From Candidatus Liptonbacteria bacterium (GTDB taxonomy: Bacteria; Patescibacteriota; Minisyncoccia; UBA6257; 2-01-FULL-56-20), in NCBI GenBank assembly GCA_023244895.1, contig JAHFLL010000001.1:745802-809801 (forward strand): 64,000 nt of DNA. Reading direction: 5' to 3'. The stretch's first letter is position 1. Each line of letters opens with the position of its first letter. Position numbers and translations under genes: made by a program. The notes beneath the pieces were generated by a model. The model searched no databases. It saw only the letters and a list, made by a program, of their open reading frames with translations, and was not told the DNA's origin. Of the stretch, positions 1-64,000 are shown in pieces.

Positions 1-407
1 GCCAAGGCCATACCAGCTCCCAATGGTAAGCCATGACCTCCCGAACCATTACTAGTCTCAAGTCCTGGTAAAACATCTAGAACGACATGGCTGGCCAATT
101 TCGTACCATCTCTGCCATACTCTTCCAGTTTCTCTATGGGGAAAAAACCGAAAAATCCTAGCGTAGCATAAACTGCCGATACGGCGTGTCCCTTACTTAG
201 GACCAACTTATCTCTACCTTCCTTTTTGGGATGGTGGGGATCAACCCTCATAACCCCACCAAAATACAAAGACGTTATTATGTCGGCGGCTGAAAGAGCG
301 GAACCAACATGGGAACTCTTGGCTCGATAAATTATTTCCACAATCTTGCGCCGAGTAAGCTTGGCCTGCGACTTTAGCTCTAAAATTTTTTCTGGGGCTG
401 CCGGCAT
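1..407 (-). CDS. Transketolase, N-terminal subunit (partial; 3' end lies beyond the window edge)
   Basis: Minus-strand reading from the ATG at 405-407 gives MPAAPEKILELKSQAKLTRRKIVEIIYRAKSSHVGSALSAADIITSLYFGGVMRVDPHHPKKEGRDKLVLSKGHAVSAVYATLG, which is the thiamine-diphosphate-binding N-terminal section of split transketolases. The ORF is open to the window edge. Confidence 0.6.
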   Translation of the reverse strand, partial: MPAAPEKILELKSQAKLTRRKIVEIIYRAKSSHVGSALSAADIITSLYFGGVMRVDPHHPKKEGRDKLVLSKGHAVSAVYATLGFFGFFPIEKLEEYGRDGTKLASHVVLDVLPGLETSNGSGGHGLPLGAGMAL

Positions 408-412
408 GATAA

Positions 413-1375
413 CTATTTTTTCACAAAAAATTCATTTTTCTTATAAACTAACTCTATGTTCTCCAGCTCTTCTGGAGTAAGTCCAGGGAGTTCGCTGGCT
501 CGTACATTTTCCTCTACTTCCGAAACCTTTAGCATCCCAGGAATAACCGTAGACACAGCATTAAAACCCAAACAAAATTGGAGGGCGAGTTGAGTGGGAG
601 TCCGTTCTGGATTGCGATTTACAAAAGAAAATAAGTCCGGCGCATCTGCCCATCGCTGGAGTTGTTCTTTGGACCAAGCAGAACGATGATCTTCCTGACT
701 GAAGTTAAAGTCTTTTATTTTTCCACTTAAGAAACCAAATGCAAGTGGCGTCCGCGCGATTACACCCACCCCCCTCTCTTGAGCCAAATCAAACACGCCT
801 TGCTCTAGGGCACGCTGGTCAATCATATTGAAGTTAGTTTGCACCGTCTCTGCCCCGAACTCCTTTATGGCAATCAGCGCTTCTGCTGGATTTTTAATGG
901 ATATGCCGAACGCTTTAATCTTCCCCTCTCTCTTTAACTCCAACATGGTCGAAACCGCATCTTCCGTATCACGTATAAGCTCCATGGGCGGACTGTGAAT
1001 CTGATAAACGTCTAGATAGTCCGTTCCTAGTCGCTTCAAGCTTTGTTCTATCTCCTGCCGGATATAACTGCCATGCACATCAAACGAACCCCTATGCCTC
1101 ACCATTCCGACCTTGCTCGCGATAACAACTTTATCGCGCAGCCCCTTGAAGGCCTGGCCCAACAATTCTTCGCTGTGACCATAACCGTACACATTAGAAG
1201 TGTCATAGAGCGTAATCCCAAGATCGAAAGCTGTTCTAAGCGCCCGCAGAGACTCTTCGTCATCTGTCTCGCCATAAGAATTAGCCCCATCTGAGGTTGC
1301 TCCTCCGATACCCCAAGTACCAAAACCAATTTCAGAAACCTTTATGCCCGTATTGCCGAGTATGCGATAATTCAT
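413..1375 (-). CDS. Aldo/keto reductase family oxidoreductase
   Basis: The N-terminus MNYRILGNTGIKVSEIGFGTWGIGG and the rest of the protein show the AKR fold signature. The length is 320 aa. Confidence 0.75.
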   Translation of the reverse strand: MNYRILGNTGIKVSEIGFGTWGIGGATSDGANSYGETDDEESLRALRTAFDLGITLYDTSNVYGYGHSEELLGQAFKGLRDKVVIASKVGMVRHRGSFDVHGSYIRQEIEQSLKRLGTDYLDVYQIHSPPMELIRDTEDAVSTMLELKREGKIKAFGISIKNPAEALIAIKEFGAETVQTNFNMIDQRALEQGVFDLAQERGVGVIARTPLAFGFLSGKIKDFNFSQEDHRSAWSKEQLQRWADAPDLFSFVNRNPERTPTQLALQFCLGFNAVSTVIPGMLKVSEVEENVRASELPGLTPEELENIELVYKKNEFFVKK

Positions 1376-1379
1376 GTTT

Positions 1380-2330
1380 TTATAATCTTAATTTATTTGC
1401 ATCTGGATAGTTGGCGACAAAATAGTCAACCGCTCTCTTGATCGTGTCCCGGATGGATGCATATTTGAAGCCGGACAATTTCAAAAAGCGCGAATTGTCG
1501 GTAGCCTTACGATACTGCCCCGCCGGCTTGGTGGTATCAAATGTTATTCGGCCAGGATCAATGCCTAGAAAATCCGCAATTAGATAAGCCGCGTCTTTTA
1601 TGGATATTTCTTCCATAGTGCCTATGTTTAGAACTTGCGCCTCATCATAATTATCAATCATCCAAACCGCTATTCTAGCTACGTCCTGATCAGAGGTGAC
1701 CTGGCGTAAGGGGGAACCATCTCCCCAAACAACTAAGGGGGCACTACCTTCTTTATTTTCGTAGAACCTCCTGATAAGGGCTGGGATAGCGGTAGACGAT
1801 TTCGGATCGAAATTACTGCGTGGACCCAAAATTGCATCTGGCACCATCCCCACGACACTCATTCCGTATTCATGACGATATGCCTTGATGGTAGGATCTA
1901 TCAAGCGCTTGGCAAAGGCATAACCATAATTCGCCTCATGGGGATATCCCCCGTGCATAGATTCTTCTTTAATAGGTATTTCCACATTTAAGGGATACAC
2001 CGCCCCGGATAAAGTCATAAGAACTTTCGGGGTTCCAACATTGCGAGCCGCCTCCAAGATACTAAAATTCATCAGAATGTTGTCGCGCATTACGCTTGCG
2101 GGATGGTCTATGGTCAATTGCAAACCACCTGAAATGGCAGCGAAATGGATAATCGCATCCGGCTTCAGATCCGCCACATATTTTTTAGTAGCTTCGAAAT
2201 CTAGAAGGTTGCAATCCTTAGAGCTCGGGAGAAAAAACTCCTTTTCAGGATATTCCCCCATCACGCTCCTTAGGCCAGTTCCAGCAACCGCCCCCCCGCC
2301 CGTAACCATTATTTTCTTGTATACGCTCAT
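1380..2330 (-). CDS. GDP-L-fucose synthase-like SDR epimerase/reductase (Fcl/ColC family), paralog 1
   Basis: The protein has a Gly-rich NAD-binding N-terminus, a YxxxK active-site motif, and a C-terminal segment (VVWGDGSPLRQ...DTTKP) that parallels Fcl. Confidence 0.55.
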   Translation of the reverse strand: MSVYKKIMVTGGGAVAGTGLRSVMGEYPEKEFFLPSSKDCNLLDFEATKKYVADLKPDAIIHFAAISGGLQLTIDHPASVMRDNILMNFSILEAARNVGTPKVLMTLSGAVYPLNVEIPIKEESMHGGYPHEANYGYAFAKRLIDPTIKAYRHEYGMSVVGMVPDAILGPRSNFDPKSSTAIPALIRRFYENKEGSAPLVVWGDGSPLRQVTSDQDVARIAVWMIDNYDEAQVLNIGTMEEISIKDAAYLIADFLGIDPGRITFDTTKPAGQYRKATDNSRFLKLSGFKYASIRDTIKRAVDYFVANYPDANKLRL

Positions 2331-2426
2331 GATCCTTAAATCTTAAGACAAATGCCCAACTAAACGCAAACCATGGCGCCACTCATCGCTCGATCTAGCG
2401 CAAAAACAGGCCTCTTTTGCCACTCG

Positions 2427-3365
2427 CTATATGTTTGCGTAGTTGTTGCGCTTCACTACCTGATACCCCTTGATTAACTCTTCCACTCCGTCTCCCAGGG
2501 GGATCTGGGGCTTGTAACCAGTCTTTTCTATTTTTTCATTGCTCACGATATAGTTGCGTTTGTCTGGATCCTCTCCGATTTTGGATTCCAAGAAAACAAA
2601 CTTAGGCAACTGCTTCTGTATCTCCGCGCAAAGCTCTAACTTGCTAAGATTGGCATTACTCAGGCCCACGTTATAAACCTGGCCCTTCATTTGCTCAAAA
2701 TTGTTTAAGGCATGCATAAAGGCCCGCACTACGTCGCGGACATGAATGTAGTTGCGCTTGAAGTTGCCCTCAAAAATGACTACCGCCCTATCGTTTACCG
2801 CACGATAAACAAAATCGTTTACCAGCAAGTCTAAGCGCATGCGAGGACTTACGCCGAACACGGTTGCCAACCGAAAAACTATTGCGTTTCCAGCAGCGAG
2901 CAACTCTTGCTCTGCTTGAACCTTGAGCTTGCCATAAAGAGAAATGGGGTCAAGTGGAGAATTTTCATCGCAATAGGCGACATCGCCCTGACCCCGGCCA
3001 TAACCGCTATTAGTGTTCGGAAAAATTATCTTCTGCTCCGGTTTGCGCAACCGCAGAATCATCTGAATTGCTTCCAGATTTATAGTTCTCGCGCCTACCG
3101 GATCCTTGTCGCAAAGAGGCGCTCCCACCAAACAGGCCAATGGAATGATAAAATCCTTGCCCTCCAGATGTTTTTTAATCAGCTCCTCGTTGCGTACATC
3201 CCCTCGCACAATCGTAAAGGCCTTGTAATTGCAAACGTCCAAAAGAGAGTTCTGCCCGTACATAAAATTGTCGATCACTGTGACCTCATGGCCCGCCCTT
3301 AAGAGCTCGGGCGTCAATACCGACCCGATATATCCCGCCCCACCCGTCACTAATATTTTAGACAT
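2427..3365 (-). CDS. NAD-dependent sugar-nucleotide epimerase/dehydratase (extended SDR)
   Basis: It contains the TGGAGYIGS Rossmann motif and a YGKLK catalytic YxxxK motif. Confidence 0.6.
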   Translation of the reverse strand: MSKILVTGGAGYIGSVLTPELLRAGHEVTVIDNFMYGQNSLLDVCNYKAFTIVRGDVRNEELIKKHLEGKDFIIPLACLVGAPLCDKDPVGARTINLEAIQMILRLRKPEQKIIFPNTNSGYGRGQGDVAYCDENSPLDPISLYGKLKVQAEQELLAAGNAIVFRLATVFGVSPRMRLDLLVNDFVYRAVNDRAVVIFEGNFKRNYIHVRDVVRAFMHALNNFEQMKGQVYNVGLSNANLSKLELCAEIQKQLPKFVFLESKIGEDPDKRNYIVSNEKIEKTGYKPQIPLGDGVEELIKGYQVVKRNNYANI

Positions 3366-3384
3366 AGTTTTATTAAATTTTATA

Positions 3385-4485
3385 TTATTTTTTTTCTAAC
3401 GGCGCACCAATGCTGGAAAAAATTTCTTTGAACCTTTTCTCGGCGTAGTGATCTTTAATGGTTCGCTCATATCCCCTCTGGGCTATTTTTTCTCGTTCCT
3501 CATTATGCTCTAAATAGTAATTAATTTTTTCTGCTAAATCTTTGTTGTCCCGATAAAAAATAATTTCTTCGCCAGGCTTGTAATAATCCCTCAAATCATC
3601 CGCGTCTTGAGTAATCTCCGCGGTTCCACATGCGGGAATCTCAAAATTCCTTGCCTTCACCTGTAAAATCTTTTTCTGCATCCAAGAAGCAAAATTATCT
3701 CGGAAATTATGGATGTCTAGCTTATAGGGCAGTCCCCCTTCTCCCAAAAAGGCCCTCCTTATAAAAAGCCTTATAATTGGACGCCAGCCGAAATAAAAGG
3801 CGGGGGGGTTGAGGGACAGACTTATCTTACTACGATTTATAATGTCTATCATTTCTTCCTGGGTAACCGCTCCCTCTGGCCAACCGTTACCCCTGGTCAA
3901 AACTGAGATGTTTTTATCGCGAAGATAAGAGATGGTTTCTCCTCTTAACTTGCTCCAAGTGCCAACGAAACTGACATTTATGTCTTTGGCGGTATTGGTT
4001 TTTTTGTAAGTGCTCAAATCCACGCCTGGTTGACTATGAATTACGTTTTGACAGCCTATCTCGCGATAACGCGCCGGTGCATCCCCGCAATACGTTACTA
4101 TCCAGGAAAAAAACGGTGCGAAGTGGCGAGAGATTCTATCCCAGCTCCAACTATCGTCTACACACATATAAACCAATTTGGAATTTGATTTTTCTTTGAG
4201 CGCGCGCAACGTCTCTATGCCTATATCGTATTCTGCCCCGTGGAAAATACACACCTCCGGTTTTTCTCGCAAAATGTGATCTATTAGCATTTTCCTTGCC
4301 GGGTCGCGGCCATGCTCAAGAATGGCCTCATCTATCCAAAAAAACTCCACGCTGTGACCATTAGCCTCGGCTAAACGCTTTAGGGGTTGATATTCCAAGT
4401 AATAATTGGCGGTCCCGTTGCGATTGGTCTTTTCCCAACTACGACTGTAGTAATCGTTGCGATAATCTACTAATAGTATCTTCAT
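3385..4485 (-). CDS. CgeB-like glycosyltransferase (DUF3880 / GT1-like C-terminal domain), paralog A
   Basis: The C-terminal block FEIPACGTAEITQDADDLRDYYKPGEEIIFYRDNKDLAEKINYYLEHNEEREKIAQRGYERT is characteristic of spore-maturation CgeB-type glycosyltransferases. The same block recurs at 7182..8249 and 8259..9299. Confidence 0.5.
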   Translation of the reverse strand: MKILLVDYRNDYYSRSWEKTNRNGTANYYLEYQPLKRLAEANGHSVEFFWIDEAILEHGRDPARKMLIDHILREKPEVCIFHGAEYDIGIETLRALKEKSNSKLVYMCVDDSWSWDRISRHFAPFFSWIVTYCGDAPARYREIGCQNVIHSQPGVDLSTYKKTNTAKDINVSFVGTWSKLRGETISYLRDKNISVLTRGNGWPEGAVTQEEMIDIINRSKISLSLNPPAFYFGWRPIIRLFIRRAFLGEGGLPYKLDIHNFRDNFASWMQKKILQVKARNFEIPACGTAEITQDADDLRDYYKPGEEIIFYRDNKDLAEKINYYLEHNEEREKIAQRGYERTIKDHYAEKRFKEIFSSIGAPLEKK

Positions 4486-4494
4486 GGGTGGATG

Positions 4495-5670
4495 CTATGA
4501 CCCGACTGCGCCCAACACTATTTTGGCAATAAATTCTACGTCTTCCGGCTTCATGCTGGGATGATTCGGTAGAAAAAGCCCCGTATAATGAATGCGATCC
4601 GCCATGGGGAAGGATGCTTTGCCGTAACGATTAATCCAAAATGGATGCAACCCCAAGTTGCCTGCCGAGAAAATTCTGGTCTCTACTCCATTTTCCTCCA
4701 AGACGCTAACTATTTTGCGCCGCTCCTCTCCATCTCTCGCCAATAATCCAAAGTGGATACTGCAAATTGTGTCCATTTCCCCATACTTTTGTATTTGGAA
4801 CCGTCCATTAAATATACTCTTGTATAAGTCATGATTTGCCTTGCGTCGCTCAATCAGCCATTCCATTTTGTCCACCTGACGGATACCTAAGAAAGCGTTT
4901 AAGTCTGTGGATCGCAAGTTAAATCCCGGCTCATAGAACACAAAGGGGGCATGGAAATTATCCACCCCATACTTGTCTATTAAGGCTTGATGGGTTTCTT
5001 TGTCCAAGTCCTTACCCCAGCCATGACTACGCAACATTAACAACAGGTCGTTAAACTTCTTGTTGTCTGTAGAGACAATGCCTCCCTCAATAGTAGATAT
5101 CTGGTGCCCAAAATATAGGGAGAAGCTAGACATGTCTCCGAACGTACCGACATGCTTTCCTTTATAAGAGGCACCCATCGCAGCACAAGCATCTTCCAAC
5201 AAGAAAAATCCATACTTCTTTTTGAGCGCCATAAGCTCATCCATCTTGTGAGGCACGCCCAAAACCTGAACCATCACCACGGTGCTAGGCTCGTGCTCAA
5301 TAAGTAGTTTCTCTAAGTGGACCAAATCCAGTCCGAAGGTGTCTGGATCAGCTTCGCACATAATTGGTTCGAACCCTAACTGAATTGCGGGGGCGATGGT
5401 CGTGACCCAGCCCACGCTAGGCACAATTACCTTTTTATTCTTAAGCTCGCCGGACAGGAGCAGAGCATCATACATCAAAAGATTTGCAGAAGAACCGGAG
5501 TTATTAAACACTGAATATTTGCGACCCAGCCAGGCATTCCATTTGGCCTCGAACTCCGGGGTCAATGGCCCCTTGGTCAGCCGCGGATAAGATTTAAGCC
5601 AGGAAATCAGGGCATCTATATCTTGATTATCAATCGTGTCTTCCGCTAGAAAATATTTTATTGGTTTCAT
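4495..5670 (-). CDS. DegT/DnrJ/EryC1 family PLP enzyme of the 3-dehydratase type (ColD / E1 DdhC-like; His replaces the PLP lysine)
   Basis: It has the DegT fold. The PLP-site motif reads SFSLYFGHQISTIEGG, with His where aminotransferases have Lys, as in GDP-4-keto-6-deoxymannose 3-dehydratase ColD and CDP-hexulose 3-dehydrase E1. Confidence 0.55.
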   Translation of the reverse strand: MKPIKYFLAEDTIDNQDIDALISWLKSYPRLTKGPLTPEFEAKWNAWLGRKYSVFNNSGSSANLLMYDALLLSGELKNKKVIVPSVGWVTTIAPAIQLGFEPIMCEADPDTFGLDLVHLEKLLIEHEPSTVVMVQVLGVPHKMDELMALKKKYGFFLLEDACAAMGASYKGKHVGTFGDMSSFSLYFGHQISTIEGGIVSTDNKKFNDLLLMLRSHGWGKDLDKETHQALIDKYGVDNFHAPFVFYEPGFNLRSTDLNAFLGIRQVDKMEWLIERRKANHDLYKSIFNGRFQIQKYGEMDTICSIHFGLLARDGEERRKIVSVLEENGVETRIFSAGNLGLHPFWINRYGKASFPMADRIHYTGLFLPNHPSMKPEDVEFIAKIVLGAVGS

Positions 5671-6605
5671 TGATTTTTTAAATTTTCTTTATACCAGGAA
5701 TAGGTACGCGCCAGACCATCTAGTAAGCCGATTTTAGCTTCCCAGCCCAAAGATTGCAAACGCTCTCCAGACAAGAGTTTGCGCAATGCACCATCCGGCT
5801 TGGATGCGTCCCAAGTGATTGTTCCAGAGAAACCAACCGTATGGGCTACGAGCTCCGCAAGCTCGCGAATAGAAACTTCCGAACTGCTGGCTATATTCAT
5901 TGTCCGCCATGGCAAATTGGGCTGATTCATAATAAACATACAGGCGTCGGCAATGTCGTCCGCATAAACAAATTCTCGTTGGGGCAGACCAGTACCCCAC
6001 AACTCAACCGTGGATGTGTTGTTTCGCACCGCTTCCTCAAAACGACGCAAAAAAACAGAAAGAACATGACCCTCATTAAGACTAAAATTGTCACCTGGTC
6101 CATAGGCAGTATTAGGAATAACTGTGACAAAATCCGTGCCGTATTGTTCGTGTAGATACTCCACCAGCTTCATCCCCGATATTTTTGCAATGGCATAGCC
6201 CAAGCTCGTTTCTTCCGGTAGCCCGCGCAAGAGCTCCTCCTCTCGCATGGGCTGAGCGCATGTCTTGGGATACATACACGAACTCCCAAAAAAAATAAGG
6301 CGCTTAACGCCAACATTATGCGCCGCGGATAAAACGTTTACCTGAATCTCTGTATTCTCAAGCAAAAAATCTGCTTGATGCGTACGGTTTGCCTGAATAC
6401 TACCAACCTTGCCCGCCGCCAGGAAGACATATTCTGGTCGCTCTATGTTAAAAAAATCTCGGACCGCTCGCTGATCGCGCAAATCTAATTCGGATCTGGT
6501 TTTAACAATAATGTTTGCATACCCCGCCTCTCGTAATTTTTGCAAAAGGGAACGGCCGATCAGTCCGGTGTGGCCCGCAACGTATATTTTAGAATCTCTT
6601 TCCAT
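5667..6605 (-). CDS. fcl: GDP-L-fucose synthase / GDP-L-colitose synthase-like reductase (Fcl/ColC), paralog 2
   Basis: It aligns along its whole length with Fcl (VAGHTGLIGRSL, FFGSSCMYPK, YAIAK, ending DASKPDG). Its start overlaps the downstream 3-dehydratase gene by 4 nt, which suggests translational coupling. Confidence 0.65.
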   Translation of the reverse strand: MERDSKIYVAGHTGLIGRSLLQKLREAGYANIIVKTRSELDLRDQRAVRDFFNIERPEYVFLAAGKVGSIQANRTHQADFLLENTEIQVNVLSAAHNVGVKRLIFFGSSCMYPKTCAQPMREEELLRGLPEETSLGYAIAKISGMKLVEYLHEQYGTDFVTVIPNTAYGPGDNFSLNEGHVLSVFLRRFEEAVRNNTSTVELWGTGLPQREFVYADDIADACMFIMNQPNLPWRTMNIASSSEVSIRELAELVAHTVGFSGTITWDASKPDGALRKLLSGERLQSLGWEAKIGLLDGLARTYSWYKENLKNQ

Positions 6606-6607
6606 GG

Positions 6608-7180
6608 TTATTTAAGCCTTGGCACTACCCGCTCACAGACGAAATGCACCAGAAGCGTATGCGCCTCTTGAATTATAGCCGTATTCTCGGAGGGAACCAC
6701 GATTGAAATGTCGCACTCCGATTTTATGATCCCTCCGTCTCGCCCCAGCAACCCGATAGTCTTCATGCCCAACTCTTTCGCTCTTCTCATGGCTTGAACT
6801 ATATTCTGAGAATTACCACTGGTAGATATCCCAAAAAACACATCCCCGACTTGGCCCAGAGCCTCTATCTGTCTAGAGAATATGCTATCCAGGTCGTCTT
6901 TTCCAAAATCGTTTATCCAGGCGGTAAGGTAGGACGTATCGGTAGTGAGGGAAACGGCGGGATACCCCTGTCTTTTCTCCCTATGTAGGGTGGCAACTAT
7001 TTCTGCGGAAAGGTGTTGCGCTTGAGCGGCGCTGCCCCCATTGCCCGCGATTAGCAATTTGTGCCTGGATATTAAGGTCGCACCTATCAGATCAATGGCC
7101 TGACCAACCTGTTTCTCTATGCCTCCATCTTTTAAGCTGGCAAGGGTGGAAATTGTCTCATCTAGTCTTTGATTAAACAT
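6608..7180 (-). CDS. gmhA: D-sedoheptulose-7-phosphate isomerase (SIS domain)
   Basis: The SIS-domain motif LIAGNGGSAAQAQH is present, and the 190 aa length is typical for GmhA. Confidence 0.7.
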   Translation of the reverse strand: MFNQRLDETISTLASLKDGGIEKQVGQAIDLIGATLISRHKLLIAGNGGSAAQAQHLSAEIVATLHREKRQGYPAVSLTTDTSYLTAWINDFGKDDLDSIFSRQIEALGQVGDVFFGISTSGNSQNIVQAMRRAKELGMKTIGLLGRDGGIIKSECDISIVVPSENTAIIQEAHTLLVHFVCERVVPRLK

Positions 7181-7181
7181 T

Positions 7182-8249
7182 TTATTTTTCTATTATAGAC
7201 CCTATTATTTTATCCACCGACTTGTCATAAGTGTAGTTCAATGCTATTGCTCTTGCTCGTTTTGCGCAAGACATCCTTTCTTCTGGTCGCTCTAAATAAT
7301 ATTCCACCTTTCTCTTGAGATCTTCATCGTCTTTGTAAAAACCGATGGATTCGCCGAATAATTCGTACGTTAGAGGCACCCGTTCGCTAACCTGGAAAAC
7401 ACCCGAAAGAGCTATGTCAAAAGTACGCTGAGTGGTAGTGGTAAAAGAATCTTTCGGCATACCCAAAGTACCTATTGCGATTTTAGCGCCATTGTAAACC
7501 AGATTGGACTTATCAATCGGCAAGGAGCCACCCCACTTGTCCTTGAGCCATGGGAACTCCAAAAATCCCATCTCCCATCCATAGCCATATATTTTCAGAT
7601 TGTATTCCCTGAATGCTTCCAGGGATTTAGCGCGTGAAGGTAAATATTTACCGATAAAGACTATGTCTGACTTATACTCTTCAGCAACCTCTGCTGGAAA
7701 AAATATATTGTGATCGGAGGCCAGAGGAAGAAGCTCGACTCTTTTTTTGTTTTTCTCCCAGAGCACCTCTCGCCAGAGCCCATCTCCCACCATAAAAACA
7801 CGGTCAAAATAATCAAATTTTTCCTCCCAAGTATCATCTCTAACAACTGGCTCTCCCAACCACAAGATCAGCTTGGCTTTAGTTAATGCGCGTAATAACT
7901 TCAAGACAAGATGCGATCCAGGCGTCCAAATAAAAACAACCAGACTATCTTTTCGCCAAGACAACCAGGCCCGAAACAATACCTCTAGTTCTGTTACGAA
8001 TTGGCGAGCTGTTTTTAGATAACGAAACAACCTGGGAGTTACTCGCCGGAGGGTCATCTTCGCGCGCTCTAAAACGTTGACTACTGAATCCTTGTTTCCG
8101 CCCCAAGTAGCGGGTACGGAATTATTATAGACAATAGTAGCGGCTAGGCCCCTCCGCAAGCAGGCCTGATAAAAAAGCTTGGCCCAATCTCCATACCAAG
8201 CAGCCCCAACCACCACTATTCTGACATTCTTCCTGATCATATCTGCCAC
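7182..8249 (-). CDS. CgeB-like glycosyltransferase, paralog B
   Basis: The C-terminal motif FDIALSGVFQVSERVPL...FYKDDEDLKRKVEYYLERPEER matches the two other CgeB-like paralogs. Confidence 0.45.
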   Translation of the reverse strand: MADMIRKNVRIVVVGAAWYGDWAKLFYQACLRRGLAATIVYNNSVPATWGGNKDSVVNVLERAKMTLRRVTPRLFRYLKTARQFVTELEVLFRAWLSWRKDSLVVFIWTPGSHLVLKLLRALTKAKLILWLGEPVVRDDTWEEKFDYFDRVFMVGDGLWREVLWEKNKKRVELLPLASDHNIFFPAEVAEEYKSDIVFIGKYLPSRAKSLEAFREYNLKIYGYGWEMGFLEFPWLKDKWGGSLPIDKSNLVYNGAKIAIGTLGMPKDSFTTTTQRTFDIALSGVFQVSERVPLTYELFGESIGFYKDDEDLKRKVEYYLERPEERMSCAKRARAIALNYTYDKSVDKIIGSIIEK

Positions 8250-8258
8250 GTTGCGCAG

Positions 8259-9299
8259 CTAGCCTACTCCAGCTTTGTTAAAAATATCCTCTAACCTTTT
8301 CATGTAAGAGTGCTCTTTTACTGTCCTCTCATATCCAGCCTTAGCGATCCTCTCGCGTTCAGCGTCATGCTCCAGGTAGTACCTTATCTTGTCTATATAA
8401 TCATCATCATTCTCATAGAAAACTATTTCTTCTCCCGGTTTGAAGTAGTTTTCTAAATCATCTGCATGGGCAGTTAGCATAAATCCCCCGCAGGCGGGTA
8501 TCTCGAAGTGCCTGCCTTTAATCTGGCGCGTGCCTCTTCCGAGAAAGCTCCTCAAATTGGAGTAAAAATGATAGTCCGGAACGATCTTGTCTACGGATCT
8601 TCGGAAAAATAACCTACCCACGCTGTCTTTGTTCCAAAACCCGGGCGGCGGATTAAGCGCCAAACTCACCTTACTAATACCGAAAAGCTTGACCATCTCT
8701 TCGTCGCTCGCCCGTTTGGCGCTTGGCCATCCCCCGCCCCAAACATCCACCGGTATGCCCGCGTTGCGAATCTTGTCTACAATTTCCCCTCGGGGCTTAC
8801 TCCAGCCACCCACAAAAGTCGTGTCTGGCCTATCGGCTGGAACCGGACTGGGCTTATAAACATCGATGTTCGCCCCCCATTGGGAACGGATAACGTTTGG
8901 CTGACCGTGCTTTTTATATATCTCCGGCATCCAGGAGTAGGTGGTGATAGCCCAAGAGAAATACTTGGCCCAAATACGGGAATAATTCCAGTAGCGCCAG
9001 CTATCATCCGAAAACCAAGCTATGCTTACAGTTCGATCTTTTATTTTATCTAGGATATAAGGAGAAAATTCATCTGTGTACATGAATGCGAAGAATACGT
9101 CTGGCTTAAAATCAATTACTTTGGCCAACAGCTCTGCGTTGAACCTGTCTTTGGTTGATTGCAAGATCTTGTCAAACGCGAAAAATTCAACCTGATGCGA
9201 CGAGCTCTTCAGCTGTGTGTAAAAATTATGATACTCAAAGCTCTTCCCTCGCTTAGGATCATATTTATCGTTTTCTAATCCGGCAAAAAGTATCTTCAT
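8259..9299 (-). CDS. CgeB-like glycosyltransferase, paralog C
   Basis: It has the block HFEIPACGGFMLTAHADDLENYFKPGEEIVFYENDDDYIDKIRYYLEHDAERERIAKAGYERT. The N-terminal two thirds are also similar to paralog A (motifs WSKPRGE and SLALNPP). Confidence 0.5.
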   Translation of the reverse strand: MKILFAGLENDKYDPKRGKSFEYHNFYTQLKSSSHQVEFFAFDKILQSTKDRFNAELLAKVIDFKPDVFFAFMYTDEFSPYILDKIKDRTVSIAWFSDDSWRYWNYSRIWAKYFSWAITTYSWMPEIYKKHGQPNVIRSQWGANIDVYKPSPVPADRPDTTFVGGWSKPRGEIVDKIRNAGIPVDVWGGGWPSAKRASDEEMVKLFGISKVSLALNPPPGFWNKDSVGRLFFRRSVDKIVPDYHFYSNLRSFLGRGTRQIKGRHFEIPACGGFMLTAHADDLENYFKPGEEIVFYENDDDYIDKIRYYLEHDAERERIAKAGYERTVKEHSYMKRLEDIFNKAGVG

Positions 9300-9431
9300 A
9301 TCTTTCTAAGTTATCTTTATTTTATACTCACTCTGACTTACTAATCAAACGTTTGATTGCACTACATCTCCTCAATAGCAAGCCTAAAAATGTTTTTTGG
9401 TATTTTGCACGAGATTTCTTGCCTCCACTTA

Positions 9432-10394
<963 letters not shown>

Positions 10395-10491
10395 CTAGAA
10401 GTATAGACCCGACCCTGGTTTTGGACAAATTTTAAGGCGCGTCCCCACTGGGAGACGCGCCTCATACGAGCCCGGACGCTATCCGGGCAAT

Positions 10492-11301
10492 CTATCTAAT
10501 GAGCGGAGCGACGAGTGTGCGCAGCTCGTCCGAGAGCTGGCGCGAGCACGCGATCACAATCGGGAACTTGCGCTGCCCGATTTCCGGATCCGCGAGATCC
10601 GGAACCGGCTCGTCCGCGGCTACGCCAGTCACGACGCAACCGGCCGCCCGGCAGATGGGGATGGCGGCAGCTACATCGAAGATGGTAGCGCCGGCGTGGA
10701 CATAGGCGTCCAACTTGCCCTGTGCCACCAGCATCGCCTCCCACACGAAGGAATTGATCATGCCGGTCATGCGGGCTTTCTGCCGGACATCCACGAATAC
10801 AGATTCCAACCCGGGCCAAGCTCCCACATCGACGAGAGCATCCCGAAGTCTGCAAGGGGAGGGCGACTCGACTCGGAGGTCGAAAGTTGCGGACAGGTCA
10901 CATTCGTAGCTCATACCCGCCTTGCCGTCGTCTTCCACCCAGAACCAGCTGCCCGCGCCGTCCACGGGTAGATAGATCATGCCGAACCCCCGGACGGTAC
11001 CGGCAGAGAGACCCCAGTAGTCCGACCCGCCGGCATAGTTCGCGGTTCCATCGATTGGGTCCAGAAACCATGTCCTCCCGCCAGTGAAGAATTCTCCTTC
11101 TTCGCTCATGATGCCGTCGCTGGGGAACATCTGGCGTAGCGCGACTGCGAGGATTCTTTCCGACTTCAGATCCGCTTCGGTCACAACGTCTTGAGGGGAG
11201 GTTTTGTCTTTGACCTCCATGCCCTCGCGAAGCGCTTCCAGGGCGGCGCTCCCCGCCTGAGTCATCGCGCTGGCCAGAGCCAGAATTTCTTCTCTAGTCA
11301 C
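10492..11301 (-). CDS. Inositol monophosphatase family phosphatase (GC-rich island A)
   Basis: It carries the WFLDPIDGTANYAGG signature of the IMPase/CysQ/SuhB family. GC content is about 65 %, against about 45 % for the flanking genes. Confidence 0.6.
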   Translation of the reverse strand: MTREEILALASAMTQAGSAALEALREGMEVKDKTSPQDVVTEADLKSERILAVALRQMFPSDGIMSEEGEFFTGGRTWFLDPIDGTANYAGGSDYWGLSAGTVRGFGMIYLPVDGAGSWFWVEDDGKAGMSYECDLSATFDLRVESPSPCRLRDALVDVGAWPGLESVFVDVRQKARMTGMINSFVWEAMLVAQGKLDAYVHAGATIFDVAAAIPICRAAGCVVTGVAADEPVPDLADPEIGQRKFPIVIACSRQLSDELRTLVAPLIR

Positions 11302-11302
11302 G

Positions 11303-11890
11303 CTACACCCCCTTCTCTAGGAAGTTGACTGCCCAGCGCGTTGCCTGGACTGACTTGGCGTCCGAAATCAGGCCGTCGTCACACATTGCGACCCAGTCTG
11401 CCAGGTCGTAGAGAACCGGCAGGATGAGCTCGGTCCCATCCGGCTTCGGCTCCTGCACGAGCTCACATTCTTGAGCGACAGCCACCAGGCCCTCCATGCG
11501 TAAGGAGGCGGGGTCAACGAATACTCTGCGATCCCAGAAGATGTGAATGTATCTGGGCCAGTAGCCGGTCTCCTCGACCAACTCCACTCTGACCACATCC
11601 TCGTGGGTCTGCCCGGCCTTGGGATTGCCCCCAGGTAGCTCCAAGATCCAGGCGTTAATCGCGTGGCGATACTGCCAGGTCACAATGACTTCGTTTGCCT
11701 TGGTGACCGGAAAGATGAACACCGGTCGGGTGTTGGCGCCGAACAACCAAAAGTCGGCGGTTTTCCCGTCCGGATAGGAGAAGTCCTGAGAGAACATTCT
11801 CCTGCCGTACCTCTGGAGCTGAACCTGTTCGGGACCCAGTTGGGGCGAAATCCTAGCTGCCGGGACCTCGCCTCTTCGCAACTTCAGCAT
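11303..11890 (-). CDS. Nudix-family hydrolase (GC-rich island A)
   Basis: It has a Nudix-like box GGNPKAGQTHEDVVRVELVEETGY with one residue of slippage. The gene is GC-rich, has a GGGGGA-type RBS, and its stop is 2 nt from the IMPase start. Confidence 0.45.
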   Translation of the reverse strand: MLKLRRGEVPAARISPQLGPEQVQLQRYGRRMFSQDFSYPDGKTADFWLFGANTRPVFIFPVTKANEVIVTWQYRHAINAWILELPGGNPKAGQTHEDVVRVELVEETGYWPRYIHIFWDRRVFVDPASLRMEGLVAVAQECELVQEPKPDGTELILPVLYDLADWVAMCDDGLISDAKSVQATRWAVNFLEKGV

Positions 11891-11971
11891 CTTGATCCCC
11901 CGCTACAAACCACAACGTATTCCTATGCAGGTCCCGGGTGGGACCCAGGACCGACTAGGCCAAGTTATAAA

Positions 11972-12001
11972 TTAAAAAACCATTTCAGTCAATAAAATGG
12001 T
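11972..12001 (-). terminator. Rho-independent terminator downstream of gmd
   Basis: On the minus strand there is a hairpin ACCATTTT-ATTGACTGA-AAATGGT followed by TTTTTTAATTT. Confidence 0.5.
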
Positions 12002-12050
12002 CTCTCGAAGAAAACCCTAAAAATATTAAATACTTGTCGCCTGCTACTAC

Positions 12051-13046
12051 CTATTTCTCACTTCCCAACAATTTTATGTCCGCATCTACCATAATCTTTA
12101 CCAAATCCTCAAACTTGGTACTGGCCGTCCAACCCAACTTATTTTTTGCCTTAGTGGTATCCGCGATAAGATTTTCCACTTCCGTCGGGCGATAGTAGCG
12201 CTGATCTATTTCTACATACTTCTCCCAATCCGGTAGACCAGCATATTGGAAAGCCGCTACTAGAAACTCTTTAACAGAATGACTCTCGCCAGTGCCGATC
12301 ACGTAATCTTCCGCCACAGGTTGCTGGAGCATCAGCCACATTGCTTCCACATATTCTTTGGCATAACCCCAATCGCGCCTGGCCTCCAAATTTCCTAAGT
12401 ATAACTTCTTGTCTAGGCCTGCTTTTATGCGTGCTATTCCGCGAGTTATTTTTCTGGTAACGAACGTCTCCCCCCTGCGCGGACTTTCATGATTGAAGAG
12501 GATACCGTTTACCGCGAACATTCCGTACGCCTCCCGGTAGTTACGGGTCATGTAATACGCGAATGCCTTAGAGGCACCATAGGGACTGCGCGGATAGAAA
12601 ACGGAGTTCTCGTTTTGGGGGGGTGGCGTAGCGCCAAACATTTCCGAACTGGAAGCCTGGTAAAACTTTATCTTCCGGTCGGTATCTTCCTGATAATCCT
12701 TAACGGCCTCTAATACTCGCAAAGCACCGAGCCCGGTAATATTCGCGGTATACTCCGGAATATCAAACGATACGCGCACATGAGATTGAGCGCCTAAGTT
12801 ATATATTTCATCCGGTTGAATTTGATAAATCAGCTTGCGCAAAGTACTGGAGTCAGACAGGTCCCCATAATGCAACTTAAAAACATACTTATCCGCATGC
12901 GGGTCCTGATAAATATGATCTACCCGACTAGTATTAAAGGTGGAGGCACGCCTCATCACGCCGTGAACCTCGTATCCTTTTTGGAGCAGAAACTCCGCCA
13001 GATAGCTACCGTCTTGTCCGGTTATGCCGAAAATTAACGCCCTCAT
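12051..13046 (-). CDS. gmd: GDP-mannose 4,6-dehydratase
   Basis: The N-terminus [46 protein letters not shown] is canonical Gmd, as is the whole 331 aa protein. Confidence 0.85.
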
Positions 13047-13675
13047 TTTTTATTTTCCGCTTTTGGTACGACTATGACTAGGTCTTCCACCAGCTTTCTG
13101 GTTTTTTCATCTTTTGGCCAATCCTCCAGGATTTTATCCGTAACCGACTTGAACCGATCGCCATCCTGCTTAAACCTATAAATGTCCATTAAGCCATAGA
13201 GATACTGGGGACGATTAGGAGAGGACTCCGCGCCTTGCAAGAAGGCTTGTTCGGCGGTGTCTAAATATATAGGATTTTTTGACTGGATAGCCGATATCTC
13301 ATGTATCACGCCGAGAATATACAGGTCCTGCCCGAAGCTCATGCCGCGACCCCTCTCTATTATCGGATTATAATATCCCGCCAGAAACTTTAAACTGGCG
13401 TCTATCAATTCGGTATTATTAGTGTTTCTAATAACCGACATCAAGGAGTTGGCTAGGTTGCGAACCAGCTCCGGTTGGCCGATCGGCGAGTTTAACTCTA
13501 GAGCAGGAACAATCGCTCTCTTTAGATCGTCCAAGCTTTTAGCATTTGCCGCCTTTTGACTGGCCAGCACATAAGCGACCGACTTCCTCCAGGGCAAGTA
13601 GTTTCCATAGATGCCCACTCCGAGCATGACTATTCCTAGCGAAACTGCAATTATATGCTTAATGGATTGATTCAT
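13043..13675 (-). CDS. Hypothetical membrane-anchored protein
   Basis: It has an N-terminal TM helix. It is co-operonic with gmd (4 nt overlap) and with the O-antigen-ligase-like gene. Confidence 0.35.
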
Positions 13676-13680
13676 AGAAA

Positions 13681-15027
13681 TTATCTGACAGGGTTTTTGT
13701 TTCCCCTTAGAATATGCACCCCGAAAGCCAGGAGGATAAATAAATTGATATAAATCGGCAAGACATCAAACAAAGCTAAAGCCTGCACAAAATATGCCAC
13801 CGGCATTGCCACTAGAAGTCCGGTCATGAGCGGATGCTCGCGTAGGCCCCTCTTCCAAAGTTGCCAGTAGAAGGCCGCGAACATAGATAAGTAGGCCAAT
13901 AAGCCCACTATCCCTGTTTCGGATAGATAATCGAAGAAGACGCTATGCGCTCTATCGAACCAAGTTTCTCTGTTCTCTCCAGGAACGAAGTGACGTGCAT
14001 CAAAATACTTATCAAAGACGGTGGTAAAGTTCTCCGGGCCCCAGCCCAAGATGGGTCGTTCTTTGAACCCGCGCCAAGCGCTACCCCAGGTCCAAAATCT
14101 GGTCTGTGCCGTGGCTTCTCCAAAATCCAAGAATAATAGACGACTACCGGGCATTTGTTTGATAAACGATCTGTCGCGTAGACCAAAGGCTAAGGCGCCT
14201 AAAAGGAATAATCCAAATAGAATCAAAACCGCGATAATACGCAGTTTCTTCTGGCCATATACACAGAGATATCCTAGATACGCCAGTGCTCCGACAATAA
14301 GGCCCAACATAGCCCCACGCGTGCCAGCCAGCCAGAAGAATAAAAAGAAGAAGGCAATAAGTAATAAGTAACTAAAATGTCCCAACCAATCTCTTTTCTT
14401 GCTGAACCAAAGCCACATCCCGAAGAAGGAAACAAAAATAAGATATATGGAAACATAGGCGGGGTTGCCGAGAGATCCCTGAAAACGATATTGTGGCTCT
14501 ACCAGTCGGGACCAAAGGGTAGGAGTATTCAGCTCTGGATGCGAAAAGTAAGGACCTAGAAAACCGGAGGCTCCTATTGCCGCCGCTAATCCATAAAAAA
14601 TCATAAGCGTAGCTGCCACTAAAGATGAACGGAAAAGAATCTTCCAATCTCGCTCATCCTCAAAGAGAGTCACGAGCAACAGGAAAAATAGGTAGTAATG
14701 AATCATCTGGAAGGCGCCCTCGCCCCGCTCAAAATTAGACCAAATTGCGGAGTGCACATCCCAGGCGAATAAGGCGGCCAAGGTGTATGCAGCAGTGAAG
14801 GCGCTAACCGCCCATACGATTGGCTTATTGAACGCGTTTTTTAACCGCTCCCCCAGATTACCCCGCTCAAAGGCCCACCACAGAAGAGTGCAAATGACCG
14901 CGAACTCTATTACCCAGCGGAAAAAGTAGTACTTCACTCCGATAAACGGGAAATAGTTACTACCCGCCACCAGAACAACCGCGAAAACGGATGTGTGCAG
15001 AAAGAATTTGGATAGTTTGAGAAACAT
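13681..15027 (-). CDS. O-antigen ligase / Wzy_C-family polytopic membrane protein
   Basis: It has about 10 TM helices and a periplasmic-loop motif RAHSVFFDYLSETGIVG that fits the O-antigen ligase consensus H-[NS]-x-x-L-x(4)-E-x-G-x-x-G. Confidence 0.5.
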   Translation of the reverse strand: MFLKLSKFFLHTSVFAVVLVAGSNYFPFIGVKYYFFRWVIEFAVICTLLWWAFERGNLGERLKNAFNKPIVWAVSAFTAAYTLAALFAWDVHSAIWSNFERGEGAFQMIHYYLFFLLLVTLFEDERDWKILFRSSLVAATLMIFYGLAAAIGASGFLGPYFSHPELNTPTLWSRLVEPQYRFQGSLGNPAYVSIYLIFVSFFGMWLWFSKKRDWLGHFSYLLLIAFFFLFFWLAGTRGAMLGLIVGALAYLGYLCVYGQKKLRIIAVLILFGLFLLGALAFGLRDRSFIKQMPGSRLLFLDFGEATAQTRFWTWGSAWRGFKERPILGWGPENFTTVFDKYFDARHFVPGENRETWFDRAHSVFFDYLSETGIVGLLAYLSMFAAFYWQLWKRGLREHPLMTGLLVAMPVAYFVQALALFDVLPIYINLFILLAFGVHILRGNKNPVR

Positions 15028-15107
15028 GGAATTAATATATAGTGGGAGGCAAATAATGAATTAGGAGTTTTTTGCTTTCTACATTCTAATTACTACTTTC
15101 CGAATAT

Positions 15108-16628
15108 TTATCTGGCATATTCCACCGCGCGGACCTCGCGAATAACATTAACTTTAATCTCCCCTGGGAATTTTAGCTCGGATTGGATGCGATTCGCAAT
15201 CTCTCTGGCTAATTCTAATGCGCGGAAATCGTCTATTTTCTCTGGGATTACGAATACGCGCAATTCCCTACCCGCGGATATGGCATAGGACTGTTTTATG
15301 CCCGGGAAACCGTTTGCGATTTTTTCCAGATCCGCCAGCCGCTTAATGTAATTTTCAATATTGTCCCTGCGCGCGCCCGGACGGCCGGCAGAAATAACAT
15401 CCGCCGCTGTTACCACATACGCCTCCGAGGTGGCATAAGGATAGTCTTCATGGTGAGACTGCATGGCCTGCACCACCTTCTCGTCCACACCATATTTCCG
15501 CAAAATTTTAATACCTAATTCTACGTGCGTGCCTTCTACTTCATGGTCAATCGCCTTACCAATGTCGTGCAAGAGGGCTCCCTTTCTGGCTACCTCCACG
15601 TTGAGTCCCAATTCCGACGCCATCATAGCGGCCAGATACGCCATTTCAATGGAATGAGTCAAAACGTTTTGACCATAGCTGGTACGGAACTGAAGCCTGC
15701 CTAAAAGCTGAACAATCTCCTTGGGCAGATCATATACACCAACCTCCATAGTGGCTGCCTCGCCAATTTCCGTTATTCTCTTATTGAGCTCCTGCTTAGC
15801 CTCTTCTACTTTCTCTTCAATCTTGGCGGGCTGAATACGCCCGTCCTTGACCAGCTTCTGCAAAGCTAAACGCGCCACTTCTCTGCGATAGGGGTCAAAA
15901 GAAGAGATAACAACCGCGTCCGGCGCTTCGTCTATCACGAACTCCACTCCAGTCGCACGCTCCAACGCGCGGATATTGCGCCCCTCTCGTCCGATTATTT
16001 TGCCCTTCAGCTCCTCGTCCTCCAAGGGGAAGATAGTGGTAGTGGCTTCCGAGATATGCGACCGCGCATAGCGTTGCAGAGCCACCGTGATAATCTCCAT
16101 GGATTTCTTCTCTATCTCGTCGTGTCTTTCTTTCTCTATCTTTTGCAAGGTCTGAGCCAACTCCTGGGAACTTTCGGATTTTATCCTGCTGAATAGCTCT
16201 TCTTTCGCGCCTTGTTCGGTCAACTTGGCAACCCTTTGCAACTCTGCGTTTATCTTTTCACGACCAGCCTCGGCTTCCGCCTGCTTACCCTTCAACTCTT
16301 CCGCGTAGCGGCGCAACTCATTTTCTCCCCGTTCAATATTGCTTAACTTTTTATCCAACGTTTCTTCTCTCTCAATTAGACGAGACTCTAAAGCCGTGAG
16401 TCTATTTTTTTGCTCGCGCTCATCATTCTTTACCTCAGTTATAAGCGAGGCTGCCTTTTCTTTGGCCTCCAGGACAATCTCCTTAGCCTTGGTCTCCGCC
16501 TCGCTTAATTTGCGCTTACCCTCCTGCTCTAGCGAAGAGTTTAGATTTACTATCTGAGATCTGCGGATTAGATAACCCGCTAGGGCGCCTAAAGCTAAGG
16601 CACCCGCCCCGATTAGGTAGGTATTCAT
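15108..16628 (-). CDS. rny: Ribonuclease Y
   Basis: It has an N-terminal TM helix, a coiled coil, a KH domain and an HD domain (LLHDIGKA). Confidence 0.85.
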   Translation of the reverse strand: MNTYLIGAGALALGALAGYLIRRSQIVNLNSSLEQEGKRKLSEAETKAKEIVLEAKEKAASLITEVKNDEREQKNRLTALESRLIEREETLDKKLSNIERGENELRRYAEELKGKQAEAEAGREKINAELQRVAKLTEQGAKEELFSRIKSESSQELAQTLQKIEKERHDEIEKKSMEIITVALQRYARSHISEATTTIFPLEDEELKGKIIGREGRNIRALERATGVEFVIDEAPDAVVISSFDPYRREVARLALQKLVKDGRIQPAKIEEKVEEAKQELNKRITEIGEAATMEVGVYDLPKEIVQLLGRLQFRTSYGQNVLTHSIEMAYLAAMMASELGLNVEVARKGALLHDIGKAIDHEVEGTHVELGIKILRKYGVDEKVVQAMQSHHEDYPYATSEAYVVTAADVISAGRPGARRDNIENYIKRLADLEKIANGFPGIKQSYAISAGRELRVFVIPEKIDDFRALELAREIANRIQSELKFPGEIKVNVIREVRAVEYAR

Positions 16629-16768
16629 TGTGATATTTAGTTGTTTCTATGGTCTCGAACGAAAGTGAATACATTAAAGAACGGACGTTACCAGGAAACA
16701 AAAGACTTAATTAATTGACGTTTTAACCAACTTATTGATTGTACCAGTCAATAGGCGAAGAAGCAAGA

Positions 16769-17188
16769 CTACCATAAGAATGGGGGTAGAAAGAGAAATC
16801 CTATCAGTATGTTTACGACTGATAATATTAAAACGTAAGTCTTCCCGTCCAAAAAATCTTTATCCGCAGTTTCGGAATTGAGTTTACGATAGATCAGGCC
16901 TGTATTAATCACCCACCCAATCACAAAACAGAACAGGCTAAATATAATCTCTGCAATAATGGCAAAATCGTCCGAAGGGGCTTTTATTAGAACTATTATG
17001 GGATAGGCAACAGCCATAACCAACCCCAGGAATATTGCCGGGATAGTTTTCTTCGTGCTCTTTTTGTTTGCACTCCCCGCATCTCGTTCTCCGGACCACC
17101 TCAATCTTAATATGACATATAAAACTATAAGAGCCACTACTACCGCGACAAATAGGATTAGCTCCGAATTCAACATTATTGTTTCCAT
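16769..17188 (-). CDS. Small integral membrane protein
   Basis: It has four predicted TM helices and no recognisable family. Confidence 0.35.
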   Translation of the reverse strand: METIMLNSELILFVAVVVALIVLYVILRLRWSGERDAGSANKKSTKKTIPAIFLGLVMAVAYPIIVLIKAPSDDFAIIAEIIFSLFCFVIGWVINTGLIYRKLNSETADKDFLDGKTYVLILSVVNILIGFLFLPPFLW

Positions 17189-17273
17189 GTTGTAAGTATA
17201 CTATAAAAAACGTAGTTTAAGTCTTAAACCAATAGAGAACCCACTCCCCCTAATAATCTGCTAAAATATACCT

Positions 17274-18806
17274 ATGCATCGCACCGTAGTTTTAATGATT
17301 CTGGATGGCTGGGGAGTTGGACCGGCTAATGACGCCAATCCTATCCACGTGGTAAACCCCCAAAACTTCAAGTACCTGGCAGAAAACTATCCGGTAACTA
17401 GCCTACAGGCTTCCGGTATCAGCGTAGGTTTGCCCTGGTCAGAGACCGGCAACAGCGAGGTTGGCCACCTGACTCTTGGGGCGGGCAAAACTATCTATCA
17501 GTATTATCCCAAAATTATGATGGCCATACAGGATGGCACATTTTTTGAAAACGAAGTTTTAAAATCCGCTTTCGCGCACGCGCGCAAAAATAATTCCGGC
17601 GTGAATCTGGTGGGGCTCCTCACTAAGGCCAACACTCACGCCTCTCTGGAACATCTCCAGGCTCTTCTTCTAATGGCCGAAAAGGAGCAGATCTCCAATG
17701 TGAAGCTACACCTCTTCGGAGATGCGATTGATTCTCCTCCTAAATCTATATTAGAGATGCTGGAATCTCTGCCTGCGGAGAAACTAGCGACTTTAACTGG
17801 ACGCTATTACGCCATGGACCGCAACGAGAACTGGTCTCTTACTCAAAAAACCTACGAATGTTTAACGGGCAAGTCGGGAGGTGCCGTGCCGAATCTCGCG
17901 GAATATCTCAAAAAGTTTTTTGAGAGAAACGCCAGCGAAGAATTTCTGCCTCCTCTGCGGGTTGACCCAGCCAAAGCCATCTCCTCCAACGATGCCGTTA
18001 TCTTCTTTAATTTCCGAGAAGACAGCATCCGCCAAACGGTAGAGCCATTTATTCTGCCTAACTTTGACCGCTTCGCGCGACAGCTGCCGGAAAATCTCTA
18101 CGTTGCCACGCTCACTCGTTATGCCGAAACATATCCCGTGCCGTTCGCTTTCGCGGGTGACAAAGTGGATAGGCCTTTGGGGCTGATCCTTAGCGAGCTC
18201 AACAAAACCCAGTTGCGCCTGGCGGAAACCTATAAATACGCTCATGTAACTTATTTCTTTAACGGCTATCACGAAGAACCGTATAAGAATGAATATCGAG
18301 TATTGGTGCCCTCTCTCAATATTACTCATCCCGATGAGCACCCCGAGCTGATGGCCTCTGCCATAACAGACCGATTATTAGAGGCCCTCTCCAACCAGGC
18401 TTTTGATTTTATCTTGGTTAATTATTCCAACCCCGACACCATGGGACATTCCGGCAACTATGATGCTTGCCTTAAGGCGGTGGGGGTAATAGACCAGGAA
18501 CTTGGGAGGGTTATAAAAGCGGTGGAGCAAACCGACACGGTGCTTTTAATCACCTCCGACCATGGCAACATAGAGCAAGAACTGAATCCCATGACCGGCG
18601 TAGTGGAGACCCAGCATCAGAATAATCCCGTACCATTCTATTTGGTCGCGCAGGAATTCAAGGGCAGAAAATTTCCCAACCAGCTCGACTTGCGCAACGA
18701 TACCCTGGGGCTTTTGGCGGACGTAGCCCCGACGGTCTTGGGGCTGATGCAGATTCCCAAACCACAAGACATGTCCGGAGATAACTTGCTAAGACACCTT
18801 TTATAA
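17274..18806 (+). CDS. gpmI: 2,3-bisphosphoglycerate-independent phosphoglycerate mutase
   Basis: The N-terminus MHRTVVLMILDGWGVG and the 510 aa iPGM architecture are both present. Confidence 0.85.
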   Translation: MHRTVVLMILDGWGVGPANDANPIHVVNPQNFKYLAENYPVTSLQASGISVGLPWSETGNSEVGHLTLGAGKTIYQYYPKIMMAIQDGTFFENEVLKSAFAHARKNNSGVNLVGLLTKANTHASLEHLQALLLMAEKEQISNVKLHLFGDAIDSPPKSILEMLESLPAEKLATLTGRYYAMDRNENWSLTQKTYECLTGKSGGAVPNLAEYLKKFFERNASEEFLPPLRVDPAKAISSNDAVIFFNFREDSIRQTVEPFILPNFDRFARQLPENLYVATLTRYAETYPVPFAFAGDKVDRPLGLILSELNKTQLRLAETYKYAHVTYFFNGYHEEPYKNEYRVLVPSLNITHPDEHPELMASAITDRLLEALSNQAFDFILVNYSNPDTMGHSGNYDACLKAVGVIDQELGRVIKAVEQTDTVLLITSDHGNIEQELNPMTGVVETQHQNNPVPFYLVAQEFKGRKFPNQLDLRNDTLGLLADVAPTVLGLMQIPKPQDMSGDNLLRHLL

Positions 18807-18853
18807 ACGTACTCTATAAAAACGGCTGGAAAATATGTTACAATCAAAACGTT

Positions 18854-19216
18854 ATGCGCTGGCTCTCTAGAGTAGTCTTGGCAATAGCCATAAACTTAAT
18901 AGCGATTTTGGCCGCGAATCAATGGATTCCGGGATTTAGTGTCTCGGGCGGATTTAAGGAGTGGCTAATCGCGGCGGGGATACTTACTATCCTAAACTTC
19001 GTGGTCAAACCTGTTTTAAAGCTGGTACTCGGTCCAATTATCGTTTTGACCCTGGGTCTGGGGCTTATTTTAGTCAACATGATTGTCATATATCTGCTTG
19101 ACAAGTTTTCACAAGACATTAGCATAGAGGGCGTTCTAACGTTGCTCTATGGATCAATATTAATCGGAGCCTTGAACTTCCTAATGCATTTAGCCATACA
19201 CAAAAAAGATGAATAA
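18854..19216 (+). CDS. Four-TM membrane protein (DUF360 / phage-holin-4-like family)
   Basis: It has four hydrophobic helices and a composition typical of YvlD/DUF360 proteins. Confidence 0.4.
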   Translation: MRWLSRVVLAIAINLIAILAANQWIPGFSVSGGFKEWLIAAGILTILNFVVKPVLKLVLGPIIVLTLGLGLILVNMIVIYLLDKFSQDISIEGVLTLLYGSILIGALNFLMHLAIHKKDE

Positions 19217-19427
19217 TATAATAACCATATTACAGATAGTTTTGCCCATAGTAATCATAATCCTGATACTACTCCAGGAACGCTCCGCGGGGCTGTCCAG
19301 TCTCTGGGGTGGGGACGGAGGAGGGTTTTATCAAACCCGCCGCGGGCTGGAAAGATGGGTGTTTATCGCTACCATTGTCTGCGCTGTGCTCTTGGCGGCA
19401 GTTTCCATTTGGCGACTTATTCTATAA
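19209..19427 (+). CDS. secG: Preprotein translocase subunit SecG
   Basis: It is 72 aa with two TM helices, the motif LLQERSAGLSSLWGGDGGGFYQTRRGLE, and a Gly-rich loop typical of SecG. Confidence 0.6.
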   Translation: MNNIITILQIVLPIVIIILILLQERSAGLSSLWGGDGGGFYQTRRGLERWVFIATIVCAVLLAAVSIWRLIL

Positions 19428-19440
19428 GTATCCGAGCTTT

Positions 19441-21084
19441 ATGCTCTTTCTAAAGAAAATTCTGGGCGCGCTGAGCAGGCCGGAGAAAACGGCCGTTTTC
19501 GTGGCGTTCGTAGTAGCTCTATTATGCCTTGTCGGAATAATCTCTTTTTCAATATATCGTGCCACGGATATCGTGCCGGCCAGAGGCGGAGAATACGCGG
19601 AAGGCGTGGTTAGCCAGCCCAGTTTCGTTAATCCCATTCTGGCATCCACGGAAGCGGATAAACTTCTGGTGCGCCTGCTTTTTTCAAACATCCCGGATGT
19701 GGCCGAAAAGGTTGAGGTGGATAAAAACGGCCGGGTTTGGCAGGTAACTCTTAAAGAGAATGTGCTCTGGTCGGATAACAAGAAACTCACCAGCGACGAC
19801 ATAGTTTTCACCGTGGAGAAAATCCAGGACCCCCAGACCCAGTCCCCTTTCTTTCATAGCTGGCAAGGCGTAGCGGTCAACCGCCTAAGCGAGCTTAAAG
19901 TACAATTTAATCTGGTTTCCCCCTATCCTTTCTTTGAGGAGAATTTGCGCGGCCTTTATATTCTACCCAAACATATTTTCGCGGACACTCCGCCTGGTAA
20001 TTGGAAATTGTCGGAATATAATCTTAAGCCGATTGGTAGCGGACCGTACCGCTTCGTAGACTTCGCTAAGCAACCTAATGGCTTCATTGCCAGCTACAGT
20101 CTGGCCGCTCGGGAAGACGGAAATGAATTGCCCCTGGTTCAAAAATTTAACTTAAAGTTTTTCTCGCATACGCAAGACGCAGTCAAAGAGTTTAACGCGG
20201 GTAAGATTGATGGTCTGACCATCATGGACGGCGACATCTATAAAGATATAACCAGACCCCACCAGCTTTTTTCTTATTTCTTGCCGAGCTACTACGCGGT
20301 ATTTTTCAACCAAAGCCAGAATATGGCCCTACAGGACATATCCGTGCGCAAAGCGCTTAGCGAGGCTATAGACAGGAACCTGCTTACCGAGAAAGTATTT
20401 TCAGGACGCGCTAACGCCATAAGCTCCCCCGTCCCCGAGACACAGAATCCACCCGCCGAAAGCAAGACGAGCAGCGTATCCATAGAACAAATCAATTCCG
20501 ATTTGGAACAGGCTGGTTGGAAGATGGGCCCGGAAGGCGTAAGGATAAAATCTACTAAGAGTGGCAATCTCACTCTTAACTTAAAACTTACGGTGCCGGA
20601 TGTTGCGTTTCTCTCTAAAACCGCGGAGGAGGTGATGGAAAGGTGGGTAAACATCGGCGCACGGGTAACTATTGAAAAACTTTCTCCGGAAGAAATCATT
20701 TCCGGCGCGATAAAAAATAGGGACTACCAGATGATTCTCTACGGCAATGTTCTAAATCCCCCTTCCGACCTCTACTCCTTCTGGCACTCCCGGGAAAGGT
20801 TTTACCCGGGCCTAAACTTGTCTCTATATAACAATAAGTCTGCGGATCAGCTGATTGATTCTATCCGCCGTGACTTTGACGGTAAGGCACGGGAAGAGAT
20901 GTTGCGCAAGCTTAGCGATACCATAACCGCGGACTACCCCGCCGCCTTCCTTTATTCTCCTCATTATCTTTTCGTGGCTGGTAAAAGCTTGGGCGGGGTA
21001 ACTCCCCGATTACTAGTTGATCCGGCGGACCGCCTGACTGAAATTTCCGCCTGGTACGTCAAAACCGAAAGAACCCTTAGGTAA
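19441..21084 (+). CDS. ABC transporter substrate-binding protein, family 5 (peptide/nickel type), lipid/TM anchored
   Basis: It has an SBP_bac_5-like architecture. The start is placed at the in-frame Met (MLFLKKILG) just after the secG stop. The N-terminus contains a TM or signal segment. Confidence 0.55.
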   Translation: MLFLKKILGALSRPEKTAVFVAFVVALLCLVGIISFSIYRATDIVPARGGEYAEGVVSQPSFVNPILASTEADKLLVRLLFSNIPDVAEKVEVDKNGRVWQVTLKENVLWSDNKKLTSDDIVFTVEKIQDPQTQSPFFHSWQGVAVNRLSELKVQFNLVSPYPFFEENLRGLYILPKHIFADTPPGNWKLSEYNLKPIGSGPYRFVDFAKQPNGFIASYSLAAREDGNELPLVQKFNLKFFSHTQDAVKEFNAGKIDGLTIMDGDIYKDITRPHQLFSYFLPSYYAVFFNQSQNMALQDISVRKALSEAIDRNLLTEKVFSGRANAISSPVPETQNPPAESKTSSVSIEQINSDLEQAGWKMGPEGVRIKSTKSGNLTLNLKLTVPDVAFLSKTAEEVMERWVNIGARVTIEKLSPEEIISGAIKNRDYQMILYGNVLNPPSDLYSFWHSRERFYPGLNLSLYNNKSADQLIDSIRRDFDGKAREEMLRKLSDTITADYPAAFLYSPHYLFVAGKSLGGVTPRLLVDPADRLTEISAWYVKTERTLR

Positions 21085-21182
21085 GACTCCAAGCTCCCCG
21101 CCTTCACCCAGCTTCGGATGGGCAGGCAAATACCAAATTCCAAACAAATCTCAATTACAGAAACGGGCTCGCTTGTAAAATT

Positions 21183-21235
21183 GGTGCTTGGTCATTGTTT
21201 GTTATTTGGTGCTTGGGATTTGGTGCTTGTTCCAG
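21183..21235. repeat. Three direct copies of TTGGTGCTTG in the pgi upstream region
   Basis: ttggtgcttggtc, ttggtgcttggga and ttggtgcttgttc are spaced 24 and 15 nt apart. Confidence 0.5.
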
Positions 21236-21277
21236 CCTCTTCCCTAATTCCAATTCCTAATTCATAATTCTACCTGC

Positions 21278-22261
21278 ATGGATAGCTATCAAAAAAATAT
21301 AATCTCTTCGCCCAGCCGTCTTAGCAAGAAGGGGTTGGAAAGCGAGAACCTTTTCGTATTGAGAGGAGCGCGTCCGGACGGTATCATTATTTGCGGAATG
21401 GGAGGCTCCGGCCTCGCGGGTATGATACTCCGATACTCCCGCAAAGATACTGGTTTAGATCTGCCAGTCTTTTCTTGGAGAAACTATGAATTGCCAGAGA
21501 TGCAGGAATTTGGCTTGAAACACCCTCTCTACATCTTCACTTCTTTCTCCGGAAACACGGAGGAGACCGTTTCTGCCTATCACCTGGCGCAAAAGAAACG
21601 TTCCTTAACCATTGCCGTGATCGCCACCGGCGGGAAATTACTTCAACTGGCAGAGAAAAATCACTCCCCCTTGGTGCGGTTTCCGGCGGAAGACTTGACA
21701 CCAAGGCAAGGAGTTGGTAGAATGTTCTACGCTTTAATCCAAATACTTCAAGCTGCGAAACTTATTTCTCAAAAGGAATTTGACTATCGGCATATGGATG
21801 CCAGAAAAGAGATGTCGCTGGGACGCTCTCTGGCTAAAAAGATATTTAACAGGACCGCTGTAATATACACCGACCGAGAACACGAAGATCTAGGCTATCT
21901 CTGGAAGATAACCATCAATGAAACAGGCAAACAGCCAGCTTTTCTGAACGTTCTGCCGGAGATGCACCATAATGAAATATCCGGCTTTGAGAAAAATATT
22001 AATCCTTTCGTAGCTCTCTTACTCTACCCGCCCAAGCTGTCCCCCGCTATGCGCAAGCGCTTTGCCGTAACGCACAGAATGTTGAGCGAGCTCGGGGTCC
22101 CTATCGTAGAGATAAATCTTTCATACAAAAACAAGCTGGAGCAAGTCTGGCGCAAGTTAATGTTGACCGAGTGGGTTGGCTACTATCTGGCCCAAATGCA
22201 CAAGGCAGATCCAGCCGCCACCCCCACCGTAGACGCAATTAAGCAATTTTTGAAAAAGTAG
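21278..22261 (+). CDS. Bifunctional phosphoglucose/phosphomannose isomerase (SIS domain, archaeal-type PGI/PMI)
   Basis: It has the GMGGSGLAGMILRY motif and the 327 aa PGI/PMI family architecture. Confidence 0.7.
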   Translation: MDSYQKNIISSPSRLSKKGLESENLFVLRGARPDGIIICGMGGSGLAGMILRYSRKDTGLDLPVFSWRNYELPEMQEFGLKHPLYIFTSFSGNTEETVSAYHLAQKKRSLTIAVIATGGKLLQLAEKNHSPLVRFPAEDLTPRQGVGRMFYALIQILQAAKLISQKEFDYRHMDARKEMSLGRSLAKKIFNRTAVIYTDREHEDLGYLWKITINETGKQPAFLNVLPEMHHNEISGFEKNINPFVALLLYPPKLSPAMRKRFAVTHRMLSELGVPIVEINLSYKNKLEQVWRKLMLTEWVGYYLAQMHKADPAATPTVDAIKQFLKK

Positions 22262-22321
22262 ATTTCGTTTCTGGGATTGGTTTCTGTTCCTCGTTATATG
22301 TTATAAGTTATGGATAATTTG

Positions 22322-22403
22322 GCCCGGGTGGCGAAATTGGTAGACGCGCACGTTTCAGGTACGTGTGGGGTAACCCTTGGGAGTTCGAGTCTCCCCCCGG
22401 GCA
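22322..22403 (+). tRNA. tRNA-Leu (anticodon CAG)
   Basis: The cloverleaf has a perfect acceptor stem GCCCGGG/CCCGGGC, anticodon stem CACGT/ACGTG with loop TTCAGGT, a long variable arm, and T-arm GGGAG-TTCGAGT-CTCCC. CCA is not encoded. Confidence 0.8.
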
Positions 22404-22485
22404 CATAAATTAGAAACTAGAAGCTAGTGGTTAGTCTTTGGCGTTCTCTAATTTAAATAAGTCAAAATAAAAAATAAATAAAAAA

Positions 22486-24384
22486 ATGTTAGAAAGAAGA
22501 AATAAAAATTCCGGACCGCGCAGTCACCCCTCCCAAACTAGAGTTTGGGTGCCCGCGAAGGAAGAAAGAGTTCGGTCGGAATCCGAAATGGGCGGAGTAA
22601 ATACTCCCCTCAAATCAAAGTTTAACCCTCGGGGTGGCTCCGGCGTGAGAAACGAGCAGCACGCTTCGGCTAAATACGGCAAGAGAACAAGGCCGTCTCC
22701 TATGAGACGCGAGAACAAAGAAGATACTCTGCGCTTTGTGCCTCTGGGCGGATTGGAAGAAGTGGGACGAAATATGATGTTCTACGAGTATCGCGACGAA
22801 ATCGTTATTCTGGACGCAGGCCTACAATTCCCGGAGGAAGAAACGCCGGGGATAGACTACATCATTCCAAACGTGGCCTATCTGGCGGAACGCAAGGCGA
22901 ATATCCAAGCGATAATACTCACTCACGCTCACTACGATCACATTGGTGCTATACCGCACATTATGGAGAAGCTGGGCAATCCCCCGATTTACACCACCTC
23001 CTTGACGCGCGCCATCGTGGAAAAGCGCCAAACGGATTTTCCGAACAGCCCCAAGCTCAACATCATCACCATTAAAGATAAGGATAAAATTAAATTATCC
23101 AACTATTTTGAGGTGGAGTTTTTCGGGGTACCGCATACTGTGCCGGAAACAACCGGAGTGGTACTAAAAACACCGGTTGGCAAAGCGGTTCACTTCGCGG
23201 ACTTCCGTATTGATTACGACGAACATGGCGTGGCTTATGGACTGGAGGAATTCGCGCGCATCGGACAGATGGGCATAGACATATTTACAATCGACAGCAC
23301 CGCCGCGGAAAGAGAAGGCTATACTATTTCCGAAAAAATAGTAGAGAAAAATTTGGAAGAAATATTCCGGCGGGCAAAGGGCAGAATAATCGTAGCAACC
23401 TTCTCTTCGCTCCTGTCGCGCGTCGCGGAAATAATAAAGATAGCGGACAAGATTGGGCGTAAGGTTGCCCTGGCGGGCTACTCCATGAAGGCCAACGTAC
23501 AGATCGCCCAGAACCTGGGATTTATCAAAACCAAGCCTGGTGAAATTATCCCCATAGAGGAGGTGAGTAAGTATCATGACGATAAATTGCTCATCCTTTC
23601 CGCGGGAGCGCAAGGCGAAGCCAATGGCTCGCTGGCTAGAATCGTAAATGGCACTCATCGCAATCTGAAAATAAAACGGGGCGACTCGGTGGTTCTTTCC
23701 TCTTCCGTCATTCCCGGCAACGAGCGCAGCGTGCAGGTCGTAAAGGACAACCTCACCCGCCAGGGCGCGCACGTGTATCAATCCCTCCATATTGATATTC
23801 ATTCCAGCGGTCATGCCCCCAAAGAAGACCTGAAGCTGGTCATGCAACTTATTAAACCCAAGTATCTAATCCCGGTGCATGGTTATTACTTCATGCGGGC
23901 GGCGAACGCCCAATCCGCGGAAGACGTCGGTATCCCAGCCCAAAACGCCATCTTGATGGACAACGGCCAGGTTGGCGAACTTACCAAAGAAGGATTCCGA
24001 GTTACAGATGAAACCGTGCCGGCCTTCTACGTGATGGTAGATGGCTTGGGAGTGGGTGATGTGGAAGAGGTAGTTTTGCGCGATAGGCGCAGTTTGGCCC
24101 AAGAAGGCATGGTTGTATTGATTGTGGTAATTGACCGGGAGCATGGCGGTAAGATACTTAAGAATCCCGACATAATCTCCCGAGGCTTCATCTATATGAA
24201 GGAAAATCAGGAGGTTATGGAAGATATCCGCAAAAAGATAAAGAGCCTAATCGCCCGGCTCCCCTCTGATAAGCCGGTAGAGAGCGAATTCTTAAAGACT
24301 TTGTTGCGCGATCAGGTCGGTCAGTTCTTGTATAACAAGACTCGCCGCCGGCCCATGGTTATTCCGGTAGTAATAGAAATCTAA
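22486..24384 (+). CDS. rnj: Ribonuclease J (beta-CASP metallo-beta-lactamase) with a basic N-terminal extension of about 72 aa
   Basis: It has the MBL HxHxDH motif (ILTHAHYDHIGAIP) and the beta-CASP and C-terminal domains. The canonical RNase J N-terminus starts near Met 22702 (MRRENKEDTLRFVPLGGLEEVG), so the upstream 216 nt may or may not be translated. Confidence 0.8.
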   Translation: MLERRNKNSGPRSHPSQTRVWVPAKEERVRSESEMGGVNTPLKSKFNPRGGSGVRNEQHASAKYGKRTRPSPMRRENKEDTLRFVPLGGLEEVGRNMMFYEYRDEIVILDAGLQFPEEETPGIDYIIPNVAYLAERKANIQAIILTHAHYDHIGAIPHIMEKLGNPPIYTTSLTRAIVEKRQTDFPNSPKLNIITIKDKDKIKLSNYFEVEFFGVPHTVPETTGVVLKTPVGKAVHFADFRIDYDEHGVAYGLEEFARIGQMGIDIFTIDSTAAEREGYTISEKIVEKNLEEIFRRAKGRIIVATFSSLLSRVAEIIKIADKIGRKVALAGYSMKANVQIAQNLGFIKTKPGEIIPIEEVSKYHDDKLLILSAGAQGEANGSLARIVNGTHRNLKIKRGDSVVLSSSVIPGNERSVQVVKDNLTRQGAHVYQSLHIDIHSSGHAPKEDLKLVMQLIKPKYLIPVHGYYFMRAANAQSAEDVGIPAQNAILMDNGQVGELTKEGFRVTDETVPAFYVMVDGLGVGDVEEVVLRDRRSLAQEGMVVLIVVIDREHGGKILKNPDIISRGFIYMKENQEVMEDIRKKIKSLIARLPSDKPVESEFLKTLLRDQVGQFLYNKTRRRPMVIPVVIEI

Positions 24385-24403
24385 ACAAGGCGGTTGGCGG
24401 ACT

Positions 24404-24432
24404 TCAAAAACTGGATTTATATCCAGTTTTTG
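24404..24432. terminator. Bidirectional rho-independent terminator after rnj
   Basis: There is a hairpin AAAAACTGGAT-TTAT-ATCCAGTTTTT. Confidence 0.55.
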
Positions 24433-24447
24433 AATTAGAATGGAGTA

Positions 24448-25434
24448 ATGACTAAGCCAATCTTGGTTTCCGGAATACAACCCAGCGGCCGGTTACACAT
24501 CGGCAATTACCTGGGCGCGCTTAAAAACTTCGTGGAGCTTCAGAATTCCGGCAAATACCAGTGCTATTTTTTCATTGCGGACCTGCATTCTCTCACCGAG
24601 AGCTACACCCCCGAAGAAAAGCATAAACAGATACTGGAGCTTACCGCGGACTTTGTGGCGGCAGGGCTGGATCCCAAAAAATCGGTCATCTTCCTGCAAT
24701 CCCAAATTCCCGCCCATAGCGAGTTGGCGTGGATTTTAAGCACTATTACACCTACCGGAGAATTGCGCCGCATGACTCAATACAAGGATAAGAGTGATAA
24801 CGAAAAAGACTCGGCGAATACCGGGCTACTCACCTACCCCATTTTAATGGCCGCGGATATTATTCTTTATGACGCTAAATTTGTGCCGGTGGGTGAAGAC
24901 CAGGTCCAACATTTGGAATTGACCCGCACCCTGGCGCGTAAGTTTAATTCCCGTTTCGGAGAAATATTTATTGAACCACAACCAATTCTGACCGAGACTC
25001 CCCGCATAATGAGCCTGAAGAATCCGGAGAAGAAAATGTCCAAGTCCGACCCAAGTAGCTGTGTTTTCTTGGATGACTCTCCGGAAGATATTCGTGCCAA
25101 GTTTAAATCCGCGACAACCGACTCCGGCAATGAGATAAAGTTTGATAAAGCCAAACCCGGCATAAGCAATCTCCTTAAAATCTTCTCTGCCGTCTCAGGT
25201 GAATCTATAAAAGAATCCGAGAAAATGTTCGCTGGTTCTACTTATTCCAACTTTAAGGGCGCGGTTGCGGAATCCATCGTTGCCCACTTCACCGATTTTA
25301 GAAAGCGCAAATCCACCCTCTTGGCCAGACCCAAAACCCTAACGAACCTCCTAAGCTCCGGCTCCAAGAAAGCGTCTTTACGAGCTAATCGTAAGATAAA
25401 GGAGATAAAAAATAGGGTAGGATTGACTGTTTAG
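24448..25434 (+). CDS. trpS: Tryptophanyl-tRNA synthetase
   Basis: The class I motifs are present: GIQPSGRLHIGNYLGA (HIGH-type) and KMSKS. Confidence 0.9.
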   Translation: MTKPILVSGIQPSGRLHIGNYLGALKNFVELQNSGKYQCYFFIADLHSLTESYTPEEKHKQILELTADFVAAGLDPKKSVIFLQSQIPAHSELAWILSTITPTGELRRMTQYKDKSDNEKDSANTGLLTYPILMAADIILYDAKFVPVGEDQVQHLELTRTLARKFNSRFGEIFIEPQPILTETPRIMSLKNPEKKMSKSDPSSCVFLDDSPEDIRAKFKSATTDSGNEIKFDKAKPGISNLLKIFSAVSGESIKESEKMFAGSTYSNFKGAVAESIVAHFTDFRKRKSTLLARPKTLTNLLSSGSKKASLRANRKIKEIKNRVGLTV

Positions 25435-25527
25435 CATATTTTCATTATTGTTGGGCCAGTTCCAGCTATGCGGCTGGATCGATTTTACGTAACCAATAGG
25501 CAGGCGCCCTGGCGCCGAGGAGGCTAA

Positions 25528-26295
25528 TTGCTGAGGCGAAAAATCGGGAACGTGGCAGGCGTGGGTATCATCTACCGGGCAATCGACCCGGGAAAGATAT
25601 TCACCGAGGTCAAAGATGACGGCCTGCCAGCCGTTGTGTTCCGGCGGGGACTGTGCACGCCGGGCGGCAACTGGATCGGCGAGGCGGCGCGAGCGGATAC
25701 CAATCCGCTCGCCACCTACCGACGCGAGATCGGCGAAGAGTTGTCGCTCGAGAGAGCGGCCGCCTCCACGCTGGAATCGCGACTGTTGGGCATGGAACCC
25801 GACGGCAATTTCTACTTGGTGCCTCGGGCGAACGTCAAGCCCACCCCTGGCCAGATCTCGGCTCTCGCGGACATCAAGAGGGTCATCATCGAGGGGGCAA
25901 CACCATTCGTGGACCTGCTCAACACCACCCCACGGGCGGTGCTGGATCGCGCGGACGCCAACAACAAGAAGGGCGACATCATCGCTGTGGTGTCCTACTT
26001 CGCGACTGCATTGCGGGAACCGGAATGGCACGAGCTAGCCGCCCTGCAAGCGGCCTTCGGCAACTTGTCCAACGAGAGCATCACACTCGTCACCTCGCTG
26101 GACGAGATTATCACCAATGGCATGCGCTGGGCCTATGGCCACGAACACGCCATGCGCCGCTTTTTCCTGGCCTTCGGGCTCGAGGCAGCGAAGGACATGC
26201 TTGAGACGGAAGACGTCACGAGTGAATGCCTCGGGACGCCCCGGGCGTCGTACGACGACTACCTGGTTGAGTTTGACATCGAGCGCCGTCCATAG
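25528..26295 (+). CDS. Hypothetical Nudix-like protein with an expanded Nudix box (GC-rich island B)
   Basis: It has a beta-grasp-like N-terminus and a box PGGNWIGE-x13-RREIGEELSL (Nudix-like, but with 13 rather than 7 residues between the E and the RE). It lies in an island of about 65 % GC and is followed by a GC-rich terminator hairpin. Confidence 0.35.
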   Translation: MLRRKIGNVAGVGIIYRAIDPGKIFTEVKDDGLPAVVFRRGLCTPGGNWIGEAARADTNPLATYRREIGEELSLERAAASTLESRLLGMEPDGNFYLVPRANVKPTPGQISALADIKRVIIEGATPFVDLLNTTPRAVLDRADANNKKGDIIAVVSYFATALREPEWHELAALQAAFGNLSNESITLVTSLDEIITNGMRWAYGHEHAMRRFFLAFGLEAAKDMLETEDVTSECLGTPRASYDDYLVEFDIERRP

Positions 26296-26322
26296 AACAA
26301 GGCGGACGGCGCAGTAGCACAA

Positions 26323-26368
26323 GCAGCGCGGTCGGGAATCTAATCCCTTCCGCGCTGTTCGTTTTTTT
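26323..26368 (+). terminator. Rho-independent terminator of the island-B gene
   Basis: The stem CAGCGCGG...CCGCGCTG is followed by GTTTTTTT. Confidence 0.5.
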
Positions 26369-26386
26369 ACAGAACTGATAATTTAT

Positions 26387-27244
26387 TTAAATAATAAACC
26401 GCGCGTAGATTCCTTCCGCAATAAAACGCTTGGAGCCAGATTCGGGAATGCGTAATTCTCCATACTCCCCATCCACATTCGGAAAAACATCTTGGACTAG
26501 TTGCGCTAAAGAAAGCGGCGAGTAACCGGCGGCATAGCCGTTTAATAAGAAAAATGAACCCTGCTTGAGGTTTAATAGTTTTTTGAGAGCCACCAAGAGA
26601 CGCGGCAAGTCTTCCTCTATGCGCCAAACTTCTCCTTTGGCTCCCCTTCCGAACGCGGGCGGGTCAAGAATTATACCGTCATATTTTACCCCGCGCCGAA
26701 CTTCTCTTTCGGAAAATCTCAAAGCATCGTCCAGTATGTAGCGGATATTTTTCGAGTCGGCTCCGGACAGACGCGCGTTCTCTTTCGCCCACTCATTGCT
26801 CTGTTTAGATGCGTCCACATGGGTCACTTGCGCGCCATGCTTGGCGGCTACTACCGTCGCCGCTCCGGTATATCCAAAGAGGTTCAGTACTTGAGGATTT
26901 TTAATCTTATCCACCAGATTCGCGGACCATTCCCAATTGGGTGCCTGCTCCGGGAAGATGCCAGTGTGTTTAAAGGATGTTAAACGTAAAGAAAAATAAT
27001 TATCCTGCCAGGATATTTTCCAATCGGCCGGGATGCTATTTCTAGACCATCCACCCTTTCCATCCGCCCACCTGAATGTCGCGTCTGCTTTCCCCCATTT
27101 TCCGGAATGAAGCGGATTCCAAATTGCCTGCGTCTCCGGCCGGGAGACTGTGTATTTACCATAACGCTCTAGTTTATTGTTCGCGCCGGAATCAATCAAT
27201 TCGTAGTCCTTAAACGGTTCGGCTATAAGATTAATGTTTTTCAT
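26387..27244 (-). CDS. Class I SAM-dependent RNA methyltransferase (RlmI/RlmK-like)
   Basis: It has the motifs LFGYTGAATVVAAKHGAQVTHVDASKQS and ILDPPAFG (an MTase DPPxF-like motif). Confidence 0.55.
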   Translation of the reverse strand: MKNINLIAEPFKDYELIDSGANNKLERYGKYTVSRPETQAIWNPLHSGKWGKADATFRWADGKGGWSRNSIPADWKISWQDNYFSLRLTSFKHTGIFPEQAPNWEWSANLVDKIKNPQVLNLFGYTGAATVVAAKHGAQVTHVDASKQSNEWAKENARLSGADSKNIRYILDDALRFSEREVRRGVKYDGIILDPPAFGRGAKGEVWRIEEDLPRLLVALKKLLNLKQGSFFLLNGYAAGYSPLSLAQLVQDVFPNVDGEYGELRIPESGSKRFIAEGIYARFII

Positions 27245-27279
27245 GTGAGCTATTCTAATTTCTATCTTCTAACTACTAA

Positions 27280-28038
27280 CTACTTCCCCAATGCTTCCGG
27301 ATGGCGCAAACTCCAACCATAGAGCACCACTGCTGCCGAAACCGAAGCATTCAATGATTCGCATCTGGAATCCATCGGGATTCTTAATGTCACATCACAG
27401 CGCTCCAAAGTTTTCTGGCGGATACCCTTGCCTTCGTTGCCCACCACGAAAAGAGCCGGATTCTCAAACTTCTCGTCCATCACTTTTTTCTTGCCGTCCA
27501 TTTCCAGGGCATAGATTTTAAAGTCCATCTTCTTCAATCTATCTACGGTATAGTTCACGTTTCCAATAGAAACCAGCGGAACCCGAAATGCCATACCCGC
27601 GGAAGATTTTACCACCACCCCCGTAATGGGCGCTTGATTGTGAGACGGTATAAGCACCCCCGCCGCCCCAAAAGCCGCTGCAGAGCGTATTATGGCCCCT
27701 ACGTTGTGCGGGTCGGTGAGCTCGTCCAACAGGACCAGCATAGTCCCCGCACTCGGCTCCAAGCTGGAAGCGAAACCATCAAAATCAACCATTAACTTAT
27801 CCACATCAACTATGGCCACGACGTCCTGGTGAGCGGTATCTTGGCCCACCATGCGGGAAGCTTCCTTCCCTTTTAGAAACGCGACTGTGATATCATTTTT
27901 CGCCAATAGTTTCTTGAGTTCGTCATCTCGGGACTCCTGCGAGATAAAAACTTTTTTAATGGTGCGCGGAGCATTTTGAAGCGCCTCCATTAAGGCATGC
28001 TTACCGTAGATATATATCTTTTCGCTTTCGTAACGCAT
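27280..28038 (-). CDS. rlmB: TrmH/SpoU-family rRNA 2'-O-methyltransferase (RlmB-like)
   Basis: It has a SpoU substrate-binding N-terminus and the SPOUT C-terminal motifs FVVGNEGKGIRQ and NASVSAAVVLY. Confidence 0.7.
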   Translation of the reverse strand: MRYESEKIYIYGKHALMEALQNAPRTIKKVFISQESRDDELKKLLAKNDITVAFLKGKEASRMVGQDTAHQDVVAIVDVDKLMVDFDGFASSLEPSAGTMLVLLDELTDPHNVGAIIRSAAAFGAAGVLIPSHNQAPITGVVVKSSAGMAFRVPLVSIGNVNYTVDRLKKMDFKIYALEMDGKKKVMDEKFENPALFVVGNEGKGIRQKTLERCDVTLRIPMDSRCESLNASVSAAVVLYGWSLRHPEALGK

Positions 28039-28044
28039 ATAATT

Positions 28045-31000
28045 TTAAGCCTTGGATAAAGACAATCTTATTTCTTTTCCATCTAAAGTTATCTTTTCTC
28101 CCGCATCTCCCTCCGTTATGTCGGAAATATAAGTCTTCTCGCGGTTAAATGCTTGCACGGCTTTGTTAAGATCTGCATCTCCCGTTTTATATGTCAGCTT
28201 GGCCATTTCTCCCACTTTCATACCGCCCTGTTTGCGCAATTCTTGTATGGCTCGCTCTAAACCCCTCACCAATCCCTCTAGGCGCAATTCATCGCTGATA
28301 GTCGCGTCTAAAACAACTTCCTCTTTTTGATCGGGATCTATCTTAATGTTCTTCACATTTAACTCCTCGCAAAGTATCTTCAATAATCCTTCCTGACCCT
28401 TTAATTCTTTATTCCTAATTCCTAATTCCTGGAGCGGTTGGCGCACCGGAATGTTTAATTCCTTGCGCTTTGCCATGCCCATACTCGCGGCTTCTCGCAC
28501 CACCTTCATTTGGCTAAGCAATTCTTTCTCCTCCTGGGATAATTCTTTCTTAATTGGCCAATCTACCAGATGCACCGATTCATAAGCAGTGGGGGTTGGT
28601 CCGGAAGTTTGAATGGTAAGCCCTTCGTAGTCGGCCGCAGTGAGGCTCTTATAAATTAATTCTGATAGATACGGCATGACTGGGGCTGATGCTTTCGCGA
28701 GATTGATAAGGGCATGACGCAGTGTGCCGAAAAAGTACGCATCCGCCCGGCCCCGACTGCGACGCAAATACCAAGTAGAAAGATCGTCTATATATTCCGC
28801 AATGAAGCGGGTCGCGCGCACGGTATCGTATGCATCCAAACTGTCCGTCACGCCATTTACCAGTTCTTTAGTGCGAGCCCAAATCCATTTATCCAGAACA
28901 TTGGATAACTGTTCTATGTTTAATGTCCCATGTTTTGTGTCCTTCGGCGCGTAGGTCAAAAAATAATTCAACACATTCCAAGGAATGAGCACCATCTTGC
29001 GATACAGGTCGCCCAATTCCCGCTCGCTAAAGTTCAAATTGTCCGCCTGCATTACGCTAGAGTTCATTAGATAGAAACGCAAGGCGTCTACGCCATACTT
29101 CTCTATCACCACCCATGGGTCCGGATAGTTCTTCTTGGACTTGCTCATCTTGGAACCATCCTCAGCTAGAATCGTTCCGGTTGTGACCACGTTCTCAAAA
29201 GGCGCCTTGCCGAAGAGTTCTATGGATAAAACATGCATCACATAAAACCAGGCGCGAGTCTGGGCGATATACTCCGCCACAAACTGACCAGGGAAACGAG
29301 CTTCAAAAACTTCTTTCTGGTCAAAAGGATAATGGAATTCCGCGAAAGGCATAGAGCCCGCCTCTACCCAGGAATCAAATATCTCCGGTACGCGCTTGGC
29401 ATTCTTGCCGCACTTGTCGCATTTAAGAATAATCTGATCAATGTGCGGGCGGTGCAGGTCTGTGATGCTAACGTCCAGCGAGAAGACCTTAGCGAACCTT
29501 GGCACAGGAGGTAGCTCCGACCCATAATATTGCATAAGCACATACAACGGGTCGCCGTGCGAAACAATCAGTATTTTCTTGCCGGAATATTCGCGGTTCT
29601 TTTCGTTAATAAAATCGACCATGCGCTCCCGAACACTGGTTCGCGTCTCCCCGCCCTCCGGACACCTAGTCCACCGCTCCGAACCTGGAAAGTCCCTCTC
29701 AAACTCAGCGTACGTTTTGCCGTTGTAATCCCCGACTCCAAGCTCTCGTAAGCGCTCATCAAATTCAAGCGGAACGCCCAGCGCGGCCGCCAGGGTTTCG
29801 GCGGTTTGTTTGGTACGCGTTATGTCTGACGCGAAAATCATATCTACCCCACCCATTTCCCCTAGGTGTCCCGCCAGATCTTTTACGCGCTTCACGCCCT
29901 CCTTGGTTAGATTATATTTTTCCGGTTCTGGCCAGCAGTTATTCAATCCTAAAACATTATTTTCTCCTTCTCCGTGCCGGGTAAATAAAAATGTATTTTT
30001 TTCTAATCCCAGCTCCTTAATACTGCCAACTACTTTATTTTCTCCACAAGACTCACACTTCCAAACCGGGATGGGGTTGCCCCAGTAGCGATTGCGGGAA
30101 ATGTTCCAATCCGGCGCCTGCTCCACGCTCTTTTCATATCGGCCATGCTTCAAGTGCCCCGGATACCAGTTAATCTCCTTCTTGTTAGACTCAACCAACT
30201 TGCCCTTTATTTTCTGGATATTGATAAACCAGGCCGGAATAGCGTTATAGAAAAGCTTATTGCCGCATCTCCAGCAGTGCGGATAGGAGTGAGGGTAGTC
30301 CTGTTTAGAGAATAGCAATCCATCCTTCTCCAGCTCTTCCACGACCATCTTGTTGGCCTTCTCAAAATACTGTCCCCTTAAAAATCCGGGAGCCTTCTCG
30401 TTAAAATGACCCTTACCGTCCAAGAGCGGGACAACCGGCAGTCCGTACTTCAGTCCCAAATCATAGTCGTCTTCTCCGTAAACGACGGCAGTGTGCACTA
30501 TGCCGGTTCCGTCTTCGGTGGTAACGAAATCCGCCGGATAAACCTGGAAGGTCTTGTCGGTCTGCACGGCTGGGACATCAAACAATGCCTCATACTTCAG
30601 ACCAATCAGGCTCTTGCCGGGAATGTCTGATCTCTCTACCTCCGGCTGACTCGGAAAAACTTTGCTGACTAGATCCTTCGCTAGAACATATCTATTTCCT
30701 TCCAGCGTCGCGACGACGTATTCAACATTCTCCCCTACCGCCAAGGCGACGTTCCCCGGCAGAGTCCAGGGTGTAGTTGTCCAGGCTAACAGGTATGTAT
30801 TTTCCGGTACGGACCAGCCACCTATCTTTTGACCCGGCACAACTTTAAATTTCGCCGTGAGAGAGGTGTCGGTTACATCTTTATAGGAATTATCCATCGC
30901 CACTTCAAAGTTTGAGACTGGTGTCTCGCAGCGCGGACAATACATCAAAACTTTACGTCCTTCATAAACCAAGCCCTTTTCATAAAACTGCTTGAATCCC

Positions 31001-31500
31001 CACCAGACCGATTCCATATAGTCTCGGTCCATGGTCTTGTAGGAATTATCAAACTCGGTCCAGCGCGCTATGCGGCGGACCATCTTTTTCCACTCGCCGG
31101 CATATTCCAAAACTTTTTCCTTGCAGGTAGCGTTAAATTTTTCTATGCCCAACTCCTCAATCTGCTTTTTGCCGGAGATGCCCAAATGGCGCTCCACAAT
31201 CTCCTCAATCGGCAAGCCGTGGCAATCCCAACCCCAACGGCGACGCACATAGCGCCCCTTCATAGTCTGATAGCGAGGAATCAGGTCTTTTATAGTAGAG
31301 GCCAGAATGTGGCCATAGTGAGGCAGACCGGTTGCGAAAGGCGGACCATCATAAAAGGTGTACGCCTCCCCATCCTTGGTCTTTCCCAAGGTTTTCTCAA
31401 AAATCTTATTCTCTTCCCAAAATTTCAGAATTTTCTCCTCAATGACCGGAAGATTAAACCCTTCCTCTAAGAATTTGCCGCTATTATCTTCTGAGCTCAT
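28045..31500 (-). CDS. ileS: Isoleucyl-tRNA synthetase (type 2) with an embedded histidine-phosphatase (PGM-like) domain of about 200 aa
   Basis: It has the HIGH motif PFATGLPHYGH, the editing-domain motif WTTTPWTLPGN, and KMSKS. The insert (aa 495-700) sits between the two CxxC pairs of the Zn knuckle and carries RHGEGENN, SDITRTKQTAE, DERLRELGVGDYNGKTYAEFE, PEGGETRTSVRER and VSHGDPL, which are the full set of histidine-phosphatase branch-1 motifs. Confidence 0.85.
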   Translation of the reverse strand: MSSEDNSGKFLEEGFNLPVIEEKILKFWEENKIFEKTLGKTKDGEAYTFYDGPPFATGLPHYGHILASTIKDLIPRYQTMKGRYVRRRWGWDCHGLPIEEIVERHLGISGKKQIEELGIEKFNATCKEKVLEYAGEWKKMVRRIARWTEFDNSYKTMDRDYMESVWWGFKQFYEKGLVYEGRKVLMYCPRCETPVSNFEVAMDNSYKDVTDTSLTAKFKVVPGQKIGGWSVPENTYLLAWTTTPWTLPGNVALAVGENVEYVVATLEGNRYVLAKDLVSKVFPSQPEVERSDIPGKSLIGLKYEALFDVPAVQTDKTFQVYPADFVTTEDGTGIVHTAVVYGEDDYDLGLKYGLPVVPLLDGKGHFNEKAPGFLRGQYFEKANKMVVEELEKDGLLFSKQDYPHSYPHCWRCGNKLFYNAIPAWFINIQKIKGKLVESNKKEINWYPGHLKHGRYEKSVEQAPDWNISRNRYWGNPIPVWKCESCGENKVVGSIKELGLEKNTFLFTRHGEGENNVLGLNNCWPEPEKYNLTKEGVKRVKDLAGHLGEMGGVDMIFASDITRTKQTAETLAAALGVPLEFDERLRELGVGDYNGKTYAEFERDFPGSERWTRCPEGGETRTSVRERMVDFINEKNREYSGKKILIVSHGDPLYVLMQYYGSELPPVPRFAKVFSLDVSITDLHRPHIDQIILKCDKCGKNAKRVPEIFDSWVEAGSMPFAEFHYPFDQKEVFEARFPGQFVAEYIAQTRAWFYVMHVLSIELFGKAPFENVVTTGTILAEDGSKMSKSKKNYPDPWVVIEKYGVDALRFYLMNSSVMQADNLNFSERELGDLYRKMVLIPWNVLNYFLTYAPKDTKHGTLNIEQLSNVLDKWIWARTKELVNGVTDSLDAYDTVRATRFIAEYIDDLSTWYLRRSRGRADAYFFGTLRHALINLAKASAPVMPYLSELIYKSLTAADYEGLTIQTSGPTPTAYESVHLVDWPIKKELSQEEKELLSQMKVVREAASMGMAKRKELNIPVRQPLQELGIRNKELKGQEGLLKILCEELNVKNIKIDPDQKEEVVLDATISDELRLEGLVRGLERAIQELRKQGGMKVGEMAKLTYKTGDADLNKAVQAFNREKTYISDITEGDAGEKITLDGKEIRLSLSKA

Positions 31501-31628
31501 TCCCTAAAAATATCAGGAAGTCGGCCATAAATCAAAGATTGCGCATGGCCAGAAGGACAGGACGTGGCCCTTTCCAGTCAGCCATTCCCACGATAAACCG
31601 GGGGTGTCGGCTGTGCTATGCTTAAGAC

Positions 31629-32072
31629 ATGACCGAAGAAATAAAAATCCCGCGGGTGGCGATTAATGTTTTGGTAATTAAAGACGGCAAGGCTCTGATG
31701 GGAAAAAAGAATAATCCCAGCAAGGTAGGATGTGGCACCTGGTGCTTTCCGGGAGGAAAGTTGGATTTTGGGGAATATTTAGCGGAAGGAGCTAAACGGG
31801 AACTACTAGAAGAAACCGGCCTAAAGGCAAGAACACTAAAGCTCTCCAATATTATTGACGAACCCCAAGCTTCCGGCGGGGCTCATTATCTGCATATAAA
31901 TTTCCTTGCGACAGACTGGGAAGGAGAACCAACCGTGATGGAGCCGGATAGATTTGAGAAGTGGGAGTGGTTTGATTTAGACAAACTACCAGCAGAAACA
32001 TTCCCCAGTCACCAGAGATTTATCCCGGCGTATTTACGGAAAGAGGTTCTAGATGACGGCACTAATCGATAG
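31629..32072 (+). CDS. Nudix hydrolase (MutT-like)
   Basis: It has the canonical Nudix box GGKLDFGEYLAEGAKRELLEETGL. Confidence 0.65.
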   Translation: MTEEIKIPRVAINVLVIKDGKALMGKKNNPSKVGCGTWCFPGGKLDFGEYLAEGAKRELLEETGLKARTLKLSNIIDEPQASGGAHYLHINFLATDWEGEPTVMEPDRFEKWEWFDLDKLPAETFPSHQRFIPAYLRKEVLDDGTNR

Positions 32073-32189
32073 CACGGTCACATTAACCCGTCTTTGCCTT
32101 TCCGTTTTTTTACTTACTATCTGCTAGCTACCACTTTTTACTATTCCCCCATTCGTGTGTGCGCATTCGTAGCGCGCTATTCGTATACC

Positions 32190-33899
32190 CTAGATTCTCT
32201 CCGGCGCTTTTATACCCAAAATTCTTAATCCGCTCTTTAGGGTTTGCGCGGTAGCATCAATAAGCTTCAGGCGCGCGACGCGCAGATTAGAGTCTTCTTC
32301 CTTCATAACCGGGCAGGCTTCATAAAAACTATTAGTAGTGTTGGCTAATCCATAGAGATAGGAGCAGAGCAGATTGGGCGCGGTATTCTCTAGCGCCGCA
32401 AGCAGAGCATAGGGGTATTCGGCAATGGCGCGTATTAGAGCCAGCTCTTTTTCGTCTTTTAGGAGATGCAACTGGCGTCTGGGCCAATAGTAGTCAACTC
32501 GCCTAGCCTTACGTTTTATGCTTTGAAGCCTGGCATAGGTGTACTGTAAATACGGTCCGCTATCTCCCGAGAAATCCAACATCTTTTGCCAATCGAAAAT
32601 TATATCCGAGTTGCGATTCTCTTTAAGGTTGGTGTATTTGAGCGCGCCGATTGCCACCGCTTGGGCCACATCCTCCTTCTCTTGTCGGGAAAGACCGGGG
32701 TTTTTGTCCTGCACTATCCCCCGCGCGAGGCCCAATGCCTTCTGTAAAACCTCTTCACCGGAAACCACATTGCCCTCCCGAGTAGATAGCTTTTTGCCAG
32801 ACTCCCCCAAGACCATGCCATATTTGACATGCAACAATTCCACGCCCTGGCCCAAGCCCAACAGGTCAAAAACCGCGAAAACTTGGGAGAGGTGCAGGCT
32901 TTGCTCATTACCCACTACATAAAGAATTTTGGCGGGTTTGTATTCTTTCAAACGGTATTCCAGGTTGGCTAGGTCGCGCGTGAGATACAAGCTTCCTCCA
33001 TCCGATTTGCGCACCAGGGCCACCGGCAGATTAAACTTATCCAACGGAATAATGAGCCCGCCTTCGCTTTCCTTGGTAAGACCTTTTTCGGTTAATTCGG
33101 AAATGACCCGCTCCAATTCCTTTTCAAAAAAGTTCTCGCCTATGTCTATGTCAAAATCTATGCCCAAAGTTTTGTAGACGCGATTGAATTCACGCATAGA
33201 CTCCTTCTTGAACCAACCCCAGAGCTTGCGATTTTCTTTATCCCCCTGCTCCAGCTTACGAAATTCCGCGCGAGCTTCATCTTCCAGAGACTCATTATTC
33301 TTCGCCTCGTCATGAAAACGGATATAGAGCGCCGTTAGGGTCGGAATTGGATCCTTCTCTACCGCCGCCTCGTCGCCCCATTTACGATAAGCCACTATCA
33401 ATTTGCCGAATTGAGTGCCCCAGTCCCCCAAATAGTTCCAGCGCACCACCTTATAACCAGTCGCCTGATAAATATTGGCCAAAGAATCGCCCGTAAAGGC
33501 ATTGCGTAAATGTCCCACGTGGATGGGCTTCGCGATATTCAAAGAAGAGTGTTCCACTATCACTGTTTTATTCTGACCGATATTCCAAACCCCATATTTA
33601 TTACCCTGACCCAAAATATCGTCCAGGCTCCCGTGCCAGGCGGAGGGAGTTAGCCAAAAATTTATGAAGCCGGGCGGGGCGACCTCTACTTTTTCAAAAA
33701 AGTCCGCGGGGGCGGAAGACTTAATCCGCTCCGCGAAATCGTTCGCGATATCAAGCGGGTTCTGATGGATAAGCTTGGCATGGCGCATCGCCAAATTAGT
33801 GGAATAGTGCCCCTGCTCCACGTGGTCCGAGACCATAATATCAAAACCCGCCTCGGAACCGACGGCGCGTTCTATTATCTCTTTCAACTTGGCTCTCAT
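32190..33899 (-). CDS. argS: Arginyl-tRNA synthetase
   Basis: It is 569 aa with the HVGHLRN (HIGH-type) motif and an anticodon-binding DALR C-terminus. Confidence 0.9.
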   Translation of the reverse strand: MRAKLKEIIERAVGSEAGFDIMVSDHVEQGHYSTNLAMRHAKLIHQNPLDIANDFAERIKSSAPADFFEKVEVAPPGFINFWLTPSAWHGSLDDILGQGNKYGVWNIGQNKTVIVEHSSLNIAKPIHVGHLRNAFTGDSLANIYQATGYKVVRWNYLGDWGTQFGKLIVAYRKWGDEAAVEKDPIPTLTALYIRFHDEAKNNESLEDEARAEFRKLEQGDKENRKLWGWFKKESMREFNRVYKTLGIDFDIDIGENFFEKELERVISELTEKGLTKESEGGLIIPLDKFNLPVALVRKSDGGSLYLTRDLANLEYRLKEYKPAKILYVVGNEQSLHLSQVFAVFDLLGLGQGVELLHVKYGMVLGESGKKLSTREGNVVSGEEVLQKALGLARGIVQDKNPGLSRQEKEDVAQAVAIGALKYTNLKENRNSDIIFDWQKMLDFSGDSGPYLQYTYARLQSIKRKARRVDYYWPRRQLHLLKDEKELALIRAIAEYPYALLAALENTAPNLLCSYLYGLANTTNSFYEACPVMKEEDSNLRVARLKLIDATAQTLKSGLRILGIKAPERI

Positions 33900-33992
33900 T
33901 AAATTCTTGTTTTTACCCGTGAATCGGTTATCTTAAATCTGGACCGCCTGATTACCCATAATCATATCCTAAAATCAGGTATCCGCAATTAT

Positions 33993-34454
33993 ATGGCAGA
34001 AGCCAAGCAACACAAGAATATTGCCGAGAACCGCCGGGCGCGGTTTGACTATGAAATCTCCGACACATACGAGGCTGGCTTAGAGCTCTCCGGTATGGAG
34101 GCCAAAAGCGCGCGACTGGGCGGAATGAACCTTTCTGGTAGCCACGCACTCGTCAAGAAAGGAGAGGTTTGGCTCTTAAATTCCCAAATAATGCCCTTCC
34201 AACCCAAAAATGCCGGGAGTGATTACGAGCCAACCCGTTTCCGCCGTTTGCTACTGCACGGCGCGGAAATAGCTATTTTAGCCAACCGCCTGCAAGAAAA
34301 AGGTTGGTCGCTGGTGCCCCTGCGGGCATATCTCAAAAAAAATCTAGTGAAAGTGGAGCTCGGCCTGGGCAGGAGCAAAAAAGCCCACGATAAACGGGAT
34401 ACCATAAAGAAGAGAGACGTAAAACGGGAAATAGATCGCTCCCGAGCGCGCTAA
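33993..34454 (+). CDS. smpB: SsrA-binding protein
   Basis: It has the motif IAENRRARFDYEISDTYEAGLELSGMEAKS, and both its length and basic C-terminal tail are typical of SmpB. Confidence 0.85.
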   Translation: MAEAKQHKNIAENRRARFDYEISDTYEAGLELSGMEAKSARLGGMNLSGSHALVKKGEVWLLNSQIMPFQPKNAGSDYEPTRFRRLLLHGAEIAILANRLQEKGWSLVPLRAYLKKNLVKVELGLGRSKKAHDKRDTIKKRDVKREIDRSRAR

Positions 34455-34504
34455 TTTTTACAAACCTCCCCGGTCTTTACAAATCCCCCCTACGGGGTTA
34501 GATT

Positions 34505-35275
34505 TTGGACATAAATCAACCGCCCTCGCAGGGCAAAAATATGGAAGAAAATCAAAACGAATCAAATAAGGTCATAGAAATACCTGGGTCAAACGAGCCC
34601 ATCCGCTCGGAAAGCATGGTTATCGGCGCCCCCAAAGAAGAAACTGGTCGGGGTGGTTGGCGCAAGACTTTTTGGGCAGGGTTAGTAGTGGTTGTTGTTT
34701 TGGGATTAGCGACGAACCAGTGGCGAGGCGTGGAGAAAAACGAAGGCCAGTCCGCTCAGGTATCGGATACGGGTGGATTCTGGAGTGATTTGTTCGGTGG
34801 CAAAGAAGAAACAAAAAATGCTGAGGTTGCTTCCCAAAACGGCATAGACCTCTCCTTTGTTAAGGACGCGGACTATATCTCCCCCCTGGACCGAACCGCG
34901 CTTTACGCCGTACGCGACGGACAGTATAAAACCGAAGGATTAGAATTTGTTCCCGACCAAAGCCTGGTGGCGAAAGGTGACCTAAATGGCGACGGCAAAG
35001 AAGATGCGGCAATTGTCGTGAATGAAAAAACAAACGGACACGACTTCGCGATGCTCTCCGTTCTGGAGAACACCGGGGATGGATATAAAAATGTGCGCAC
35101 CTTCCTTCTGGGCGATAACATTAAAGCCACCTCTCTTAAGATAGAAAATGGCATCGCGAGGGTTGGCATAGTTTCCCACCGTCTGGAAGATTTAATTTCC
35201 GAGCCAACCTCTTTGCAGGCCCTGATTGTTAAATATGATGCAGCGAAAGGCTGGCTGATGGAATACGCCAACTAG
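34505..35275 (+). CDS. Hypothetical single-pass membrane-anchored extracytoplasmic protein
   Basis: It has an N-terminal low-complexity region, one TM helix (FWAGLVVVVVLGLA), and no recognisable domain. Confidence 0.35.
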   Translation: MDINQPPSQGKNMEENQNESNKVIEIPGSNEPIRSESMVIGAPKEETGRGGWRKTFWAGLVVVVVLGLATNQWRGVEKNEGQSAQVSDTGGFWSDLFGGKEETKNAEVASQNGIDLSFVKDADYISPLDRTALYAVRDGQYKTEGLEFVPDQSLVAKGDLNGDGKEDAAIVVNEKTNGHDFAMLSVLENTGDGYKNVRTFLLGDNIKATSLKIENGIARVGIVSHRLEDLISEPTSLQALIVKYDAAKGWLMEYAN

Positions 35276-35326
35276 AGATAGTAGTTAGAAGATAGAATCT
35301 AGAAGTTGGTAGATGCCAACCAAATC

Positions 35327-35354
35327 AAAAACTGCTCCCAAGAGCAGTTTTTGA
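35327..35354. terminator. Bidirectional rho-independent terminator between convergent genes
   Basis: There is a perfect hairpin AAAAACTGCTC-CCAA-GAGCAGTTTTT. Confidence 0.6.
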
Positions 35355-35387
35355 TTCAATCACGTTCTACTTTCTACCTTCTAACTT

Positions 35388-36074
35388 CTACTTGGTAACA
35401 TCTACTCCCGCTTCCTCCGCTATCTCCAAGCAATCCGTAACTTCTTTTTGGACAGACTTAAGCTCTCCCCCGCTTAATGTGTATGGCCTACGTTCGGGAT
35501 TCTCTTGGGAAACATTAACGGACTCCAAGTCCTGATATAGCCAGGCAGATGCGCACTTACCCAGAGTCTCATCCTTAAAAGATTCTCTGAAAACCAAATC
35601 CTTACCCCGAATGCCTACAATACGAAGCTCTCTATCCTCAGGTAAATATTGCCTCAAAAGATAAGACACGGAATACCTCTCTAAAGATGGTTTCATAACC
35701 TCATACTTTCCATAAGACACGTCCCAGGCCAAGTCATACATAGCGAGCGCCGTTCCCTCCGCAGGATTAGTCTGGGGTATCACAAAATAGAACTTATTGG
35801 GCTTTTCAAAATCACGAAACACATCTTGCGGACGAATTTGCCAAACCTCACTTATAGCTAGGCGCGTCTTAGCTTCTATCAGCTGGTTGCGAGTCAGCTC
35901 CAGTCCCGGCAAAAAAACTCCTTGGCGGGCGGCGATATAAGTGGAAATACGATAGTTTGCCCAATGATAGCCGTATTTAGTACCCAAGAAAAAACCAACA
36001 AACGGTAGGGCAATAAAAAGAATCATAGCGAGCAACTTGGAAGACCTAGTAACGCTATTCCATTTTATTCTCAT
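35388..36074 (-). CDS. Hypothetical membrane-anchored protein
   Basis: It has an N-terminal TM helix and no recognisable domain. Confidence 0.35.
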   Translation of the reverse strand: MRIKWNSVTRSSKLLAMILFIALPFVGFFLGTKYGYHWANYRISTYIAARQGVFLPGLELTRNQLIEAKTRLAISEVWQIRPQDVFRDFEKPNKFYFVIPQTNPAEGTALAMYDLAWDVSYGKYEVMKPSLERYSVSYLLRQYLPEDRELRIVGIRGKDLVFRESFKDETLGKCASAWLYQDLESVNVSQENPERRPYTLSGGELKSVQKEVTDCLEIAEEAGVDVTK

Positions 36075-36130
36075 TAGCTTAATTATATAACTTTATCTAT
36101 TTCATTCCAATTCCCAATTCTAATTCTCAA

Positions 36131-36763
36131 TTGGGTTATAATGGGAATATGGATTTGGGATTTAATAAGGAAGAGCTCGCTATTTTACGCAAACTGCGCA
36201 CGCCGGAAAAAATCCAGGATTTTTTGGATACTCTGCCGATAAATTTTGAAAAGAGTGGCGAAACAAATATGTCTCCCCGGAGAGTATTGCGCGAAAAGAA
36301 AGCGCATTGCATGGAAGGCGCGCTCTTGGCCGCCGCCGCCCTGTGGCTCAATGGCCATCCTCCCCTGCTTCTAGACCTTAAGACCGGGAGGGGCGACACC
36401 GACCACATAGTCACACTTTTCAAATATAAAAATTATTGGGGAGGCATAACCAAAACCAACCACTCCGTTTTACGCTACCGCGATCCCATCTACCGCGACC
36501 CCAGAGAACTTGCGCTGTCTTTTTTCCATGAATATTTTTTGGATAGCGGTCGCAAAACGCTTTTAAGCTACTCCCGCCCGTTTGACCTGCGGAAAGTTTT
36601 TAAAAAATATAATTGGACTGTGAGCGAAGAAGATTTATGGGATTTATCCGTAGAACTGGACGAGTCGCCTCACCTGCCCATCGTCCCCAAAGGACTAAAA
36701 CTCCGCCCCGCCAGTAAGACCGAAATAGAAGCCGGGAAAGTTACGGAGTGGAAGAGGAACTAA
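36131..36763 (+). CDS. Hypothetical protein (possible transglutaminase/papain-like Cys-His fold)
   Basis: It has a Cys in the KAHCMEGALLAAAAL context followed by DHIVTLF. This is weak and fold-level only. Confidence 0.25.
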   Translation: MGYNGNMDLGFNKEELAILRKLRTPEKIQDFLDTLPINFEKSGETNMSPRRVLREKKAHCMEGALLAAAALWLNGHPPLLLDLKTGRGDTDHIVTLFKYKNYWGGITKTNHSVLRYRDPIYRDPRELALSFFHEYFLDSGRKTLLSYSRPFDLRKVFKKYNWTVSEEDLWDLSVELDESPHLPIVPKGLKLRPASKTEIEAGKVTEWKRN

Positions 36764-36802
36764 AAAGTCCTCCGGTCTGCGGTCAAATTAATAAATACAT
36801 AG

Positions 36803-37228
36803 CTAAGCCGCCCTTAGCTCATCTTCTATTTCGCTATAAAGACCCAGCGTCTTACTTACTGCTTCGTATGGTCCGTCTCCGCCGCCTAAAAGCGCTTCTA
36901 TGCCGGACGTAGCCCTCGGATATTCACTGGCCTCCCCTCGGAACATAGCTTTTAGAGCCTCTAACTCAGCCTTCCTCCTCTCGTACACCTCACAACCAGT
37001 CATCACTGCCTCTAGCTGACTGGTTATCTCTTTAAAAAGTTGTTCTTGTTTTTCTTCCCCCTCAGGAAGAGTCATGCCCTCCATACTCTCAAAAACCTCT
37101 GCGTCCTCCGCGGTATATAGCGCAGATGTGAGACTGGATAGTGTTTCTAAATCGTCCGCTAGGGCATCCATCTTTTCGAGAATGGCCGCCTTCTGGGCTT
37201 CTGGAGATTGTGGACTTTCTACGATCAT
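36803..37228 (-). CDS. Hypothetical acidic helical protein
   Basis: It is 141 aa, Glu/Asp-rich, with predicted coiled-coil character. It sits downstream of the CYTH gene in an operon-like arrangement. Confidence 0.3.
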   Translation of the reverse strand: MIVESPQSPEAQKAAILEKMDALADDLETLSSLTSALYTAEDAEVFESMEGMTLPEGEEKQEQLFKEITSQLEAVMTGCEVYERRKAELEALKAMFRGEASEYPRATSGIEALLGGGDGPYEAVSKTLGLYSEIEDELRAA

Positions 37229-37307
37229 TTTATTTGGTTAGTTTTAATTTGTTGTATAACCTTTCCCTTTATTATAAAAGTTATTTGCTGGCCGGCAAAG
37301 TGACTAC

Positions 37308-37913
37308 CTAAGGGGAAAATTTAGAAATATCGCTGGACTCGAAATCAAACCAGCCGTTCGCCTCTTCGTTTAACTTGGCTTCATAAGCGTCCCAACCCTC
37401 TCGATCAAAAACAGGAAGTTTTATTTCCGCTAGAAGTTCGCGAAGTCTTTTTTCTGCTTCGTCCTTGTTCTCTGGACTGGCCATAATCTCCGCTTCGTAA
37501 AATCTGCTATGTAGCTGTCCATTATCCATGCGCATAACGCTCTGAACCGCGAATTCTATTTCTCCGACGGTGTGTCTCTCTATTTCTCTAATGCCAGAGA
37601 CTCCCTTCGGGTATCCCAAAAGGGCAAGGGTGTGCAGGGCCTGCTTTAGACCACCTGCTTCTATATTCACCTCCGCTTCTTCCCGGGAAGAGCTCTCTCT
37701 AATGCTTTTCTTGACCACTATCTGAATCTTGCCGTTAGTCGTTTTGACTCGCACGTCCAAAGTGCGGTTATTAATGCCTATCGCCTGGGAAAGATCAAAA
37801 AACACGCGCTTCTGGGAATTCGTGTGTTTGCCGTTCGCGGCTAGATAGGCCTGGATAGTTTTGTACCCCACCTCGTCCAATGGTCCGCGCAACTCAACTT
37901 CTATGTGGTTCAT
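37308..37913 (-). CDS. CYTH-domain protein (triphosphate tunnel metalloenzyme; class IV adenylate cyclase/triphosphatase-like)
   Basis: It has the N-terminal ExExK-type motif (HIEVELRG) and downstream acidic strand motifs (EIEFAV, YEAEI). The length is about 200 aa. Confidence 0.45.
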   Translation of the reverse strand: MNHIEVELRGPLDEVGYKTIQAYLAANGKHTNSQKRVFFDLSQAIGINNRTLDVRVKTTNGKIQIVVKKSIRESSSREEAEVNIEAGGLKQALHTLALLGYPKGVSGIREIERHTVGEIEFAVQSVMRMDNGQLHSRFYEAEIMASPENKDEAEKRLRELLAEIKLPVFDREGWDAYEAKLNEEANGWFDFESSDISKFSP

Positions 37914-37985
37914 GCGGGAATTATGACAGCCAAATACATCATGAGCAAATACATGAATAGCGAAGTGGTAGAGATGGGTGGAATC

Positions 37986-38258
37986 TCACGTCGCTAACTT
38001 CGTAGGTAGCCCCTTAGAAAATCTATCTATAAGCATTTCCTTCTTATCTCTGCGCCATTTCTTGATTTGAACTTCTCGGTGGCGAGCCTCGTTTAATGTA
38101 TCGTGCCTTTCATAAAATACAACGCTAAATATTGACTTACCTTTTGTAAATTGAGCGCCCTGTTTTGAGTTGTGATGTTTTAGCCTGCTCTCAATGTCTT
38201 TTGTTATACCAACATACAACTTCCCAAAATCATTTCTAATCATATACACAAAGAACAT
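37986..38258 (-). CDS. GIY-YIG nuclease-domain small protein
   Basis: It is 90 aa and has the motif FFVYMIRNDFGKLYVGITKDIESRLKHHN, the GIY-YIG signature with its conserved Arg and His. Confidence 0.6.
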   Translation of the reverse strand: MFFVYMIRNDFGKLYVGITKDIESRLKHHNSKQGAQFTKGKSIFSVVFYERHDTLNEARHREVQIKKWRRDKKEMLIDRFSKGLPTKLAT

Positions 38259-38365
38259 ATACTAATTCTATCAAACCTGCCCGTTCGACTCTCGCCTGCG
38301 ACGAACGCAGTCGAATCGCTCAGGGCACTCGACTCTTATTTAAAGTGGCTTGCCACGAGAGAAGT

Positions 38366-38389
38366 AAAGCCCCCCTTAAGGGGGGCTTT
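38366..38389 (-). terminator. Terminator hairpin immediately 3' of tmRNA
   Basis: There is a perfect hairpin AAAGCCCCCC-TTAA-GGGGGGCTTT. Confidence 0.55.
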
Positions 38390-38399
38390 ACGAGTCGAG

Positions 38400-38722
38400 T
38401 GGAGATGGGCGGAGTCGAACCGCCGTGTAAGACAGAAACCGATGAATCATCTACGAGTGTAGTTCGCTAAAGCGGACAAACACTCCACATTCTTTCGCGC
38501 CATATGCGGTGGAGCACGTATATATGGCCCTAGCCTCCTTGTATAAGACCGGTATCAAGCTAAGAGGCCCAGCCTGGCCGATCCTCCAGACGCTACGCGT
38601 TAAACGTAGGCGAAAGCTGGAGCTGCAACTTTATTGTTGGCAGTTAAGATTTTTGCCAGATTTACGAGGTGGCACTCGACTCGCCGATTCAAGGTACTGA
38701 CTTATCGAAGCCGGTCATCCCC
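38400..38722 (-). ncRNA. ssrA: tmRNA (SsrA), about 323 nt without CCA
   Basis: On the minus strand the 5' end reads GGGGATGACCGGCTTCGATAAG and the 3' end reads GGCGGTTCGACTCCGCCCATCTCCA. The T-arm is GGCGG-TTCGACT-CCGCC. The acceptor stem GGGGATG/CATCTCC contains the G3-U70 alanine identity pair. The candidate in-frame tag is GCC-AAC-AAT-AAA-GTT-GCA-GCT-CCA-GCT-TTC-GCC-TAC-GTT-TAA (ANNKVAAPAFAYV*), which is tentative. smpB lies 4 kb away. Confidence 0.75.
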
Positions 38723-38845
38723 GTTTTCGATTGCTCTTATATTCTAACATAAATTTATATTATTGACAATATCCCATATCAAGTGATATAACCTGGCCAG
38801 CCGTCGCGCACGATCGCGCGACACAATGATTCTGGGGGTAAATCC

Positions 38846-39406
38846 ATGGGACTTCCGCCATACCTGTGCTTTGACAGAGAGATCTGCAAGTCGACAGTCG
38901 AAACCCTGCTGACAAAGCTCCGTAGCGCGAACTCCACAAATCGCGTGTACGTGAGCTCGCCCGGAGGGACGTTCGACTTTTTTTCGGTGCTCGGCCCGGC
39001 TATCCAACGCCAGGGCATCGTGACCCTGTCGGGCGACGTCCGCTCGGCAGCAGTCGTCCTCTTCCTGCTTGGACACGTACGGCAGGCCCTGCCGGACGCG
39101 ACATTCTTCTTCCACGAAGTGAGGACGTTCGTCGGCCAGGGCAACCAGATCACCGTGGCCGACCTGGAACACGCCGAGGAGTATGAGCGGATGATGTCTG
39201 CTGAAGGACAGGAGGCGTACCAGGAATGGCGCCAGAGCATGAAGATGGCCCAGGCTTGGTTCGCGCGCTTCATCTCCACCCAGACCGGACTCCCCGCGAG
39301 CACGTTCCTCAATCTCATGCGTGCCGAGGCAACCCTCTCCGCTCGGGAGGCAGTTCGGTACGGCATCGTGCACGAGATCGTGCCGGCCAGACTCGTCTGG
39401 AAATAG
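38846..39406 (+). CDS. ClpP-family (S14) serine peptidase-like protein, short form (GC-rich island C)
   Basis: It aligns to the ClpP core: SSPGGTFDFFSVLGPAIQRQGIVTLSGDVRSAAVVLFLLGH carries the Ser of the GxS motif, FFFHEV carries the His, and the C-terminus reads LSAREAVRYGIVHEIV. It is GC-rich with a GGGGG RBS. The opposite-strand ORFs are R-rich antisense artefacts. Confidence 0.5.
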   Translation: MGLPPYLCFDREICKSTVETLLTKLRSANSTNRVYVSSPGGTFDFFSVLGPAIQRQGIVTLSGDVRSAAVVLFLLGHVRQALPDATFFFHEVRTFVGQGNQITVADLEHAEEYERMMSAEGQEAYQEWRQSMKMAQAWFARFISTQTGLPASTFLNLMRAEATLSAREAVRYGIVHEIVPARLVWK

Positions 39407-39530
39407 CGACAGTGGACGGGCACGCGCAGCGCGTGCCTGCCCCAACCTCAGTTTGGGAAATTTTCGCAAATTGAGGTTGGGTAAAAATTTATTAAACGAA
39501 ACGGGCCCGGTCGCGAATGACCAAGCCCGT

Positions 39531-40295
39531 CTATCTTACTTTGTCACCATTCCCGTTTTGAGGCGGGAAACGGCGACGCAACTCCCGCAAGATGGGTTCG
39601 GCCTCTTTTTGCCGCTTCTCCCGCTGGAGCAGTTCTGCTAAGGCGAATTTGGCTTCCGCCACATCCAGCTCAGAGCAGGAAGAACAAGAGGTGGCCCGAT
39701 GAATGTGCGCGAGGGCCTTGTCGTGGCTACCTCCGCCCAGGAGCCGGCGTACTGCCCAAGAACGTTCGGCGACAACCTGCTCGATCCAGCCCAGAGCGGT
39801 AAGCGCCCGCGCGTGATTAGGGTCGCGCACCAACACTCTCTCTAACCCGGCGCGGGCAGAGCGATACTCACCGAGCCCGGTCTTGCGGTCCAACACCTGT
39901 AGGTTCAGCCACAGCTTATTGAGATGTAGCTTTGCCAACAGAAACTCGCAGCGGGCGTTGCGGGGAGAGTCGCGCAGGCACCTCTCGGCTTGGCGAACTC
40001 CCTCCGCCTGCAGTCTTAAGAATTCGGCTAGCGTACTCGGGTCGGGGGCCTGTTTGCTAAGTAATAGACCCGAACCATTCACGCCCGCCTGTTTCCGAAG
40101 CCGGAAGAGTAGCGCGCTGGTATGCGCCTCGTAGCTCTCCGGATCGTCCGGAAACAGCTTACGAGCCGCAGTTGCCCGCGTTGCCGCTACTTGGAAGTCC
40201 TGCCTGAAAAACGCTTCTCGGGACGCGTTTATTCTGGTCTCATACTCGGCGGGCAGGGCGAGCATGAGCAGAAGTCCCCAAATGGACCAGTTCAT
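39531..40295 (-). CDS. Secreted helical (TPR-like) hypothetical protein (GC-rich island C)
   Basis: It has a signal peptide MNWSIWGLLLMLALPA, a repetitive helical composition, and a GGAGG RBS. Confidence 0.35.
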   Translation of the reverse strand: MNWSIWGLLLMLALPAEYETRINASREAFFRQDFQVAATRATAARKLFPDDPESYEAHTSALLFRLRKQAGVNGSGLLLSKQAPDPSTLAEFLRLQAEGVRQAERCLRDSPRNARCEFLLAKLHLNKLWLNLQVLDRKTGLGEYRSARAGLERVLVRDPNHARALTALGWIEQVVAERSWAVRRLLGGGSHDKALAHIHRATSCSSCSELDVAEAKFALAELLQREKRQKEAEPILRELRRRFPPQNGNGDKVR

Positions 40296-40372
40296 GTTGC
40301 ACCTCCCCGTGCTGGTTCGGATTCTAGCAGGAAAAGTTTTGGGCGCAAGTTAAGTAATGTTAAAATAACCTC

Positions 40373-41248
40373 ATGCAAATCTTTGGCATCGCCTGGGCGC
40401 TCGTCGCGCTTTTTAGTTTTGGCTTTGGGGATTTTATGATTCAGCGCGCCACTCGTAGAATCGGGGATGTTCACGCTCTCTTTTATATCGGTATAACCGG
40501 CGGAATAGTTCTTCTACCTTTTATTTGGCAGGAGTTGCCAAACATATTTTCCAATAGTAATGGGATTGTTTTGCTTTTAGTTGTCTCCGTAATAACGGTG
40601 ATAGCTTCTTTGTTTGATTTTGAGGCACTGAAAGTGGGAAAAATTTCTATTATTAACCCGATTACCGGGCTGGAATTGCCCATAACCGTAGCGCTTGGAA
40701 TTTTTATTTTAGACGAGTGGATGGGCTGGTTGGATTTTGTGCTTATGATTTTAGTTTTTACGGGGATAGCGCTCGCCTCTTTCGGTGGGAAACTTAGACA
40801 CTTTTTTGAAACCAATTATCTGGAGAAGGGTGTGGTTCTCGCGTTTATAAGCGCCATCACCATGGCTCTCTTAAACTTTTTCGTGGGTGTTTCAAGCGAA
40901 GAGACTTCTCCGCTTCTCACTATTTGGTTCGCATTTCTATTCTCCGGAATATTTTGCCTGATAATTATGCTTATAACCGGGACTGCCAGACAAATTGGGC
41001 GCGACCTCCGACATAATCCTAAATTGATTATCGCGCAGTGTTCGCTAGACACGCTGGGCTGGGTTGCCTTTGCGCAAGCGACCACTTTTATATCCATTGC
41101 CATCACCACAACTATCAGCGAAGCATACATAGCGCTCTCCGCCCTTTTAGGCTTGTGGGTTGGCAGAGAAAAATTGGCGACTCACCAGAAAATAGGCATA
41201 GCCGTAACTATTGCCGGCGTTTTGATTTTATCCGCCTTAGTTTCATAG
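40373..41248 (+). CDS. EamA/DMT-superfamily transporter
   Basis: It has 10 TM helices and the two-repeat EamA architecture. Its GC content matches the backbone. Confidence 0.65.
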   Translation: MQIFGIAWALVALFSFGFGDFMIQRATRRIGDVHALFYIGITGGIVLLPFIWQELPNIFSNSNGIVLLLVVSVITVIASLFDFEALKVGKISIINPITGLELPITVALGIFILDEWMGWLDFVLMILVFTGIALASFGGKLRHFFETNYLEKGVVLAFISAITMALLNFFVGVSSEETSPLLTIWFAFLFSGIFCLIIMLITGTARQIGRDLRHNPKLIIAQCSLDTLGWVAFAQATTFISIAITTTISEAYIALSALLGLWVGREKLATHQKIGIAVTIAGVLILSALVS

Positions 41249-41321
41249 CCTTATTTGACTTTTTAGAAATTTATTATAAAATGTAGCCCTGTTCTTTGAA
41301 GGGGATGGAGGTCCCCTGCTG

Positions 41322-42173
41322 ATGACTATCCGACTTCTTGTTGCGGCGCTAGCGTTCCTGCTTTTCGTTCCCATAGGGGTATCGGCGCAGGACGCCAAGC
41401 CTAGTCCGTGGTCGGGGTTCGCGTACATACACCTCAACACGGATACGAGCCGCGACGGAGGGAAGATGGAAATCCCCCGAGCGCGGCTACGCCTGACACG
41501 TAAACCCCAAGAGGGTTGCGCGGCGGGGCAGGTGGAACTTGACCCGTCTGACCAGAGCTGGGTCCACCAGGCCTGGCTGGCCTGTCACACGGAAAACGGC
41601 TGGGCCATGAAGATTGGGCGGGTGTTTCTGTCCGCGCTGACTCAGAGCCCGCCGCCCTTCCTCCTCCGGGAGGTGGGGTATCAAGGAAGCTATCCCTACA
41701 ACGCCTACGCCTATGGGGCGCAGGTAGAGGGTCCGTTGGGAAGGGGTTGGAAGGTCGGAGTCGACTTCACTGGCAAGTCCGGACTCGACTTCTCCGCGCC
41801 GGGGCAGTTCCGGGGCATGGAGGTCTCCCTGCTCGTCTCTCGGAAGAAGGGGGTTGTGGGGTACGGCTTTGCGGCCCAGGTCGGAAGCGACATCGCGTCG
41901 CGCTACGGCCTAAATGGCGAGTGGCGCGCGAAGCGTTTTACACTCAGCGGGCTCGTAAGCTACGCGACTGAGCGCAAACACGCGGAAGGGTTCGTGGTCG
42001 CAGAGCTTCGCCTAACCGAATTCCTCCAGCCGTACTTCCAGCTGGACCGGAGCAAGGGCCACACCACCTGGCTCCTCGGCCTCCAGTTCCGGCCAAGCGG
42101 CAACGTCTTTCTGGTCGCCGACGCGAATCGCGCGCGGGCGGCCACCAGGACGCAGGTTTTCTTCAAGAAGTAG
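41322..42173 (+). CDS. Secreted beta-rich protein, possible beta-barrel (GC-rich island D)
   Basis: It has a signal peptide (LLFVPIGVSA-QD) and alternating hydrophobic strands (RFTLSGLVSYATE, GFVVAELRLTEF, TTWLLGLQF). It is a paralog of the island-E protein and has a GGAGG RBS. Confidence 0.4.
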   Translation: MTIRLLVAALAFLLFVPIGVSAQDAKPSPWSGFAYIHLNTDTSRDGGKMEIPRARLRLTRKPQEGCAAGQVELDPSDQSWVHQAWLACHTENGWAMKIGRVFLSALTQSPPPFLLREVGYQGSYPYNAYAYGAQVEGPLGRGWKVGVDFTGKSGLDFSAPGQFRGMEVSLLVSRKKGVVGYGFAAQVGSDIASRYGLNGEWRAKRFTLSGLVSYATERKHAEGFVVAELRLTEFLQPYFQLDRSKGHTTWLLGLQFRPSGNVFLVADANRARAATRTQVFFKK

Positions 42174-42179
42174 TAGCGA

Positions 42180-42205
42180 GGCAGGACGGCAACGCGTCGT
42201 CCTGC
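42180..42205 (+). terminator. GC-rich hairpin terminating the island-D gene
   Basis: The hairpin is GGCAGGACG-GCAACGC-CGTCCTGCC. Confidence 0.4.
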
Positions 42206-42207
42206 CC

Positions 42208-42247
42208 GCTCAATCCGAGCTCAGAATTATTTCTGAATTCGGATTGA
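42208..42247 (+). promoter_or_regulatory. Long (18 bp stem) hairpin or extended palindrome upstream of capA
   Basis: CTCAATCCGAGCTCAGAATTATTTCTGAATTCGGATTGAG pairs from its ends with one wobble, one mismatch and a four-nt loop. Confidence 0.4.
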
Positions 42248-42301
42248 GCCACGCGGACTGATTTGGCACGATTTTATCTTCCGCGCTAAGATTGGAGCGA
42301 G

Positions 42302-43369
42302 ATGCACCAGTTCTATAAATATCTGACCATAATATTGCTTGCGACCGCCGCCATAATCGGTCCAATTTTGTTCTTTGTTTTCCGACTATCCCCCGCTCCA
42401 CTCTTAGAACAAGCAAGTGTCCCGGGCACAAAAGAAGAAGTTGTGGAGTCGGAGACTCCCGTCCCCCGGGAACGGCAACCTATCAAGCTACTTGCCTTGG
42501 GCGATATTATGCTGGGTCGCGCAGTGCGAACTATGTATGAGAAGAATGGCCAGAACTATCTTTTGGGCAGTGCTTCGGAATTATTTTCCGGTAACGATAT
42601 CATCTGGACCAACCTGGAGGGTCCGACGCTTTATAACCCGCCCATCACGCCCGTAAATGGAATGGCGTTTGCTTTCACGACCAGCTCGCTCGCCATCCTA
42701 AAAAATGCGAATATAAACTTTCTTAATCTAGCCAATAACCACGGACTGGATCAGGGCAGGAAAGGATTTGAGGAAGCCCAGAAGATACTGCGCGAGAATA
42801 ATTTTATGTTTATGGGCGATCCGGCCAAGATCGGCGCGGCAAGTGTCGCCACCACCACGGTCAATGGCCGAGAGCTCGCGCTTCTGGGATTTAACGCAAC
42901 CTGGCAAACTTTTAAGCCGGAGGAGGCCGTAAAATTGATTCGGGAAATGAAGAGCTCCTCCTCTCGGTTAATCTTGGTAATGATCCATTGGGGGGAAGAA
43001 TATAAGCTCATTCATAACGCCGAACAGGAAAAAATCGCACATGCGCTTATAGACGCTGGCGCGGAGGTGGTTTTTGGCCATCATCCTCACGTGGTTCAAG
43101 ATATTGAAAAATATAACGGCAAATATATCTTCTACTCTCTGGGCAATCTTCTTTTTGACCAGTGGTTTTCAAAAGAGACTCAAGAGGGGCTGGCAGTGGA
43201 GATGAGTATTCTGGACGAGAATATTTCTTACCGCCTTCTGCCCTACCGTAGTGCACGCAGCGCGGTTACGGAACTGAGCGAGCCGGAAACACAAGCTTGG
43301 TTTTTAGACTTCGCGAAGCGCAACCCAAAAGAGCTGAGCGAGCCTATAGCGACTGGATATTTGGATTAA
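42302..43369 (+). CDS. CapA-family metallophosphoesterase (poly-gamma-glutamate synthesis/capsule protein CapA-like)
   Basis: It has an N-terminal TM helix, the motif LLALGDIMLGRAV, and FGHHPHVVQ (PGA_cap family). Confidence 0.65.
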   Translation: MHQFYKYLTIILLATAAIIGPILFFVFRLSPAPLLEQASVPGTKEEVVESETPVPRERQPIKLLALGDIMLGRAVRTMYEKNGQNYLLGSASELFSGNDIIWTNLEGPTLYNPPITPVNGMAFAFTTSSLAILKNANINFLNLANNHGLDQGRKGFEEAQKILRENNFMFMGDPAKIGAASVATTTVNGRELALLGFNATWQTFKPEEAVKLIREMKSSSSRLILVMIHWGEEYKLIHNAEQEKIAHALIDAGAEVVFGHHPHVVQDIEKYNGKYIFYSLGNLLFDQWFSKETQEGLAVEMSILDENISYRLLPYRSARSAVTELSEPETQAWFLDFAKRNPKELSEPIATGYLD

Positions 43370-43427
43370 TGTCAGATTGTCCGAGTTCGATATTCTATGT
43401 TTTATGACTCATGTTGCATATTCTTAA

Positions 43428-43988
43428 TTGACTTTTACGCCTAATTTATGTAATATTGCGCTTGTAAATCAATACCCCATAGCCATACTTAGACCACGCA
43501 TCAACAATCAAATAACCGCTCCGCAATTGCGGGTAATAGACTCGGAAGGTAAAAATCTGGGGGTTATTACACGGGAAGAGGCGTTGCAGTTGGCTCGACC
43601 AGAAGAAGGACTGGACCTGATAGAGATTTCTTCCACTGCCGTGCCTCCAGTAGCGCGCATAATGAGCTTTGATAAGTACCGCTATGAACGCGAGAAGGCA
43701 GATAAGAAGGAGCGTCAACTTCAAAAGGCGGCAGGGGGCAAGAGAATCCAAATCAGCGTGCGAGCCGCGGAACACGACCTTCAAACCAAGGTTCATCAGC
43801 TAGAAAAGTTTCTAAATGAAGGACATCAGGTGGAAGTGTACGTAAGATTGAGGGGCAGGGAGAAGTACAATCAGAACTTCGCGAATCAGAAACTAGGCGA
43901 TTTCTTGAAAATGATAACTGTGGAATATAAGACTATGGGCGCGCCCCGCTTCGCGCAAGGATTAAGTATTCAAATAGTAAAAAAGTAG
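43428..43988 (+). CDS. infC: Translation initiation factor IF-3
   Basis: It aligns with E. coli IF-3 from INNQITAPQLRVIDSEGKNLGV through EISSTAVPPVARIMSF. The ORF-track start at 43428 is TTG. The true start is probably a non-AUG codon (AUA/AUU at about 43479-43487), as in infC of other bacteria. Confidence 0.8.
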   Translation: MTFTPNLCNIALVNQYPIAILRPRINNQITAPQLRVIDSEGKNLGVITREEALQLARPEEGLDLIEISSTAVPPVARIMSFDKYRYEREKADKKERQLQKAAGGKRIQISVRAAEHDLQTKVHQLEKFLNEGHQVEVYVRLRGREKYNQNFANQKLGDFLKMITVEYKTMGAPRFAQGLSIQIVKK

Positions 43989-44040
43989 ACAGCGACCCGA
44001 ATGTCACGAATTACATACGAATTACCCGAATAATAAAAAC

Positions 44041-44211
44041 ATGAGTATTAGAAAAAGCATCAGTAAGAGAATAAGGATAACCAGAAACGGCAAGATTGTG
44101 CGTCGCCCCATGGGCGTGGACCATTTTCGCACTCGCAAGAGCAGTAAGAATGTGCGCAGCAAGCGCAAGACTCTTTCTATTGATCACGCCGTTAAAACAA
44201 TAATGCACTAG
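44041..44211 (+). CDS. rpmI: 50S ribosomal protein L35 (56 aa; below the ORF-track cutoff)
   Basis: It reads MSIRKSISKRIRITRNGKIVRRPMGVDHFRTRKSSKNVRSKRKTLSIDHAVKTIMH, a basic L35-like protein. It sits between infC and rplT in the conserved infC-rpmI-rplT operon order. Confidence 0.7.
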   Translation: MSIRKSISKRIRITRNGKIVRRPMGVDHFRTRKSSKNVRSKRKTLSIDHAVKTIMH

Positions 44212-44256
44212 TGGTCAATTTATAAATTATTAATTAATAATCATTAATCAACCGAT

Positions 44257-44601
44257 ATGCCTAGAGTAAAGAGAGGAACAACCGCGAATAAGCGCCGTAA
44301 GAACGTACTCAAACAAACCAAAGGTTTTCGCTGGGGCCGTAAGTCTAAAGAGCGCGCCGCCAAGGAAGCGCTACTGCACGGTTTGCGCCGCAAACTACGC
44401 GGACGCAAAGAGAAGAAGCGCAATTATCGCGCCCTGTGGAGTGCCCGCATCAATGCCGGCACCCGCGCGGAAGGAATGAGTTATAGCAAATTGATTTCCG
44501 GGTTAAAGAAGAAGGGGATAAAGCTGGACCGCAAGATTCTTTCTACCCTAGCTGAAACCGAACCCAAAGTATTCAAAAATATCATAGAGCTGGCCAAATA
44601 G
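44257..44601 (+). CDS. rplT: 50S ribosomal protein L20
   Basis: It begins MPRVKRGTTANKRRKNVLKQTKGFRWGRK and is canonical L20. Confidence 0.9.
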   Translation: MPRVKRGTTANKRRKNVLKQTKGFRWGRKSKERAAKEALLHGLRRKLRGRKEKKRNYRALWSARINAGTRAEGMSYSKLISGLKKKGIKLDRKILSTLAETEPKVFKNIIELAK

Positions 44602-44625
44602 AATAATTCCACACGAAACTTGTAC

Positions 44626-44651
44626 GCGCCCCCGCCGATTGACGGGGGCGC
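44626..44651. terminator. GC-rich bidirectional hairpin between rplT and the island-E gene
   Basis: The hairpin is GCGCCCCCG-CCGATTGA-CGGGGGCGC. Confidence 0.45.
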
Positions 44652-44658
44652 GTTCGTT

Positions 44659-45324
44659 CTAGCGCAAAAACACGATGTACCAGCGCAGAAAGTTGCGGTC
44701 GTTCCGGAGCTGGTATGCGGCGGTGAGCGCGATTTTGCGCGCGCCGAGATGTGGGAGCGGCCGCAAGACCAGGCTCACTCGTGGACCCGCGCCCCAGGAA
44801 TCCCGGCCATGAAAACGGCTCACCACCTCAGATTCCGCTCCGACTCGCAGGACCATGCCTGCGGTATCCAGTTTAGCAGAACTGGAGGCTACGGGTGCGT
44901 CCGTGGAAATAAAGGAGATGGTGCGAGCGGACTGGCCACGGGGGTAGAGGTGGGCTTCTCCGTAAAGATTCCACTCCCCGATTTTGCGCAGACCGCGCAG
45001 ATTGAAGGCTGGCTCCAAGCGGATCGCTCCTCCCTGATTGACCCGCGCGCCGATCAGGAACTCCACCCAGTTGGGTTTACTGGCCCAACCGACACCAACC
45101 AGGCTTAAAGAGGTGGCGCCCGTGCTCGTGCCCTCTTTATTGACCGCAGTCATGTCCGGCAGGACCAGCCATCCTGCCAGGGACCAGCCCGATTGGGCGG
45201 GCTGCTGGTGGAACGCGAGCCGGACTTGTGTCTCCGTGCCGTTCTGCGCCATCGCTGGCATAGCCCAAAGGAACGCGAAAAGCACGGTGATCGTGGCGAC
45301 GAGCATCTTAATATTAAGACCCAT
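44659..45324 (-). CDS. Secreted beta-rich protein, paralog of 41322..42173 (GC-rich island E)
   Basis: It has a signal peptide (VLFAFLWAMPAMA-QNG) and is similar in length and strand pattern to the island-D protein. The start is set at MGLNI (45324), which is preceded by a GGGAAGG RBS. Confidence 0.4.
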   Translation of the reverse strand: MGLNIKMLVATITVLFAFLWAMPAMAQNGTETQVRLAFHQQPAQSGWSLAGWLVLPDMTAVNKEGTSTGATSLSLVGVGWASKPNWVEFLIGARVNQGGAIRLEPAFNLRGLRKIGEWNLYGEAHLYPRGQSARTISFISTDAPVASSSAKLDTAGMVLRVGAESEVVSRFHGRDSWGAGPRVSLVLRPLPHLGARKIALTAAYQLRNDRNFLRWYIVFLR

Positions 45325-45423
45325 GATGCGCCTTCCCTTCTGTCTTAGTTTCAAGATATTTAATTCTCAAGGCTTAAGTGTCAGGATTGACACTCTGGCC
45401 CTAATCATTCATAGTTAGGCAGT

Positions 45424-45459
45424 GGTGGCCAAGACCACCAATGGGTGGTATATACCACC
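45424..45459. promoter_or_regulatory. Two adjacent GGTGG-N6-CCACC palindromes (candidate operator) upstream of the TrmB-family regulator gene
   Basis: TGGTGG-CCAAGA-CCACCA at 45423-45440 and GGTGG-TATATA-CCACC at 45444-45459 lie in the divergent promoter region between the island-E gene and the TrmB regulator gene. Confidence 0.4.
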
Positions 45460-45571
45460 ACATAGTTCTTGATAATATTTGATCTTCTACTGCAGGCATT
45501 ACAGACGCGTGCTAAAGAAAGCGGGCTGCCTACGAGAAAAAACATGTCGTTAGATTTACATAAATATTAAA

Positions 45572-46345
45572 ATGGTAATCTCAAGAGTGGTGGCGGAAAG
45601 CCTGGGCCTCTCCCCTAATGAAGCGAGAATATACGAGGCACTCGTGGAACACGGTGAGTCGGGAGTGAGCGAGATAGCGCTTTTCGGCAATATCCACCGC
45701 CGGAACGCTTATGACGCTATCCATCGTTTAGTAGAGAAGGGGCTGTGCTTCCCGATTCTTTCCGCGGGAGAAAATAAATACAACGCCGTGGACCCAGATA
45801 AACTGGTTGAGCTTCTATCGGAAAATTCCGAACGCCTATTAAAAGTTCTACCGGAATTAAAAAAGAAATTTGCCGCCCGGGTGGCACCGGAAGAGGCTTA
45901 TATCTATCGCGGGCTGGAAGGCCAAAAGAATATTTGGCGAGACGTTCTGCGGGTGGGCGAGGACAGCTATTTCATCGGCGCCAAAGGTGGCTGGTTTGAT
46001 CCCCTTCTCGCGCATTCCAATGAGGCATTCTTTAAAGAGGCTAACCGCAAGAAAATAAAATTTATTCAACTTTTTGATTATGAAGTTAAGGATCAATTAT
46101 CCGACTTCCCTGACTACTTTCCCGGCAAACTAGAATACAGGTTTTTGGACAAAAAATATTCTACTGATTCTGGCATTCATATCTTCGGCGATTACGTTGT
46201 TACCTATACCGGCCTGCATATTAAAAAACTGGCGGAGGATTTAACTTTTTTCGTAATCCATAGCAAGAACCTAGCCGAAAGTTACCGTATCTGGTTTTGG
46301 TCCATGTGGGATTCCGCCATTCCACCTAAAAGTCTGAAAAGGTAA
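45572..46345 (+). CDS. TrmB-family transcriptional regulator (sugar-responsive HTH regulator)
   Basis: The N-terminal wHTH LGLSPNEARIYEALVEHGESGVSEIAL is typical of TrmB. The C-terminal domain is of sugar-binding length. Confidence 0.55.
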   Translation: MVISRVVAESLGLSPNEARIYEALVEHGESGVSEIALFGNIHRRNAYDAIHRLVEKGLCFPILSAGENKYNAVDPDKLVELLSENSERLLKVLPELKKKFAARVAPEEAYIYRGLEGQKNIWRDVLRVGEDSYFIGAKGGWFDPLLAHSNEAFFKEANRKKIKFIQLFDYEVKDQLSDFPDYFPGKLEYRFLDKKYSTDSGIHIFGDYVVTYTGLHIKKLAEDLTFFVIHSKNLAESYRIWFWSMWDSAIPPKSLKR

Positions 46346-47058
46346 TTCGCGCACCACATATCAAAAATACCCCAAGTGGGATATTTTTGATTTATACTCT
46401 CACCGTTTTAATCCACGATATAATCCCGAACTAAAACGGTTGGAGGTCGGACGCATTGCGCGCCCGACCTCCGGATTCTGTCTGCAGGTGTCCCTATCCT
46501 GCACGGGGCCGACACTGCCGTCGACAGCCTCCAGTGTGTTTTTTACGCATCCCTGGATACAGCGTTCGACCTTAGTCGTGGTCAACGACTAGGTCGCAGC
46601 GAACCTTCTTCGCGGGGGTCTTTTCGCCACAGGCCACCCCACCGGCTAGTTCGCACATCGCCTTTCGCCAGCCTGGTTCTGCTACGCAGGAAGCCCTACG
46701 GGCTCCTGTTTCATAACGACACGCTTTCCCTCCTTGGATCTTTGGGATCCGCGTAAAACGACGGTCAATGCGGCGACCGCCAACCGTGCCCCACCAATAA
46801 GCGGAGCAAGTAATACCGGGGTGTTCTTATCCCCAGCGCCAAATATCTAAACCGACATTACAAACACTTAAATGGATAATTCTATTTAGATACTTAGCGC
46901 TAGGGACACCTTAAAAGAACTCCTCGTCTCAATCTACAAACTATCATTTATAGATTGAGGTAGGAGTCCCAACATGCGACGTATCGCAGTTGGGACCCAA
47001 GATGTTGTGGAGTGGACTGATGGAGAATCAGTCGCGGACTCCTATTTCAGCTACCCGC

Positions 47059-47631
47059 CTAGAAGACGGCGGGCCGCACTACCGGGATCGGGTGGGGCTT
47101 TGTCCATGTTGCCCCGACCAGCCCAGCGGCGTGGACCTCGGCCAGTCGCTCCTTGGGAACGATCCAGCCCCGCGTGCCACTAACCGAGAAGTCGGCGACA
47201 GCGAACTCGTCGCCGAACCCGACTGGCTGAAACCCACCGGGGCTATACAGTACCGGGAGGCCCAACTCACGGCAGCCGCGGCGGAGCGGCAGGTCACGCA
47301 ACAGCTCGATTTCGCAACCGGGCCAGTACGCTCCCTCCCTCATCGCCCGCGCGAACCGCAGGTGGCGACAGGAGTGCCCACCGCGCGAGCCCCCTTCCAC
47401 TACGACGATCGCGTCATTGGTAAAGGTGAAGGTCGCGCCATTAACCCCCATCCAGTCCTCGATCGGCTTGTCGCAAGTCGCGACCTGCAGGACGTCGGGG
47501 GTAGCGATGATGGCCACCCACAACTTCCATCCGGCCGGGACGAACATCGGGGTCTGCTCGTAGGCGTCCATCCGCCAGCTGGCGGGCAGGTCTGCCACCG
47601 GCTGCACGAATCTTCCTGATAGTCCTGACAT
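47059..47631 (-). CDS. Hypothetical protein (GC-rich island F)
   Basis: The ORF has strong GC3 bias and a GGAGGTGGTC-ATG RBS at the in-frame Met MSGLSG. The opposite-strand ORF 46990..47619 is Pro/Arg/Gly-rich and judged to be an antisense artefact. Confidence 0.4.
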   Translation of the reverse strand: MSGLSGRFVQPVADLPASWRMDAYEQTPMFVPAGWKLWVAIIATPDVLQVATCDKPIEDWMGVNGATFTFTNDAIVVVEGGSRGGHSCRHLRFARAMREGAYWPGCEIELLRDLPLRRGCRELGLPVLYSPGGFQPVGFGDEFAVADFSVSGTRGWIVPKERLAEVHAAGLVGATWTKPHPIPVVRPAVF

Positions 47632-47865
47632 GACCACCTCCACGAAGGTTGCAGGTCCCACCGCCTGCGATTAATTTTGAACATCGCCGTGGGGAGCGAT
47701 GTTTTCGGCAGAGTACTTAAAAATCAATAAATATTAATTCCTAAATACTCCGCCGAAAATCAACTTATCTCAAGGTACTATTCAAGCTTACTCTCTTATT
47801 ATACCACATAATATGCCATATTGTCAAGTGTAAAATAGCCCTATTTTACCTATATAAAAACACGA

Positions 47866-48219
47866 TCAGATCCCTCTCCGCCTGCTGGCGGCTCGGGATG
47901 AAAAACTATACCGCCTTAGGTCTACCTTTCCTTTTCTTACCAATACCCCTTCCTGGGCGAGAAGTGCCTGCTTCTTTTTGGTGCCAAAAGCGAAACCGCC
48001 CAAGGAACCGTCCGAGCACACCACCCGATGGCAAGGCACCCGCCGGTTGGCGGACAAATCTTTTACAAGATATGAATATTTATTTTTATTTAAAGCATTG
48101 CCCACCGCCCGAGCGGCACGCGGATGGCCAATCATGCGCGCGATTTGCGCGTAGGTGGCAACTTTACCGCGTGGTATTTTGCGGGCGGCGTTCCACACCT
48201 TTTCTGCGAAGGAAATCAT
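47866..48219 (-). CDS. Methylated-DNA-protein-cysteine methyltransferase-like DNA-binding domain protein (Ogt/ATL-like, short)
   Basis: It has the active-site motif PCHRVV inside a winged-helix MGMT C-terminal domain. It is 117 aa. Confidence 0.6.
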   Translation of the reverse strand: MISFAEKVWNAARKIPRGKVATYAQIARMIGHPRAARAVGNALNKNKYSYLVKDLSANRRVPCHRVVCSDGSLGGFAFGTKKKQALLAQEGVLVRKGKVDLRRYSFSSRAASRRRGI

Positions 48220-48721
48220 TAGCTTGTTGGAGAGCTCGCTTAGTTCCTTGATAACGACCTAAGATGTGCATCGCGTCCGGATACAAAAACCAGGCATAGC
48301 CACTATGCTCCCTGTCCGAAATACGCACTTCCGCTTTTCTGGTTTCCGCCAGATACAAAATCACAGTGTCGTAAATACGATGGCCGTCTTTCTCAAAATG
48401 AAATTTTACGTAGGTCTTAAACCCTTGCGCCAAGTGTAAATCGGCACGCTTTAGTCCGGTCTCTTCCTCGGTCTCTCGAAAGGCGGTTGCCAAGGCGTTT
48501 TCGCCCTGCTCGAAGTGCCCCTTGGGGAAGTTCCAATAGGAGCCACGCCTGTACAAGAGAAGATACTTCGTGCCTTCTTCCGTCTTGCGATACACAATAA
48601 ATCCCGCCACCACCTGTTTCTTTACGTTGGGATCATGAACCGACTGACTGGGTACGTTTGAGTGGCCATCCCTCCCGCGCGCGATATTTGTTCGATTTTG
48701 CCTGTATTGAGATTGATTCAT
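48164..48721 (-). CDS. Nudix hydrolase
   Basis: It has the Nudix box GHFEQGENALATAFRETEEETGL. Its 3' end overlaps the MGMT-like gene by 56 nt. Confidence 0.6.
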   Translation of the reverse strand: MNQSQYRQNRTNIARGRDGHSNVPSQSVHDPNVKKQVVAGFIVYRKTEEGTKYLLLYRRGSYWNFPKGHFEQGENALATAFRETEEETGLKRADLHLAQGFKTYVKFHFEKDGHRIYDTVILYLAETRKAEVRISDREHSGYAWFLYPDAMHILGRYQGTKRALQQANDFLRRKGVERRPQNTTR

Positions 48722-48841
48722 TTTCCTACTGAGATACCAATTTAATTAAGGGCTAATAATATCACGAGCGAAAAATAAATAATAATTCACAACAGATAAC
48801 CGGAGAGGGGCGACCGAGAGATAACAAAGGCGCGCCTAGAA

Positions 48842-51370
48842 TTATTCTCCGACAAAATCGAAATTCTCATCCCGATATACCAGTCGAACCGCGCTACCTT
48901 TTTTTATTTCCTGTCCCAGAATATGTTGAGCCAAGGTGGCGCGCACCTTCTCTTCTATTACCCTGCGCAACGGGCGGGCGCCGAAGGCTGGGTCATAGCC
49001 CAGTTTAGCAATCTGATCCACGGCCGACTTATCAAAGGAAAGGGATATGCCCTGGTCCTCTACCATCTTAGCTAACGCATTAAGATTTATCTCCGCCACC
49101 TGGCGAACCTCGCCTGGTTTCAAGTCGTGGAAAATGACTATTTTAGAAAAACGGTTCAATAACTCCGGCTTAAACACATCTACTAATCTTTGTTTCAGAT
49201 ACTCGCCTATCTGATGCATGGTCTGACCGGCACGCATCGCTTCGTTGATTATGTCGGAGTGCGCATTGGAAGTGGCAATAATGATGGTGTTAGAGAAGTC
49301 TACCGTGCGCCCGAGATTATCGGTCAACCGGCCATCATCCAGCACCTGCAAGAAAAGATTCAAAATATCTGGAAACGCTTTTTCAAATTCATCCAGGAGT
49401 ATCAGGGCATAGGGTTTTTTGAGTATCGCATCCGTAAGAGCACCGGAGGTAGCCCCGTCTGGAGAACCGATAAAACGATAGAAGCTTTGCTTGTCCTGGT
49501 ATTCCGTCATATCAAAACGCACCATCGCTTCTTTGGAGCCAAATTGTATTTCGGACAAAATCTTAGACAGCTCGGTCTTGCCGACTCCGGTTGGGCCCAC
49601 AAACAAGAAACTGGCGATCGGCCCACCCGGACGAGTAAGTCCGCTTCGATATTCTCGTAGAGCGTCCGCAACCGACTTAACCGCTTCCTCCTGCCCTATT
49701 AAGCGCTTATGGATTATTTCTTCTAGTTGAAGTAGTTGTTTCGCCTCCTCCTCCCCGGCCGCATGGATAGGCACATTAACCCTCTGCTCTGTGACCGCGA
49801 TAACCTGCTCCGGCCCAAGCCTCTTCTCTCCTTTCTCTAAAACGTAAGTCAGGGCGCTTTTCAAAAGATCTTCCGCGCTGGCAGGTAACATCTTTTCCCG
49901 AAAGTGACGCTTTGCCAATTGTACCGCCATCTTAATTGCTCCAAAACTGATATTAACTTTGTGCTTACCCTCCAATAAGACTGCTTCATAAGTCAAAACT
50001 CTCTGGGCGTCTCGTTCGCTTAACTCATTTATGCGTATTACTTCAAACGCGCTCGTGAAGTCGCTGCGCGGCTCTATCATCTGCTTATATTCTCTGGGGT
50101 AAGTACTGCCCACGATTGGGAACGCGTCATTCTCAATAACGGGGATAAGTGCGTCTGCGGCGGAAAGGAAGGCCTGCCCGGAGGTGTGCACTAAATTATG
50201 GATATCGGGGATATAGAGGATTATATTCCCGGCAGTCATTATCTCTTCCACTATCTCTCCAATTCGCTTCTGGACCTCTTCCGGCGCAGCACCCGAGACC
50301 ATATCCGCGATACTTAATTGCACTAAACGCTTATCAAAAAGAGGAGGCGGGACGCGATCTTTAACTAACTGCGCCGCCAAGTGTTCCACAATGGTGTTTT
50401 TTCCGGAACCATTTTCCCCCACTAGAATCACATTCGGCTTACTAATGCGCGCCAATGTTTCGGCCAAGCGCTCGTATTCCTCGCTGTGTCCTATTAAAAA
50501 TCCTACACTGCCCTCTCGGGCTTCGTCGGTCAGATCTCTCGCCAAAGAATCTAAACGCGGGGTGGGTCGGCTGGTCCAGGCCCGATTCATAATACGATGA
50601 CGCAAACCCTTTTCCCCTCCCAGAATTATGGCGTTTAAGACCTGGGGTAGTCGCGATCGCTTGCCAAATTGGCGAACAGCGGCGGAAAAAGACATGGCCT
50701 GCACGATGTCCCCAGAATCAAGCGAAAAGGTCGCGAAGGCGCGCCGAACGCTTTCATCTTCAATCTCCACCAGGCTCGCGAAGATATCCGTCACCTCCAC
50801 AAATCTCTCACGATTTTCCATGGCCTTATCAACCGCGTGACGGACCATCAATTCAATCCGGGCGTAGGTTGCCTCCTTGTTGTCCGTGGCAAAACTTTTA
50901 TCCGTTGCTAATAGCTCCTCTATCTTGTGCCGGAACTCCTCCTTTTTTATATCTAATCTATCTAAGCCCAAGCCCACCTGCTCGGATTTGCGCACTAGAT
51001 GTAAGACCATTTCTAAAAACACGTTGGTCTTTTTAATAAGCGCGTGGTCGTAAACATGCTCCAGCGCGGCGTAGGAATGAGGGCAAAGATAGTGGGCCAG
51101 ATTAACTCGCCCCTCGCTCGGCATTTCCATTAGATGACGTTGGGCTTCCCCGCGGTGCCTATACCAATCCCATAGAAAGAGCAGTAAAAGTATGCCAATT
51201 GCCCAAAGCTGGGGCATGTCCGAAAAAAGAGCGGTGACCGCGAGCGCGCCTAAGAGAGTAAAGAAGGTTGGGCCAACCACGCGCACCAAAAACCGCCCAC
51301 CCAGCGTCATACGCAAGCGCGGTTCGTCAAAAAAATATTCTCTTTTATTGGAAGAAAATACTTGAGCCAT
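48842..51370 (-). CDS. ClpA/ClpC-family AAA+ unfoldase with an N-terminal two-TM membrane anchor and a degenerate D1
   Basis: The first 90 aa contain two TM helices. D1 has an atypical Walker A GENGSGKNT and a Walker B IPDIH where IDEIH is expected. D2 is canonical (GPTGVGKT, ILLDEFEKA). There is no long M-domain. The loop that docks ClpP reads IGE rather than IGF/IGL. Confidence 0.7.
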   Translation of the reverse strand: MAQVFSSNKREYFFDEPRLRMTLGGRFLVRVVGPTFFTLLGALAVTALFSDMPQLWAIGILLLLFLWDWYRHRGEAQRHLMEMPSEGRVNLAHYLCPHSYAALEHVYDHALIKKTNVFLEMVLHLVRKSEQVGLGLDRLDIKKEEFRHKIEELLATDKSFATDNKEATYARIELMVRHAVDKAMENRERFVEVTDIFASLVEIEDESVRRAFATFSLDSGDIVQAMSFSAAVRQFGKRSRLPQVLNAIILGGEKGLRHRIMNRAWTSRPTPRLDSLARDLTDEAREGSVGFLIGHSEEYERLAETLARISKPNVILVGENGSGKNTIVEHLAAQLVKDRVPPPLFDKRLVQLSIADMVSGAAPEEVQKRIGEIVEEIMTAGNIILYIPDIHNLVHTSGQAFLSAADALIPVIENDAFPIVGSTYPREYKQMIEPRSDFTSAFEVIRINELSERDAQRVLTYEAVLLEGKHKVNISFGAIKMAVQLAKRHFREKMLPASAEDLLKSALTYVLEKGEKRLGPEQVIAVTEQRVNVPIHAAGEEEAKQLLQLEEIIHKRLIGQEEAVKSVADALREYRSGLTRPGGPIASFLFVGPTGVGKTELSKILSEIQFGSKEAMVRFDMTEYQDKQSFYRFIGSPDGATSGALTDAILKKPYALILLDEFEKAFPDILNLFLQVLDDGRLTDNLGRTVDFSNTIIIATSNAHSDIINEAMRAGQTMHQIGEYLKQRLVDVFKPELLNRFSKIVIFHDLKPGEVRQVAEINLNALAKMVEDQGISLSFDKSAVDQIAKLGYDPAFGARPLRRVIEEKVRATLAQHILGQEIKKGSAVRLVYRDENFDFVGE

Positions 51371-51719
51371 ATATTAATAAAACCGGAGGTAATAATATCC
51401 AGAATAGGTAAATAGCCAAAAAGACGACTCCGCTTATAAGATAGAAAATGCCGCCAATCAGCACGCGCAGGGAGCGGAAAACCACCCCTAAGATACGCCC
51501 GATTATAGAGTAGTCTTTGTAGAGCGGTTGAAAGAAGTGTTTAAGGGTAACTCTAAGCGCAAAAGTCCGGTCACGCTCCTCCAAAAAATCTATAAACTTA
51601 TGCGAGAACCAGATGGAGCCATCCATGTACCAATGGTGGTAGAAATCAAAAGCCCGCTCAATGGCCCGGTAGGCGATATAGACCGGCGCGAAGTTCATGG
51701 ATACATTATACAAAAGCAA
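51345..51719 (-). CDS. Small hypothetical membrane protein
   Basis: It has a C-terminal TM helix. Its 3' end overlaps the Clp-like gene start, or abuts it if the Clp protein starts at Met21. Confidence 0.3.
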   Translation of the reverse strand: MLLYNVSMNFAPVYIAYRAIERAFDFYHHWYMDGSIWFSHKFIDFLEERDRTFALRVTLKHFFQPLYKDYSIIGRILGVVFRSLRVLIGGIFYLISGVVFLAIYLFWILLPPVLLIYGSSIFFQ

Positions 51720-51775
51720 CCCGAATACTACGAATTACATCCTAATTATCCAAAAATGATTTGGGTCATTTGGAT

Positions 51776-51848
51776 GCGATTCGAAACATTCGGGTCGCTA
51801 ACCTTTATTCGGATCATTCGGGTGTGATTATAAATATTCGGGTCGCTA
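51776..51848. repeat. Iterated ATTCGG(G/A)T(C)GCTA-type direct repeats (4-5 copies)
   Basis: The copies are cgattcgaaac, cattcgggtcgcta, tattcggatc, cattcgggtgtga and tattcgggtcgcta. They lie between the UDG stop and the start of the next minus-strand gene. Confidence 0.5.
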
Positions 51849-52469
51849 TTAAAAGAGTCCCTTCTGCACCGGTTTATAAACTGCCGAACTTTTCTTGAGG
51901 GGACGTTCCGCAAGAAGCTTATCCGCTTGAGCGACTACCTTGGGTAGCTTTTTGAAATTATCCTGAAACTCCTTCATGTAGGCTGGATTGCGTAAGGCCA
52001 CCGCGGGATGGAACATGGGCACAATGAGGTGCCGAGTAGAGCGAAAAACCTTGCCCTGGTCGCGGGTAATCTTAGCCTCTGGTAAAAAATAATTCATAGA
52101 GAACCTGCCCAAAGGCACAATTACCCTAGGATTAATAATTTCTATCTGCCTCTCAAGATACGGCTTATATGCCTCAATCTCATCCGGCAGGGGGTCGCGG
52201 TTGTCGGGCGGTCTGCGCTTTACGATATTAGTAATATAAACCTCCTCCTCTTTCCAGCCCACCTCCCGAATATTCTTGCGCAATAGCTGGCCGGAACGGC
52301 CCACAAAAGGACGCACCAGCTGATCTTCCATCTGACCCGGCGCCTCTCCAATAAAAAGAACTCCTCCGTCCGGGTCGCCCTCGCCAAAGACCAGATTAGT
52401 CGTGAGCGGCAGGGATCTATCCGCCAACATCTCGTCCTTCAATTCCTGGAGTCCTGTCGCCTTGTCCAT
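51849..52469 (-). CDS. Uracil-DNA glycosylase, family 4
   Basis: It has the motif GEGDPDGGVLFIGEAPGQMEDQ...PFVGRSG and a C-terminus typical of family 4 UDGs. Confidence 0.75.
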   Translation of the reverse strand: MDKATGLQELKDEMLADRSLPLTTNLVFGEGDPDGGVLFIGEAPGQMEDQLVRPFVGRSGQLLRKNIREVGWKEEEVYITNIVKRRPPDNRDPLPDEIEAYKPYLERQIEIINPRVIVPLGRFSMNYFLPEAKITRDQGKVFRSTRHLIVPMFHPAVALRNPAYMKEFQDNFKKLPKVVAQADKLLAERPLKKSSAVYKPVQKGLF

Positions 52470-52541
52470 AAGTTAATAACTTAGAATTTAAGAGGGTGTC
52501 AATTAAATATTTGGCCGCCCAAGCTAAAAAAACAAGAATGT

Positions 52542-52823
52542 CTAGCCCCAACCCACAAAAAGACCTAGGGCCCACAAAACCATGGCTAAAAACAATAGTA
52601 TAGCCAACATGGAAGATGCCTTTGAAAAAGAGCGCGGCTTTTCTATGTTCGCACTATCTTTCATGCCCAGAATCGCGAATATTGGTGTGGCGACAAAAAG
52701 AACCCAACATGAGGTAATTACTAAACTATTACTAAACGCCACATTAAAAGATAGGCAGACCACAACATAAAGCGCAGAAAGCAGTGCGATCAAGGAGTAA
52801 AAATTCATACTCAAATCATACAA
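52542..52823 (-). CDS. Small integral membrane protein
   Basis: It is 93 aa with three hydrophobic helices. Confidence 0.3.
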   Translation of the reverse strand: MYDLSMNFYSLIALLSALYVVVCLSFNVAFSNSLVITSCWVLFVATPIFAILGMKDSANIEKPRSFSKASSMLAILLFLAMVLWALGLFVGWG

Positions 52824-52844
52824 CCAGGACCTTCTTTGTCAAAA

Positions 52845-53396
52845 TCAAATCGAACGGGCGATTAACCCAATAATTAGTATGCCCAAAGAATTTAGCGCGA
52901 AAGAAAGCGGGGCGAAATACTTGTTGGGCATCTTGGTCGCGCCCCAAATAGCGAGTCCAACCTCATCCGGCAAGGGAGAGGCGATAATAATAGCTCCCAG
53001 CAACGGGAATATCCAGCGGAATATCTTAAGGTGGAATATGTGGGACCAACGTTCCCGCTCTGGTTTATTAAACAACGCGAAGAGCGCCTCCGAGATATCG
53101 TCTCGAAAGAATCGGAAGATTAAAAAGTCTCCTAGAAGCGCGCCTAATCCTCCAAAAAGCGCCGTCCAAAAAATGGAATATTCTTGAGCTATCTCGCCCA
53201 GCGCTATAGTCGCGGGAATAGTTGTAAAGATGGAGGAGAAAAACATGCCTCCCAGGAAGCTCGCTATCATTTTGGCTTCGGAGGCAAGACCTAAAATATA
53301 CACGACCGCCTGAGTTTTAATCAGAACAAACCCCACTAAGATGCTGATAAAAATGATTACCAAGTCCCAGGCCAGTCGATTTTTCTCGAAGTTCAT
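52845..53396 (-). CDS. Integral membrane protein (small export-protein-like)
   Basis: It has 4-5 TM helices and no confident family assignment. Confidence 0.35.
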   Translation of the reverse strand: MNFEKNRLAWDLVIIFISILVGFVLIKTQAVVYILGLASEAKMIASFLGGMFFSSIFTTIPATIALGEIAQEYSIFWTALFGGLGALLGDFLIFRFFRDDISEALFALFNKPERERWSHIFHLKIFRWIFPLLGAIIIASPLPDEVGLAIWGATKMPNKYFAPLSFALNSLGILIIGLIARSI

Positions 53397-53481
53397 GATT
53401 ATGAGTATAGCAAAACCCCAGTTCGTGCGCCCACGAGGAACAACTCGACCGTGTTCACCACAAATTAAACCTCATACTCAG

Positions 53482-53665
53482 TGCTCCCGACAGGAATTGA
53501 ACCTGTATCGCCTCCCCCGCCCCGCACCTTTTGCCTACGTGCCCCCGGTTGGAATCGAACCAGCATTTCCTCCTTCGGAGGGAGATGTCCTATCCATTGA
53601 ACGACGAGGGCTTTATAAGGTGCGGGGTGAAGAGGGAGATGTCCTATCCGTTGAACGACGAGAGC
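53482..53665 (-). other. Split tRNA-like gene whose 5' half (53632-53665) and 3' half (53482-53515) flank the tRNA-Arg(CCG) gene
   Basis: The 5' half GCTCTCGTCGTTCAACGGATAGGACATCTCCCTC is a near-copy of the inner tRNA's 5' half. The 3' half GGAGG-CGAT-ACAGG-TTCAATT-CCTGT-CGGGAGC-A supplies an anticodon-stem 3' strand, a perfect T-arm and an acceptor 3' strand complementary to the upstream half, including a compensatory 3-70 T-A pair. An 11 bp inverted repeat CCCCGCACCTT / AAGGTGCGGGG brackets the inner tRNA. Confidence 0.3.
53540..53611 (-). tRNA. tRNA-Arg (anticodon CCG), 72 nt
   Basis: The acceptor stem is GCCCTCG/CGGGGGC with one G-U pair. D-arm is GTTC-AATGGATA-GGAC. Anticodon stem is TCTCC/GGAGG with loop CTCCGAA. 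T-arm is GCTGG-TTCGATT-CCAAC with one C-A mismatch. Confidence 0.7.
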
Positions 53666-53675
53666 TTTTACGCGC

Positions 53676-54791
53676 TTATCCTAATACAAAAACCCAGATT
53701 TCGTAAATCGCGGCTAGGATGAAAATATAAATTAGAGCATTGATTAAATTTCTCTGCCAACCATGGGGATGAAGTATTCTTTTGCTAACCCACAGGATTA
53801 GGACATATTCCAGACCCAAAAACACTCCTCCCACCAGTCCGATTACGCTTATAAAATTATCCAAGCCTAACAGCATCAGAAGCGGGGGCATACCAAAAAC
53901 CAGAACAGAAGACCACCACCTAGACCAGCCCAAATCCTTTTCCGCGGACTTCTTTATCTCCAGCCCCGTCGGCACATAAGAAGTCCATATCGCGAAAAAG
54001 GCCAATAGCATTACTAGCACCACGCCCAAGACTGGCCAACCCGTAAGACCGCTTAAAGTATCCGGGGTTACAACTGGCACGGAAATTAAGATCCCGATCA
54101 CAAAAGAGATATAAACCAAAACCGAGAGAAGCGTGCCTTTGTTTAGACCGGAAATAGATTCCTTAAGAGACAAGCCCCGACTCCTGGCGTATTCATAAAC
54201 GGGTTCCACTGCGGTCCAACCCGCCAGCGCGAAAAGAATCGGTCCGAATGGCAGAAGGATATTCTTCCAATTAAAGGCTGGATATGTCTTGGGTGAAACA
54301 GAGGGATTGATTATACCGAAAGCCATAAGACCCAAAACCGCGCACATAATAATCAGGGTGCCGAGCGACTCGGAAAGCATCATCTGGCCAGTTTTAAATT
54401 CAATTATAATCGTGGTGACTATCCAAAAAATCAGGAGCGCCCAAATCTCTAAACCAGGAAATGCGAGCGCTGCCAAATTTCTAACTAAGATAAGATAGGC
54501 GACCAGGGTAAGCGTCAAGCCGCCCAAAATAACCAATAAGCTCGTAAATCTCAGGGCTGGGCCGCCATGTTCTTCCGCCAGACCCAATAGACGATGTTTA
54601 CCATAGGACTCTTTAACCGTGCGCAGATATAGCCCGTGAACGTATGCCACCAGCAGGGACAAGACAATCAGATAGAAACCAGACACCAACCACCCCGAAG
54701 TAGTAAAAAGATATGGCAAGCCAAATATGCCCGCCCCTATTGTGGTGGCAGCCATAGTGCCGGCGATGGAAAGACTTTTTTTATCCAACAT
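53676..54791 (-). CDS. Amino-acid permease-like transporter (aromatic amino acid / Trp-Tyr permease-like)
   Basis: It has about 11 TM helices, and the N-terminal motif SIAGTMAATTIGAGIFGLPY resembles the aromatic amino acid permease family. Confidence 0.45.
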   Translation of the reverse strand: MLDKKSLSIAGTMAATTIGAGIFGLPYLFTTSGWLVSGFYLIVLSLLVAYVHGLYLRTVKESYGKHRLLGLAEEHGGPALRFTSLLVILGGLTLTLVAYLILVRNLAALAFPGLEIWALLIFWIVTTIIIEFKTGQMMLSESLGTLIIMCAVLGLMAFGIINPSVSPKTYPAFNWKNILLPFGPILFALAGWTAVEPVYEYARSRGLSLKESISGLNKGTLLSVLVYISFVIGILISVPVVTPDTLSGLTGWPVLGVVLVMLLAFFAIWTSYVPTGLEIKKSAEKDLGWSRWWSSVLVFGMPPLLMLLGLDNFISVIGLVGGVFLGLEYVLILWVSKRILHPHGWQRNLINALIYIFILAAIYEIWVFVLG

Positions 54792-54803
54792 CTATCTTCA
54801 AAC

Positions 54804-55190
54804 TTATTTTGCCAAGTAAACTAAATCTCCTTCTCGCACCTTCTTCTTAACCTTAAGACCTATCTCCTTACCCTTAGGCGCCAGCTTAATTGGTTTGTGA
54901 TCATACTGCATAGAAACAATTTTATCCTCAAATTTAGTGGTGGCGCCTTCAAAGCGTAATTTTGCGCCGACTCTTACCGGCTGTCTAAATTTTATAATCG
55001 CGACCCGAATATTCCCGTAAAAATGAGTTACCGTTCCAAGTGGTTTATTTGGCTTGATCTTAGGAGTCGTCTTTTTGGCAGTAACTTTTCTGGCAATTTT
55101 CTTAACCGTTTTCTTAACCGATTTTTTTACGGTCTTCTTTGTCTTTTTCTTACCTGTTGTTTTCTTGGGCATAGTGGTGAGCTTTATCAT
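54804..55190 (-). CDS. Lysine-rich (histone H1-like N-terminus) small protein with a beta-barrel-like C-terminal domain
   Basis: The N-terminus is a KKTTGKKKTKKTVKKSVKK low-complexity basic tail, and the C-terminal 80 aa are rich in beta-strand pattern. Confidence 0.35.
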   Translation of the reverse strand: MIKLTTMPKKTTGKKKTKKTVKKSVKKTVKKIARKVTAKKTTPKIKPNKPLGTVTHFYGNIRVAIIKFRQPVRVGAKLRFEGATTKFEDKIVSMQYDHKPIKLAPKGKEIGLKVKKKVREGDLVYLAK

Positions 55191-55917
55191 AAAACTCGTC
55201 TCTTATTTTGGCCTTTTTTATTATTTTCATCGCCTCTTCGGCGGTATTCACGATGGTATATATCTTAGTATCAGAAGGATCTATGTACCCCAACTTATCG
55301 CACAGAACCTCTTCCATCCAGGATATAAACGGACGCCAATGACTTTCGCCCAATAGAATAACCGGGATTGGCTCTATCTCCTTAGTTTGTATCAGAGTGA
55401 TTATCTCAAAGAACTCATCCAGGGTTCCGAAGCCGCCCGGCAAATAAACATACGCCTCGGCGGAATATGTCAGCATCAGTTTGCGCGTGAAGAAATAGTG
55501 AAACTCGCGCGACTTTTTCACATAGCCGTTTACTCTCTGTTCTTGAGGTAGCTCAATATTCAGACCCACCGACTCGCCACCGGATTCATAAGCACCCCTA
55601 TTGGCTGCCGCCATCGCTCCTGGCCCTCCCCCCGTCACAACCGTGATACCCTCTTTAGCTAAGAGTCGGCCTAGCTTGCGAGCCTCCTCATACCAGGGAT
55701 CGCCCTCCGCGGTGCGGGTAGAACCAAAAACACTAACCGATTTTTGGAAATCCGCCACAAACTCCCAACCCATAGCGAACTCCGACATAACTCGGAACAT
55801 GCGCCACGACATGGACGAACGGAAGTCTTTAAAATCATTATGCCCCTTAGGCTTGTTGTTAAACATAATAAAATTATAGCACAACCGATTCGCCTGATTT
55901 TGGCACCACAGTCTCAA
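55150..55917 (-). CDS. LOG-family protein (cytokinin riboside 5'-monophosphate phosphoribohydrolase-like / TIGR00730)
   Basis: It has the motifs VFGSTRT, GGGPGAMAAANRGA and PGGFGTLDEFFE. The start is probably at the internal Met MFNNKPKG. Confidence 0.7.
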   Translation of the reverse strand: MRLWCQNQANRLCYNFIMFNNKPKGHNDFKDFRSSMSWRMFRVMSEFAMGWEFVADFQKSVSVFGSTRTAEGDPWYEEARKLGRLLAKEGITVVTGGGPGAMAAANRGAYESGGESVGLNIELPQEQRVNGYVKKSREFHYFFTRKLMLTYSAEAYVYLPGGFGTLDEFFEIITLIQTKEIEPIPVILLGESHWRPFISWMEEVLCDKLGYIDPSDTKIYTIVNTAEEAMKIIKKAKIRDEFYDKAHHYAQENNR

Positions 55918-57211
55918 GTTGCAGGTCTGATTTTATTTTGCCTGCCAGAACCATAGAAGACTCTTCTTCGCCCTGCACCACAAATACCTTTTTTACCGAA
56001 CTACGCATATGGCCCAACCATTCTAAGAGACGAGGCTGGTCGGCGTGGGCGGAATAGGCCGAAATACTCCTTTTCTCGCAACGTACCGGAACGTCTTCTC
56101 CATGTATCCTAACCTCTTGCGCACCATCTATTATTCTCCTGCCTAAAGTGTTTTTGGCTTGATAGCCCACAAACAAAATCATACTGTTCGGATCGGGCAG
56201 GTAGCGTATCTCGTGATGCAATATCCGTCCGCCGTTCGACATGCCCGACCCGGCAATAATTATTTTAGGGTTAGGCACGTGGTTTATTTCTTTGGACTGC
56301 TCGGTAGTGAGGGTCATGTGCAGTCCCGGAAAGTTAAAGATATCGTCTCCGGACTTTATGATCTCATTGTCAAAATAGTCCTCAAACTTTTTGTACACCT
56401 CCGTTAATTTTATGGCTAAGGGGCTGTCTATATAGACCGGCACGTGCGGTATTTTTTTGCTCTCCACTAAACGATTGATATGAAAAAGAAGGTCCTGAGT
56501 GCGCTCCATCGCGAAAGCAGGAATAATAAGCGCGCCACCCGTCTTTATAACCCTCTCAATCGCCCCCTCCAACTCCTGCTCCCTACGCTCGGTTGGCTCA
56601 TGGACGCGGTCACCATAAGTGGACTCTATTAAAACAAAGTCTGCCGAGGCGAGCATTTCCGTGTCCTGAATTATCGGGGCGGGAAAGTTGCCGAGGTCGC
56701 CGGAGAAAACAATGCTTTTGCCCTCCGCTTCTATTCTGTAACACGCCGAACCAAGAATGTGCCCGGCATTATAGGGCGTAACTTTGACATCGCCAATGCC
56801 GGTTGTCTCGTGATATTTAATATTGTGCCAAACCGACATCGCACCCTCCACATCAGCAGTTTCATATAAACTCGGGTAGCCCTCCTGCGCCGCTTCTTTT
56901 TGAAGAACATGCTCAGAATCCAATAGGAGATATTCACTGGAGTCCTTGGTGGGCGCGGTGGAATATATTTTTCCCCGAAAACCGTCCTTCCAAAGTTTGG
57001 GGATACGACCGGTGTGGTCAATATGGGCGTGAGTTACGAAAAGAGCGTCTATCTCGGTTGGGTCATAGGGAAATGGCTCAAAATTTTGGAGTTCCGCAAA
57101 TCTGCTACCCTGGGCCATTCCGCAATCTATTAATATTTTTTTACCACCCGCCTCCAATAAATAGTTCGCGCCCGTCACTTCTCCCGCTCCTCCGCAAAAA
57201 GTTAATTTCAT
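55874..57211 (-). CDS. MBL-fold beta-CASP metallo-hydrolase (RNA-metabolising, RNase J/CPSF-like)
   Basis: It has the HxHxDH motif FVTHAHIDHTG and is 445 aa with beta-CASP architecture. It is the second beta-CASP protein in the window. Confidence 0.65.
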   Translation of the reverse strand: MKLTFCGGAGEVTGANYLLEAGGKKILIDCGMAQGSRFAELQNFEPFPYDPTEIDALFVTHAHIDHTGRIPKLWKDGFRGKIYSTAPTKDSSEYLLLDSEHVLQKEAAQEGYPSLYETADVEGAMSVWHNIKYHETTGIGDVKVTPYNAGHILGSACYRIEAEGKSIVFSGDLGNFPAPIIQDTEMLASADFVLIESTYGDRVHEPTERREQELEGAIERVIKTGGALIIPAFAMERTQDLLFHINRLVESKKIPHVPVYIDSPLAIKLTEVYKKFEDYFDNEIIKSGDDIFNFPGLHMTLTTEQSKEINHVPNPKIIIAGSGMSNGGRILHHEIRYLPDPNSMILFVGYQAKNTLGRRIIDGAQEVRIHGEDVPVRCEKRSISAYSAHADQPRLLEWLGHMRSSVKKVFVVQGEEESSMVLAGKIKSDLQLETVVPKSGESVVL

Positions 57212-57322
57212 TCATTTGATTATAACAGTAAGCGGACAAAGCAGAAATGATTGACACAAAACAATTTTTGACGCATAAAAAAGATAGCAATTCGGCAACG
57301 GCCTTTCTTTTGGGGGGTAGGC

Positions 57323-57616
57323 ATGAATGGACTGGTACTTCACTCTAAAGTCGTGCGCCACCCCAAATCCGACCGGATAACGGGGGTGGAGGTAAGCGAC
57401 GGAGAGACGACGCTCTGTTTCTATCGTCGCATAAAACCGGACCCGAACAAGTTACCGGTAGTGTGCGGTTCGCCCCCAGACGCGCCCTGGCAAGAATCAC
57501 GAAAGAGACTTCCCGGCTGGCAGTTCTATGCCTTTGCGGAAGAGGCGATGAAGCGGTTCGGCATTGAACCGCCCCATGGATATACCGGACGACAGAGAGG
57601 CAGGAGGTGGAGATGA
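57323..57616 (+). CDS. Hypothetical protein (GC-rich island G)
   Basis: It is GC-rich with a GGGGGGTAGGC-ATG RBS and is 97 aa. The confidence is low. Confidence 0.3.
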   Translation: MNGLVLHSKVVRHPKSDRITGVEVSDGETTLCFYRRIKPDPNKLPVVCGSPPDAPWQESRKRLPGWQFYAFAEEAMKRFGIEPPHGYTGRQRGRRWR

Positions 57617-57816
57617 TTCCGAAGGCCACGCCCGTGAACATCGCTATGCTCGGCTGGATACTTTCGGGCGTGGGCTGTCTGACGACCGCGGTTTGCGCCT
57701 ACTCCCAAGACCGCGCTCTCCAGGACAGGGCGAACGCGCTCATCCTCTTCGGACTGGCCCTGGTCGCGACGGCCATTTTCCGAGCGTTTAAGCAGGGCAA
57801 GACAAAGCGAGAATAA
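57607..57816 (+). CDS. Small two-TM membrane protein (GC-rich island G)
   Basis: A GGAGGTGGAG-ATG start overlaps the upstream stop, which suggests coupling. It has two hydrophobic helices and is followed by hairpin 57817-57840. Confidence 0.3.
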   Translation: MEMIPKATPVNIAMLGWILSGVGCLTTAVCAYSQDRALQDRANALILFGLALVATAIFRAFKQGKTKRE

Positions 57817-57848
57817 GGACGGACCAGAGCTGGTCCGTCCTTCGCACA

Positions 57849-59153
57849 TCAAAGACCCATTGCCTCTTCTACAATCCTTCTATCACTCCAGGGAATCTTC
57901 TTACCACCCGCAACGCACATCCAAACCTCTCCACCCTTGCCACTTATAACCACTACGTCCCCAGAGGCGGCCCCTTGGACTGCCATTTTAATCGCTTCCG
58001 CCCGATCTATTATTTTTTTGGTCTTGGCGCGCTGTTTCTCTGGAATACTATTTTCAATATCGTTCACTATTCTTTCTGGATTATCATCATAGGGATCTTC
58101 GTTGGTTAAAATCAATTCATCGCAAACACCGGCCGCAATCTTTCCCATCTCGCCCCGCTTCCATTCGTCCCTGCCTCCGCCCTGCGCGCCAAGAATGCCA
58201 ATTATGCGCTTGGGTGAAAGTAATTTAACCGCATCATAGAGGGCCTGCAGGCTGGCTGGTTCGTGGGCGTAATCCACCACCACCCGCACACCCTTACTCT
58301 CCAAAACTTCAAATCTGCCCGGAACAGGCTTGGCGCTTAGCAGTGTTTGAGCGATAGTGCCAGGCGATATTTTTTGAGAAAGCGCCACGCACACCGCCGC
58401 CGCAGAATTTAAAACGTTAAACTTACCTACCAGCGGTACTTCGTATTTATTCCCTCCCATAGAGAAAGATGATTTACTCGCAGAAAGGCTTATGCCTGAG
58501 ATTTGGTACTGATTGGCTTCCGGCAAATTGGGGTTGGGGAGAGCAGCGGTTATGCCGTAGCCGTAGCGGTAGCGCACGTCCGGCACAAAAAACATTTCCA
58601 CATTCTCGTCATCCAAATTATATACGCCCACTCCGTCGTTTTTCCGGGCAATTTGCTCAAAAAGTTTTATCTTGGCCGCGCGATAATTCTCAAACCCGCC
58701 ATGCCGTTCAATATGTTCCGGGGAAAGGTTTGTAAAAACGGCAATGCGGTAGTCAATGAAACGCTGGCGATGTTGCAATATTCCTTCCGAAGAAGTTTCT
58801 ATGACCGCGTATCTACAGTTCGCGCCCACCATCTTGCGCATTAAGCCCTGAAGAGCGAAGCGACCCAACATGGTTTGCTTGGTGTCGTTCACCCACTCCT
58901 TATCGTCTATTCTAAAATTTACCGTGGTTGCTAGACCGACTTTATATCCCGCCCCGGCGAGTATTTGAGCGATCAAATTACAGGTGGTGGTCTTGCCCTT
59001 AGTGCCCGTAACGCCTATCACAATCATCCTGCGTGATGGAAAGCCGTAAAAAGCCGCTCCCAGCCAAGCCAGAGAAAGATGGTATAGGGACAAAAGACGA
59101 GGCGAGTTATATAACCAGTTAAAACCTGGTATTTTTTTAAGGATAGAGGGCAT
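57849..59153 (-). CDS. Mur ligase family protein (MurE/MurF-like P-loop; N-terminal domain replaced by a short hydrophobic segment)
   Basis: It has the P-loop VIGVTGTKGKTTT, middle and C-terminal Mur ligase domains, and only about 45 aa before the P-loop, including a hydrophobic stretch LLSLYHLSLAWLGAAFYGF. Confidence 0.55.
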   Translation of the reverse strand: MPSILKKIPGFNWLYNSPRLLSLYHLSLAWLGAAFYGFPSRRMIVIGVTGTKGKTTTCNLIAQILAGAGYKVGLATTVNFRIDDKEWVNDTKQTMLGRFALQGLMRKMVGANCRYAVIETSSEGILQHRQRFIDYRIAVFTNLSPEHIERHGGFENYRAAKIKLFEQIARKNDGVGVYNLDDENVEMFFVPDVRYRYGYGITAALPNPNLPEANQYQISGISLSASKSSFSMGGNKYEVPLVGKFNVLNSAAAVCVALSQKISPGTIAQTLLSAKPVPGRFEVLESKGVRVVVDYAHEPASLQALYDAVKLLSPKRIIGILGAQGGGRDEWKRGEMGKIAAGVCDELILTNEDPYDDNPERIVNDIENSIPEKQRAKTKKIIDRAEAIKMAVQGAASGDVVVISGKGGEVWMCVAGGKKIPWSDRRIVEEAMGL

Positions 59154-59728
59154 TATTTTCCGCTTAATATTTTGAACGCCGCCTTAAGCCTGTCTTCTAG
59201 TCCGGATGTTTCTTTGCCCACCTTCTCTAATGCCGCTTTGGCCTGCTCGCGGCGATAACCCAGACTAACTAAGGTTTCAATAAGATCGGAGTCTGCGTCC
59301 ATTCTGCGCACGCTCGCGTTCGCTCCGGTGGTTGCAACTTTATTGCGCAAGTCTAATATTATCCTCTCCGCGGTCTTGCGCCCAATGCCCGACGCCTGAG
59401 TTAAGAGATCGGGACGCCCCTCCTGGATGGCCGCAGTTAAGCCCTGCAGATCGGATATGTCCATTATAGAAAGAGCCGATTTTGGGCCTACGCCGGAGAC
59501 AGATATGAGCTGTTCGAATAGGTCTAGTTCTGGTTCGGTTAAAAACCCATATAAATCCATGGAGTCCTCCCGAACATGGAAGTGGCAGAATAAAAAAGCC
59601 TCCTCGCCCACCCGGAGCGTGGCGAGTGCTCGCGCATGGCTAAAAACCTTATAGCCCAATCCACCTGTTTCCATGACCGCAAATTGGCCTATTTTGGCGG
59701 AAACCATGCCCCGCACGGAATAAATCAT
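59153..59728 (-). CDS. ruvA: Holliday junction branch migration protein RuvA
   Basis: It has an OB-fold N-terminus, an HhH pair (VSGVGPKSALSIM) and a C-terminal domain III. Confidence 0.8.
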   Translation of the reverse strand: MIYSVRGMVSAKIGQFAVMETGGLGYKVFSHARALATLRVGEEAFLFCHFHVREDSMDLYGFLTEPELDLFEQLISVSGVGPKSALSIMDISDLQGLTAAIQEGRPDLLTQASGIGRKTAERIILDLRNKVATTGANASVRRMDADSDLIETLVSLGYRREQAKAALEKVGKETSGLEDRLKAAFKILSGK

Positions 59729-59861
59729 AAAGTCATTATATCCCTTACGGGGCAGAATTAGAATAAAGAATCAGATGGGGAGCATCTTGATTTTATAAAC
59801 AGTTGCTGGTATTATATTCTCCGTCCTAATTCTTAATTCACAATTCATAATTCTCTAAGAG

Positions 59862-60125
59862 ATGCCTATCACCAAATCAGCTAAGAAGGCCTTGCGCCAA
59901 AATGTTACCCGCCACGCGCGCAACACTAAGCACCGCAAGACCATGAAAGACACCATAAAGACCTACCGCAAGTTGGTCTCTCAAAAGAAGGTGGAAGAGG
60001 CCCAAAAGATGTTGCCCCGAGTCTTCCAACTGCTGGATAAAACTGTTAAAACCGGCGTCATCAAGAAAAACGCCGCCAATCGCTTAAAGTCTAGACTGTC
60101 TAAGAAAGTCTCTGTGAAGAAATAA
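59862..60125 (+). CDS. rpsT: 30S ribosomal protein S20
   Basis: It reads MPITKSAKKALRQNVTRHARNTKHRKTMKD..., which is canonical S20. Confidence 0.85.
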   Translation: MPITKSAKKALRQNVTRHARNTKHRKTMKDTIKTYRKLVSQKKVEEAQKMLPRVFQLLDKTVKTGVIKKNAANRLKSRLSKKVSVKK

Positions 60126-60130
60126 TCAAA

Positions 60131-60157
60131 ACCCCCGCCAGAGCGGGGGTTTTGATT
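60131..60157. terminator. Bidirectional rho-independent terminator after rpsT
   Basis: The hairpin AAAACCCCCGC-CAGA-GCGGGGGTTTT is followed by GATTT. Confidence 0.65.
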
Positions 60158-60955
60158 TCAGGACAATACCATATCTAGCAGTACTTCTTCGTACTCACAC
60201 TTGCCCGACTTAACCGCTAAGTCGTATTTAGCCATAATCTCCGCACGATCGTACCACTGCGCAGAAATGATGTTGAATATTTTGGCAGCTGGCTCGTTAC
60301 TTAAGAAAAGTTGCTCTAAGGCTCGTAAGCGTATTTTTACGTCCGAACTTTTAAGAGCCATAAGGGTTGGGAAAAAATCCGGCAGAGTTTCCAGCCCAAG
60401 CCTTTCCAAGTCCGACTTATTAATCTCTTTCTTGCCTATAAGAGAGATCTTATCCAGCTCCGTAGTTAATCTCCAAGAATCCCCCTCGTAAACTTCCTCC
60501 AGAAATTCCACCGCCTCGGGAGTTGCTTGCACCTTACGAACCGCAATCTCCCGCTTGACGAACTTGCTCCAGTCCGCGCCTTTAAGCTTGTCAAATTTCT
60601 GCTCTAAAACCTCTTTGTTCTTCTCACCTTTTTGACGTAGAAAAGTCCAAGGAGAGAGAGGCGCCTCATTCTCCGATAAAATTATAAATATGGTCTTGGA
60701 TTTCTGAGCTTGCTTAACCGCCCCTACCAGATTTTTATCTTTGCTTTGGTTGATAGCGGAGACTAGAGCTAATTTGTATGGCTCAAAAATAGATTGGCTA
60801 ACCAAAAAATCCGCCAGCGCGGAATCCTCCCCGGGCTCGTCTAAGCTAAACCTACGAATTCCCAGATTGGAATGTTTCTTGGAAAAGTCCGCGATTAACT
60901 CGCGCTCTTTCTCCCGCCTACGATAGTCATCCGCTCCCCAGAGTAAAATGGTCAT
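60158..60955 (-). CDS. Hypothetical protein, possibly a DNA polymerase III delta subunit (HolA-like, reduced)
   Basis: The N-terminus MTILLWGADDYRRRE resembles the HolA start (LLYGEEEYL...). The helical C-terminal half and the 265 aa length are compatible with a reduced HolA. Confidence 0.35.
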   Translation of the reverse strand: MTILLWGADDYRRREKERELIADFSKKHSNLGIRRFSLDEPGEDSALADFLVSQSIFEPYKLALVSAINQSKDKNLVGAVKQAQKSKTIFIILSENEAPLSPWTFLRQKGEKNKEVLEQKFDKLKGADWSKFVKREIAVRKVQATPEAVEFLEEVYEGDSWRLTTELDKISLIGKKEINKSDLERLGLETLPDFFPTLMALKSSDVKIRLRALEQLFLSNEPAAKIFNIISAQWYDRAEIMAKYDLAVKSGKCEYEEVLLDMVLS

Positions 60956-61018
60956 AGGTCATTTACCTCCACCCCAATCGAGAATATCTCCAATCAATTG
61001 GCTTAGGGGGCGTGCTCA

Positions 61019-62758
61019 CTATTTGCTCTTCTTAACTGTGGTTCGTGCCTCTTTTTTGCTCCCGTTTTTTGGCTTTGAGACTGGCTGCTTCCTCGCAATC
61101 TTCACCTTTTGATCTTCCTCTCCGTAAGCGGTATTGTTTACCGCTCTTAAAAACTCCACGAATAGTGGATGGGGACGCAGGGGTCGCGACTTTAGTTCGG
61201 GATGAAACTGGGTACCCAAAAAGAAAGGATGCTTGTCGCGGGGCAGCTCTGCCACCTCCATTAACTTACGGTTAGGAGAAATTCCAGAAAACACCAGGCC
61301 CGCTTTTTCTAGTTGAGCGATAAATTCCGGATTAACCTCATAACGATGACGATGTCGTTCTGAGATGGAAAGCGTGCCATAAGCATGAGCCACAATGGTG
61401 CCCTTTTTAAGTTGGGCGGGGTAAGCACCCAGGCGCATAGTCGCGCCGTAGTCTTTATTCACCAGGTTTTTCTTCTGCTCCGGCATAATATCTATGACCG
61501 GATGCTTGGTTTTGGGATCTACCTCGGTCGTATGCGCGTCTTGCCAGCCCAAAATATCTCGCGCGTATTCCACGGTCGCAATCTGCATGCCGTAGCAAAG
61601 ACCAAAGTAAGGGATTTGGTGCTCGCGGCAGTAACGCGCCACTCGAATCTTGCCCTCTACCCCTCTTTTCCCAAACCCACCCGGGACAATTATGCCATCA
61701 TAACGAGCTAGATCGCGCACGCGCCGAGGGTCTTTCTCAAACTCTTCCGCGTTTAACCAAGTTATTTCGGGCTTAACTTTTATTTTCGCCCCAGCGTGCT
61801 TGATGGCCTCAATCACGGAAATATAAGAGTCTTCCAGCATAAAACTACCGCTATCAAAGTATTTACCCACGATACCGATCTTCACTACTTTTTCGGAATC
61901 ATTGATTGCGGCCACCATTTGTCTCCACTCTCTAAGGTCGGTCGCCTTGGGCTTTATGTCCAGTTTGTGTAATATTCTATCGCTCAGTTTTACCTTCTCA
62001 AAATTTAAAGCCACCTCATACACGCTCCTCGCGTTGGGCGCGGAGATGACGTCGTCTTTAGAGGCCAAACCACAGACAAAAGCTATTTTCTCCCTCCTCT
62101 TCTCATCCAGCGCAATTGGCGCGCGGCCAAAAATTAAATCTGCTTGCAAGCCGCCTGCGTTCAAGGTGCGAGCCGCGTATTGGGTCGGTTTGGTTTTAAG
62201 CTCCGTTCCGCCCGCAGTGAGAGATGGCACCAAGCTAACCAGTATTAAAAGAACATCTTTAGGTCTTTTTATTTTTAAGATCCTAACCGCTTCCAGAAAA
62301 AGAATGTTTTGATACTCCCCCGCGGTCCCGCCAATTTCTACGATAACTACGTCTGCCCTGCTTTTTTTCTCGGCTGCCTGTATGCGCCGAATAACTTCTA
62401 GCGGAATGTCCGGCACAACCTCCACGCACCTGCCGTTATAGCCCAAGTTTCTTTCCCTATTAATTACGCTCAAATATATACTCCCCGTAGTCATGTAGTT
62501 GTCCCGGGATAGATCCTGATCCAAGAACCTCTCATAGTTACCCATGTCCTGGTCGCACTCCGTGCCATCATCCAGCACAAAAGTTTCGCCGTGCTCGGTA
62601 GGATTCATGGTGCCGGCATCTACGTTCACATAGGGATCTATTTTTATAGCAGTAACCCGCAAGCCCCGCGCTTGCAGTATCTTGCCGATGGAAGCGGAGG
62701 TTATGCCCTTACCTACGCCCGAGATAACTCCCCCAACTACGAAAATATATTTGGCCAT
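61019..62758 (-). CDS. pyrG: CTP synthase with a Lys-rich C-terminal tail
   Basis: It begins MAKYIFVVGGVISGVGKGITSASIGKIL, has a glutamine amidotransferase domain, and ends with the tail KQPVSKPKNGSKKEARTTVKKSK. Confidence 0.9.
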   Translation of the reverse strand: MAKYIFVVGGVISGVGKGITSASIGKILQARGLRVTAIKIDPYVNVDAGTMNPTEHGETFVLDDGTECDQDMGNYERFLDQDLSRDNYMTTGSIYLSVINRERNLGYNGRCVEVVPDIPLEVIRRIQAAEKKSRADVVIVEIGGTAGEYQNILFLEAVRILKIKRPKDVLLILVSLVPSLTAGGTELKTKPTQYAARTLNAGGLQADLIFGRAPIALDEKRREKIAFVCGLASKDDVISAPNARSVYEVALNFEKVKLSDRILHKLDIKPKATDLREWRQMVAAINDSEKVVKIGIVGKYFDSGSFMLEDSYISVIEAIKHAGAKIKVKPEITWLNAEEFEKDPRRVRDLARYDGIIVPGGFGKRGVEGKIRVARYCREHQIPYFGLCYGMQIATVEYARDILGWQDAHTTEVDPKTKHPVIDIMPEQKKNLVNKDYGATMRLGAYPAQLKKGTIVAHAYGTLSISERHRHRYEVNPEFIAQLEKAGLVFSGISPNRKLMEVAELPRDKHPFFLGTQFHPELKSRPLRPHPLFVEFLRAVNNTAYGEEDQKVKIARKQPVSKPKNGSKKEARTTVKKSK

Positions 62759-62865
62759 ACTGGTTTAATTTGCAATTGCTCTAATTATTCTAATCTCTAA
62801 AAGTTCCCAACTCCTTAGGCTTAGATCTGTTAGGAATTAGGTTAATTAGATCAATTTCGACATCC

Positions 62866-63975
62866 CTATTCTAACGCCATCTCCTGGGTTGGGACAAGGG
62901 TTGAGTCGGTCGGCAGGGTAAGGTGGAATGTGGAGCCTCTGCCCGGCTGAGATTCGGCCCACATCTGCCCCCCATGGGCCCGCACGATATTGCGGGCGAT
63001 ATAAAGCCCCAGTCCGGAACCATCCGCCTGGAACTTTACCGCGTTTTCAGCCCGGAAAAACTTACTAAAAAGCTTGTCCATCTGCTCCTGGGGCACGCCA
63101 ATACCAGTATCCTTCACGCTCACGTCTACAAAGGGTCCTTGGGGTGTCTTTTTTATGCTGACGACGATCTCTCCGTTTTGCACATTATACCGAACCGCAT
63201 TATCAAGCAGATTAGAAAGCACCATAGATATTTTTTGAGGATCTATGGAGATAGAGGGTAAGGGGTCGGAGGGACGATCAAAATATATTTTTAACCCCGC
63301 CTTCTCTATCTGAGGCATCGCCTCCGACAAAATTTGCCCCACATAATCCACAATATCCATAGGTTGGAAGTTATATCCGAATCGCCCCTCCTCAATGCGA
63401 GAAGCGTTCAGGAGGTCTTCCACTATGTTTTTCATCTTACGCGCGGAGGTTAGCGCGTTTTTGGCTATATCCTGATTGGAAGCATCCAAGCCCTGGTCCT
63501 GAGCAATGGTTTCCATGGCCCAGTTGAGTTCGGTAATGGGGGTGCGCAACTGGTGGGAAGCGACCGCGATAAATTCGCTTTTGGATTTTATTAGCGTCAC
63601 TTCGCGAGTACGATCGTGGATGATTTTCATGAACCCCAGGATTTGTCCGTTCTCGTCCGCCATGGGCGCGGTCGCGACCCTAAGCTCGCAAGCTGGGTCC
63701 GCGAAAGACAAGTCCGCTATTTGGGGATACTCTCCCGCCTTTGAGCGCAGGGCAAGACTGGGCGCGAGAGACGGAAATATTACTTGCGCCAGCAATTGGA
63801 GGGATTTATTTTCTACGTCTTGCGGTTGCAAAACATGCCCAATCATCTCTTCGGTTTTAAGTCCAAATAAAGATTCCGCGGCGCGGTTAAAAAATGTAAT
63901 ACGAAAATTTTGGTCGTAAGCTATCAATCCATCCTGCAGACCACCCACAATACTTTTAAGCTCACTGCGCTCCAT
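62866..63975 (-). CDS. Sensor histidine kinase (PAS-HisKA-HATPase_c), cytoplasmic
   Basis: It has an N-terminal PAS domain, an H-box ASHQLRTPITELNW, and N, G1 and G2 boxes (DTGIGVPQEQ, GSGLGLYI). No response regulator gene lies within the window. Confidence 0.7.
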   Translation of the reverse strand: MERSELKSIVGGLQDGLIAYDQNFRITFFNRAAESLFGLKTEEMIGHVLQPQDVENKSLQLLAQVIFPSLAPSLALRSKAGEYPQIADLSFADPACELRVATAPMADENGQILGFMKIIHDRTREVTLIKSKSEFIAVASHQLRTPITELNWAMETIAQDQGLDASNQDIAKNALTSARKMKNIVEDLLNASRIEEGRFGYNFQPMDIVDYVGQILSEAMPQIEKAGLKIYFDRPSDPLPSISIDPQKISMVLSNLLDNAVRYNVQNGEIVVSIKKTPQGPFVDVSVKDTGIGVPQEQMDKLFSKFFRAENAVKFQADGSGLGLYIARNIVRAHGGQMWAESQPGRGSTFHLTLPTDSTLVPTQEMALE

Positions 63976-64000
63976 CTTGGTCTTGTAATTGACCTTACCC

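Follow-up and report, generated by a model that had tools for sequence, protein, structure and literature searches.

A tRNA-Arg(CCG) gene inside a tRNA-Arg(CCG) gene: probable disruption of the resident gene by a MITE-like unit carrying its own tRNA

On the minus strand of the window analysed here, a stretch of 64 kb read out of a genome of ~840 kb, a complete tRNA-Arg(CCG) gene lies between two segments that resemble the halves of another such gene. How did one gene come to lie within the other, and which of the two works? The window contains a tmRNA, so the organism is bacterial. The initial annotation had placed the inner gene at 53540-53611, with a near-copy of its 5' half on one side and a divergent 3' half on the other, 116 nt apart; ARAGORN and Rfam confirmed the gene, and the sequence bears out both halves and the distance. 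The 11-bp inverted repeat that it described between the halves is indeed perfect, but its coordinates (53619-53609 and 53529-53519) were about 8 nt off, the repeat actually occupying 53627..53617 and 53530..53520. Read 5' to 3' on the minus strand, the features are:

53632..53665, minus strand: outer tRNA-Arg 5' half, GCTCTCGTCGTTCAACGGATAGGACATCTCCCTC, positions 1-34 (acceptor strand, D arm, anticodon-stem 5' strand, loop C32 U33 C34)
53628..53631, minus strand: TTCA, the 4 nt separating the outer loop from arm 1, the same in the L137/L018 and L133 Arg nests
53617..53627, minus strand: arm 1, CCCCGCACCTT, terminal inverted repeat of a mobile-element family (repeat search; exact pair in at least 120 metagenome contigs)
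53612..53616, minus strand: spacer ATAAA from arm 1 to the inner tRNA, differing across the three Arg nests (ATAAA, TTTAAGAT, TTAAT)
53540..53611, minus strand: inner tRNA-Arg(CCG), complete cloverleaf, presumed working gene (ARAGORN; Rfam RF00005, 54 bits)
53531..53539, minus strand: spacer CGTAGGCAA from the inner tRNA to arm 2, differing among nests
53520..53530, minus strand: arm 2, AAGGTGCGGGG, second terminal inverted repeat (repeat search; same exact pair)
53516..53519, minus strand: CGGG, loop positions 35-38; intact L001 has CGAA, so that positions 37 and 38 differ
53482..53515, minus strand: outer tRNA-Arg 3' half, GGAGG-CGAT-ACAGG-TTCAATT-CCTGT-CGGGAGC-A (GGAGG, anticodon-stem 3' strand; CGAT, variable loop; then T arm, acceptor strand and A73)

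The unit composed of arms, spacers and inner tRNA measures 108 nt and has no ORF of its own. The outer and inner 5' halves are identical at 32/34 positions and were returned by the repeat search as a direct repeat of 37 nt with 95% identity. The independent Logan assembly L007 repeats the outer 5' half, the TTCA, the arm and the start of the inner tRNA, and two unrelated assemblies (L018/L137 and L133) show the nested architecture as well, which rules out an assembly artefact. A promoter and terminator scan of the nest locus found none, and no integrase lies near it in the window.

The inner gene forms a contiguous cloverleaf with a 7-nt anticodon loop (ARAGORN call Arg-CCG; 54 bits in Rfam against a threshold of 29), with one mismatch, C50.A64, in the T stem. 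The outer gene does not, being interrupted by 116 nt; neither ARAGORN with introns allowed up to 400 nt nor Rfam called it, and neither junction recreates a tRNA. A tRNA was called there only after in silico deletion, removal of TTCA and the arms leaving a legal 7-nt loop, CUCCGGG, with anticodon CCG. All four outer stems pair, and the pairing of the outer halves at 7/7 acceptor positions holds as claimed, with one wobble (G-C, C-G, T-A, C-G, T.G, C-G, G-C). As a counterpoint to the reading we prefer below, it is the inner gene that has a stem mismatch and the outer gene that has none; the flawless outer stems of the window and of L133 are equally expected of a still-functional gene. The predicted RNA fold of the 198 nt recovers the outer acceptor stem, D arm and T arm together with a long arm that combines the anticodon stem with the 11-bp repeat (a 7-bp helix, a 1x2 internal loop and the 11-bp helix), with a z-score of -3.3 and 0/200 shuffles folding as well; the suggestion that the repeat would stack on the outer anticodon stem thus agrees with the prediction. 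A bulge-helix-bulge motif, that is, two 3-nt bulges around a 4-bp helix, is absent from this fold. The earlier dismissal of a group I intron also stands, as RF00028 had no match on the locus even at E <= 10 and the 116-nt insert is mostly tRNA, where a group I core (P3-P9) usually takes up over 200 nt. Rfam searches at the gathering threshold and at E <= 10 returned only the inner tRNA, with no family matching the element.

In the closest relative (L001/L002) the flanking permease is 81% identical, the gene order is the same and there is a single intact tRNA-Arg(CCG). The L001 gene reads as the outer 5' half, CGAA and the outer 3' half, matching the former at 34/34 of positions 1-34 and the latter everywhere apart from positions 44 and 45. 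Because this uninterrupted tRNA equals the outer halves plus CGAA, the outer gene is, on the sequence comparison, the lineage's ancestral tRNA-Arg(CCG) gene, split between positions 34 and 35. The pairing of T3 with A70 in the outer gene, previously read as a compensatory change, merely reflects the resident allele, which un-nested L001 shares. Seven relatives are un-nested at the syntenic locus (L001/2, L005, L006, L138, L139, L141 and L142/3), holding one intact gene rather than two, which upholds the earlier view that this is no tandem duplication and leaves the scenario offered for its refutation, two ordinary tandem genes reduced by deletion, without application. Three tandem genes with two deletions were also rejected as an origin, since only one gene is present in relatives and each spacer is the inverted repeat of the other. 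An 8-nt arm-like string 5' of the L005 tRNA was considered too weak to be a remnant. L137 is nested at the same permease-tRNA locus, its permease being only 42% identical, and the L133 nest has a different gene neighbourhood.

Comparison with L001 also suggests that the disruption is young. At fourfold-degenerate sites the neighbouring gene has 44% identity, whereas 68/72 outer positions are unchanged, and the neutral divergence since disruption has a 95% bound of about 0.045 per site. The four changes, at positions 37, 38, 44 and 45, cluster beside the junction and agree with the remaining two Arg nests. The inner gene is a composite by resemblance, with an acceptor and T arm like those of the syntenic tRNA of L006, L138 and L139, and a D stem, anticodon stem and variable loop like those of L001. 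Gene conversion was set aside as the origin of the likeness between 5' halves, being unneeded where the inner gene resembles normal alleles of relatives. As side observations, a large serine recombinase and a GIY-YIG ORF abut the tRNA-Arg(CCG) of L006, and the window differs from L001 by two genes directly downstream of the tRNA.

The arms reach well beyond tRNA genes. The exact CCCCGCACCTT/AAGGTGCGGGG pair was found in at least 120 contigs from Patescibacteria-rich metagenomes, with several pairs per contig in 43 contigs, and copies are located at -35 boxes and at ATGA gene junctions. The 4-nt flanks are identical in 56/120 contigs, whereas 5000 shuffles of the flanks gave 7.2 on average and never more than 18; the target-site duplication is 4 nt long, with consensus T-N-N-A. 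The repeat consensus is CCCCGCACCTT(Y)T; the terminal inverted repeats run to 11-14 bp across the family, the consensus reaching about 13-14 nt, and the window arms are a perfect 11 bp. The searches admitted only exact arms or an exact 5' junction, and ascertainment accounts for part of the apparent conservation of the arms. A structure-selected long hairpin was dropped as an account of the family, pairing beyond the arms averaging only 2.7 bp. Judged by these repeats and flanks, the arm pair defines a MITE-like (miniature transposon) family. The window copy shares the terminal inverted repeats of the dispersed copies, is small and non-coding, and varies in presence, the site being occupied in the window but vacant in L001/L002 and six further relatives; it lacks the duplication seen in the family, its flanks being TTCA and CGGG, of which TTCA fits T-N-N-A and has no duplicate on the opposite side. 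This lack is general among tRNA-bearing units, of which 0/7 have a target-site duplication against 56/113 of the others (Fisher p = 0.014). No autonomous arm-bounded coding unit or transposase was found in 850 kb of fetched loci, which held only pairs of separate small copies, and scans of viral contigs found no family copies and so no sign of a phage vector. We found no published description of the CCCCGCACCTT repeat or its family, which seems undescribed so far.

Nests of this kind recur. The junctions CTC-TTCA[arm…arm]CGGG-GGAGG are identical in the Arg nests of two other Patescibacteria lineages (L018/L137 and L133). A genome-collection scan with the 5' junction gave 10 matches, eight of them chance matches in high-GC coding DNA and only L133 and L137 real. 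The CGGG 3' of arm 2 was not demanded by the searches and is present in both; in L133 the identity covers 15 nt (arm 2 plus CGGG). For such a junction to be shared by three deep lineages, it must be under strong constraint or have arisen once and then spread. Beyond arginine, we found a Met-in-Met-like nest (L064), in which no simple excision gives back the CAU loop; a Gln-in-Gln-like nest carrying a second insertion (L068); a Glu-in-Glu-like nest with one arm decayed and the outer T stem broken (L066); and, also in L066, a Val locus with three copies and a putative outer Val gene. Inner and outer identity are equal in 5/6 independent nests, the exception being L069, with Glu inside Lys. TTCA stands directly 5' of arm 1 in the Met (L064) and Glu (L066) nests too, the 3' flanks are unlike between the Arg, Met and Glu nests, and the flank pairs TTCA/CGGG or TTCA/CGAA recur in one orientation in L028, L068(2) and L014. 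None of the nests examined had a candidate enzyme gene alongside it.

The resident gene has been split by a tRNA-carrying, MITE-like unit, and we think it likely that the inner gene is functional, that the outer halves are a young remnant, and that the unit was imported by recombination; the earlier description, in which an insertion with its own tRNA breaks a tRNA gene at the anticodon loop, is supported to that extent. The 108-nt unit, with its own complete tRNA-Arg(CCG), sits between positions 34 and 35 of the resident gene. Most likely the working gene is the inner one, the outer halves being no more than a very young, non-functional remnant: the inner gene would be transcribed with the locus, freed by the ordinary tRNA end-processing enzymes and left to supply CGG decoding, and the insertion would have been survivable only because the cassette carried a tRNA of the same identity. 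On the best reading this is a selfish cassette: it breaks a tRNA gene and provides a same-identity replacement. Simple transposition is an improbable route for its arrival here, because the copy lacks a target-site duplication and TNNA does not occur in the resident loop, CTCCGAA. The window copy was probably imported by recombination from DNA already nested, for which the conserved tRNA halves could have served as homology arms of about 34 nt; such import would explain why the differences at 37, 38, 44 and 45 lie so close to the junction and are shared with the two further Arg nests. With time the outer halves would decay first and the arms next, until only the replaced tRNA gene remained.

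The chief question for this reading is whether the outer gene is still alive. The initial annotation had proposed an intron-like or split tRNA. If the outer gene worked in this way, the arm helix on the anticodon stem would guide a non-group-I excision or hold two pieces together; the outer gene would mature to another tRNA-Arg(CCG), its loop being CUCCGGG, and the inner tRNA would be freed from the 'intron'. The joined outer tRNA of ~72 nt would read ...CCCUC/CGGGGGAGG..., with C34 meeting C35 as ...AUCUCCCUC/CGGGGGAGGCGAU... The outer cloverleaf is intact, none of its 68 non-junction positions having changed although neutral divergence from L001 is near-saturated; removal of TTCA and the arms gives a valid Arg-CCG loop; the junctions are identical in three lineages, the 15 unrequired nt of L133 included; the helix and anticodon stem form a long, near-continuous duplex in which G.U pairs are possible only on the tRNA strand; and Patescibacteria are rich in tRNA introns (PMC13011429). 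We nevertheless regard the functional reading as very unlikely. What bridges the halves is a terminal inverted repeat, shared by a widespread DNA transposon family that makes target-site duplications; the bulge-helix-bulge motif, an Rfam intron match and an ARAGORN intron-mode call are all absent; the Met nest could not restore CAU; outer genes elsewhere are decayed or multiply interrupted; an inner tRNA of the same identity, as in 5/6 nests, would be superfluous were the outer gene working; and the insert is missing from seven relatives. No set of bacterial enzymes is known to excise and re-ligate such an insert. It is similarly improbable that the transposon-derived helix has been co-opted as a non-group-I bacterial tRNA intron, host enzymes cutting and re-ligating the outer gene so that one transcript yields two tRNA-Arg(CCG), the outer maturing from the sequence around the inner, although, if true, a functional outer gene would be the first protein-dependent tRNA intron in bacteria.

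The remaining alternatives concern arrival rather than function. An enzyme might place a tRNA cassette, with ends TTCA-arm ... arm-CGRR, into the cognate anticodon or T loop independently in each lineage, leaving the outer gene a remnant as before and requiring no recombination from an earlier nest. The presence of TTCA directly 5' of arm 1 across three different isoacceptors, the recurring flank pairs, the lack of target-site duplications in tRNA-bearing units and the shared identity within nests are all consistent with this; the missing enzyme gene at the nests examined, the dissimilar 3' flanks and the variable-loop changes at 44 and 45, which lie outside any plausible element end and match other nests as a recombination tract predicts, make it doubtful. 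That the ancestor of the window genome and L137 was already nested would fit their common syntenic locus and identical junctions, but it calls for at least three or four independent precise losses, each rebuilding a perfect CTCCGAA loop and an AAAT/AGAT variable loop, with no footprint save the weak string in L005; a non-functional outer gene should have decayed over that span, and the L133 nest lies in another neighbourhood. We hold such descent to be highly improbable. The scar of an integrase-type island or prophage that used the tRNA as its attachment site has in its favour that tRNA genes are classic integration sites (PMC4383910), as well as the recombinase and GIY-YIG ORF of L006 and the two-gene difference from L001 downstream of the tRNA. 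Integrase events, however, duplicate the 3' part of a tRNA flanking a large island, whereas in the nest it is the 5' half that has been duplicated, both halves lie displaced, 116 nt apart, and the window has no integrase near the locus; taken with the artefact excluded above, this explanation has almost no probability.

Among known systems, the closest in form are the MITEs and palindromic elements of reduced bacterial genomes, such as the Rickettsia palindromic elements and the Neisseria Correia elements. The family shares with them a length of about 100 nt, the absence of coding sequence, hairpin-folding terminal inverted repeats, a short target-site duplication, many dispersed copies, and insertion at gene junctions, in promoters and even within RNA genes. 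It departs from them in that some copies carry a complete tRNA as cargo, inside a tRNA gene of the same identity and without target-site duplication, and no partner transposase was found in the loci scanned. Closest in logic is the tRNA-dependent lysogeny of actinobacteriophages, in which a whole temperate phage integrates by a tyrosine integrase at an attP/attB core of ~10 bp (PMC10865867). As there, the host tRNA gene is disrupted without being rebuilt at the junction, and the identities agree (Arg-CCG within Arg-CCG in the window, L137 and L133; likewise Met, Gln, Glu and Val); here, in contrast, the element is about 110 nt, has no enzyme of its own and would compensate through a replacement gene inside the disrupted anticodon loop. 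Group I introns of Patescibacteria tRNAs interrupt the anticodon loop from 33/34 to 36/37 and average 257 nt in a survey; they share with the nest the phylum, the anticodon-loop target and a host gene missed by standard tRNA finders (PMC13011429), but the insert has no group I fold, measures 116 nt rather than 257 nt, holds a tRNA and ends in transposon-type inverted repeats. Archaeal split tRNAs and bulge-helix-bulge introns (Nanoarchaeum type, PMC4090602; discontiguous tRNA genes, PMC3400036) likewise flank the halves with a GC-rich helix stacked on the anticodon stem; the present case differs in being bacterial, in having no two 3-nt bulges, in keeping its halves 116 nt apart in one locus and in a helix that is a transposon end. 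Genomic islands integrated at tRNA genes rebuild the gene from a 3' segment that they bring, and a single 3' fragment ends up kilobases off (Islander, PMC4383910); a complete tRNA gene adjoining a displaced fragment of the original is common to both, but here both halves are displaced around a complete gene of foreign allele, with no island and no integrase.

If the preferred reading of a tRNA-carrying, MITE-like unit is correct, a non-autonomous element of ~110 bases can occupy an essential, putatively single-copy RNA gene of a minimal genome by bringing a spare copy, which scales the logic of whole-phage tRNA-dependent lysogeny down to a miniature element. It would also open a route for horizontal replacement of tRNA alleles between Patescibacteria lineages, and such replacement may explain the strong differences among the syntenic tRNA-Arg genes of close relatives. 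For annotators the CCCCGCACCTT family with its T-N-N-A duplication matters because it hides or fakes tRNA genes and enters promoters, gene junctions and 16S rRNA. Arm variants of the TT/AA type were few, and one family copy (L112) lies at the tip of 16S helix 44.

The initial annotation had placed on the minus strand a complete tRNA-Arg(CCG), a near-copy of its 5' half before it and a divergent 3' half after it, and all three are seen there (53300-53900), as the inner gene and the interrupted outer gene of a nest.

Parts of the nest in the window
53665..53632, minus: outer 5' half, a 34-nt near-copy of the inner gene's 5' half, upstream of the inner tRNA
53627..53617 and 53530..53520, minus: the arms, a perfect 11-bp inverted repeat (sequence search)
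53611..53540, minus: inner tRNA-Arg(CCG) (ARAGORN call; Rfam 54 bits)
53515..53482, minus: outer 3' half, with a perfect T arm and a sequence unlike the inner gene's, downstream of the inner tRNA

A repeat search also returned a 37-nt direct repeat (95% identity) between the outer 5' half region and the inner gene. The inverted repeat exists and is perfect as described before, at coordinates some 8 nt away from those originally assigned, and it is the one arm pair within the 64-kb window. Pairing of the outer acceptor strands, likewise proposed earlier, holds at 7 of 7 positions, one of them a G.U wobble. When the 198-nt RNA is folded (z-score -3.3), the outer acceptor stem, D arm and T arm all form, and the anticodon stem joins the 11-bp helix in a long arm. 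The 5' junction is reproduced in an independent Logan assembly (L007), whose contig stops within the repeat, and is therefore not one assembler's artefact.

The presence of tmRNA in the window marks the organism as a bacterium. Upstream of the nest lies an amino-acid permease gene with homologues from Patescibacteria, several labelled Candidatus Liptonbacteria; a contig of 840,672 bp encodes an identical protein. At the same place the closest relative, L001/L002, which shares the gene order and has an 81% identical permease, carries a single uninterrupted tRNA-Arg(CCG) that reads as the window's outer 5' half, CGAA and the outer 3' half, with mismatches only at tRNA positions 37, 38, 44 and 45. 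By this match the outer gene is the resident, ancestral one, broken between positions 34 and 35. Where the initial annotation had allowed for tandem genes in relatives, a single intact tRNA-Arg(CCG) without arms was found at the syntenic locus in 7 of 7 sampled un-nested relatives (L001/2, L005, L006, L138, L139, L141 and L142/3; permease identity 81% to ~45%). The inner gene is no copy of the outer gene: it resembles the L006, L138 and L139 alleles in its acceptor and T arm, and L001 in its D and anticodon stems and variable loop.

The neighborhood of this tRNA gene varies among relatives in other ways. L001 (3999-6051, vs. window 52845-53481) has two extra genes between the tRNA and a 183-aa ORF, encoding 111 aa and a 479-aa ABC1-family kinase; both are missing from the window, an insertion or deletion directly beside the tRNA locus. 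In L006 (5192-7061; permease 50% identical) a GIY-YIG ORF abuts the syntenic tRNA-Arg(CCG) upstream and the end of a 530-aa large serine recombinase gene overlaps it; thus the tRNA gene is also a target of an integrase-type element. In L005 an arm-like string of 8 nt (CCCGCACC, 4113-4121) stands directly between the permease stop codon and the tRNA-Arg(CCG), which there belongs to a quite different sequence class; the string may be a remnant of earlier replacement at the locus or due to chance.

The window's junctions, …CTC-TTCA[arm … tRNA-Arg(CCG) … arm]CGGG-GGAGG…, were found two more times with the same architecture. L018 came from a search for exact arms, and L133 and L137 from one for the exact 5' junction; independent evidence of conservation comes only from arm 2 and CGGG in L133, and from TTCA and CGGG in L018. 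The three Arg units differ in their spacers and both tRNA bodies, and their outer stems differ by paired changes. Further nests emerged when the full 850 kb of fetched DNA was searched, with no use of the arm sequence, for tRNAs with halves recurring alongside, and from in-silico deletion used together with this.

Nests at comparison loci
L018/L137: Arg nest in a Patescibacteria MAG from Hainich groundwater; gene order as in the window (RNase J-like protein 62% and permease 42% identical to the window's)
L133: Arg nest, labelled Candidatus Saccharibacteria; other neighborhood, with S15, NYN and PNPase genes downstream
L064: Met-like outer gene around tRNA-Met(CAT); TTCA once more on the 5' side of arm 1; no simple excision gives back a CAU loop
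L068: Gln-like outer gene; one element in its anticodon loop, another with variant arms in its T loop, the latter carrying tRNA-Gln
L066, 3.7 kb: Glu-like outer gene around tRNA-Glu(CTC); arm 1 decayed, outer T stem broken
L066, 12.9 kb: Val locus; outer gene interrupted twice, inner gene intact, and a truncated third copy
L069: tRNA-Glu inside tRNA-Lys; near-perfect classic 4-nt duplication at the insertion

Inner and outer genes shared identity in five of the six independent nests. TTCA lies 5' of arm 1 in anticodon-loop nests of three isoacceptors, with varying 3' flanks (CGGG, CAAG, TCAG), and the T-loop nests L028 and L068 and the tRNA-free copy L014 have the same TTCA/CGRR flank pair, read in one orientation. 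Outer genes are flawless in the window, L133, L064 and L068 and decayed at both L066 loci and in L028 (only a 3' fragment left), as seen by detection methods biased toward young nests. L064 (6590-6640, 6870-6975, 7050-7095, 7230-7270) additionally has a pseudo-tRNA-Lys, with short insertions in the D loop and T arm, following an intact tRNA-Lys(CTT); between the tRNA genes of this contig lie short tandem repeats, some TCGGATGTCGGATTTC-like and some CGTAAATC-like.

Scanning metagenome contigs for CCCCGCACCTT-N(70-100)-AAGGTGCGGGG yielded at least 120 loci, with very diverse interiors that include whole tRNAs in seven, and multiple arm pairs, with spacings of 20-300 nt, occur on many contigs. 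Identical 4-nt direct repeats flank 56 of the 120 copies listed (flanks shuffled among loci: mean 7.2, maximum 18), with flank consensus T-N-N-A; the repeat consensus is CCCCGCACCTT(Y)T, and pairing extends merely 2-3 bp past the arm consensus. By these sequence features the arms are the ends of a MITE-like transposable element family. It matched no Rfam family, our literature search found no published description, the 850 kb of fetched DNA contained no autonomous copy or transposase, and the scans found no copies in viral contigs. The 3' end of a tRNA-Tyr gene in L120 (~7590-7650, minus), CCCCACGCACCTT, is one base off the arm CCCCGCACCTT, a likeness hinting that a tRNA acceptor end may have been the source of the arms.

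Two classes of copies stand out at many loci among L024-L127 (e.g., L042 4735-4838, L045 781-893, L082 8436-8546): TTGA[element]TTGACA, where the element lies directly upstream of TTGACA and the -35 box is kept, and ATGAA[element]TGAA at ATGA stop/start overlaps, where the arm's final G and the duplicated TGAA rebuild a GTG start; the arm's AAGG, which could serve as a ribosome-binding site, lies a few nt before it. Both are presumably places where a compact genome is little harmed by an insertion. Another copy (L112 258-360) lies within the 3' region of a bacterial 16S rRNA gene, at what we take, by comparison with the E. coli sequence, to be about the tip of helix 44, which a hairpin would merely lengthen. 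After it (393-623), near the 16S 3' end, is group I intron-like sequence (RF00028, 47.7 bits, just below the threshold of 50).

The window nest appears young, because 68 of the 72 outer positions are unchanged vs. L001 even though fourfold-degenerate sites of the adjacent permease are merely 44% identical; neutral divergence since disruption is bounded at ~0.045 per site. The four outer changes (37, 38, 44, 45) cluster beside the 3' junction, where both further Arg nests likewise read CGGG and have a YGRT variable loop. No target-site duplication flanks the window copy and the resident loop, CTCCGAA, offers no T-N-N-A site, which argues that simple transposition is not how it arrived; among the copies listed, 0 of 7 tRNA-bearing units have duplications vs. 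56 of 113 others (p = 0.014). Given also the clustered nest-like changes, we infer that the nest came by recombination with DNA already carrying it: the exchange would have used the homology of the tRNA halves and left a short stretch of donor sequence at the junction.

We propose a replacement cycle in which a cassette of element ends and tRNA would get inside a cognate resident tRNA gene and the cell would survive because the cassette provides the same tRNA; the outer halves, and afterwards the arms, would decay until the replaced gene is left. The range from flawless to decayed outer genes fits the look expected of remnants of different ages. The closest functional analogue is tRNA-dependent lysogeny, likewise with a disrupted gene and a complementing tRNA: the phage inserts itself into an essential tRNA gene, which is not rebuilt, and brings along a complementing tRNA of matching isotype (PMC10865867). 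The window locus would then be a variant of a MITE and of a tRNA-disrupting element that itself makes up for the loss.

The insertion with a functional-looking tRNA had been recognized in the initial annotation, and that part stands; its further suggestion, that the outer gene is a spliced intron-bearing or split tRNA, we consider very improbable, if of high interest. Deleting TTCA and the arms in silico does leave an allowed loop, CUCCGGG, whose anticodon is CCG; the outer stems pair perfectly whereas the inner gene bears a C50.A64 mismatch (Rfam), and the junction is identical across three deep lineages. Yet the locus gives no group I signal in Rfam even at E ≤ 10, and a survey of Patescibacteria tRNA introns, in which group I introns average 257 bp, reports nothing like the window insert (PMC13011429). 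The junction has no bulge-helix-bulge motif, folding instead as two helices separated by a 1x2 internal loop, and ARAGORN in intron mode, the check suggested earlier, called no outer gene. Moreover, harmless splicing would make a same-identity inner gene needless, and would give no reason to expect outer genes that have decayed or been hit several times.

Elsewhere in the window, ARAGORN called a tRNA-Leu(CAG) at 22322-22404 that the whole-window Rfam scan did not report at the gathering threshold. Local GC reaches 54-56% at 10001-12000 and 38001-42000 vs. ~47% elsewhere, the latter stretch including the tmRNA gene.
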